IMG/VR virus record: IMGVR_UViG_2874945390_000001
Span: 1-13,756 of that record
Direction: 5' to 3' (one strand)
Length of the DNA stretch: 13,756 bases
Origin: a virus
Taxonomy: Duplodnaviria > Heunggongvirae > Uroviricota > Caudoviricetes
In this document: in pieces, positions 1 to 13,756 of the stretch
Numbering within the stretch: the first letter of the stretch is position 1
Layout of the letters: each line of letters opens with the position of its first letter
The notes under the pieces: generated by a model
The model's input: only the letters and a program-made list of their open reading frames with translations
The model's database searches: none
Told to the model about the DNA's origin: nothing
Program-made: the position numbers and the translations under genes

Positions 1-300
1 TTACCGCCGTAAGTGCTCCGGCTTCCTCCACTGGTAAGTATTTTTCGCGCTCTCCCTCCGTTGTTGAGAACGGCGACGATATGCCAGCAACTCAAGGACT
101 CTTGTTCGTATGTTGCGCATATCCACGCCGTTAAGCTCAATACCGTCACGGCGCATCACCTCAGCCACCACACGCGCGTAATTTTCAGCGGTGACGCTGT
201 CCGGCTGCGTGGCCACCTGTTTGCCTGTTGCCTGACAGATTCCGGTAATACGGCGGATTACTTTCAGTAGTTCGGCGTCGGTCATGGTTATGGTTTCCAT
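1..300 (-). CDS. Hypothetical protein, partial (C-terminus beyond window start); first gene downstream of the cos site, so possibly packaging-related
   Basis: ORF is open to the window edge. The ATG at 298-300 has no obvious RBS, but the internal ATG at 283-285 (MTDAELLK...) follows GGAAAC. Position after cosN/cosB matches where lambda places Nu1, but I see no recognisable Nu1 motif. Confidence 0.45.
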   Translation of the reverse strand: METITMTDAELLKVIRRITGICQATGKQVATQPDSVTAENYARVVAEVMRRDGIELNGVDMRNIRTRVLELLAYRRRSQQRRESAKNTYQWRKPEHLRR

Positions 301-454
301 AGTGATGGGGGAACAATTTCTGTAATCTGCGAAGCTGGCGATCGGTCAGACTCAAATGCCTGGCAACTTCAGTCTGAGTAGCCACTGTTCACCTCGCCCA
401 AAAATCTCCCCTCATGCGTTTTAAACATGCATCTTGCGAACAACTTTATGAAAC

Positions 455-640
455 GCGGCATATATGTCCGGTTTGAGTGTTTAATTTTTGCGCATGTCCG
501 GTTCGCAGAAAGCGCATTTCTATATTTTTCAAATGGTTAACCTTCAGAGAAACCGGACATGGTTTCCGAAAAATTTTCATAAATAGTGAAATTCTGCGCC
601 GCTCCCGCCCCGTGGCAGGCCACCCCACCGGAAGGACCCG
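455..640 (-). other. Lambda-type cos site: cosN-like core (about 595-615) plus cosB-like array of three 10-bp repeats and an IHF-like site
   Basis: Minus strand reads ACGGGGCGGGAGCGGCGCAGAATTTCACTATTTATGAAAATTTTTCGG. It aligns without gaps to the lambda left end ACG|GGGCGGCGACCTCGCGGGTTTTCGCTATTTATGAAAATTTTCCGG, with 17 consecutive identical nt (CTATTTATGAAAATTTT). ATGTCCGGTT occurs at 463-472 and 494-503, and inverted (AACCGGACAT) at 551-560. TTCAAATGGTTAA (521-533) resembles the IHF consensus WATCAANNNNTTR. Confidence 0.7.
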
Positions 641-641
641 C

Positions 642-672
642 AAAAAAAAGCCGGATTTCTCCGGCCTTTTCT
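642..672 (-). terminator. Rho-independent terminator ending the late (capsid) operon; partly bidirectional
   Basis: Hairpin GCCGGA-TTTC-TCCGGC (650-665) flanked by A8 (642-649) and CTTTTCT (666-672). On the minus strand the hairpin is followed by U8, directly after the stop of the 672..1085 ORF. Confidence 0.75.
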
Positions 673-1085
673 CAGATGGTTTTCAGTATGCGATCGATTT
701 CGCCGTCATCACCCTGATATCTGCCATCGTATGCCATGCCAGGGCTTACGGCCTGCGGGCTGTGCATGTCCATAAAGTTTTCAAAGGCTGCGGTAAGCTC
801 CGGCGCAACCTTCGGGCGTTCCTGCTCTATGGTCATGTTCAGGATTTCCCGGGCATTATCGACGCTAATACATGGCACGTTTGCCATTGCACGTAACAGC
901 GGCTGATAGTCGTCAGATTCATGAAGCGCCATAATCGCATCAGTGCGCGGCTTGTCCTGCTCTTCCAGTTTGTTAAGTTGATATATAGCCTCGTAGGTTG
1001 ATAAACCTCTGTCCGCCATTGCCCGCGCTTCGGCTTTAAATTTACTCGCCAGCGGTAGCGCCATGATAGCTTCATTGATTGCCAT
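672..1085 (-). CDS. Hypothetical protein (137 aa), last gene of the late operon
   Basis: Intact ORF with a GGGGGA RBS-like stretch upstream of the ATG and a terminator immediately after the stop. No family recognised. Confidence 0.55.
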   Translation of the reverse strand: MAINEAIMALPLASKFKAEARAMADRGLSTYEAIYQLNKLEEQDKPRTDAIMALHESDDYQPLLRAMANVPCISVDNAREILNMTIEQERPKVAPELTAAFENFMDMHSPQAVSPGMAYDGRYQGDDGEIDRILKTI

Positions 1086-1097
1086 CGTTCCCCCTGC

Positions 1098-1445
1098 TTA
1101 TCGCACCAGTGGCTGAACGGATACGCCAGAACCCGCAAAAGCGGCGCATTTTTTCGCGTCGGTGTCGACGCTCTCGGGCCAGTTAACGGCGGCGATATTA
1201 AATATCCCCGTCTTGTAACACTGTGCTGATTTCTGCTTTGACGTGTCCACGGGGTACGCCGTCAGATAAACAGCCTTGCCAGATTCCTGACCATCCCACG
1301 CCTTAAACTCGCCATTGTCCGCCAGCATCAGCGGGGTAAATTCCTGAATAACGCCAGCATCAGCGGAAAAATGTACCAGCGTCGTGGCAACCTGCTGTGT
1401 GCCTGCATATAACTCAACATATGGAGTGCCCATAGAATCTCCCAT
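1098..1445 (-). CDS. Head decoration protein, lambda gpD-like
   Basis: 115 aa. Motifs TPLMLAD...KAWDG...YKTGIF...WPE...AKK.AAFAGSGVSV parallel lambda gpD (TPLMLDT...VAWDG...YKSGTF...WPE...KKRTAFAGTAISIV). The ATG overlaps the capsid gene stop (TAATG). Confidence 0.85.
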   Translation of the reverse strand: MGDSMGTPYVELYAGTQQVATTLVHFSADAGVIQEFTPLMLADNGEFKAWDGQESGKAVYLTAYPVDTSKQKSAQCYKTGIFNIAAVNWPESVDTDAKKCAAFAGSGVSVQPLVR

Positions 1446-2500
1446 TAACCAATTTTCACAGTAACAAATTTGCGGATATCTGCCGGAACCGGCTGCGGTG
1501 CGCTGTGCGTCTGCACGTACTCAATCGCCGGATCGCCGCTCTCAATCCAGTTTTTCGGGTAGTACATGTTTTGCGTTGCGCCCGTTCTTACCGCTTCCGG
1601 ATCCATAATCGCGCCATAGGCCACCAGACCTTTATTGCTGGTGTTGCCCAGGACAAGCAAATCAGGCTCAAGGAAATATTTTTCGGTGCCGTCGCTGTCG
1701 GTGTATTTGCCGGAATAGACGATAAGGGCCAGATCACCCAGATAGCCTTTAAAGCTCACCACTTCGCCCAGGTTTTTACACGCCAGCTCTGCGGCGGATT
1801 CTGAACCACGGGAAAGATCGTACAGCTCGCGGAATTTTTTAAAGCTACGTAAGGTGCGCCATACGTCAGCGCCCATAATCATGACGTTGGCGGGGCAGCT
1901 GGCCTGTTCGGCGTATAGCTCGATGTCATCTGTCGGATCATGCGTCTCTTTATTCTGCTCAGACCATTTTTTTCCTGGCCCCTGATGGACAATGCAGTTT
2001 GCCGGCATATTCCAGTCGATTTCATAGCGTTCTATGCCTTCGCCTTCAATGATGTTTTTTCCGGTCATGACCGCATTCACTGCCAGCCATTCCACACGCG
2101 CTTTAATGGCGTTTATCTGGCGGCGCATGTTGCCAGTAATGAGGCGCATACGTCGCCAGGTGGGGTCGTTAAGCAGTGCCGGATCTTCTCCAGCCATGCG
2201 CATGATGGCTTTTGATGGATCGATTTCGTGTTTGGGTTTCATGTAGCCAGGGCGGATAGTGCTTGTTTCGTACCCTTTATCACGCTGAACCTGGCTACCC
2301 ACCACAGGCGAACAAAACGCCGACATGGTGACTTCTTCAATGTCCAGGGTATCCAGCATGACATCTTGTGTGTTGAAGGTTGCTACTTTCGGGAAAAACA
2401 GCGTGGTAAACAGCGGACTGAATTTAAATTCCGGGATATCCCCGCGATTCAGGTACGCGAAAAGCTGGTTAGTGTTAAGTGCCGTTGCTTTGTCTGCCAT
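1445..2500 (-). CDS. Major capsid protein, lambda gpE family (HK97 fold)
   Basis: 351 aa with collinear matches to lambda gpE: EFKFSPLF, PGYMKPKHE, DPTDDIE, RSFK, SRGS, SFKG, VYSG, VLGNT, YPKNW..GDPA. Its start overlaps the stop of the upstream 68-aa ORF (TAATG), with GGGGGTG upstream. Confidence 0.9.
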   Translation of the reverse strand: MADKATALNTNQLFAYLNRGDIPEFKFSPLFTTLFFPKVATFNTQDVMLDTLDIEEVTMSAFCSPVVGSQVQRDKGYETSTIRPGYMKPKHEIDPSKAIMRMAGEDPALLNDPTWRRMRLITGNMRRQINAIKARVEWLAVNAVMTGKNIIEGEGIERYEIDWNMPANCIVHQGPGKKWSEQNKETHDPTDDIELYAEQASCPANVMIMGADVWRTLRSFKKFRELYDLSRGSESAAELACKNLGEVVSFKGYLGDLALIVYSGKYTDSDGTEKYFLEPDLLVLGNTSNKGLVAYGAIMDPEAVRTGATQNMYYPKNWIESGDPAIEYVQTHSAPQPVPADIRKFVTVKIG

Positions 2501-2706
2501 TATTCACCCCCATGAGTCTGATTCATGCCAAGCGCCGCACGTAAATAGGCGCGTACCTGCCAGCCTGTTGACGGCTCAACCATCGCCAGCGGATCAAGTC
2601 CTGCCGCAATGCCCGCTTTTACGTTCTGCTGGTGGCGTTCCTTGAGCGCCTCCACGATATCGGGGCTTATGTAAACTGTCACCCCGCCTTTTTTCTCTTC
2701 TGTCAT
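2500..2706 (-). CDS. Hypothetical small protein (68 aa), first gene of the late operon, translationally coupled to the capsid gene
   Basis: ATG at 2704-2706 is preceded by GAGGA at about 9 nt. Stop overlaps the capsid ATG. No family recognised. Confidence 0.55.
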   Translation of the reverse strand: MTEEKKGGVTVYISPDIVEALKERHQQNVKAGIAAGLDPLAMVEPSTGWQVRAYLRAALGMNQTHGGE

Positions 2707-2733
2707 AGTCAGAAATTCCTCTTCGACTTAAAA

Positions 2734-2765
2734 AATTATAACTGGATGTACATCCAGTTATAATT
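2734..2765. promoter_or_regulatory. 32-bp perfect palindrome (operator) overlapping the late-operon promoter; CTG-N10-CAG core resembles an SOS/LexA-type box
   Basis: AATTATAACTGGATGTACATCCAGTTATAATT is exactly self-complementary. The core aCTGGatgtacatCCAGt has LexA-like CTG/CAG spacing, but CTGG in both half-sites deviates from CTGT. It overlaps the -10 hexamer and the predicted start site. Confidence 0.55.
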
Positions 2766-2790
2766 ATAATCATAGTTGCATTTTGTGCAA
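2763..2790 (-). promoter_or_regulatory. Sigma70-type promoter of the late (capsid) operon
   Basis: Minus strand reads TTGCAC (2785-2790), 16-nt spacer, TATAAT (2763-2768), about 55 nt upstream of the 68-aa ORF ATG. Confidence 0.5.
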
Positions 2791-2864
2791 TAGAATTGAG
2801 TTGCGTTGCAAATTATGAAATGATTTACGGCAACAGTAGTCACCATGCTGTTAACCTCGTAAGC

Positions 2865-2907
2865 AAAAGCCCGATAAGCTTCCTCCTGTACTTATCGGGC
2901 TTTTTTT
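2865..2907 (+). terminator. Rho-independent terminator on the plus strand with no convincing upstream CDS
   Basis: Stem GCCCGATAAG (2869-2878), 12-nt loop, stem CTTATCGGGC (2891-2900), then T7 (2901-2907). Preceded by AAAA. Confidence 0.6.
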
Positions 2908-2913
2908 GGGTAC

Positions 2914-2935
2914 AAAAAGCCGGATTTTCTCCGGC
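2914..2935 (-). terminator. Rho-independent terminator for the SSB gene
   Basis: A5 (2914-2918) then hairpin GCCGGA-TTTTC-TCCGGC (2919-2935); on the minus strand the hairpin is followed by U5, just after the SSB stop (2944). Same stem as the terminator at 650-665. Confidence 0.65.
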
Positions 2936-2943
2936 CTGTGCGT

Positions 2944-3354
2944 TCAGAACGGAATATCATCACCGTAGGGGTCATCGTCTCCCGCTGGTGGCTGATTACC
3001 CTGTGTGCCTGTGGTTTTGCGTCTGTTCCCGCCAGGGCGTGCCGCTCGGGCACTGATTACGCTGTCGGCAATAACCTGATAACCCTGCCGCGTTTCCCCG
3101 TTCTGTCCGGTCCACTGGCTGACCTGCATCGTGCCGGATACGCTGGCAACGTCGCCTTTTTGATGTTTAGCCAGGAAGTCGGCCTGCTTACCAAATGCCA
3201 TCACCGATAGCCATAACGTCGCCTGTCCGTCCTGTGCCTGGCTGCATGGCAGCGATACCGCCATACGCGCCAGCGTCATCGGTGTGCCCTTGCTGGTCTG
3301 TTTTACCTGCGGGTCGTCCACCAACCGTCCGTAAGCTGCTATCTGTGCTGTCAT
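2944..3354 (-). CDS. ssb: Single-stranded DNA-binding protein (SSB)
   Basis: 136 aa. OB-fold core (LWLSVMAFGKQADFL...KGD.VSVSG...W....G..R) parallels E. coli SSB, with a Gly/Gln-rich linker and the acidic C-terminal tail ...DDDPYGDDIPF (E. coli: DFDDDIPF). RBS GGAGAGGTGG upstream. Confidence 0.9.
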   Translation of the reverse strand: MTAQIAAYGRLVDDPQVKQTSKGTPMTLARMAVSLPCSQAQDGQATLWLSVMAFGKQADFLAKHQKGDVASVSGTMQVSQWTGQNGETRQGYQVIADSVISARAARPGGNRRKTTGTQGNQPPAGDDDPYGDDIPF

Positions 3355-3459
3355 GATTCCACCTCTCCGGTTTTAACGTAAGCGCCCCATCAGCGACGTC
3401 TTGTGAAAATTGTCCTGTCTGGCAACAATCGCGCCCATCTATATAGATGGACACGAACG

Positions 3460-4134
3460 ATGAATTCCCAGACAAAAAAAGATATTCCCTGCTTCCGTTC
3501 TTATTTGCCTGATGCCCTGCGTTTAAGATTTGAAGATAAACTGACCATCCGGGCCATCGCTCAGCGTCTGGGTCTCAGTCATTCCACAATACATACGCTT
3601 TTTCAGCGATTTCTTGCATCCGGTATCGCATGGCCATTGCCCGATTCAGTTTCATTCGCTCAACTTGACGCCATCCTTTATGCCAACAGAAAGAAGGAAT
3701 TAACAGAGCCTCAAATCAGAGAAGGCTCATGGCGAAAAGAACGGCGAACCAGCTATAGCCGTGAATTTAAGGTCCGTCTGGCTAAGCAGGCGTTACAGCC
3801 TGGGGCTGTTGTTGCCCGGATCGCCAGAGAACACGATATCAATAATAACCTGCTGTTTAAATGGAAAAGCCAGTACGAGGACGGCTTACTGAGCGATGAT
3901 GACATACAGGAATGCATGCCTGTCCCGGTGGCACTGACTGATACGCCGGAGCCGACCAGACCAGTTACAAATCCCTTCTGGCGTAACAAGCATGATGAGC
4001 GCCCTGAGGGGGCTCCCGGAAACGTCCCACGGTGCGAGCTGCATCTTAAATCAGGTGTGGTAAAACTGTTTGACCCTCTCACTCCGGAACTGTTACGGGC
4101 GCTAATCCGCGAAATGAAAGGGGGTATCCGATGA
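3460..4134 (+). CDS. tnpA: IS66-family accessory protein TnpA (orf1) with N-terminal HTH extension
   Basis: C-terminal half (SYSREFKVRLAKQALQPGAVVARIAREHDINNNLLFKWKSQYE) is IS66 Orf1-like. The start is ambiguous: GTG at 3403 or ATG at 3460. Confidence 0.7.
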   Translation: MNSQTKKDIPCFRSYLPDALRLRFEDKLTIRAIAQRLGLSHSTIHTLFQRFLASGIAWPLPDSVSFAQLDAILYANRKKELTEPQIREGSWRKERRTSYSREFKVRLAKQALQPGAVVARIAREHDINNNLLFKWKSQYEDGLLSDDDIQECMPVPVALTDTPEPTRPVTNPFWRNKHDERPEGAPGNVPRCELHLKSGVVKLFDPLTPELLRALIREMKGGIR

Positions 4135-4478
4135 TAACGCTGCCGACCGGTACCAAAATCTGGATCATCGCTGGCATCACAGATATGCGTTGTGGCTTCA
4201 ATGGCCTGGCTTCGAAGGTGCAGAACACGCTGAAAGATGACCCGTTCTCCGGGCATATCTTCGTCTTCCGGGGCCGCAGTGGCAAAATGGTGAAAATACT
4301 GTGGGCCGATCGTGACGGGTTATGCCTGTTCGCCAAACGCCTGGAACGGGGCCGCTTCGTCTGGCCGGTGACCCGGGAAGGGAAAGTGCACCTGACGCCA
4401 GCTCAGTTATCCATGCTACTGGAGGGGATCGCGTGGCAACATCCCAAACGGACAGAACGGCCTGGCATCCGGATATAA
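4131..4478 (+). CDS. tnpB: IS66-family TnpB (orf2)
   Basis: 115 aa. MITLPTGTKIWIIAGITDMRCGFNGLA...DPFSGHIFVFRGRSGKMVKILWADRDGLCLFAKRLERGRFVWP matches the conserved IS66 Orf2 signature. Start overlaps the tnpA stop. Confidence 0.9.
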   Translation: MITLPTGTKIWIIAGITDMRCGFNGLASKVQNTLKDDPFSGHIFVFRGRSGKMVKILWADRDGLCLFAKRLERGRFVWPVTREGKVHLTPAQLSMLLEGIAWQHPKRTERPGIRI

Positions 4479-4539
4479 CCCGTGATAAAACAAGGGAATG
4501 AACAATTAACTCCCCGATGATATTGAGCTGCTTAAAGCC

Positions 4540-5972
4540 ATGTTGCGTAAGCAACAGAGTCGGCTTCGACAGTATGCCTGTCAGGTCGCGGGCTATGAGC
4601 AGGAAATTGAACGGCTGAAAGCGCAACTCGACAGGTTGCGTCGTATGTTGTTCGGCCAGAGTTCAGAGAAAAAGCGTCATAAGCTTGAAAATCAGATCCG
4701 ACAGGCAGAAAAACGACTGTCGGAACTGGAAAACCGGCTGAACACAGCCAGAAATCTTCTGGAAGATGCATCGTCAGTCACAGATTCACCTGACACCAGT
4801 CCCCCGTCAGAAAACCCGATCGCCAGTAAGCCTGAATCCCCGGGACGAAAATCTTTACGAAAACCGCTGCCGGCAGAACTTCCCCGGGAGACACATCGCC
4901 TTCTGCCTGCTGAAACCAGTTGCCCGGCCTGTGGAGGTGTTCTGAAAGAAATGGGGGAAACAATCTCAGAGCAACTGGATATCATTAATACCGCCTTTAA
5001 AGTTATCGAAACCATACGTCCCAAACTGGCCTGTAGCCGGTGTGATGTCATCGTTCAGGCACCACTTCCCCCTAAACCGATCGAACGCGGTTATGCCAGT
5101 GCAGGGTTACTTGCACGGATCCTGGTCAGCAAATATATGGAACATATCCCTTTATATCGCCAGTCAGAAATATACGCGCGACAGGGCGTGGAGCTGAGCC
5201 GTAATACCATGGTGCGCTGGGTATCAGAAATGGCAGACAAACTCCGTCCTCTGTATATAGCGCTGAATGACTATGTTCTGGAGGCAGGAAAGGTGCACGC
5301 AGATGACACTCCGGTGAAAGTACTGGCCCCGGGGAACGGAAAGACGAAAACGGGTCGTCTGTGGGTATACGTCAGGGATGATCGTAATGCGGGTTCATCC
5401 CTGCCGGCAGCCGTCTGGTTCGCGTATTCGGCAGATCGCAAAGGAGAACATCCGCAGCTCCACCTGGCAAAGTATCAGGGCGTACTGCACTGCAGGCTGA
5501 TGCCTATGCAGGTTATAACGTACTGTACGAAACGGGCGGGGTGAAGGAAGCCGGGTGCCTGGCCCACGCCCGCCGAAAAATCCATGACGAGGATGTGCGC
5601 CGTCCGACAGAAATGACTCAGGAAGCGCTCAGACGGATAGCAGAGTTATACGACATAGAAGCGGAGATACGTGGCAGTCCGGCAGAGGAACGGCTTGCAG
5701 TCAGAAAAGCCAGAAGCGTCCAGTTGATGCAGTCGTTGTACGACTGGATACAGTTGCAGAGGAAAACGCTGTCGAAACATGCGGAGATGGCGAAGGCGTT
5801 CGACTATATCCTGAATCACTGGAATGCGCTGAACGAGTTCTGTCGTGACGGCTGGGTGGAAATAGACAACAACATCGGTGAAAACGCGTTACGATCGGTG
5901 GCGGTTGGAAGAAAAAATTATCTCTTTTTCGGCTCAGACAAGGGAGGAGAAAGTGCGGCGATCATCTACAGG
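4540..5972 (+). pseudogene. tnpC: IS66-family transposase TnpC (orf3), frameshifted and C-terminally truncated
   Basis: The two ORFs 4540..5544 and 5541..6038 are consecutive parts of one transposase. Tandem CTGCA-CTGCA at 5485-5494 shifts the frame; the other frame restores the conserved ...[22 protein letters not shown]... Similarity is lost after about 5970. Confidence 0.85.
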
Positions 5973-6051
5973 AGTGATTTATTAAATTTTCCTGAAGTGT
6001 GCATGTTTATTTTTACCCCCTCGTTTAAAAAGTTTTGAGTTGTGCCTCCCC

Positions 6052-6286
6052 TTGTCTACCTTATCTACCTTATCTACCTTGCTGGCCCTCATGCCAGTAA
6101 TGGCGCGGCTTTCAGCGGGGTAGAGTGCTTTTATCCACTATCTACCCCGTGTCTACCTCCCTGTCTGATTCAGGTAAAATCAGGTAGAGAGGGTAGATAG
6201 TGGGTAGACAGTAAAAAAAGCTGTCTACCTAACTTAATGTACTGAATTAAATGTATTTTCCTTTACTCAGGTAGACAGGGTAGACA
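6052..6286. repeat. Iteron array: putative replication origin for the adjacent primase/helicase
   Basis: About 12 copies of an 8-9 bp motif in both orientations: TTRTCTACC three times in tandem at 6052-6078, again at 6138-6157 and 6221-6229; GGTAGAGA/GGGTAGATA/GGGTAGACA at 6183-6211 and 6269-6285. AT-rich flanks; lies directly downstream of the primase stop (6301). Confidence 0.65.
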
Positions 6287-6300
6287 GCAATTACAAAAAA

Positions 6301-13756: not shown

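What the first reader, a model, noticed from the sequence alone, without database searches (positions are those of the whole stretch)
455..640. Lambda-type cos site with R3-I1-R2-R1-like cosB architecture on a P4-type backbone
The minus strand carries a cosN-like sequence collinear with the lambda left end, including 17 identical nt (CTATTTATGAAAATTTT) at the same distance from the GGGCGG nick region. The implied 12-nt cohesive end, GGGCGGGAGCGG, differs from lambda's GGGCGGCGACCT. Downstream are three copies of ATGTCCGGTT, one inverted near cosN and two direct, with an IHF-like site between the first two. This mirrors lambda's terminase-small-subunit binding sites R3-I1-R2-R1. It implies the element is packaged as cos-ended DNA by a lambdoid terminase, with divergent cosB specificity that could reflect packaging redirection.
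Basis: partly seen in the sequence, partly recalled or inferred. Interest (0 to 1): 0.8.

Follow-up and report, generated by a model that had tools for sequence, protein, structure and literature searches.

The report
Captured lambdoid cos site in PICI
The region is a genuine lambda-type DNA-packaging (cos) site on a known kind of E. coli phage satellite (an EcCICFT073-family PICI). It is an almost exact copy of the cos site of a common lambdoid prophage lineage rather than a satellite-specific redirected site, so it is a real but fairly ordinary feature.

Summary
On the minus strand, window 640→464 carries cosQ (GGGTCCT), a cosN-like 12-mer (GGGCGGGAGCGG, 610→599), the lambda-identical 17-mer at the same offset, three exact ATGTCCGGTT repeats, and a one-mismatch IHF-like site.

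- The backbone is not P4. It is a PICI syntenic with EcCICFT073 (E-like capsid, D-like decoration, Nu3-like protein, P4-family primase, integrase).
- The cosB is not satellite-specific. Window 640→314 is 98.5% identical to the cos region of lambdoid prophages with Nu1/gpA terminase, including the variant cohesive end, all three repeats and the first 24 Nu1 codons.
- The same repeat architecture precedes a full Nu1 plus TerL in at least 81 of 119 viral contigs.
- About 1,085 of 5,426 complete E. coli genomes carry at least 80% of the block.
- There is no rpp gene.

The most likely mechanism is direct mimicry of a helper's cos, not Rpp-type redirection.

All three complete genomes with this satellite type also carry the matching prophage. 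This copy is decayed: two IS insertions, a frameshifted integrase and a split primase.

The same cosB is the inverted "cos2" of EcCICFT073.

Verdict: a new member of a known kind, of modest interest.

The parts
642..666 (-). Intrinsic terminator-like hairpin (GGCCGGAGAAATCCGGC) plus a run of eight T. It closes the PICI late operon (capsid E-like, D-like, ORF137) just upstream of cos.
   Evidence: Read directly from the sequence. The hairpin was also picked up by the scan. The same hairpin precedes cos in EcCICFT073 and in sister satellites.
633..639 (-). cosQ-like heptamer GGGTCCT, at -29 to -23 relative to the cohesive end (lambda: -30 to -24).
   Evidence: Invariant in all 8 aligned cos regions. 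Position compared with lambda. The assignment of cosQ to GGGTCCT rests on my own knowledge of the lambda literature.
599..610 (-). cosN core. The predicted 12-nt 5' cohesive end is GGGCGGGAGCGG.
   Evidence: Identity to other ends:
- 12/12 with the prophage cos in E. coli CFSAN029787
- 11/12 with phi458
- 8/12 with the annotated N15 sticky end
- 7/12 with lambda

Found in 8 of 119 viral contigs that carry this cosB type. Three of those are phages with Nu1 100% and TerL 98-100% identical to the CFSAN prophage. The ends have not been mapped experimentally.
563..598 (-). Conserved cosN-right/I2-like block (offsets 13-48), including the 17-mer CTATTTATGAAAATTTT (586->570).
   Evidence: Identity over offsets 13-48: 28/36 to lambda, 29/36 to phi80, 30/36 to the 21-type CFT073 prophage, 25/36 to N15, 14/36 to HK97.
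551..560 (-). R3-equivalent repeat ATGTCCGGTT (offsets 51-60; the lambda R3 core is at 53-59).
527..539 (-). I1-position IHF-like site TAACCATTTGAAA within a conserved AT-rich block.
   Evidence: One mismatch to WATCAANNNNTTR. The position is analogous to lambda I1. It is statistically weak on its own.
494..503 (+). R2-equivalent repeat (ATGTCCGGTT on the + strand, so inverted relative to R3).
464..473 (+). R1-equivalent repeat, in the same orientation as R2 (unlike lambda R1).
314..385 (-). Stub of a phage terminase small-subunit gene. It comprises a GTG start plus 24 codons (VATQTEVARHLSLTDRQLRRLQKL), identical to the N-terminus of the Nu1 of PhiR12_1-type and CFSAN-type phages. The reading frame then degenerates.
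   Evidence: (phrog_57 terminase small subunit, residues 1-23). RefSeq annotates the same 72 nt in a sister satellite as an incomplete CDS.
314..640 (-). The whole phage-derived cos cassette (cosQ to Nu1 codon 24).
   Evidence: 98.5% identical over all 327 nt to prophages in 8 complete E. coli genomes, where it lies under an annotated 'terminase small subunit'.
1..300 (-). ORF99 (phrog_1561, function unknown). It is the conserved last gene of the PICI, homologous to the 93-aa gene after cos2 in EcCICFT073. It shows that cos is internal to the satellite.
672..2706 (-). PICI late genes upstream of cos:
- hyp68 (2706->2500)
- lambda E-like major capsid protein (2500->1445)
- D-like decoration protein (1445->1098)
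- ORF137 (1085->672), which resembles the C-terminal (Nu3-like) part of head-protease/scaffold proteins
   Evidence: Pfam PF03864 at 3e-48 and PF02924 at 4e-18. phrog_29, phrog_49, phrog_1999 and phrog_53. Same gene order as c1499-c1501 of EcCICFT073 (PMC6092414).

Best explanation
Window 640->314 (minus strand) is a complete lambda-type cos site: cosQ, cosN, an I2-like block, and a cosB made of three R repeats with an IHF-like site.

It sits at the end of the late operon of an EcCICFT073-family PICI. It was captured by recombination from a lambdoid helper-type prophage, or is kept identical to one.

Proposed mechanism (inferred):
1. The helper's unmodified small terminase subunit is a Nu1 whose N-terminal domain begins VATQTEVARHLSLTDRQLRRLQKL. 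It binds the ATGTCCGGTT repeats.
2. IHF bends the DNA between R3 and R2.
3. The gpA-type large subunit nicks cosN, giving 12-nt 5' ends GGGCGGGAGCGG.
4. Concatemeric PICI DNA is packaged in the direction cosN -> cosB -> ORF99 -> int ... -> capsid genes -> cosQ/cosN.

No Rpp-type redirection is involved.

Shown here: the sequence anatomy, near-identity to prophage cos sites, co-occurrence with the cognate Nu1/TerL, absence of rpp, and membership of the PICI family.

Inferred: actual cleavage, TerS and IHF binding, and packaging.

This copy of the PICI is decayed and is probably no longer mobile, although the cos cassette itself is intact.
For: 1. Phage identity of the site.
- 98.5% identity over 327 nt to a prophage that has Rz upstream and Nu1, gpA, W and portal downstream.
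- 81% identity over 183 nt to phages PhiR12_1 to PhiR12_5, between Rz and Nu1.

2. The cognate terminase is lambda-type. TerL matches PF05876 and PF20454. Nu1 matches PF07471 only over its C-terminal part, so its DNA-binding domain is divergent.

3. Distribution of the exact R3-R2-R1 architecture.
- It occurs in at least 119 viral contigs, and at least 81 of them have a full Nu1 plus TerL just downstream.
- 94 Nu1 genes share the same first 28 residues.
- 1,085 of 5,426 complete E. coli genomes hold at least 80% of the block. In the rows listed it lies under 'terminase small subunit'.

4. The repeats are invariant while 26 of 135 neighbouring columns vary (P = 6.5e-4).

5. The site is inside a PICI.
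- Synteny with EcCICFT073 and sister elements.
- Six loci share the architecture terminator-cos-Nu1 stub-ORF99.

6. There is no rpp in the window. The CFT073 144-aa gene used as query is a true Rpp (PDB 6HLK, 5e-31).

7. Co-residence. All three complete genomes with this satellite type (H46-H48) also carry the 98.2%-identical prophage cos elsewhere in the chromosome (H75, H76, H78). One IMG/VR genome holds both a satellite and a phage with the GGGCGGGAGCGG end (L041/L043 and L044).

8. Precedent.
- EcCICFT073 is packaged by the terminases of lambda, phi80 and phage 4 through its cos sites (PMC6092414, PMC6739421).
- An HE-PICI shares a 258-bp cos region with its helper (PMC10111431).
Against: - No DNA ends have been mapped for any phage or satellite with this cos, and no binding data exist for the repeats.
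- The IHF match is at chance level.
- The cohesive end differs from lambda at 5 of 12 positions. It is seen with only one TerL lineage (three phages), so the helper range may be narrow.
- This copy is decayed: the integrase is frameshifted, the primase is split by an IS3-family element, and there is an IS66-family insertion. The site may therefore be a relic here.
- Co-residence of satellite and prophage could reflect clonal relatedness of the strains, or local gene conversion, rather than a helper relationship.
Confidence: 0.75

Rival explanations
1. The cos has a satellite-specific cosB, recognised only after a satellite protein (Rpp-like) reprogrammes the helper TerS, so that packaging is redirected to the satellite.
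For: This is the published mechanism for cos1 of the same PICI family (PMC6739421, PMC9026076). The cosB here is unlike that of lambda, phi80, the 21-type prophage or N15.
Against: - The cosB is identical to that of many bona fide prophages that encode their own full Nu1.
- There is no rpp homologue in the window.
- The cassette still carries 24 codons of the phage Nu1.
- Rpp-type PICI cos sites are reported to lack R repeats (PMC9026076).
Confidence: 0.05
2. An inert recombination scar. The cassette is a leftover of an exchange between a prophage and the PICI, and it is not used for packaging in any element of this type.
For: - The Nu1 stub is a pseudogene fragment.
- The window copy and the O121 copy are riddled with IS elements and pseudogenes.
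- This type is rare: 3 of 5,426 complete genomes.
Against: - The cassette occupies exactly the position of the functional cos in EcCICFT073.
- No other cos is present in the window, so a mobile ancestor needed this one.
- Relatives without the IS insertions exist, such as the 10.4-kb contig L073.
- All functional subsites are intact and 98.5% identical to the prophage copy.
Confidence: 0.15
3. The site is not part of the satellite. It is the edge of a degraded lambdoid prophage lying next to the PICI.
For: A Nu1 gene fragment follows the site.
Against: - The next gene (ORF99) is the conserved terminal PICI gene, also present in EcCICFT073 after cos2.
- In sister loci the chromosomal gene yejO follows, with no other phage genes.
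Confidence: 0.03
4. The site is a P2/P4-type (19-nt) cos or an HK97-type (HNH-dependent) cos.
For: The primase and integrase are P4-like.
Against:
- The HK97 left end shows no similarity: 2/12 and 14/36.
Confidence: 0.01

Closest known systems
cos region of lambdoid prophages/phages of the 'VATQTEVARHL' Nu1 class (E. coli CFSAN029787 prophage; Escherichia phages PhiR12_1 to PhiR12_5)
   Same: - Same layout: cosQ, cosN, I2 block, three ATGTCCGGTT repeats, AT-rich I1 block, Nu1 start.
- 98.5% identity (CFSAN prophage) and 81% identity (PhiR12_1).
- The CFSAN type has the same GGGCGGGAGCGG end.
   Different: - In the phages the site is followed by a full 169-aa Nu1 and by gpA. In the window only 24 codons remain.
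- The PhiR12 type has the lambda end GGGCGGCGACCT.
EcCICFT073 cos2 (E. coli PICI; Fillol-Salom 2018, 2019)
   Same: - Same PICI family and same position at the end of the late zone.
- Same cosB: three ATGTCCGGTT repeats, with 14/14 and 72/88 identity.
   Different: - In EcCICFT073 this site is inverted, has the lambda cohesive end, and is paired with a direct cos1 plus rppA. The window has one direct cos and no rpp.
- Calling the repeat-bearing site 'cos2' is my inference. It rests on the papers' statements that cos1 is the Rpp-dependent site laid out like cos-terS.
EcCICFT073 cos1 plus Rpp (redirected packaging)
   Same: cosQ, cosN and the I2 block are similar (26/36). The position after the same terminator is the same.
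   Different: cos1 has no R repeats and depends on Rpp-TerS heterodimers (PMC6739421, PMC9026076). The window has R repeats and no Rpp.
Phage lambda cos (also phi80, 21, N15)
   Same: - cosQ heptamer present.
- GGGCGG start of the 12-nt end.
- 17-nt identical I2 segment at the same offset.
- R3 at about the same distance from cosN (offset 51-60 against 53-59).
- The order R3-I1-R2-R1 is the same.
   Different: - 5 of the 12 end bases differ.
- The R sequence is unrelated (ATGTCCGGTT against CGTTTCC).
- R1 orientation is reversed.
- R2-R1 spacing is 30 bp against about 41 bp.
- BLAST (distant mode, E <= 1e-5) did not list lambda among the 30 of 32 phage hits shown.
Other satellites that copy their helper's cos: HE-PICI 11capE (258 bp shared with helper 50icd, PMC10111431); SaPIbov5 and P4 (from my own knowledge)
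   Same: Same strategy: the satellite carries the helper's own packaging site and lacks terminase genes.
   Different: Different helper families and sequences. In this window the captured block includes the 5' end of the helper terS.

Membership tests
Lambda-type cos site (cosQ-cosN-cosB, Nu1/gpA terminase) | cosN: a GGGCGG... 12-nt staggered nick site flanked by the conserved ACG / CGC context | tested here: met
   CCACG|GGGCGGGAGCGG|CGCAG at 615->594. The 12-mer is 7/12 identical to lambda, 8/12 to the annotated N15 sticky end, and 12/12 to a prophage with a gpA terminase.
Lambda-type cos site (cosQ-cosN-cosB, Nu1/gpA terminase) | cosQ heptamer about 25-30 bp upstream of the nick | tested here: met
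   GGGTCCT at -29 to -23 (lambda: -30 to -24). It is invariant in 8 aligned cos regions.
Lambda-type cos site (cosQ-cosN-cosB, Nu1/gpA terminase) | Conserved cosN-right/I2 segment between cosN and R3 | tested here: met
   28/36 identical to lambda, including 17 consecutive bases at the same offset.
Lambda-type cos site (cosQ-cosN-cosB, Nu1/gpA terminase) | cosB with three R repeats in the order R3-I1-R2-R1, with R2 opposite to R3 and R1 | tested here: inconclusive
   There are three exact 10-bp repeats, with R3 at the lambda position and R2 inverted. However, R1 has the orientation of R2, and the spacing is 30 bp rather than about 41 bp (PMC9026076).
Lambda-type cos site (cosQ-cosN-cosB, Nu1/gpA terminase) | IHF site (I1) between R3 and R2 | tested here: inconclusive
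   A one-mismatch consensus match at 527-539. Such matches are not enriched in the window.
Lambda-type cos site (cosQ-cosN-cosB, Nu1/gpA terminase) | The cognate terminase belongs to the Nu1/gpA families | tested here: met
   Tested in the prophage that carries the identical site: PF07471, PF05876 and PF20454. The window itself encodes no terminase.
Lambda-type cos site (cosQ-cosN-cosB, Nu1/gpA terminase) | Cleavage yields 12-nt 5' cohesive ends at this position | not testable with these tools
   Needs end mapping of virion DNA.
EcCICFT073-family Gram-negative PICI | Gene order: integrase, regulatory zone, P4-family primase/SSB replication zone, late zone with capsid E and decoration D homologues, cos at the end. 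No terminase, tail or lysis genes. Size about 10-11 kb. | tested here: met
   tblastn against a sister element, and Pfam/PHROG scans. Synteny with CFT073. The relative lacking both IS insertions is a contig of at least 10.4 kb.
EcCICFT073-family Gram-negative PICI | Helper-induced excision, replication and transfer | not testable with these tools
   In addition, this copy has a frameshifted integrase and a disrupted primase.
Rpp-dependent PICI cos (cos1 type) | An rpp gene immediately downstream of cos | tested here: not met
   tblastn of RppA against the window: best E = 0.47. ORF99 and ORF137 have no PDB Rpp hit. The query is a true Rpp.
Rpp-dependent PICI cos (cos1 type) | A cosB without R repeats, unlike any helper cosB | tested here: not met
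   Three R repeats are present, identical to those of phages.
P4-like satellite | P2-type 19-nt cos and sid/psu/delta capsid-size genes | tested here: not met
No such genes are annotated in sister elements or found among the ORFs scanned in the window.
HK97-type cos (HNH-assisted) | Similarity to the HK97 end region | tested here: not met
   2/12 and 14/36 identity, which is background level.

The most novel reading that the evidence does not exclude
EcCICFT073-family PICIs may treat cos as an exchangeable cassette. The evidence has three parts.

1. The family holds cos sites captured from at least three lambdoid lineages:
- the repeat-bearing 'VATQTEVARHL' Nu1 class, which would also explain the so-far unexplained cos2 of EcCICFT073 as a second helper-range site that needs no Rpp
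- a phi458-type cos in the O121 element
- the Rpp-type cos1

2. Different junctions lie inside the phage terS: 24 codons in the window, and 9 codons fused in frame to the Rpp C-terminus in L050.

3. Where two inverted cos sites flank a segment, that segment is found in both orientations, with breakpoints confined to about 25 bp centred on cosN. This is what terminase cutting at both sites followed by re-annealing of the flipped fragment would give. If so, it would be a natural footprint of in vivo cos cleavage.
Probability: 0.3. Interest if true: 0.55.

Novelty: new member of a known kind. Interest (0 to 1): 0.35.

Why it matters
It shows that, within the best-studied Gram-negative PICI family, Rpp-mediated redirection is not the only packaging strategy. 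Some members simply carry a near-exact copy of a helper's complete cos, including a stub of the helper terS.

It also identifies the repeat-bearing cosB as the packaging site of a very common E. coli prophage class, present in about a fifth of complete genomes. The lambda/21/N15 cos literature I could search does not describe this class.

That in turn gives a concrete, testable explanation for the second cos site (cos2) of EcCICFT073.

Practically, it predicts which prophages can mobilise these islands, and it defines a compact cassette of about 190 bp for cosmid-type transfer by that phage class.

Tried and rejected
- P2/P4 19-nt cos: no match with up to 3 mismatches.
- HK97 left end: background similarity only.
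- Rpp in the window: tblastn negative. PDB sequence searches with ORF137 and ORF99 found nothing.
- A second cos in the window, as in EcCICFT073: none found. The only other partial match, GGGCGGCGACC at 6913 (minus strand) inside the primase gene, lacks all flanking cos features.
- IHF consensus as statistical evidence: not enriched.
- Literature search for the repeat and for the variant cohesive end as text strings returned only unrelated primer sequences. A search for 'PhiR12' found no paper.
- PDB sequence search with the CFSAN-type Nu1 did not reach the lambda Nu1 DNA-binding domain. That the N-terminus is a winged helix-turn-helix is therefore inferred only from its position and from the PHROG and Pfam family hits.
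- The terminator scan reported the hairpin only on the + strand. The minus-strand hairpin plus T-run is read directly.

Full report
**1. What is in the sequence**

Reading the minus strand from 668 to 300 gives the following elements in order.
- The stop codon of a 137-aa ORF.
- A GC-rich hairpin followed by eight T (666->642).
- GGGTCCT (639->633).
- CCACG-GGGCGGGAGCGG-CGCAG, with the 12-mer at 610->599.
- A block containing CTATTTATGAAAATTTT (586->570).
- ATGTCCGGTT (560->551).
- An AT-rich stretch containing TAACCATTTGAAA (539->527).
- Two inverted copies of the repeat, AACCGGACAT (503->494 and 473->464).
- A GTG at 385 that opens 24 codons, VATQTEVARHLSLTDRQLRRLQKL. The frame then decays.
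- A 99-aa ORF (300->1).

The 10-mer is not a chance feature. With up to one mismatch it has 4 hits in the window against 0.82 expected. Only 1 of 200 shuffles reaches that number, and the three exact copies lie within 97 bp.

**2. Comparison with lambda and its relatives**

I anchored the alignment at the first base of the cohesive end. Against lambda:
- 7/12 identical in the end itself
- 28/36 at offsets 13-48, including the 17-mer at identical offsets 25-41
- 1/14 at offsets 49-62
- 24/88 at offsets 63-150

Resemblance to lambda therefore ends exactly where lambda R3 begins.

The same pattern holds for phi80 (29/36, then background), the phage 21-type prophage of CFT073 (30/36) and N15 (25/36). 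HK97 is at background throughout.

The annotated, experimentally known N15 sticky end (GGGCGGCGTCCG) shows that the last bases of the 12-mer vary naturally among gpA-type terminases.

The repeats occupy lambda-like positions. R3 is at offsets 51-60, against the lambda core at 53-59. R2 is at 108-117, against 114-120. The third repeat, however, has the orientation of R2 rather than R3, and it lies 30 bp from R2 rather than about 41 bp. Published descriptions of lambda, phi80, 21 and Gifsy-1 have R2 opposite to both R3 and R1 (PMC9026076).

The IHF-like site has one mismatch and sits in the right place. Such matches are not enriched in the window (6 found, 11.9 expected).

**3. The backbone is a PICI, not P4**

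Pfam and PHROG scans gave these assignments.

| ORF (minus strand) | Assignment | Score |
|---|---|---|
| 2500->1445 | lambda E-type major capsid protein (PF03864) | 3e-48 |
| 1445->1098 | gpD-type decoration protein (PF02924) | 4e-18 |
| 1085->672 (137 aa) | resembles the C-terminal, Nu3-like part of head protease/scaffold proteins (phrog_53) | 1e-9 |

The scans also identify an SSB, a D5_N/DUF5906-type primase and a tyrosine integrase.

The best E. coli matches are satellites at the tRNA-Pro/yejM-yejO locus with the same gene order.

The CFT073 chromosome shows that this is the gene order of EcCICFT073: PerC, hyp68, capsid (c1499), decoration (c1500), hyp137, a 144-aa gene, and a 93-aa gene next to phoQ. 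The 144-aa protein is Rpp (PDB 6HLK RppC, 5e-31).

EcCICFT073 is the prototype Gram-negative PICI. It is mobilised through its cos sites by lambda, phi80 and the resident phage 4 (PMC6092414, PMC6739421).

The window has no P2/P4-type cos.

**4. The cos cassette is a phage cos, not a satellite-specific one**

Three lines of evidence point the same way.

(a) Window 640->314 is 98.5% identical over all 327 nt to prophages in eight complete E. coli genomes. In CFSAN029787 the block lies between the lysis genes and a full set of Nu1 (169 aa), gpA (642 aa), W and portal genes. The prophage copy has the same GGGCGGGAGCGG, the same three repeats, and the same 24 codons as the start of its Nu1.
- Its TerL matches the gpA ATPase and nuclease families.
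- Its Nu1 matches Phage_Nu1 only over the C-terminal half, so the DNA-binding domain is divergent.

(b) Sequenced phages PhiR12_1 to PhiR12_5 are 81% identical over 183 nt, including all three repeats, between Rz and Nu1. They carry the lambda end GGGCGGCGACCT.

(c) I scanned IMG/VR for the exact pattern ATGTCCGGTT-N40-55-AACCGGACAT-N15-25-AACCGGACAT.
- At least 81 loci are followed by a full Nu1 plus TerL.
- 94 Nu1 genes share the same first 28 residues.
- Cohesive ends: 103 loci have the lambda end, 8 have GGGCGGGAGCGG and 1 has GGGCGGCAGACG.
- The variant end goes with a distinct TerL lineage. TerL is 98-100% identical to the CFSAN protein there, against 90-93% for lambda-end phages (only three phages).

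In complete E. coli genomes, 1,085 of 5,426 hold at least 80% of the block. In all 40 listed rows it lies under an annotated terminase small subunit.

Among relatives found by BLAST, not by the repeat pattern, 26 of 135 columns vary and none lies in the 30 repeat positions (P = 6.5e-4).

**5. No redirection machinery**

A tblastn search of RppA against the window finds nothing (best E = 0.47). The two ORFs next to cos have no PDB relatives.

I classified the ORF137-to-ORF99 interval in 27 family members.

| Type | Loci | Layout | Interval length |
|---|---|---|---|
| A | 11, including EcCICFT073 | direct repeat-less cos, rpp, then an inverted repeat-bearing cos | 875-876 bp |
| B | 6 | two inverted cos sites, no rpp, repeats in direct orientation | 662-666 bp |
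| C | 3 | as B, but with the repeats in inverted orientation | 662 bp |
| D | 6, including the window | one direct repeat-bearing cos plus the 24-codon Nu1 stub | 373-374 bp |
| E | 1 (L050) | hybrid (see section 8) | 762 bp |

In this family, then, the window represents the plain strategy of carrying the helper's own cos.

That strategy is known from an HE-PICI that shares 258 bp at 90% identity with its helper at the cos position (PMC10111431). From my own knowledge it is also known from SaPIbov5 and P4.

**6. Helper pairing**

The three complete genomes that hold the window-type satellite are H46, H47 and H48 (93.4-93.6% identity over window 1-700). They are among the eight genomes that carry the 98%-identical prophage cos, at a different chromosomal position (H76, H78, H75).

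One IMG/VR genome likewise contains both a satellite and a phage with the GGGCGGGAGCGG end.

These strains may be related, so this is suggestive rather than statistical proof. It fits either a helper relationship or local acquisition of the cassette from the resident prophage.

**7. State of this copy**

I compared the window with a relative that lacks both IS insertions (L073, a 10.4-kb contig, 99-100% identical in the flanking genes). Relative to it the window has:
- an IS66-family insertion (about 3108-5971)
- an IS3-family insertion (7912-9175) that splits the primase at codon 49
- a frameshift in the integrase (about 12863-12914)
- no perC

The cos cassette itself is intact, but this element is probably not mobile.

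**8. Things seen on the way**

- By elimination, the repeat-bearing cosB is the inverted 'cos2' of EcCICFT073. The published work reports that no phage cosB or R repeats could be recognised in the PICI cos sites, and that cos2 is dispensable for transfer by lambda and phi80 (PMC6092414, PMC6739421, PMC9026076). The present data suggest that cos2 is the cosB of a different, very common helper class.
- Types B and C are exact inversion isomers. Their flanks are 65/65 and 61/61 identical. The 512 bp between the two inverted 12-mers is reverse-complemented (510/512). The breakpoints are confined to about 25 bp centred on cosN.
- L050 fuses 9 Nu1 codons in frame to the C-terminal part of Rpp.
- The O121 satellite carries an additional phi458-type cos after ssb.
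- L093 joins PICI capsid genes and cos to a full Nu1 plus TerL.

**9. Verdict**

It is wrong about the backbone and about redirection.

This is a new member of a known kind: a PICI cos site that mimics its helper. It is of modest interest. Its main value is the link to a common, undescribed lambdoid packaging-specificity class and to EcCICFT073 cos2.

Noticed in passing
L008 (E. coli CFT073) 3150-3330; compare window 464-610: The second, inverted cos site of EcCICFT073 carries the same three ATGTCCGGTT repeats as the window and as PhiR12-type phages. The published papers state that no phage cosB or R repeats could be found in the PICI cos sites. This suggests cos2 serves a different, Rpp-independent helper class.
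   Followed up: partly
L068 versus L014 (IMG/VR loci), interval between ORF137 and ORF99; also L002 3590-4150: The same satellite lineage exists as two exact inversion isomers. Flanks are 100% identical. The 512 bp between two inverted GGGCGGCGACCT 12-mers is reverse-complemented (510/512). Breakpoints lie within about 25 bp centred on cosN. This is compatible with terminase cutting both sites and the fragment re-annealing flipped, or with very short-homology recombination.
   Followed up: partly
L050 (IMG/VR locus), downstream of its cos: A hybrid ORF: the first 9 codons of the phage Nu1 are fused in frame to the C-terminal part of Rpp (VATQTEVAR|LISSESDEYSSEETEHRF...). It is a second, independent junction between phage cos/terS and a PICI, besides the 24-codon stub in the window.
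   Followed up: no
L007 (E. coli O121 201805972) about 9620-9760: The sister satellite has an extra cos of the phi458 type (GGGCGGGAGCGG followed by a different cosB) right after the ssb terminator. It therefore carries cos sites of two phage lineages in direct orientation. The window has only the terminator at the equivalent place (2700-2950).
   Followed up: partly
L093 (IMG/VR locus) 3470-4614: PICI capsid gene and ORF137, then cos (end GGGCGTCGACCT), then a full-length Nu1 and the start of TerL. It could be an elongated PICI that captured terminase genes, a PICI-prophage recombinant, or an assembly chimera.
   Followed up: no
window 3108-5971, 7912-9175 and 12863-12914: This copy of the PICI is decayed. 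It has an IS66-family insertion between ssb and the primase. An IS3-family insertion splits the primase at codon 49, apparently with a 3-bp target duplication. The integrase is frameshifted, and perC is missing relative to sister elements.
   Followed up: yes
window 672-1085 (minus strand): The 137-aa ORF after the decoration gene matches the C-terminal (Nu3/scaffold-like) part of head-maturation protease families (phrog_53, 1e-9). The PICI therefore encodes an E-like, D-like and Nu3-like trio. The papers read here name only the capsid and decoration homologues.
   Followed up: no
IMG/VR phage loci L044, L046, L047 versus the other Nu1+TerL loci: Cohesive-end variants track TerL lineages. Phages with the lambda end have TerL 90-93% identical to the CFSAN protein. 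Those with GGGCGGGAGCGG have 98-100%. Those with GGGCGGCAGACG have about 83%. This hints at cosN-TerL co-variation, but the numbers are small.
   Followed up: partly
window 411-450 (minus strand) and L004 (phi458) about 3170-3210: A segment of about 30 nt (AAAGTTGTTCGCAAGATGCATGTTTAAAAC) just upstream of the Nu1 start is shared with phi458. That phage has a different TerS (DUF1441) and a different cosB. This shows a fine-scale mosaic around terS starts.
   Followed up: no

What the first reader, a model, noticed from the sequence alone, without database searches (positions are those of the whole stretch)
672..2790. Compact four-gene late operon (68 aa, gpE-like capsid, gpD-like decoration, 137 aa) ending at cos
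A promoter-to-terminator unit of only about 2.1 kb encodes a full-length major capsid protein and a decoration protein, with translational coupling (TAATG overlaps). No protease, scaffold or portal gene is visible, and the operon sits immediately upstream of cos. The order is capsid then decoration, the reverse of lambda's D then E. This suggests either a capsid-forming satellite (cfPICI-like) that builds its own shell, or an unusual genome organisation. The 68-aa and 137-aa proteins have no assigned function.
Basis: partly seen in the sequence, partly recalled or inferred. Interest (0 to 1): 0.75.

Follow-up and report, generated by a model that had tools for sequence, protein, structure and literature searches.

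The report
Known phage-satellite capsid operon, decayed copy
This is the already-described capsid-gene operon of a common E. coli phage satellite (an EcCICFT073-type PICI), here in an IS-riddled copy. It is not a self-packaging cf-PICI, and what the operon does for the satellite is still unknown.

Summary
On the minus strand, 2706..672 carries four tightly packed genes: a 68-aa protein, a lambda gpE-family capsid protein, a gpD-family decoration protein and a 137-aa protein. An intrinsic terminator follows, and a lambda-type cos site abuts it.

The feature is not new. The four proteins are 88-93% identical to c1498-c1501 of the model satellite EcCICFT073. Its capsid homologue has a crystal structure (PDB 3BQW). 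Published knock-outs of c1499 and c1500 gave no phenotype.

The window is a classical cos-type Gram-negative PICI (int, alpA, pri-rep, ssb). It is decayed: int is frameshifted, IS600 interrupts pri, ISSfl3 is inserted, and rpp is reduced to a stub. It lacks terminase, portal, protease and connector genes, so it is not a cf-PICI.

I add three points:
- The 137-aa protein is homologous to the C-terminal scaffold part of lambdoid gpC/Nu3 (hhalign E 1.5e-10).
- The operon start is overlapped by a LexA-type SOS box conserved in most of the related islands I sampled.
- All four genes are under purifying selection.

My best reading is an SOS-timed accessory head-assembly module. Its function is inferred, not shown.

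The parts
2865..2935 (-). Two tandem intrinsic-terminator hairpins after ssb. They isolate the operon from upstream transcription.
   Evidence: Read directly from the sequence: GCCGGA-GAAAA-TCCGGC plus T5, then AGCCCGATAAG...CTTATCGGGCT plus T3. Conserved in relatives.
2776..2790 (-). TTGCA-N5-TGCAA palindrome overlapping the weak -35 (TTGCAC, 2790..2785). Candidate activator or operator site.
   Evidence: Present about 80-90 nt upstream of the 68-aa gene start in E. coli, Pluralibacter and Edwardsiella islands. Binding protein unknown.
2763..2768 (-). -10 hexamer TATAAT of the inferred operon promoter, 16-nt spacer from TTGCAC.
   Evidence: Sequence; invariant in E. coli relatives. Not called by the consensus scan because the -35 is weak.
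2740..2759 (-). LexA-type SOS box AACTGGATGTACATCCAGTT (CTG-N10-CAG). It is the core of a perfect 32-bp palindrome at 2765..2734 and covers the expected transcription start.
   Evidence: The arms CTGGAT/ATCCAG are the same as in the E. coli K-12 ruvAB box CGCTGGATATCTATCCAGCA. The near-identical 22-mer lies about 44 nt upstream of ruvA in six Tolumonas genomes. In 7 of 9 related islands the arms are conserved and the centre varies.
2500..2706 (-). 68-aa protein (c1498 homologue), translationally coupled to the capsid gene. Strand-helix-helix, possibly ribbon-helix-helix. Function unknown.
   Evidence: phrog_3255 E=1e-36. 92.6% identical to the CFT073 protein. AF2 pLDDT 77, elements E9-13/H15-34/H47-58. 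Only faint RHH_1 and BrnA hits. No fold or PDB match. dN/dS 0.06-0.15.
1445..2500 (-). Major capsid protein homologue, lambda gpE family (c1499 homologue).
   Evidence: PF03864 E=3.2e-48. PDB 3BQW E=7e-216 and lambda capsid 7VI9 E=3e-82. 43% identical to lambda gpE and 45% to the capsid protein of the CFT073 lambdoid prophage at icd. dN/dS about 0.19.
1098..1445 (-). Head decoration protein homologue, lambda gpD family (c1500 homologue). The likely true start is the ATG at 1433 (111 aa).
   Evidence: PF02924 E=3.6e-18. phrog_49. 38% identical to lambda gpD. 91.9% identical to CFT073 c1500.
672..1085 (-). 137-aa protein (c1501 homologue). Two helical repeats plus a tail, homologous to the C-terminal scaffold region of lambdoid gpC protease/Nu3.
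   Evidence: phrog_53 protease C-terminus, E=1e-9. BLASTP 4e-10 to residues 416-484 of the CFT073 lambdoid prophage S49 peptidase. 2e-10 to a 195-aa Nu3-like protein, which itself matches lambda Nu3 at 2e-16. hhalign probability 96.9%, E=1.5e-10 over 118 columns. AF2 gives an all-helical model with a disordered tail.
642..665 (-). Intrinsic terminator of the operon (6-bp GC stem, GAAA loop, T8).
   Evidence: Sequence. The hairpin was also detected. Conserved in CFT073.
599..640 (-). Lambda-type cosQ and cosN. cosN GGGCGGGAGCGG lies at 610..599.
   Evidence: Local alignment to the joined lambda cos.
464..560 (-). cosB-like region with three exact AACCGGACAT repeats, one inverted and two direct. 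The arrangement resembles what I recall of lambda R3/R2/R1 (my own knowledge, not checked here).
   Evidence: Three exact copies within 100 bp. The window has 4 matches at up to 1 mismatch against 0.86 expected. The same repeats occur in the inverted second cos of CFT073.
1..385 (-). Stub of a TerS/Rpp-like winged-HTH gene (about 28 codons, 385..~300), then an out-of-frame 99-aa gene (300..1). There is no intact rpp.
   Evidence: phrog_7289 and phrog_57 match only the N-terminus; phrog_1561 matches at full length. The same arrangement occurs in L001. CFT073 has the 144-aa RppA gene here.

Best explanation
IDENTITY (about 0.97). The region is the conserved late, or capsid, operon of a classical cos-type Gram-negative phage-inducible chromosomal island of the EcCICFT073 family. 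It is homologous gene for gene to c1498-c1501. This copy of the island is decayed. The integrase is frameshifted, IS600 sits in pri-rep, ISSfl3 sits upstream of ssb, and rpp is reduced to a stub. The four operon ORFs are intact.

ANATOMY.
- Shown: two terminators after ssb isolate the unit.
- Shown in sequence only: a promoter with a perfect -10 and a weak -35.
- Inferred regulation: a conserved TTGCA-N5-TGCAA palindrome overlaps the -35, and a LexA-type SOS box lies over the start site.
- The genes encode a small strand-helix-helix protein of unknown role, a gpE-family capsid protein, a gpD-family decoration protein, and a truncated Nu3-type scaffold homologue.
- The terminator abuts cosQ-cosN-cosB.

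MECHANISM (inferred, about 0.4). LexA cleavage during the SOS response also induces lambdoid helper prophages. I propose that the same event derepresses this operon. The satellite then supplies a matched set of shell protein, cognate scaffold piece and cement protein. These would enter head assembly on the helper's portal-protease initiator and form or co-form shells. Satellite concatemers would be packaged into those shells from the adjacent cos.

The module is accessory. Published work shows the capsid and decoration genes are dispensable for transfer by lambda, phi80 and the native CFT073 helper. Their benefit is therefore probably helper-specific or quantitative.
For: Identity:
- Pfam and PHROG assignments.
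- 88-93% protein identity to the CFT073 genes, and PDB 3BQW.
- The same four-gene operon in all seven E. coli islands inspected.
- 584 complete E. coli genomes match at least 80% of the 3.1-kb query spanning cos, the operon and ssb. 619 of 5426 match the promoter plus 68-aa gene query.
- The 68-aa/capsid/decoration trio also occurs in Pluralibacter and Edwardsiella satellites.
- PICI context in the window.
- Literature: PMC6092414, PMC6739421, PMC10111431.

Functional constraint: dN/dS is 0.06-0.37 for all four genes.

Scaffold homology. Lambda Nu3 is the scaffold. It is required for incorporation of portal protein B into the procapsid and has reported interactions with C and E (PMC3224144).

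SOS box:
- The arms match the E. coli ruvAB box.
- A near-identical 22-mer lies upstream of ruvA in six Tolumonas genomes.
- The arms are conserved and the centre is variable in 7 of 9 islands, including Pluralibacter.
Against: Published experiments:
- Deleting c1499 or c1500 did not change transfer or lambda interference.
- The authors report no phenotype for c1499.
- With lambda as helper, all packaged DNA was phage-sized.
- Of the genes downstream of the ori cloned singly in pBAD18, only c1503 inhibited lambda.

Limits of my evidence:
- No evidence here or in the papers read shows the proteins in particles.
- LexA binding is untested. The outer palindrome arms covary symmetrically (T..A versus C..G), which LexA does not require.
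- The box is absent from the most divergent E. coli island (VG35A2) and from the helper-embedded Edwardsiella island.
- The direct profile match of the 137-aa family to lambda Nu3 itself is weak (E 0.02). The link rests on intermediates.
- Fold searches gave nothing.
Confidence: 0.8

Rival explanations
1. Anti-phage interference module. The capsid homologue and the Nu3-like scaffold mimic would act as dominant-negative subunits. They would poison or mis-size head assembly of lambdoid phages, whether helper or non-helper. This would protect the host or favour the satellite.
For: The 137-aa protein keeps only the C-terminal part shared by the helper's protease and scaffold. That is the logic of SaPI1 CpmB, which competes with the helper scaffold for its site on the capsid protein (PMC5644958). 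SaPIbov5 Ccm is a capsid homologue that redirects assembly (PMC8569155). The operon stays intact in an otherwise immobilised island, as would fit a host-beneficial function.
Against: Deleting c1499 or c1500 did not relieve lambda interference. Of the genes downstream of the ori cloned singly, only c1503 (RppA) inhibited lambda. There are no hits to PADLOC defence models. Co-expression of the whole operon and non-helper phages have not been tested.
Confidence: 0.2
2. The palindrome is not a LexA operator. It would instead be the operator of the 68-aa (possibly ribbon-helix-helix) protein, giving autoregulation, or an RNA/DNA hairpin. On this view the operon is switched on by AlpA or a helper factor and not by SOS.
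For: The palindrome extends to 14-bp arms, beyond any LexA box. Its outer positions change symmetrically between islands. The 68-aa protein has a strand-helix-helix topology and faint RHH hits. The terminator scan also flags the palindrome as a hairpin followed by a T-run. alpA expression depends on the helper and not on SOS (PMC6092414).
Against: In O55:H7, 2012C-4221 and Pluralibacter only the CTGGAT...TCCAG arms are kept, while the outer arms and the centre differ. That is the LexA pattern. The same sequence sits at the ruvA SOS-box position in Tolumonas. The RHH assignment is not significant.
Confidence: 0.25
3. Functionless cargo. The genes would be head genes recently captured from helper prophages that are simply decaying. 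Mageeney et al. propose cycles of capture and loss of this kind.
For: No phenotype was found for c1499. Helper-embedded PICIs sit inside head genes and could capture neighbours (PMC10111431; L014). Content after the decoration gene varies: 137 aa in E. coli, 77 plus 139 aa in Pluralibacter, and nothing in Edwardsiella.
Against: dN/dS is 0.06-0.37 with intact ORFs across lineages whose dS reaches about 0.3. The proteins are only 43-45% identical to helper gpE, so the capture is old. The gene order (E, D, Nu3-like) is the reverse of the phage order. The dedicated promoter and operator are conserved across genera.
Confidence: 0.1
4. Capsid-forming PICI (cf-PICI) or another satellite that makes and fills its own heads and steals only tails.
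For: It has its own major capsid and decoration genes, plus a scaffold-like gene, next to cos.
Against: There is no TerS, TerL, HNH, portal, protease or connector in the window or in intact relatives. Transfer of EcCICFT073 needs the helper's TerS. The capsid gene is dispensable. The NCBI name 'head-tail connector' for the 137-aa protein has no HMM support here.
Confidence: 0.03
5. Fragment of an ordinary defective lambdoid prophage head cluster.
For: Lambda-family E and D homologues and a lambda-like cos are present.
Against: The gene order is reversed relative to lambda, and the flanking genes are PICI genes. In intact relatives the element is about 10 kb and is bounded by int on one side and host genes on the other.
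Confidence: 0.02

Closest known systems
EcCICFT073 late region c1498-c1501 (classical E. coli PICI; Fillol-Salom 2018 PMC6092414, Fillol-Salom 2019 PMC6739421; PDB 3BQW)
   Same: The same four genes in the same order, at 92.6, 89.7, 91.9 and 88.3% protein identity. The same promoter region and palindrome, the same terminator, and cos directly downstream.
   Different: The window has one cos where CFT073 has two. It has no PerC gene upstream. rpp is reduced to a 28-codon stub where CFT073 has the 144-aa RppA. The island is disrupted by IS600, ISSfl3 and an int frameshift.
cf-PICIs such as EcCIEDL933 (bioRxiv 10.1101/2022.09.08.507074)
   Same: The same int, alpA and rep backbone type, and a satellite-encoded major capsid protein.
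   Different: cf-PICIs also encode protease, portal, connectors, HNH, TerS and TerL, and they make satellite-sized capsids. None of those genes is present here.
Lambda head genes C/Nu3, D and E
   Same: The capsid protein is 43% identical to gpE and the decoration protein 38% to gpD. The 137-aa protein shares the repeat and tail of the C/Nu3 C-terminus through intermediates.
   Different: The order here is E, D, Nu3-like, against C/Nu3, D, E in lambda. There is no protease domain and no portal. An extra 68-aa gene has no lambda head counterpart.
SaPI1 CpmB, a competing scaffold (PMC5644958), and SaPIbov5 Ccm, a capsid homologue (PMC8569155)
   Same: These are satellite-encoded proteins related to the helper's scaffold or capsid protein. 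That is the closest functional precedent for the 137-aa and 351-aa proteins.
   Different: They come from Gram-positive systems and are unrelated in sequence. They cause small capsids, whereas EcCICFT073 DNA was packaged at phage size with lambda.
SaPI operon I (LexA-controlled packaging operon; Ubeda 2007, cited in PMC6092414)
   Same: A satellite morphogenesis or packaging operon with an SOS box in its promoter.
   Different: LexA control here is only inferred from sequence. I found no report of it for Gram-negative PICIs in the library searched.
Helper-embedded PICIs (Mageeney 2023, PMC10111431)
   Same: The same 68-aa/capsid/decoration trio is seen in an Edwardsiella island embedded in a lambdoid portal gene (L014).
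   Different: Nothing in the window shows embedding in a prophage. Its flanks are not in the window, and the intact E. coli relatives inspected sit between host genes. The embedded Edwardsiella island lacks the SOS box and the 137-aa gene.

Membership tests
Classical Gram-negative PICI (EcCICFT073 type) | Tyrosine integrase at one end | tested here: met
   NF007246 matches both halves (1.9e-101 and 4.5e-60). The gene is split by a frameshift into 298-aa and 149-aa ORFs, so it is probably inactive.
Classical Gram-negative PICI (EcCICFT073 type) | alpA-type regulator downstream of int | tested here: met
   68-aa ORF at 12031..11825. Phage_AlpA E=0.0035, below the Pfam cut-off. phrog_66 E=5.5e-7. 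The position matches relatives.
Classical Gram-negative PICI (EcCICFT073 type) | Own primase/replicase (pri-rep) | tested here: met
   D5_N, DUF5906 and Pox_D5 domains, and P4-family primase TIGR01613 at 107 bits. The N-terminus is cut off by IS600.
Classical Gram-negative PICI (EcCICFT073 type) | Helper-type cos site | tested here: met
   cosQ and cosN align to lambda cos. The cosB region differs from lambda, as reported for EcCICFT073.
Classical Gram-negative PICI (EcCICFT073 type) | Rpp (redirects helper TerS to the satellite cos) | tested here: not met
   Only about 28 N-terminal codons of a TerS/Rpp-like wHTH gene remain. Rpp is present in many islands of this family but is not universal.
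Classical Gram-negative PICI (EcCICFT073 type) | Size about 10-15 kb, with no tail, lysis or terminase genes | tested here: met
   13.76 kb minus about 1.26 kb of IS600 and about 2.6 kb of ISSfl3 gives about 9.9 kb. No such genes appear in the ORF, Pfam or PHROG scans.
Classical Gram-negative PICI (EcCICFT073 type) | Helper-dependent induction, packaging and transfer | not testable with these tools
   Needs experiments. This copy is probably immobile because int and pri are disrupted.
cf-PICI | Own TerS, TerL and HNH | tested here: not met
   None found.
cf-PICI | Own portal, maturation protease and head-tail connectors | tested here: not met
   None found. The 137-aa protein matches only the non-catalytic C-terminal part of protease/scaffold proteins. 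It matches no connector family.
Lambda gpE major capsid family (PF03864) | Full-length match above the curated cut-off | tested here: met
   164.9 bits against a cut-off of 22.9, residues 26-349. PDB 3BQW and 7VI9.
Lambda gpD decoration family (PF02924) | Match above the curated cut-off | tested here: met
   66.2 bits against a cut-off of 29.1.
Lambdoid gpC/Nu3 C-terminal scaffold region | Sequence homology to the repeat plus tail shared by protease C and scaffold Nu3 | tested here: met
   hhalign 96.9%, E=1.5e-10. BLASTP 4e-10 to the CFT073 lambdoid prophage protease C-terminus. The direct match to lambda Nu3 alone is only E 0.02.
Lambdoid gpC/Nu3 C-terminal scaffold region | Scaffolding activity or binding to capsid or portal protein | not testable with these tools
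   No multimer prediction or experiment was available.
LexA-repressed (SOS) promoter | CTG-N10-CAG operator overlapping the promoter, with conserved arms | tested here: met
LexA-repressed (SOS) promoter | LexA binding and SOS induction | not testable with these tools
   Needs EMSA and reporter assays.
Ribbon-helix-helix DNA-binding proteins (68-aa protein) | Significant profile or fold match | tested here: inconclusive
   The topology fits. RHH_1 reaches only E=0.064 at best. There are no Foldseek or PDB hits.

The most novel reading that the evidence does not exclude
The four genes would be a self-consistent, SOS-timed shell kit: a capsid protein, its own Nu3-type scaffold piece, a cement protein and a small DNA-binding-like factor. 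With some natural helpers, classical PICIs would use it to build their own or chimeric shells, possibly of different size, on a stolen portal. That would make this module an evolutionary intermediate between capsid-stealing PICIs and cf-PICIs. Alternatively, the Nu3-like protein could be a CpmB-style competing scaffold. The published negative results used lambda, phi80 and one native helper, and only single-gene deletions. They do not exclude this reading.
Probability: 0.2. Interest if true: 0.65.

Novelty: already known. Interest (0 to 1): 0.28.

Why it matters
As found, it matters little. The capsid and decoration genes of E. coli PICIs were described in 2018, one has a crystal structure, and the module is in roughly one complete E. 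coli genome in nine.

One small open question remains. This operon is widespread, is under purifying selection, and has no known phenotype.

Two sequence-level results here make that question more testable. I did not find either in the literature I could search.
- The fourth gene is a truncated Nu3-type scaffold homologue, so the module contains shell, scaffold and cement proteins.
- The promoter carries a LexA-type box. That would parallel SaPI operon I and separate this operon's control from the helper-dependent alpA switch.

Tried and rejected
- Direct BLASTP of the 137-aa protein against lambda C, FI and W found nothing. The homology appeared only through other lambdoid protease/scaffold proteins.
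- The exhaustive HMMER search with the 137-aa protein found only 8 cluster representatives. The family is narrow.
- tblastn against phages gave a single hit, in a frameshift-ridden phage record.
- The PDB sequence search for the 137-aa protein found only one insignificant hit (E 1.4). Searches with the 99-aa protein and with a hypothetical wHTH-99aa fusion found nothing meaningful. I dropped the idea that the 99-aa ORF or a frameshift fusion is an Rpp.
- Foldseek of the 68-aa model against PDB and of the 137-aa model against BFVD gave no significant match.
- Profile comparison of the 68-aa family with all lambda head proteins gave nothing.
- The search for related loci with the capsid protein in genome contigs confirmed no locus.
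- I suspected that the published 'c1501::tetA' marker had inactivated the Nu3-like gene, which would have made the negative results uninformative. The primer sequences show the cassette lies immediately after the c1501 stop codon, so I rejected this.
- The NCBI name 'phage head-tail connector protein' for the 137-aa protein has no HMM support here.
- PADLOC defence models gave no hits on operon proteins.


Full report
OBSERVATION

On the minus strand the window has four close-packed ORFs: 2706..2500 (68 aa), 2500..1445 (351 aa), 1445..1098 (115 aa) and 1085..672 (137 aa).

The 351-aa protein is a full-length member of the lambda gpE capsid family. Pfam PF03864 gives E=3.2e-48. It is 43% identical to lambda gpE.

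The 115-aa protein belongs to the gpD decoration family. PF02924 gives E=3.6e-18. It is 38% identical to lambda gpD over 76 residues.

The 68-aa stop and the capsid start overlap in TAATG. The capsid stop overlaps an ATG as well. Relatives, however, are annotated from the next ATG, which has a GGGAGA Shine-Dalgarno and gives 111 aa.

A GC hairpin plus T8 at 665..642 ends the unit. A lambda-like cosQ/cosN follows at once, with cosN GGGCGGGAGCGG at 610..599. Two tandem terminators after ssb (2935..2865) isolate the unit upstream. The described object is therefore real, and the reversed order (E then D) is correct.

CONTEXT

The rest of the window is a phage-inducible chromosomal island, all on the minus strand:
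- A P4-type tyrosine integrase, split by a frameshift.
- An AlpA-like gene.
- A region with two C4 antisense RNAs, isrK and an Ash-family ORF.
- A DUF4222 gene.
- A D5_N/P4-family primase whose N-terminus is cut off by IS600.
- An ISSfl3 (IS66-family) element.
- ssb, then the operon and cos.
- A 28-codon stub of a TerS/Rpp-like wHTH gene, followed out of frame by a 99-aa gene.

There is no tRNA. There is no terminase, portal, protease, connector, tail or lysis gene. Without the two IS elements the island is about 9.9 kb.

RELATIVES AND LITERATURE

A 3.1-kb query spanning cos, the operon and ssb is matched at 80% coverage or more in 584 complete E. coli genomes. A query of the promoter plus the 68-aa gene is matched in 619 of 5426.

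Intact islands sit between host genes. One runs int ... pri ... ssb, PerC, the four genes, cos, a 93-aa gene, then clpS. In CFT073 the island ends next to phoQ.

That CFT073 locus is the model satellite EcCICFT073. The window's proteins are 92.6, 89.7, 91.9 and 88.3% identical to its four genes. The capsid protein matches PDB 3BQW, deposited as 'putative capsid protein of prophage', at E=7e-216.

Fillol-Salom et al. 2018 (PMC6092414) named c1499 a capsid protein and c1500 a head decoration protein. They reported:
- Deleting either gene did not change transfer or lambda interference.
- They could not find a phenotype for c1499.
- All DNA packaged with lambda as helper was phage-sized.

Their supplement lists c1501 as the 137-aa protein. 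Their primers show that the tetA marker sits just after its stop codon, so the operon ORFs were intact in those tests.

Fillol-Salom et al. 2019 (PMC6739421) cloned the genes downstream of the ori singly. Only c1503 (RppA) inhibited lambda.

Mageeney et al. 2023 (PMC10111431) state that a capsid gene is present in 21 of 29 reference Gram-negative PICIs and is not needed for transfer.

cf-PICIs are defined by a full set of capsid and packaging genes, which this element lacks. The finding is therefore an already-described feature of a known satellite family. The cfPICI-like reading fails on gene content.

WHAT I CAN ADD

(1) The 137-aa protein is a scaffold relative.
- It matches the C-terminal, non-catalytic part of 'head maturation protease' profiles (phrog_53 positions 474-566 of 583, E=1e-9).
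- It matches residues 416-484 of the S49 protease of the lambdoid prophage integrated at icd in CFT073 (4e-10). Mageeney et al. place the EcCICFT073 helper prophage at icd, so this is probably the native helper.
- It matches the equivalent stretch of a lambdoid phage record, just upstream of that record's D and E genes (7e-12).
- It matches a 195-aa stand-alone Nu3-like protein (library-wide E=7.7e-5, pairwise 2e-10). That protein matches lambda Nu3 at 2e-16.
- A profile-profile comparison of the two families gives 96.9% probability, E=1.5e-10, over 118 columns.
- The direct match to lambda Nu3 alone is weak (E 0.02).
- The protein has two copies of the IMxL...A..(I/L)L repeat and the F(E)xFM..HSP tail. 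AF2 predicts an all-helical body and a disordered tail.

Lambda Nu3 is the scaffold. It is required for incorporation of portal protein B into the procapsid and has reported interactions with C and E (PMC3224144).

(2) The 68-aa protein is always translationally coupled to the capsid gene, including in Pluralibacter and Edwardsiella islands. It has a strand-helix-helix topology. It gives only faint RHH hits and no structural match. Its role stays unknown.

(3) Regulation.
- The promoter has a perfect -10 (2768..2763) and a weak -35, TTGCAC. The consensus scan does not call it.
- A TTGCA-N5-TGCAA palindrome over the -35 is conserved in three genera.
- Four bases after the -10 lies AACTGGATGTACATCCAGTT, a CTG-N10-CAG site.
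- Its arms equal those of the E. coli K-12 ruvAB SOS box.
- The near-identical 22-mer occurs, in one genome per species, only in six Tolumonas genomes. In each it lies about 44 nt upstream of ruvA.
- In 7 of 9 related islands the arms are kept while the central four bases vary. That is the pattern of a LexA operator.
- I found no mention of this for Gram-negative PICIs in the searchable library.
- It would parallel LexA control of SaPI operon I (reference).

(4) All four genes are under purifying selection, with dN/dS of 0.06-0.37.

MECHANISM

What is shown: the gene identities, the conservation, the isolated transcription unit and the adjacency to cos.

What is inferred (about 0.4): SOS derepression through LexA, timed with helper prophage induction, yields a matched capsid protein, scaffold piece and decoration protein. 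These join head assembly on the helper's portal-protease initiator. The module is accessory or helper-specific, because single deletions have no phenotype with three helpers.

Rivals:
- An interference role of the CpmB or Ccm type. The lambda data argue against it for single genes, but the whole operon has not been tested.
- The palindrome as operator of the 68-aa protein or as a hairpin. The symmetric covariation of the outer arms favours this.
- Functionless captured cargo. dN/dS and the dedicated conserved promoter argue against it.
- A cf-PICI or a prophage fragment. Both are contradicted by gene content and context.

VERDICT

The feature is already known. This copy sits in a decayed island, probably immobile, with Shigella-type IS elements.

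Interest is low to moderate. It rests only on the unresolved function of a very common operon and on the two new, testable sequence inferences.

Noticed in passing
window 12507-13756 (-): The integrase is split by a frameshift into 298-aa and 149-aa ORFs that together cover the 413-position integrase profile. It is probably a pseudogene. The window begins exactly at its start codon.
   Followed up: partly
window ~7930-9187 and ~3373-5971: IS600 is inserted in pri-rep about 50 codons from its start. ISSfl3 (IS66 family, with its transposase frameshifted) is inserted just upstream of ssb. Both are Shigella-type IS elements at 99.4-99.5% identity to copies in E. coli genomes, which suggests a Shigella or EIEC host and an immobilised island.
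   Followed up: partly
window 10284-10951 (-): Rfam finds two C4 antisense RNAs, an isrK RNA and a c4-a1b1 target, next to Ash-family and Icd-like coding remnants. This is a P1/P4-style antisense immunity region duplicated inside the PICI.
   Followed up: no
window 464-560 (-): Three exact AACCGGACAT repeats lie downstream of cosN, one inverted and two direct, with an A/T-rich stretch between. As I recall, lambda cosB R3/R2/R1 are arranged this way around an IHF site. These are candidate R elements of the satellite cosB. The same repeats occur in the inverted second cos of CFT073.
   Followed up: partly
window 1-385 (-); L001 11702-12086: A 28-codon TerS/Rpp-like wHTH stub is followed out of frame by a conserved 99-aa gene (phrog_1561). 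The identical arrangement is present in E. coli FDAARGOS_943. CFT073 has the full 144-aa rppA plus a 93-aa homologue instead. How such rpp-less islands direct packaging is unclear.
   Followed up: partly
L001 ~14420-14800; L013 ~3100-3370: Cos number and orientation vary between islands. FDAARGOS_943 has a second cos between ssb and the operon. CFT073 has a second, inverted cos after rppA. The window has only one.
   Followed up: partly
window 2734-2765 (-) versus L001, L002, L013: The outer arms of the 32-bp palindrome differ between islands by a symmetric pair of changes (AATT...AATT versus AATC...GATT) that keeps the palindrome perfect. LexA binding alone does not explain this.
   Followed up: partly
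L014 1-16213 (Edwardsiella tarda): A helper-embedded PICI carries int, alpA, pri, a 70-aa gene, a capsid gene and a decoration gene. It is inserted in the portal gene of a lambdoid prophage, directly upstream of that prophage's S49 protease, D, E and FI genes. It lacks the SOS box and the 137-aa gene.
   Followed up: partly
L006-L011 (Tolumonas spp.): The 22-mer TAACTGGATGAACATCCAGTTA lies between ruvC and ruvA in six Tolumonas genomes. It is presumably their ruvAB SOS box.
   Followed up: yes
window 672-1085 (-) and database homologues P0001, P0005-P0008: NCBI names many homologues 'phage head-tail connector protein'. No NCBIfam or Pfam model supports that name for the window protein or six relatives. 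The name looks like an annotation error, given the Nu3-type homology.
   Followed up: yes
L018 4861-5346 (E. coli O55:H7 USDA5905): In this island a gene annotated 'terminase small subunit' follows the four-gene operon at the position of rpp. The post-cos gene is therefore variable among islands: TerS-like, RppA or a stub.
   Followed up: no

What the first reader, a model, noticed from the sequence alone, without database searches (positions are those of the whole stretch)
2734..2790. 32-bp perfect palindrome overlapping the late promoter: candidate repressor or SOS operator
AATTATAACTGGATGTACATCCAGTTATAATT (2734-2765) is exactly palindromic and overlaps the -10 TATAAT and the predicted start site of the capsid operon, a classic repressor-operator position. 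Its core has CTG-N10-CAG spacing like a LexA box, but both half-sites read CTGG instead of CTGT, so the binding protein is uncertain. Late-gene control by an operator over the core promoter would differ from the activator-driven late promoters of P2/P4.
Basis: partly seen in the sequence, partly recalled or inferred. Interest (0 to 1): 0.6.

Follow-up and report, generated by a model that had tools for sequence, protein, structure and literature searches.

The report
SOS (LexA) operator on satellite capsid promoter
The perfect palindrome is real and is most likely a binding site for LexA, the host DNA-damage repressor, placed over the start of a four-gene capsid operon in an E. coli phage satellite (PICI), so these genes would switch on when DNA damage wakes the helper prophage.

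Summary
**Observation:** confirmed. Positions 2734-2765 are a perfect 16+16 bp palindrome. The longest palindrome arm in 200 shuffles was 10.

**Context:** the window is a decayed EcCICFT073-type phage-inducible chromosomal island, not a P2/P4 element. Its genes lie on the minus strand.

**Position:** the palindrome begins inside the -10 of a predicted promoter, TTGCAC-16-TATAAT. It covers the expected start site of a terminator-bounded operon: a 68-aa gene, a lambda E-like capsid gene, a D-like decoration gene and a 137-aa gene.

**LexA test:** the inner 20 bp, AACTGGATGTACATCCAGTT, score 21.7 bits on a matrix built from 18 published E. coli LexA boxes. That is mid-range and above ruvA and cho, which also read CTGG/CCAG.

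**Comparison:** five diverged lineages keep a high-scoring box in this promoter, four of them at the identical offset from the -10. One has a canonical CTGT box. Substitutions between lineages avoid the positions LexA needs.

**Hairpin rival:** the RNA hairpin is not conserved and shows no covariation.

**Verdict:** best reading is a LexA operator (about 0.78), from sequence analysis only. It parallels the LexA-controlled SaPI operon I. I found no description of it for Gram-negative PICIs in the library searched. It is a new member of a known kind, of moderate interest.

The parts
2734..2765 (.). 32-bp perfect palindrome AATTATAACTGGATGTACATCCAGTTATAATT
   Evidence: Arm of 16 against at most 10 in 200 shuffles.
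2740..2759 (.). Predicted LexA (SOS) box AACTGGATGTACATCCAGTT, the inner 20 bp of the palindrome
   Evidence: Scores 21.7 bits, heterology index about 6.3, on a matrix of 18 published boxes. P = 3e-8 per position, 4e-4 expected per window. Retained in diverged lineages.
2763..2768 (-). Predicted -10 hexamer TATAAT of the capsid-operon promoter
   Evidence: Read from the sequence. The first five bases are invariant and the sixth is at least 90% conserved in 18 distinct box-bearing relatives. The LexA box starts 3 nt downstream.
2785..2790 (-). Predicted -35 hexamer TTGCAC, 16-nt spacer to the -10
   Evidence: Read from the sequence. It matches TTGACA at 3 of 6 positions, so the consensus scanner did not call it.
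2775..2791 (-). Proximal inverted repeat ATTGCAC-AAAA-TGCAAC (TTGCA-N5-TGCAA) over the -35; binding factor unknown
   Evidence: (D1). Present in every lineage, including those without a LexA box.
2805..2821 (-). Distal copy of the same repeat (ATTTCATAATTTGCAAC), 30 nt upstream of the proximal one
2716..2722 (-). Shine-Dalgarno AGAGGAA of the first gene
   Evidence: Conserved in all relatives.
2500..2706 (-). First gene of the operon, 68 aa, function unknown (phrog_3255)
   Evidence: The AlphaFold2 model has pLDDT 76 and no PDB fold match.
1445..2500 (-). Major capsid protein, lambda gpE family (homologue of CFT073 c1499)
   Evidence: Pfam Phage_cap_E, E = 3e-48. 90% identical to the CFT073 protein.
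1098..1445 (-). Head decoration protein, lambda gpD family (homologue of c1500)
   Evidence: Pfam HDPD, E = 4e-18.
672..1085 (-). 137-aa gene, the last of the operon
   Evidence: phrog_1999, plus a weak match to the C-terminus of head maturation protease (phrog_53).
642..670 (-). Terminator-like hairpin with a T-run that closes the operon
   Evidence: Read from the sequence.
2863..2937 (.). Two terminator-like hairpins (2865-2904 and 2914-2937) between ssb and the capsid promoter. They isolate the operon from upstream transcription.
   Evidence: (I4, I15). The same pair is present in CFT073.

Best explanation
The inner 20 bp of the palindrome (2740-2759) are an operator for the host LexA repressor.

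**Position.** The box sits 3 nt downstream of the -10 of a sigma-70 promoter, TTGCAC-16-TATAAT on the minus strand. It therefore covers about -3 to +17 of a self-contained four-gene operon in an EcCICFT073-type PICI: the 68-aa gene, a gpE-like capsid gene, a gpD-like decoration gene and the 137-aa gene.

**Mechanism.**
- In undamaged cells a LexA dimer on this site blocks RNA polymerase.
- DNA damage makes RecA* cleave LexA, and the operon is derepressed.
- The same signal induces the lambdoid helper prophages that the satellite exploits.

**What is shown and what is inferred.**
- Shown here: the palindrome, its motif score, its position relative to conserved promoter elements, and its retention across lineages.
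- Inferred: actual LexA binding, the transcript start, and SOS inducibility.
- The outer 6 bp of each arm lie beyond the LexA consensus. They are lineage-specific and remain unexplained.
For: 1. **Motif score.** On a matrix built from 18 published E. coli LexA boxes (PMC3009722 Table 4) the site scores 21.7 bits, heterology index about 6.3. That is above lexA, ruvA, cho, uvrD, dinG, ftsK, dinB and polB. Chance expectation is 4e-4 per window and 0.15 per 5 Mb.
2. **CTGG/CCAG precedent.** ruvA and cho carry CTGG/CCAG in both half-sites, and both are listed as genes with known SOS boxes.
3. **Position.** The box starts exactly 3 nt after an almost invariant TATAAT in all E. coli-type relatives and in three of the four other box-bearing lineages. 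In Pluralibacter it starts 15 nt after.
4. **Retention across lineages** (first-gene product 56-68% identical to the window's):
   - Salmonella: GACTGGATAAATATCCAGAT, 18.1 bits.
   - Pluralibacter: AACTGGATGTTTGTCCAGTT, 17.7 bits, displaced 12 nt.
   - L065: GACTGGATGCACATACAGTT, 18.0 bits.
   - L068/L069: C/TACTGTATATAAATTCAGTT, 19.7 and 22.0 bits, a canonical CTGT box.
5. **Substitution pattern.** The 3-6 differences between lineages keep the LexA score far better than the same number of random substitutions. The fraction of random trials reaching the observed score is 0.0003-0.02 for L069, L068 and Salmonella, and 0.02-0.08 for the other two.
6. **CCAG to ACAG changes.** These move towards the LexA consensus and break the hairpin. 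They occur in three separate backgrounds.
7. **Box-less clades.** Those lacking the box also have a weaker -10, TAAAAT. This is as expected if the repressor site and a strong promoter go together.
8. **Isolation.** The operon is bounded by terminators on both sides, so its own promoter should decide its expression.
9. **Precedent.** SaPI operon I is LexA-controlled (Ubeda 2007, cited in PMC6092414).
Against: - There are no binding, expression or start-site data. The promoter was placed by eye and by conservation, and the consensus scanner did not call it because the -35 matches only 3 of 6.
- Every E. coli-type copy has G at box position 6 (CTGG). The consensus T appears only in the distant L068/L069 lineage.
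- The dyad symmetry in this window extends 6 bp per arm beyond the LexA 20-mer, which LexA does not explain.
- At least two clades, including the Edwardsiella element, lack the box. It is therefore not essential to the module.
- Published work on EcCICFT073 reports that alpA induction depends on a helper phage and not on SOS. Deleting c1499 or c1500 changed neither transfer nor interference. The physiological pay-off of SOS control is therefore unknown.
Confidence: 0.78

Rival explanations
1. The palindrome acts as RNA. On the minus strand it folds into a long hairpin followed by a U-run. This would be an intrinsic terminator or attenuator that stops read-through from upstream or needs antitermination, or else a 5' hairpin that stabilises the mRNA.
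For: - The terminator scan flags it: 14 pairs, a loop of 4, then TTTTAAG.
- The fold is strong in the window (-18.9 kcal/mol, z = -4.5) and in the commonest E. coli form (z = -4.9).
- A few outer-arm variants keep pairing: ATTAT/ATAAT, ATCAT/ATGAT, ATCAC/GTGAT.
Against: - Other lineages keep the LexA-type box but not the hairpin: z = -1.4, -0.9, -1.5, +0.6 and -1.4.
- Covariation is no better than in shuffled columns: score 0.096 against 0.091, reached by 184 of 500 shuffles; paired cells 91.3% against 90.7%, reached by 153 of 500.
- The commonest E. coli variants carry G.A and T.T mismatches in the stem.
- The stem is AT-rich.
- The T-run persists in lineages that have no hairpin at all.
- A transcript starting about 7 nt after the -10 would lack the outer left arm.
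- Two good terminators already lie upstream.
- No Rfam family reaches its threshold.
Confidence: 0.07
2. The palindrome is the operator of a dedicated regulator other than LexA. Candidates are one encoded by the island (the 68-aa first gene product, AlpA, PerC) or by the helper phage.
For: - The symmetry extends beyond the LexA 20-mer.
- CTGGAT/ATCCAG is invariant in all E. coli-type copies.
- The first gene of the operon is small and uncharacterised.
Against: - There is no second copy of the core in the island, and the promoter region has no match in 50,697 phage records.
- The box is present in islands with different replication modules (D5-type primase, DUF927, AAA_25), and with or without PerC. 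This points to a host factor.
- L068/L069 replace CTGGAT...ATCCAG with CTGTAT...ATTCAG, which only a LexA-type specificity accommodates.
- The 68-aa gene is also present in lineages without the palindrome. Its model has no DNA-binding fold match.
Confidence: 0.08
3. The palindrome has no function of its own. It would be a by-product of AT-rich promoter sequence or of local duplication and inversion.
For: - The exact 32-bp perfection is confined to this lineage (L003, and L004 apart from its -10); most relatives have an asymmetric centre.
- One relative has a 1-nt insertion that destroys the spacing (L006).
Against: - The chance expectation is 3e-6.
- CTG-N10-CAG is retained in nearly all of about 50 distinct promoter sequences and in five diverged lineages, with substitutions biased to tolerated positions.
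Confidence: 0.03

Closest known systems
E. coli SOS boxes of ruvAB (CGCTGGATATCTATCCAGCA) and cho/ydjQ (CACTGGATAGATAACCAGCA)
   Same: Both share the CTGGAT-N4..-ATCCAG/CCAG architecture, with G rather than T at position 6 and C at position 15. Their matrix scores are similar (20.3 and 20.7 bits against 21.7). Sequences are and scores. Both are listed as genes with known SOS boxes.
   Different: Those are chromosomal DNA-repair genes. This site is on a mobile satellite, in front of virion-protein homologues. It sits inside a longer perfect palindrome, and binding has not been tested.
LexA control of SaPI operon I in Staphylococcus aureus (Ubeda et al. 2007, cited in PMC6092414)
   Same: Both are phage satellites of the PICI kind. 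In each, the packaging or capsid module has its own promoter placed under the host SOS repressor, separately from the master switch of the island. The comparison is of logic only (for the citation; the details are from my own knowledge).
   Different: - The hosts differ and so does the LexA motif: the Gram-positive box is CGAAC-N4-GTTCG (my knowledge).
- The genes are unrelated: terS, cpm and pti against gpE/gpD-like genes.
- The SaPI case is experimentally shown and this one is not.
- This is an analogy, probably convergent, not homology.
EcCICFT073, the prototype Gram-negative PICI (Fillol-Salom et al. 2018, PMC6092414; 2019, PMC6739421)
   Same: The gene order is the same and the proteins are 85-99% identical: ssb, the 68-aa gene, c1499 capsid, c1500 decoration, c1501, primase. 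CFT073 carries the same promoter with the box AACTGGATGAACATCCAGTT.
   Different: - The papers describe AlpA-dependent, helper-dependent, SOS-independent induction. They mention LexA only when citing the SaPI work.
- The window's copy has no PerC gene, carries IS66 and IS3 insertions, has a different and frameshifted integrase, and has no intact rpp.
   Same: Both are satellite or helper promoters for virion genes.
   Different: There is no TGT-N12-ACA activator site. The -10 is a consensus hexamer with a recognisable TTG -35. The element is not P4-like in gene content; PMC6092414 makes the same point.

Membership tests
LexA operator (SOS box) of the E. coli / gammaproteobacterial type | 20-bp dyad with a CTG-N10-CAG core and an AT-rich centre | tested here: met
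   AACTGGATGTACATCCAGTT at 2740-2759.
LexA operator (SOS box) of the E. coli / gammaproteobacterial type | Matrix score or heterology index within the range of validated boxes | tested here: met
   21.7 bits, heterology index about 6.3. It ranks about 9th when placed among the 18 reference boxes. P = 3e-8 per position. The matrix comes from PMC3009722 Table 4, not the original Lewis 1994 matrix.
LexA operator (SOS box) of the E. coli / gammaproteobacterial type | Overlaps or abuts the core promoter of the regulated unit | tested here: met
   It starts 3 nt after a conserved TATAAT and covers the expected start site. The promoter itself is predicted, not mapped.
LexA operator (SOS box) of the E. 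coli / gammaproteobacterial type | Motif retained in orthologous promoters while the surrounding sequence diverges | tested here: met
   Five diverged lineages score 17.7-22.0 bits. Substitutions are biased to tolerated positions, with random-trial fractions of 0.0003-0.08. Two clades lack the box.
LexA operator (SOS box) of the E. coli / gammaproteobacterial type | Direct binding by LexA (EMSA, footprint, ChIP) | not testable with these tools
   No such data were found in the library.
LexA operator (SOS box) of the E. coli / gammaproteobacterial type | RecA/LexA-dependent induction of the downstream genes by DNA damage | not testable with these tools
   No expression data were available.
Intrinsic (Rho-independent) terminator or attenuator | Stable G+C-rich stem-loop directly followed by a U-run | tested here: inconclusive
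   The hairpin and T-run are present in the window. However, the stem is AT-rich (3 G-C pairs counted by the scan), and it sits between the -10 and the ribosome-binding site.
Intrinsic (Rho-independent) terminator or attenuator | Structure conserved, with compensatory changes, among relatives | tested here: not met
   Fold z-scores are -1.5 to +0.6 in the other box-bearing lineages. Covariation is no better than in shuffles.
PICI (phage-inducible chromosomal island), EcCICFT073 type (context of the site) | int, alpA, primase/replication module, then packaging or interference module, all in one direction; about 10-15 kb; a cos site of the helper type | tested here: met
   Gene order and identity match CFT073. 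A lambda-like cos sequence lies at 566-611. The copy is decayed by two IS insertions and a frameshifted int.
P2/P4 late promoter | Ogr/Delta site TGT-N12-ACA near -55 and a poor -35 | tested here: not met
   No TGT-N12-ACA in the 200 nt upstream of the operon.

The most novel reading that the evidence does not exclude
The capsid-operon promoter may be a two-input switch that nobody has described.

- **Input 1:** a LexA operator over the start site reports host DNA damage.
- **Input 2:** a pair of strictly conserved TTGCA-N5-TGCAA inverted repeats lies over -35 and about -63. They are present even in clades that have lost the LexA box, and they would be read by an unidentified island- or helper-encoded factor.

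Together with a second LexA-like box next to int (12489-12508), this would mean that Gram-negative PICIs, currently described as SOS-independent, are wired directly into the SOS regulon. The extended palindrome might in addition work as an RNA hairpin.
Probability: 0.2. Interest if true: 0.55.

Novelty: new member of a known kind. Interest (0 to 1): 0.4.

Why it matters
The promoter region (window 2640-2870) matches 620 of 5,426 complete E. coli genomes, 558 of them over at least 80% of its length. These include CFT073 and O157:H7.

**Current picture.** The published account of how these islands are switched on rests on AlpA and a helper-phage signal, and states that SOS is not involved. No function or regulation has been assigned to the capsid and decoration homologues.

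**What a LexA operator would add.**
- A direct host DNA-damage input into the satellite.
- A concrete handle on when c1498-c1501 are made.
- A regulatory parallel with the LexA-controlled SaPI operon I that looks convergent.

**How it could be tested.** One EMSA and one reporter fusion would settle it. If it holds, antibiotics that trigger SOS would induce these satellite genes even without a helper phage.

Tried and rejected
- **Species-representative genomes.** A scan with the 68-aa protein found nothing. A repeat with an alignment found only a spurious hit. The cross-genus comparison therefore rests on IMG/VR, Logan, NCBI, ENA and metagenome contigs.
- **The 68-aa protein as a ribbon-helix-helix autoregulator.** It has no Pfam hit. 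The AlphaFold2 model (pLDDT 76) has a beta-hairpin and two helices, but no PDB match at E <= 0.001. The protein also occurs in lineages without the palindrome. Dropped.
- **A phage operator shared with helpers.** The promoter region has no meaningful match among 50,697 phage records.
- **A known RNA family.** Nothing came near a gathering score.
- **RNA covariation.** Not above the controls.
- **A P2/P4 activator site.** Absent.
- **A cos/pac site.** Rejected, because the lambda-like cos sequence is elsewhere, at 566-611.
- **A sigma-54 or Fur reading of the TTGCA repeats and the ATGATTATAATCAT region.** Considered by eye only. The spacing does not fit sigma-54. Not pursued.
- **Literature.** Searches for EcCICFT073, PICI or cf-PICI together with LexA or SOS box found no description of this site. 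The library holds open-access papers only, so absence is not proof.

Full report
**1. The observation**

The sequence AATTATAACTGGATGTACATCCAGTTATAATT is at 2734-2765. It is a perfect inverted repeat of 16+16 bases with no spacer.
- It is the longest perfect palindrome in the window.
- In 200 dinucleotide-preserving shuffles the longest arm was 5-10 bases. The analytic expectation for an arm of 16 is 3e-6 per window.
- The 18-base core has no other copy in the window, even with three mismatches.

**2. What the window is**

The region matches about 1,000 of 5,426 complete E. coli genomes. One of them is CFT073, where the matching island lies between roxA and phoQ.

Gene order and protein identities identify the window as an EcCICFT073-type phage-inducible chromosomal island (PICI), with all island genes on the minus strand. 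Identities to CFT073 are:

| Protein | Identity |
|---|---|
| SSB | 99% |
| 68-aa protein | 93% |
| gpE-like capsid | 90% |
| gpD-like decoration | 92% |
| 137-aa protein | 88% |
| primase | 95% |

This copy is decayed:
- an IS66 element lies between ssb and the primase;
- an IS3-type element splits the primase after codon 49;
- the integrase is in two frames;
- the rpp gene is not intact.

No TGT-N12-ACA site is present.

**3. Anatomy around the palindrome (minus strand, in the order of transcription)**

| Feature | Coordinates |
|---|---|
| ssb ends | 2944 |
| Two terminator-like hairpins | 2937-2914 and 2904-2865 |
| Distal inverted repeat ATTTCATAATTTGCAAC | 2821-2805 |
| Proximal inverted repeat ATTGCACAAAATGCAAC | 2791-2775 |
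| -35 TTGCAC | 2790-2785 |
| Spacer | 16 nt |
| -10 TATAAT | 2768-2763 |
| 20-bp core of the palindrome | 2759-2740 |
| T-run | follows the core |
| Shine-Dalgarno AGAGGAA | 2722-2716 |
| ATG of the 68-aa gene | 2706 |

Downstream come the capsid, decoration and 137-aa genes, then a terminator at 670-642.

The operon is therefore a self-contained unit. The consensus scanner did not report this promoter, because the -35 matches only 3 of 6 positions. The -10 is nevertheless consensus and almost invariant in 18 distinct relatives. The promoter remains a prediction.

**4. Test against LexA**

I built a symmetrised position weight matrix from 18 E. coli LexA boxes printed in PMC3009722 Table 4.
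- The window's site scores 21.7 bits, heterology index about 6.3. This is higher than lexA, ruvA, cho, uvrD, dinG, ftsK, dinB and polB, and close to recA, sulA and dinI.
- The exact score distribution gives P = 3e-8 per position. That means 4e-4 expected per window and 0.15 per 5-Mb genome.
ruvA (CGCTGGATATCTATCCAGCA) and cho (CACTGGATAGATAACCAGCA) carry CTGG/CCAG in both halves. Both are listed among the genes with known SOS boxes in PMC6590174.

**5. Comparative evidence**

*E. coli-type islands.* I collected 56 IMG/VR loci, 28 metagenome loci and contigs for nine divergent homologues of the 68-aa protein.
- In all E. coli-type islands the -10 is followed after 3 nt by a box of 16-22 bits.
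- CTGGAT and the CAG half are invariant. The centre and the two outermost positions vary.
- Exceptions are one copy with a 1-nt insertion (L006) and one indel-ridden, probably low-quality contig (L072).

*More distant lineages.*

| Lineage | Box | Score (bits) | Note |
|---|---|---|---|
| Salmonella | GACTGGATAAATATCCAGAT | 18.1 | same offset |
| Pluralibacter | AACTGGATGTTTGTCCAGTT | 17.7 | shifted 12 nt downstream |
| L065 | GACTGGATGCACATACAGTT | 18.0 | same offset |
| L068 | CACTGTATATAAATTCAGTT | 19.7 | same offset, canonical CTGT |
| L069 | TACTGTATATAAATTCAGTT | 22.0 | same offset, canonical CTGT |

*Substitution test.* Changing the window's box at the same number of random positions almost never preserves such scores. 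The fraction of random trials reaching the observed score is 0.0003-0.002 for L069 and L068, 0.008-0.016 for Salmonella, and 0.02-0.08 for the other two.

*Direction of change.* CCAG-to-ACAG changes move towards the LexA consensus and break the hairpin. They occur in three backgrounds.

*Clades without the box.* Two clades lack it: a 63-66% identity clade and an Edwardsiella element that also encodes portal and protease. Both have TAAAAT instead of TATAAT at the -10. This fits a strong promoter being tolerated only when a repressor site is present. The number of independent cases is small.

**6. The hairpin rival**

On the minus strand the palindrome plus the T-run looks like an intrinsic terminator. 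It folds strongly in the window (z = -4.5) and in the commonest E. coli form (z = -4.9). Against this:
- Other box-bearing lineages do not keep the fold: z = -1.4, -0.9, -1.5, +0.6 and -1.4.
- On 18 distinct sequences the covariation score and the fraction of paired cells are matched by 184 and 153 of 500 column shuffles.
- The T-run is retained in lineages that have no hairpin.
- Transcripts started at the predicted site would lack the outer left arm.
- Two terminators already lie upstream.
- No Rfam family reaches its threshold.

I therefore treat the hairpin as a by-product of the operator's symmetry. A secondary role is not excluded.

**7. Other regulators**

- The core has no second copy in the island.
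- The promoter region has no counterpart in the phage collection.
- The box occurs in islands with three different replication modules, and with or without PerC. This argues for a host factor.
- The 68-aa protein has no Pfam family and no fold match, and it is present where the palindrome is absent.

One thing is unexplained: in this window the symmetry runs 6 bp per arm beyond the LexA 20-mer. In most relatives the palindrome has 14-bp arms around an asymmetric AA centre. The exact 32-bp perfection is therefore a feature of this lineage.

**8. Mechanism and meaning**

The best-supported model is ordinary LexA repression of a strong promoter by occlusion of the start site, relieved by RecA*-stimulated LexA cleavage.

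The same signal induces the lambdoid helpers of these islands. The satellite's capsid-related operon would then come on together with helper induction.

This is the logic reported for SaPI operon I (Ubeda 2007, cited in PMC6092414). The host, the LexA motif and the genes all differ, so it is an analogy and not homology.

Published work on EcCICFT073 describes AlpA-dependent, helper-dependent and SOS-independent induction of alpA. It found no phenotype for deletions of c1499 or c1500. The benefit of SOS control of this operon is therefore unknown.

**9. Novelty**

Five full-text searches combining EcCICFT073, PICI or cf-PICI with LexA or SOS box found no description of this site. In the PICI papers LexA appears only in citations of the SaPI work.

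The library is open-access only. I therefore rate the site as a new member of a known kind, with moderate interest.

**10. Caveats**

- All evidence is computational.
- The matrix comes from 18 boxes found upstream of UV-induced genes, not from the original Lewis matrix, so heterology-index values are comparable but not identical.
- Many of the relatives are closely related, so counts of sequences are not counts of independent events. The argument rests mainly on the five diverged lineages.

Noticed in passing
window 12489-12508 (minus strand reads AGCTGTACAGAAAACCAGTA): A second LexA-like box scoring 17.0 bits, with 0.01-0.02 expected per window. It overlaps the integrase stop codon, and its near end is 29 nt upstream of a TATAAT that precedes an uncharacterised 83-aa ORF (12178-12429) and alpA (11825-12031). 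It is identical in 16 distinct relatives with this AlpA type, but these are all close relatives. CFT073 and strain 2014C-4587 have LexA-like sites in the same intergenic region, each with one critical CTG broken. This fits the published SOS-independence of alpA in CFT073.
   Followed up: partly
window 2775-2791 and 2805-2821: Two copies of an inverted repeat TTGCA-N5-TG(C/A)AA, 30 nt apart. The proximal one overlies the -35 of the capsid promoter. Both are conserved in every lineage examined, including those without the LexA box and the Edwardsiella element. They are probably the site of a second, unidentified regulator.
   Followed up: partly
window 2759-2773 and relatives: The -10 sits inside its own small palindrome, ATGATTATAATCAT in most relatives, so TATAAT reads on both strands. 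The hairpin at 2865-2904 has the better T-run on the plus strand. A short divergent plus-strand transcript (about 2775-2911) is conceivable. The region between the repeats and the terminator is poorly conserved.
   Followed up: no
window 3403 to about 6200, and about 7912-9175: Two insertion sequences. An IS66-family element (TnpA-like, TnpB, and a TnpC split between two frames) lies between ssb and the primase, replacing the small gene found there in CFT073. An IS3-family element (HTH_Tnp_1 plus rve) splits the primase between codons 49 and 50.
   Followed up: partly
window 12507-13756: The integrase is in two overlapping reading frames (12860-13756 and 12507-12956), so it is probably frameshifted. 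It is only about 25% identical to the CFT073 integrase. This island has a different integration module.
   Followed up: no
window 566-611 (minus strand): A lambda-like cos sequence (…GGGGCGGGAGCGGCGC…CACTATTTATGAAAATTTTTCGG…) lies just downstream of the capsid-operon terminator. I recognised it from memory of lambda cos and did not align it to a reference.
   Followed up: no
window 1-385: Where CFT073 has the 144-aa Rpp-like gene there is no tblastn match. Only about 24 codons of a TerS/Nu1-like N-terminus remain (ORF 185-385, phrog_57). They run into the c1504-like gene (1-300), which is in another frame. The packaging-redirection gene seems truncated or replaced.
   Followed up: partly
between 2790 and 2944; compare L001 12562-12810: CFT073 and many other strains carry a PerC-family regulator gene between ssb and the capsid promoter. 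The window, like strain 2014C-4587, lacks it.
   Followed up: no
L057, L066, L067, L070, L126-L131, L063, L064: Clades without the LexA box read …GATTAAAATCATGACTGATTTTTCGTTATG…. This looks like the box-bearing sequence with the right half-site lost, together with a weaker -10. Pluralibacter (L061) has such a remnant followed by a complete box 12 nt further downstream, which suggests loss and regain.
   Followed up: partly

Follow-up and report, generated by a model that had tools for sequence, protein, structure and literature searches.

A transposase-dead ISSfl3 allele with a 5-bp tandem duplication in tnpC, and its copy in a decayed satellite prophage of Shigella boydii

Introduction

ISSfl3 is an element of the IS66 family with the gene order tnpA-tnpB-tnpC and the left end GTAAGCGCCCC. 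The copy described here shares both features, and sister copies in its genome show 8-bp target duplications. Unlike ISSfl3, it has no right end, and its tnpC carries a 5-bp duplication together with a stop at codon 4. It resides in a P4-like satellite next to yejM, which displays the features common to such satellites, namely an integrase, a D5/P4-type primase, Icd-like genes, C4-type immunity, and capsid and decoration genes. Islands in E. coli are 90–95% identical to it, and in the E. coli relative the integrase has a tRNA-Pro gene as its neighbour. Compared with these islands the satellite is decayed: the integrase is frameshifted, the primase is split by IS600, and ISSfl3 has inserted with an adjacent deletion.

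Two further described systems are relevant. Slipped-strand tandem-duplication frameshifts of the Streisinger type have the lacI CTGG hotspot as their classic example. The lesions in tnpC and in the integrase gene (int) are likewise perfect head-to-tail copies that are single-copy in relatives and shift the frame. Unlike the classic type, they had no prior repeat tract at either site, and the microhomology amounted to 1 bp (tnpC) and 3 bp (int). They are one-off events and not contingency-locus switching. The second system is the concerted evolution of defective IS in Shigella, which the ISSfl3 copies resemble in that all of them carry one inactivating lesion and show mosaic SNP exchange. In Shigella, decayed prophages are commonplace, and so are IS transposases with frameshifts.

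Results and Discussion

The satellite prophage

The window, i.e. the whole stretch of 13,756 nucleotides that was analysed, is identical to positions 117822–131577 of CP026836.1, from Shigella boydii GCA_002950135.1. It is a decayed P4-like satellite prophage with capsid and decoration genes, an SSB gene, a D5/P4-type primase, an iteron field, a C4-type antisense-RNA immunity region, and an integrase. E. coli relatives have the island between yejM, the tRNA-Pro gene, and yejO; in the source genome, yejM lies just past the integrase end. ISSfl3 adjoins the SSB gene. At least six inactivating lesions were present in the window, two of them tandem duplications. The others were an IS600 insertion, the ISSfl3 insertion with its adjacent deletion, a nonsense mutation, and a truncation. 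The IS600 element was located as follows.

7912–9175, plus strand: IS600 in the satellite primase gene, with a 3-bp target duplication at 7909–7911 and 9176–9178

Logan contigs of other runs stop exactly at this insertion point (7912–9175), which suggests that the IS600 insertion is common to related strains. Positions 6048–6290, directly past the stop codon of the primase gene (6301, minus strand, downstream end), hold at least ten copies of the 8-bp iteron TRTCTACC in both orientations; relative to E. coli AST198 the field is longer or shorter by one 9-bp unit. This field is probably the P4-type origin of the satellite. Rfam gave gathering-level matches on the minus strand to C4 antisense RNAs at 10284–10371 and 10763–10850, to a c4-a1b1 target at 10439–10488, and to isrK at 10875–10951. 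The region 10284–10951 is a duplicated P4/P1-type RNA immunity region.

The ISSfl3 copy in the window

The features of the element were the following.

3378–5971, plus strand: ISSfl3 (IS66 family), IS positions 1–2589 of 2754, by BLAST against complete E. coli genomes
3460–4134, plus strand: tnpA, 224 aa, intact (Pfam HTH_Tnp_1)
4131–4478, plus strand: tnpB, IS66 accessory protein, 115 aa, intact (Pfam TnpB_IS66)
4498–5544, plus strand: N-terminal part of tnpC, native ATG at 4498, DDE_Tnp_IS66 profile positions 2–132 only
4507–4509, plus strand: nonsense codon (GAA>TAA) at tnpC codon 4, common to 6 of 13 ISSfl3 copies in the genome
5484–5494, plus strand: 5-bp tandem duplication in tnpC, perfect (ACTGC ACTGC A), single ACTGCA in intact elements
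5541–6038, plus strand: C-terminal part of tnpC, DDE profile positions 148–283

The nucleotide identity to the ISSfl3 reference copy was about 99.2–99.4% over IS positions 1–2589, the BLAST matches to E. coli genomes gave about 99.2–99.5%, and elements more than 99% identical carry the corresponding RefSeq names. The IS66 domain set was found consecutively in the three genes (Pfam HTH_Tnp_1 in tnpA; TnpB_IS66 in tnpB; LZ_Tnp_IS66, zf-IS66, and DDE_Tnp_IS66 in tnpC). The left end is present at 3378 and the right inverted repeat is missing, so that the window copy does not have both terminal inverted repeats, while the sister copies are complete. The last 165 bp of the element, comprising the right inverted repeat and the final ~45 codons of tnpC, are gone, and ~219 bp of the adjoining satellite DNA are also deleted. 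As the right end is deleted, an 8-bp target duplication cannot be read here; it was present at the sister copies L046, L050, L023, and L020 and at the intact reference copy L002.

At 5971/5972 the element is cut at IS position 2589 and fused straight to satellite DNA. The ~219 bp that are missing make up the greater part of a small hypothetical gene of E. coli AST198, and the junction looks like an IS-adjacent deletion. The C-terminal ORF of tnpC leaves the element at 5971 and continues into satellite DNA up to its stop. An exact look-up of the 207-aa ORF across the IS/satellite junction gave no match, probably because alternative start codons are translated differently.

The duplication in tnpC

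Window positions 5485–5494 read CTGCACTGCA, and the surrounding positions 5478–5499 read GGGCGTACTGCACTGCAGGCTG. The tnpC of the window has GCGTACTGCACTGCAGG, compared with GCGTACTGCAGG in intact ISSfl3 copies. A base-by-base alignment with the intact copy L002 of E. coli FDAARGOS_943 showed the change from ACTGCA to ACTGCACTGCA as the sole indel over 2.6 kb. The duplicated state is derived, and the earlier description of tnpC as split by CTGCA-CTGCA at 5485–5494 was confirmed by this alignment. A tandem 5-mer by itself is not significant in the window, where 14 were observed and 13 expected from shuffles. As this count is at chance level, the case for an insertion in tnpC rests on the comparison with intact copies. 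At both tnpC and int the inserted bases are an exact copy of the adjacent ones, and relatives are single-copy.

The duplication interrupts the DDE_Tnp_IS66 domain (Pfam), and downstream of it the tnpC reading resumes in the −1 frame. The longest ORF of the N-terminal part covers 4540–5544, its final 19 aa being out of frame. Profile positions 133–147 are absent from both ORFs. As the N-terminal ORF covers positions 2–132 and the C-terminal ORF 148–283, the conserved QADAYAGY segment of TnpC is encoded by neither.

When one unit was removed from a sister copy, its TnpC had 533 aa and matched the S. flexneri protein exactly. The window copy has no uninterrupted 533-aa DDE TnpC on account of three lesions, i.e. 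the codon-4 stop, the +5 frameshift, and the 3′ truncation. With the stop and the truncation in place, removing one CTGCA would not restore a working tnpC there. Two of the ISSfl3 copies with the codon-4 stop were flanked by perfect 8-bp target duplications.

Distribution of the duplicated allele

All 13 ISSfl3 copies read in GCA_002950135.1 carried the identical duplication (10 chromosomal, 3 on plasmid CP026837.1). The copies were located by exact-protein look-ups, and 13 is the number of copies read rather than a full listing of the 5.1-Mb chromosome, which may also hold an intact ISSfl3 copy. The duplication was also present in 4 of 4 ISSfl3 copies of CP119444.1, an unrelated EIEC pINV plasmid from France, and the frameshifted tnpC product occurred in the Logan assemblies SRR17296985, SRR31559683, SRR29259496, and ERR200293. 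By contig counts, the frameshifted 348-aa product gave 26, compared with 576 for the intact 533-aa TnpC. An exact look-up of the intact protein, covering 24 index blocks, found no intact ISSfl3 tnpC in the source genome. The 187-aa downstream ORF is an unclean proxy for the duplication, as different lesions give the same ORF in two other assemblies.

Among the PLSDB plasmids with ISSfl3, the duplication was found in 2 of 115 and was absent from 113. None of 52 E. coli RefSeq records with a matching ISSfl3 showed it. Scanned with a pattern that fits either allele, the GTDB representative genomes, which do not include the source genome, yielded 8 matches; these came from 2 genomes, and none of the 8 had the duplication. 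The scan of metagenome contigs for the duplicated junction gave 0 matches. The duplicated allele is thus rare outside the S. boydii genome and is independently attested. Unlike other ISSfl3, the duplicated sub-lineage was seen only in the S. boydii genome, one EIEC pINV, and a few read sets. Literature searches with ISSfl3, CP026836, and IS66 TnpC gave no description of a duplicated ISSfl3 allele.

Spread among the copies

Orthologous copies on pINV were informative. The ospC4-adjacent ISSfl3 copy has identical flanks (TACGGGATTAAT on one side and CTTCAAAATGAT on the other) in five plasmids. In the S. boydii and EIEC-France plasmids this copy had the duplication; in pCP301 (allele read from the BLAST alignment), EIEC-Thailand, and FDAARGOS_944 it did not. 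The ospI-adjacent flank showed the same presence/absence polymorphism. Since orthologous copies exist with and without the duplication, at least one pre-existing copy gained the allele in place. The SNPs among the 13 copies were mosaic and the four-gamete test failed, e.g. for positions 1130 vs 1929 and 68/99 vs 1130, which indicates recombination between ISSfl3 copies. Gene conversion between ISSfl3 copies is demonstrably active. The four-gamete test also failed between the duplication and position 615 when EIEC-France copies were compared with Shigella copies; recurrence of the duplication could explain this as well.

The duplication-carrying copies L046, L050, L023, and L020 occupy distinct sites of the chromosome, each between the two halves of a perfect 8-bp target duplication. 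Target duplications at defective copies fit transposition with transposase supplied in trans, and other IS66-family elements are present in these replicons. Many ISSfl3 copies have no target duplication, as expected after IS-mediated rearrangement.

The integrase lesion

The second tandem duplication was observed in the integrase gene.

12507–13756, minus strand: integrase pseudogene, split into ORFs of 298 aa and 118 aa (comparison with the E. coli relative; Pfam)
12900–12915, minus strand: 8-bp tandem duplication, GATAACGT twice, in the satellite integrase (vs the E. coli relative)

Comparison with the E. coli relative, whose integrase reads GATAACGTGAT with a 3-bp GAT microhomology, bore out the 8-bp duplication that had been described from the window alone. 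It breaks the catalytic Phage_integrase domain at profile position 80 of 172. Tandem 8-mers are rarer in the window than tandem 5-mers, with 1 locus observed and 0.18 expected. The frameshifted product and the duplicated DNA were found in the Logan assemblies SRR6760302, SRR4180506, and DRR015923. An exact look-up of the 118-aa fragment gave no match, probably because of the different translation of alternative start codons. The integrase duplication is a separate, single-locus event, vertically inherited within a group of strains.

Upstream of the integrase, at the intergenic position 12112, the window differs from E. coli AST198 by a 21-bp indel between 10-bp direct repeats (CACCGTTTTT), which is another repeat-mediated indel.

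Origin of the duplicated allele

As the duplication is present in 13 of 13 copies, it arose in the IS lineage and reached the window with the element or by gene conversion. We propose that one slipped-strand (template-misalignment) event duplicated ACTGC within the DDE catalytic domain of ISSfl3 tnpC. Judged from the sequences, slippage-type duplication is the most likely origin of the tnpC lesion and of the int lesion, each for itself; the microhomology at the tnpC site is minimal (1 bp). The event probably had a single origin, in an ancestor of the ISSfl3 copies of the S. boydii lineage and the related pINV plasmid lineage. The frameshift would strip a 13-residue segment from both ORFs and leave no intact transposase. 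The duplicated allele would then have come to fill every ISSfl3 copy, partly by non-reciprocal recombination (gene conversion) between copies and partly, probably, by transposition of defective copies with transposase in trans. The window copy may have received the duplication with the arriving element or by conversion from another copy. Its codon-4 stop, common to five sister copies, may have been gained before or after the duplication, and its right end was presumably lost through an IS-adjacent deletion. The int duplication would be an independent slippage event at a single locus, passed on vertically in a group of strains. The two lesions would be close together only because a dead IS landed in a satellite prophage that is decaying and free of selection. 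This whole account, with a single inherited duplication of an IS lineage that spread by conversion and transposition, and with a separate int lesion, is in our judgement highly probable.

One alternative reads the 5-bp and 8-bp duplications as target-site footprints of departed mobile elements. Target duplications of 5 bp are made by elements of the Tn3, Mu, and IS2 types and those of 8–9 bp by the IS66 and IS1 types, so the sizes fit common lengths, and the genome is rich in IS. However, when a bacterial IS excises, the usual outcome is the original sequence or the loss of additional DNA, and not a clean doubled target. Neither site holds a remnant of such an element, and the int unit is flanked by a GAT...GAT microhomology as expected for slippage. 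We consider footprints very unlikely.

A local origin of the tnpC duplication, which together with the int lesion would mark one mutational process behind both, local or specific to the strain, such as elevated slippage, was one of two explanations offered in the earlier note. It gains from the presence of two perfect short tandem duplications within 7.4 kb and from the other satellite indels, which are likewise mostly repeat-associated (one 9-bp iteron unit and the 21 bp between 10-bp repeats), three further 1-bp indels relative to the E. coli relative being in base runs. As most of these indels are repeat-associated, a duplication is a normal kind of indel here. The proposal does not account for a duplication found in 13 of 13 ISSfl3 copies, on chromosome and plasmid, and on the plasmid of another strain, which predates the insertion in the window or was copied in. 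The int lesion is present in other read sets too, and the remaining window lesions differ in type (IS600 insertion, nonsense mutation, deletion). A process common to both sites survives to the extent that slippage is the likeliest origin of each; as a joint event it gives way to a lesion shared by 13 of 13 copies and another confined to a single locus. Of the claim that short tandem duplications knock out both genes, it holds that both are perfect and frameshifting, but the window tnpC is also dead by stop and truncation. We give the local process hardly any credence.

Bypass of the frameshift, by programmed −1 ribosomal frameshifting or transcriptional slippage, would make the allele a down-regulated functional transposase and so explain its spread in many copies. 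In its favour, the allele occupies at least 13 copies, of which several retain intact 8-bp target duplications, and the shift needed is −1, the type used by many IS. Against this, the 5385–5544 overlap contains neither an X XXY YYZ slippery heptamer nor a homopolymer run, the ancestral tnpC is a single ORF, and six of the copies have the codon-4 stop as well. Bypass thus appears just as implausible as the local process.

An artefact of sequencing or assembly, at one site or at both, the other explanation in the earlier note, has a negligible chance of being right: nothing in its favour was found beyond the theoretical possibility that a variant was carried from one repeat copy to others when a long-read assembly was polished with short reads, the ISSfl3 copies retain distinct SNP haplotypes, which argues against such polishing, both lesions recur in independent Logan short-read assemblies from different submitters as exact frameshifted products (and as DNA where checked), and the separately sequenced French EIEC plasmid CP119444.1 carries the tnpC duplication.

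Significance

The locus reflects ordinary Shigella genome decay and matters little beyond annotation. The tnpC site is an inherited marker of an inactive ISSfl3 sub-lineage within a decayed satellite prophage, and nothing in it points to an unusual mutational process or to errors in the assembly. As a handy lineage marker, the duplication ties the IS population of the S. boydii strain to one EIEC pINV lineage. Of mild interest is only the fixation of a transposase-dead allele in all copies read in two sets of replicons. A dead transposase common to all these copies makes ISSfl3 a small case in which concerted evolution or trans-mobilisation of IS66-family elements can be tested. It is possible, though we hold this only tentatively and lean against it, that transposase-dead ISSfl3 is the sole allele at the S. 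boydii sites (at least 13) and in the four EIEC pINV copies, through trans-mobilisation or a conversion sweep. If true, either IS66-family elements are efficiently mobilised in trans, or an IS family has silenced itself by gene conversion.

Further observations on ISSfl3 copies

In the original record of pCP301 (S. flexneri 301), ISSfl3 is labelled 'ISSfl4' and a different element is labelled 'ISSfl3', which is a naming trap. On pINV (copies L006, L055, and L060), ospI is flanked by two inverted ISSfl3 copies. The ospI-side ISSfl3 flanks are swapped in S. boydii relative to EIEC-France, which indicates an inversion by recombination between ISSfl3 copies. ISEc11 interrupts ISSfl3 at the same internal position in L007 (CP119444.1, 118667–122867) and L040, copies from different EIEC strains that lie at separate plasmid loci; a perfect 8-bp target duplication is present at one of the two. 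Either a 4.2-kb ISSfl3/ISEc11 composite moved, or ISEc11 repeatedly targets that site.

What the first reader, a model, noticed from the sequence alone, without database searches (positions are those of the whole stretch)
6038..6300. Dense iteron array between the primase stop and the IS66 remnant: probable origin of replication
About a dozen copies of GGTAGAYA / TRTCTACC in both orientations, including a triple tandem repeat, lie in AT-rich DNA directly downstream of the primase/helicase gene. This matches the usual origin placement in P4 and PICI replication modules. The IS66 remnant abuts it and may have removed part of the origin or adjacent sequence.
Basis: partly seen in the sequence, partly recalled or inferred. 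Interest (0 to 1): 0.55.

Follow-up and report, generated by a model that had tools for sequence, protein, structure and literature searches.

The report
Known satellite-island replication origin, orphaned
The repeat cluster is the replication origin of an EcCICFT073-type phage-inducible chromosomal island, a site already mapped by experiment in E. coli CFT073; here the origin is intact but stranded, because an insertion sequence splits the gene for the protein that should fire it.

Summary
Twelve GGTAGA cores lie at 6053-6286, six in each orientation, and nowhere else in the window. Ten of them are full GGTAGAYA matches, against 0.34 expected by chance. The interpretation also holds, but the site is already known. 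The stretch is about 94-97% identical to the intergenic segment of EcCICFT073. Fillol-Salom et al. 2018 (PMC6092414) cloned that segment as "ori" and showed it is needed for Pri-driven plasmid maintenance. Their published primers delimit a fragment equal to window ~5985-6296.

Independent support:
- The hexamer cores stay invariant in origins that are only 56-74% identical overall (76% of core columns invariant against 28% of other columns).
- The repeat sequence changes with the initiator. A 48%-identical Pri (EcCIRM13514) has the same layout built from TGTTCACC, the P4 type I iteron.
- The Pri C-terminal domain is homologous to the P4 alpha origin-binding domain (PDB 1KA8).

- In P4, the element directly downstream of alpha is crr, not ori.
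- The deletion linked to the truncated ISSfl3 (IS66 family) removed a small downstream gene and stops 81 bp short of the array.
- pri is split by an IS600 insertion at codon 49.

Ordinary, low interest.

The parts
6270..6286 (+). Pri-proximal iteron pair, GGTAGACA x2 with 9-bp spacing, 14 bp from the pri stop codon
   Evidence: Cores invariant in all 8 diverged origins. Contained in the published EcCICFT073 primer pri-4c.
6230..6269 (.). 40-bp AT-rich stretch (23% GC) bracketed by inverted iterons; candidate melting site
   Evidence: Composition. Fillol-Salom 2018 Fig. [quoted passage not shown] Melting here is inferred, not shown.
6222..6229 (-). Single iteron (TGTCTACC on the + strand) facing the proximal pair across the AT-rich stretch
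   Evidence: Inverted repeats I17 and I24. Conserved in 5 of 8 lineage sequences.
6183..6210 (+). Three iterons, GGTAGAGA, GGTAGATA and GGTAGACA (spacing 9 and 11 bp), followed by an A-tract at 6211-6221
   Evidence: Two of the three cores are invariant in the 8 aligned origins.
6159..6181 (.). Central dyad with degenerate half-sites (TGTCTGA / TCAGGTAAA); centre of a 28-nt imperfect palindrome formed by the flanking iteron sets
   Evidence: Inverted repeats I1 and I12. The only Rfam matches are sub-threshold miRNA-hairpin hits that reflect this palindrome.
6139..6157 (-). Two iterons, TATCTACC and TGTCTACC on the + strand, 11-bp spacing
   Evidence: Core invariant in 8 of 8 sequences for one copy and 7 of 8 for the other.
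6119..6126 (+). Single iteron variant GGTAGAGT
   Evidence: Core invariant in 8 of 8.
6080..6118 (.). GC-rich spacer (64% GC). It holds a conserved non-iteron block at 6091-6115 (TGAAAGCCGCGCCATTACTGGCATG, read in the direction of pri) and a small hairpin, CTGGC-N6-GCCAG, at 6082-6097. Role unknown.
   Evidence: 20 of 25 block columns are invariant in A5. The degenerate pattern is found in 101 IMG/VR contigs, always with 9-11 GGTAGA cores nearby.
6053..6078 (-). Distal iteron set, TGTCTACC, TATCTACC, TATCTACC on the + strand, period 9. The third copy is a 9-bp gain specific to this window.
   Evidence: Relatives have two copies. None of 58 other unique origins has three.
5972..6052 (-). Conserved leader, ribosome-binding site (GAGGGGG) and first 11 codons (ATG at 6004-6002) of the small gene downstream of ori. 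The rest of the gene is deleted.
   Evidence: Alignment to the intact island L001 8993-9025. Conservation.
3379..5971 (+). ISSfl3 (IS66 family). The left inverted repeat is present and tnpC is frameshifted. The last 133 nt of tnpC and everything 3' of it are missing. The truncation is joined to a 217-bp deletion of island DNA.
   Evidence: Pfam, left end GTAAGCG..., 99.1% identity to ISSfl3, and the intact copy continues past the match end. The island gap is L001 8776-8992.
6301..7911 (-). pri (initiator) codons 49-584: D5_N, SF3-helicase (DUF5906) and C-terminal Pox_D5 winged-helix domains
7912..9175 (+). IS600 (1264 bp) inserted in pri codon 49
   Evidence: 99.9% identical to annotated IS600. 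tblastn places codon 49 on both sides of the insertion.
9176..9322 (-). pri codons 1-49, separated from the rest of the gene by IS600

Best explanation
Window 6053-6286, within the conserved intergenic segment ~5985-6296, is the cis-acting vegetative replication origin of an EcCICFT073-type Gram-negative phage-inducible chromosomal island.

Proposed mechanism, with the status of each step:
1. The island's initiator Pri is a P4-alpha-like SF3 helicase. It carries a C-terminal winged-helix domain homologous to the P4 origin-binding domain (shown by homology).
2. That domain recognises the 8-bp words TRTCTACC/GGTAGAYA (inferred from co-variation of word and domain, and from what is known of P4).
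3. The words are packed about one helical turn apart (9 or 11 bp) in sets of opposite orientation. These sets flank a 40-bp AT-rich stretch, and a second group forms a large imperfect palindrome (shown by the sequence).
4. Bound Pri assembles into helicase rings, opens the AT-rich DNA, and the excised island replicates after helper-phage induction (inferred).

The homologous fragment is required for Pri-driven replication in EcCICFT073 (shown in the literature). In this window the origin is complete but orphaned, because pri is split by IS600 and the island is further damaged by ISSfl3. The origin could fire only if a matching Pri were supplied in trans.
For: 1. Homology to a tested origin. 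The region is about 94% identical (column identity) or 97% (pairwise) to EcCICFT073. The supplementary primers of PMC6092414 map so that the pri-ori plasmid ends at L002 ~7306 and the pri-delta-ori plasmid at L002 7000. The tested 'ori' is therefore L002 7001-7306, equal to window ~5985-6296. The paper reports colonies at the restrictive temperature with pri-ori, none with the rep mutant, and significantly fewer with delta-ori.
2. Statistics. 10 GGTAGAYA against 0.34 expected, all in 234 bp. CFT073 and a Shigella flexneri island each have 9 copies, again only downstream of pri.
3. Footprint. In 8 origins from 4 lineages (56-74% identical), 55 of 72 core columns are invariant against 51 of 184 others, Fisher p = 2e-12. 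The cores also persist in 7 representatives below 85% identity drawn from 58 unique IMG/VR origins.
4. Co-variation. EcCIRM13514 Pri (48% identical) has the same layout of repeats built from TGTTCACC. EcCI042, which has a RepA-family helicase instead, uses AAAGTGAGG. All GGTAGA-type origins pair with a C-terminal domain 82-99% identical to the window's. The TGTTCACC-type domain is 33% identical to the window's but 44% identical to that of P4 alpha, whose iteron is TGTTCACC.
5. The C-terminal domain matches PDB 1KA8, the P4 alpha origin-binding domain, at E = 6.7e-7. The helicase core matches the SaPI Rep structure 7OLA at E = 1.7e-15.
6. Later literature treats 'ori downstream of pri' as a standard feature of Gram-negative PICIs.
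Against: No experiment has been done on this exact sequence. In the CFT073 experiment, deleting ori reduced colony numbers but, as worded, did not abolish them. Binding of Pri to these 8-mers, and the site of melting, have not been shown for any member as far as I could find. The figure with the published iteron sequences (Fig. 2a) is not held as text, so I could not confirm that the authors' iterons are exactly these words. The footprint statistic treats columns and related sequences as independent. Here pri is disrupted, so the origin is probably inactive in its present host.
Confidence: 0.9

Rival explanations
1. The array is a crr-like cis enhancer. It binds the initiator, as the P4 crr does directly downstream of alpha, while replication actually starts at a separate origin elsewhere in the island.
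For: In P4, the iteron block that directly follows alpha is crr, and the origin proper is 4.5 kb away. The Pri C-terminal domain is homologous to that of P4 alpha.
Against: There is only one cluster of the word in the window, in intact EcCICFT073 and in the S. flexneri island. The CFT073 test plasmid carried only pri plus this segment and still replicated.
Confidence: 0.04
2. The repeats are mainly transcriptional operators. A regulator, or Pri itself, would bind them to control read-through from pri into the downstream operon (small gene, ssb, perC, capsid genes), and replication would be secondary.
For: The array sits between two co-oriented genes. The leader and ribosome-binding site of the downstream gene next to it are highly conserved. 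Initiator-bound iterons often autoregulate in other replicons (general knowledge).
Against: The scan for promoter-like sites finds no excess (1 found, 0.7 expected) and no terminator. The words change with the initiator's DNA-binding domain, not with any regulator. The fragment is functionally required for replication in CFT073. This role could coexist with origin function rather than replace it.
Confidence: 0.05
3. The repeats are a chance or IS-derived cluster produced by the neighbouring ISSfl3 or IS600 events.
For: The array lies 81 bp from a truncated IS end. One 9-bp unit is an extra copy specific to this window.
Against: The same array is present in about 500 E. coli genomes and about 100 IMG/VR contigs that lack the IS. 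None of 200 shuffles reaches the observed count.
Confidence: 0.01

Closest known systems
EcCICFT073 ori (Gram-negative PICI origin; Fillol-Salom et al. 2018, ISME J, PMC6092414)
   Same: Same position directly downstream of pri. Same 8-bp words, order and orientation. About 94-97% nucleotide identity. The cognate Pri C-terminal domain is 99% identical.
   Different: The window has one extra 9-bp iteron in the distal set. Its pri is split by IS600, and the gene downstream of ori is deleted together with the right end of an ISSfl3.
EcCIRM13514-type PICI origin (E. coli O145:H28 RM13514)
   Same: Same syntax: a pair of words just after the pri stop, an AT-rich stretch, then an inverted word, a triplet and inverted sets. 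The initiator is homologous, 48% identical.
   Different: The word is TGTTCACC instead of TGTCTACC. The C-terminal domain is only 33% identical. The conserved GC-rich block is absent.
Satellite phage P4 ori and crr with alpha protein (type I iteron TGTTCACC)
   Same: 8-bp iterons in both orientations, spaced about one helical turn apart. The initiator has D5_N, SF3-helicase and a C-terminal winged-helix origin-binding domain (1KA8, E = 6.7e-7). An iteron block lies directly downstream of the initiator gene.
   Different: The word differs at 2 of 8 positions. P4 needs two separated elements, ori and crr, about 4.5 kb apart, whereas here there is one cluster. P4 alpha carries a Zn-ribbon and a Toprim primase domain that Pri lacks.
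SaPI origins (SaPIbov1/SaPI1) with Rep helicase
   Same: The origin lies directly downstream of rep, with short iterons in two sets flanking an AT-rich region. The Rep and Pri helicase cores are homologous (7OLA, E = 1.7e-15).
   Different: No nucleotide similarity. In SaPIs pri and rep are often separate genes, and the Rep origin-binding domain is different. The SaPI details are taken from the literature and were not tested here.

Membership tests
Gram-negative PICI (EcCICFT073-type) replication origin | Lies directly downstream of the pri/rep gene, in the same transcriptional orientation as the rest of the island | tested here: met
   The pri stop is at 6301-6303 and the first iteron ends at 6286. 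The gene order matches the intact islands L001 and L002.
Gram-negative PICI (EcCICFT073-type) replication origin | [quoted passage not shown] | tested here: met
   GGTAGACA x2 (6270-6286) and an inverted TGTCTACC (6222-6229) plus further sets flank 40 bp of 23% GC. Feature as defined in PMC6092414.
Gram-negative PICI (EcCICFT073-type) replication origin | Sequence homology to the fragment whose deletion impaired Pri-driven plasmid maintenance | tested here: met
   About 94-97% identity over L002 7001-7306, the difference between plasmids pJP2027 and pJP2028.
Gram-negative PICI (EcCICFT073-type) replication origin | A cognate initiator encoded next to it | tested here: met
   The Pri homologue is 93% identical to the intact L001 protein over residues 49-584, and its C-terminal domain is 99% identical to that of CFT073. 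The gene is interrupted by IS600 at codon 49, so it is probably non-functional here.
Gram-negative PICI (EcCICFT073-type) replication origin | Supports Pri-dependent autonomous replication | not testable with these tools
   Shown only for the CFT073 homologue in the literature.
P4 ori/crr system | Type I iteron TGTTCACC | tested here: not met
   The word here is TRTCTACC. P4 has 11 exact GGTGAACA copies in ori and crr.
P4 ori/crr system | Two separated cis elements (ori and crr), both carrying the iteron | tested here: not met
   A single cluster in the window and in intact relatives, against two clusters 4.5 kb apart in P4.
P4 ori/crr system | Initiator with an alpha-type C-terminal winged-helix origin-binding domain | tested here: met
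   1KA8 match at E = 6.7e-7 covering residues 2-92 of 100. Pfam Pox_D5 in both proteins.
P4 ori/crr system | Initiator carries a Zn-ribbon and a Toprim primase domain | tested here: not met
   Pfam finds these domains in P4 alpha but not in the full-length Pri of L001, even at E <= 0.1.
Plasmid-type iteron origins (Rep_3/pi/TrfA class) | Direct repeats of 17-22 bp, conserved DnaA boxes, and a Rep_3-type initiator | tested here: not met
   The units are 8-9 bp and occur in both orientations. The only DnaA-box-like site (TTATCCACT, 6129-6137) is not conserved in diverged origins. The initiator is an SF3 helicase.

The most novel reading that the evidence does not exclude
The origin may contain a second, undescribed recognition element. 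The 25-bp GC-rich block at 6091-6115 is as conserved as the iterons across origin lineages that are otherwise 56-74% identical, and it is absent from the TGTTCACC-type origin. It could be a loading or priming site, or a host-factor site, specific to this Pri lineage. Pri itself has no recognisable primase domain, so such a site could bear on how priming is achieved. Separately, the pair of origins with identical syntax but words differing at 2 of 8 positions (TGTCTACC and TGTTCACC) would be a natural specificity switch for the alpha-type winged-helix domain.
Probability: 0.25. Interest if true: 0.35.

Novelty: already known. Interest (0 to 1): 0.14.

Why it matters
It adds little. It confirms that a degraded island, carrying ISSfl3 and IS600 and so probably from a Shigella or enteroinvasive E. 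coli background, still holds a complete EcCICFT073-type origin. That origin could respond to a matching Pri from a co-resident island. The comparative data assembled here may help anyone studying PICI replication specificity: invariant cores, a word swap that tracks the C-terminal domain, and a conserved non-iteron block. They extend the 2018 description rather than change it.

Tried and rejected
- An exact search of genome contigs for the ISSfl3/origin junction found nothing. No complete E. coli RefSeq genome carries the window's IS configuration. The source organism therefore stays unidentified.
- The search for related loci with a Pri alignment returned only 3 loci, because both peptide patterns came from the N-terminus. 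I used E. coli genomes and an IMG/VR pattern scan instead.
- Rfam gave only sub-threshold miRNA-hairpin matches, which reflect the palindromic arrangement of the iterons.
- The promoter and terminator scan found nothing above chance.
- The DnaA-box-like TTATCCACT at 6129-6137 was rejected because it is not conserved.
- RNAalifold on the conserved block gave no convincing shared structure.
- A literature search for the P4 iteron word returned only irrelevant hits.
- NC_011745.1 (ED1a) is not in the collection.
- The IMG/VR set was selected through the conserved block, so it cannot serve as independent evidence for the block's own conservation.

Full report
**Observation**

GGTAGAYA occurs ten times in the 13,756-bp window, all between 6053 and 6286. 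Dinucleotide-preserving shuffles give a mean of 0.34 and never more than 2. The hexamer core GGTAGA occurs twelve times, six on each strand, and nowhere else in the window. The two extra copies are GGTAGAGT (6119) and GGTAGAGA (6183).

The triple tandem repeat lies at 6053-6078 with period 9. Neighbouring copies start 9 or 11 bp apart, about one helical turn. The sets form inverted arrangements, including a 28-nt imperfect palindrome (6130-6157 against 6192-6219).

The region is 44% GC against 52-54% in the flanks. It contains a 40-bp stretch of 23% GC (6230-6269) bracketed by inverted iterons. It also contains a 39-bp spacer of 64% GC, so "AT-rich" holds only in part.

**Context**

On the minus strand, a 534-codon ORF with D5_N, DUF5906 (SF3 helicase) and Pox_D5 domains stops at 6301-6303. 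On the plus strand, IS66-family genes run up to 5971.

About 500 complete E. coli genomes carry the same intergenic DNA without the insertion sequences. One intact example (L001) is an ~11-kb island between phoQ and roxA/ycfD. Its gene order is int, a regulator, pri, the 288-bp iteron region, a 92-codon gene, ssb, perC, and capsid genes.

Three differences from that island stand out:
- **IS66-family element.** It occupies 3379-5971 and is ISSfl3 (99.1% identity). Its tnpC is frameshifted, and the last 133 nt of tnpC and everything 3' of it are missing.
- **Deletion.** 217 bp of island DNA next to that truncated end are gone, which removes most of the 92-codon gene.
- **pri.** It is split at codon 49 by a 1264-bp IS600.

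The deletion endpoint (5971/5972) is 81 bp from the outermost iteron. The leader, ribosome-binding site and first 11 codons of the small gene remain. The array itself is complete. It even has one more 9-bp unit than any of 58 other unique origins examined.

**What it is**

The island type is EcCICFT073, the model phage-inducible chromosomal island (PICI) of Gram-negative bacteria, which also integrates at ycfD-phoQ. Fillol-Salom et al. [quoted passage not shown]

They cloned EcCICFT073 pri-ori into a thermosensitive vector. The plasmid gave colonies at the restrictive temperature, the rep mutant gave none, and deleting ori significantly reduced the number.

Their supplementary primers can be placed on the CFT073 sequence:
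- The pri-delta-ori insert ends at CAAATTATAAAAACGCGTCGC, which is L002 6980-7000 and window 6297-6317.
- The pri-ori insert ends about 306 bp further on, at L002 ~7306, which is window ~5985.
- Another of their primers contains CAGGTAGACAGGGTAGACAGC, which is the proximal iteron pair.

The experimentally defined ori is therefore the counterpart of window ~5985-6296. The two sequences are about 94% identical by column identity and 97% pairwise. [quoted passage not shown]

**Independent evidence gathered here**

*Footprint.* Eight origins from four lineages, 56-74% identical between lineages, were aligned. Of the hexamer-core columns, 55 of 72 are invariant, against 51 of 184 other intergenic columns (Fisher p = 2e-12, with the caveat that related sequences are not independent). 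The cores also persist among seven representatives below 85% identity, drawn from 58 unique IMG/VR origins.

*Co-variation.*
- EcCIRM13514 has a Pri that is 48% identical. It has the same layout, namely a pair of words after the stop codon, an AT-rich stretch, an inverted word, a triplet and inverted sets. The word, however, is TGTTCACC/GGTGAACA: nine exact copies plus three with one mismatch within 230 bp.
- EcCI042 has a RepA-family helicase in place of Pri and uses AAAGTGAGG.
- Every GGTAGA-type origin is paired with a Pri C-terminal domain 82-99% identical to the window's.
- The TGTTCACC-type domain is 33% identical to the window's but 44% identical to that of P4 alpha. The annotated P4 type I iteron is the same TGTTCACC.

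*Protein homology.* The last ~90 residues of Pri match PDB 1KA8, the C-terminal domain of P4 alpha, at E = 6.7e-7. From my own knowledge (Ziegelin et al. 1993 and 1995; Yeo et al. 2002), this is the winged-helix domain that binds the type I iterons. The helicase core matches the SaPI Rep structure 7OLA at E = 1.7e-15.

**Mechanism**

Shown:
- the position, number, orientation and conservation of the words;
- the homology to a functionally required fragment;
- the homology of the Pri C-terminus to a known origin-binding domain;
- the co-variation of word and domain.

Inferred:
- the Pri C-terminal domain binds the 8-mers;
- closely spaced, oppositely oriented sets nucleate helicase rings;
- the 40-bp AT-rich stretch (6230-6269) is the first DNA to open;
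- the excised island replicates from here after helper-phage induction.

In this window the origin is an orphan, because pri is interrupted.

**Rival explanations**

- *A P4-crr-like enhancer.* In P4, the block directly downstream of alpha is crr and the origin is 4.5 kb away. This is unlikely here. There is one cluster only, and the CFT073 test plasmid carried nothing but pri and this segment.
- *A mainly transcriptional operator role.* This gets no support from the promoter and terminator scans and does not explain co-variation with the initiator. It could still coexist with origin function.
- *Chance or IS-derived origin.* This is excluded by the IS-free relatives.
- *A plasmid-type iteron origin.* The unit size, the orientation and the initiator class do not fit. 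The one DnaA-box-like site (6129-6137) is not conserved.
- *An RNA element.* No Rfam family matches.

**Comparison with known systems**

- It is a member of the EcCICFT073-type PICI origins. Every sequence-level criterion was met, and only the replication assay itself could not be run.
- It works like the P4 alpha-iteron system and shares the origin-binding domain, but it is not a P4 ori/crr. The word differs at two of eight positions, there is one element rather than two, and Pri lacks the Zn-ribbon and Toprim primase domains of alpha.
- It shares its architecture, though not its sequence, with SaPI origins.

**Verdict**

The feature is already known, and interest is low.

The only points that go slightly beyond the literature I could read are these:
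- the conserved non-iteron block at 6091-6115;
- the clean word swap between two Pri lineages;
- the absence of a recognisable primase domain in "Pri".

Noticed in passing
window 6091-6115 (within the GC-rich spacer 6080-6118): A 25-bp non-iteron block (TGAAAGCCGCGCCATTACTGGCATG, read in the direction of pri) is about as conserved as the iterons: 20 of 25 columns are invariant across origin lineages that are 56-74% identical. It is absent from the TGTTCACC-type origin. A degenerate pattern for it finds 101 IMG/VR contigs, all with 9-11 GGTAGA cores nearby. No function is known.
   Followed up: partly
window 6301-7911 and 9176-9322; full-length homologue at L001 9314-11068: The protein annotated as 'DNA primase family protein' has D5_N, SF3-helicase and Pox_D5 domains, but no Zn-ribbon, Toprim or other recognisable primase domain, unlike P4 alpha. 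Its N-terminal ~150 residues have no Pfam match and are mosaic among alleles (48-96% identity, against 92-99% for the helicase core).
   Followed up: partly
window 7912-9175: A full-length IS600 (1264 bp, 99.9% identity) is inserted in pri codon 49, and that codon is readable on both sides of the insertion. Together with ISSfl3, this suggests a Shigella or enteroinvasive E. coli background. No complete E. coli RefSeq genome and no GTDB representative genome carries this configuration.
   Followed up: partly
window 3379-5971 and the junction at 5971/5972: ISSfl3 has an intact left end (GTAAGCG...), a frameshift in tnpC (ORFs 4540-5544 and 5541-6038), and lacks the last 133 nt of tnpC and everything 3' of it. 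The truncation coincides with a 217-bp loss of island DNA that removes most of a 92-codon gene of unknown function upstream of ssb.
   Followed up: yes
L005 8055-8300 (E. coli O145:H28 RM13514 PICI): A PICI origin built from the exact P4 type I iteron TGTTCACC, in the same layout as the GGTAGA-type origin. Its Pri C-terminal domain is closer to that of P4 alpha (44%) than to the window's (33%).
   Followed up: partly
window 6071-6078 or an adjacent unit of 6053-6078: The third 9-bp iteron of the distal set is unique to this window among 59 unique origins compared. It is probably a slippage gain.
   Followed up: yes
window 6129-6137: TTATCCACT matches the DnaA-box consensus at 8 of 9 positions, but it is not conserved in diverged origins. 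It may simply be a degenerate iteron.
   Followed up: yes
window 9760-9798 and 12462-12498: Short tandem repeats elsewhere in the island: 21 bp x 1.9 copies, and 10 bp x 3.8 copies upstream of the integrase region. They were not examined.
   Followed up: no
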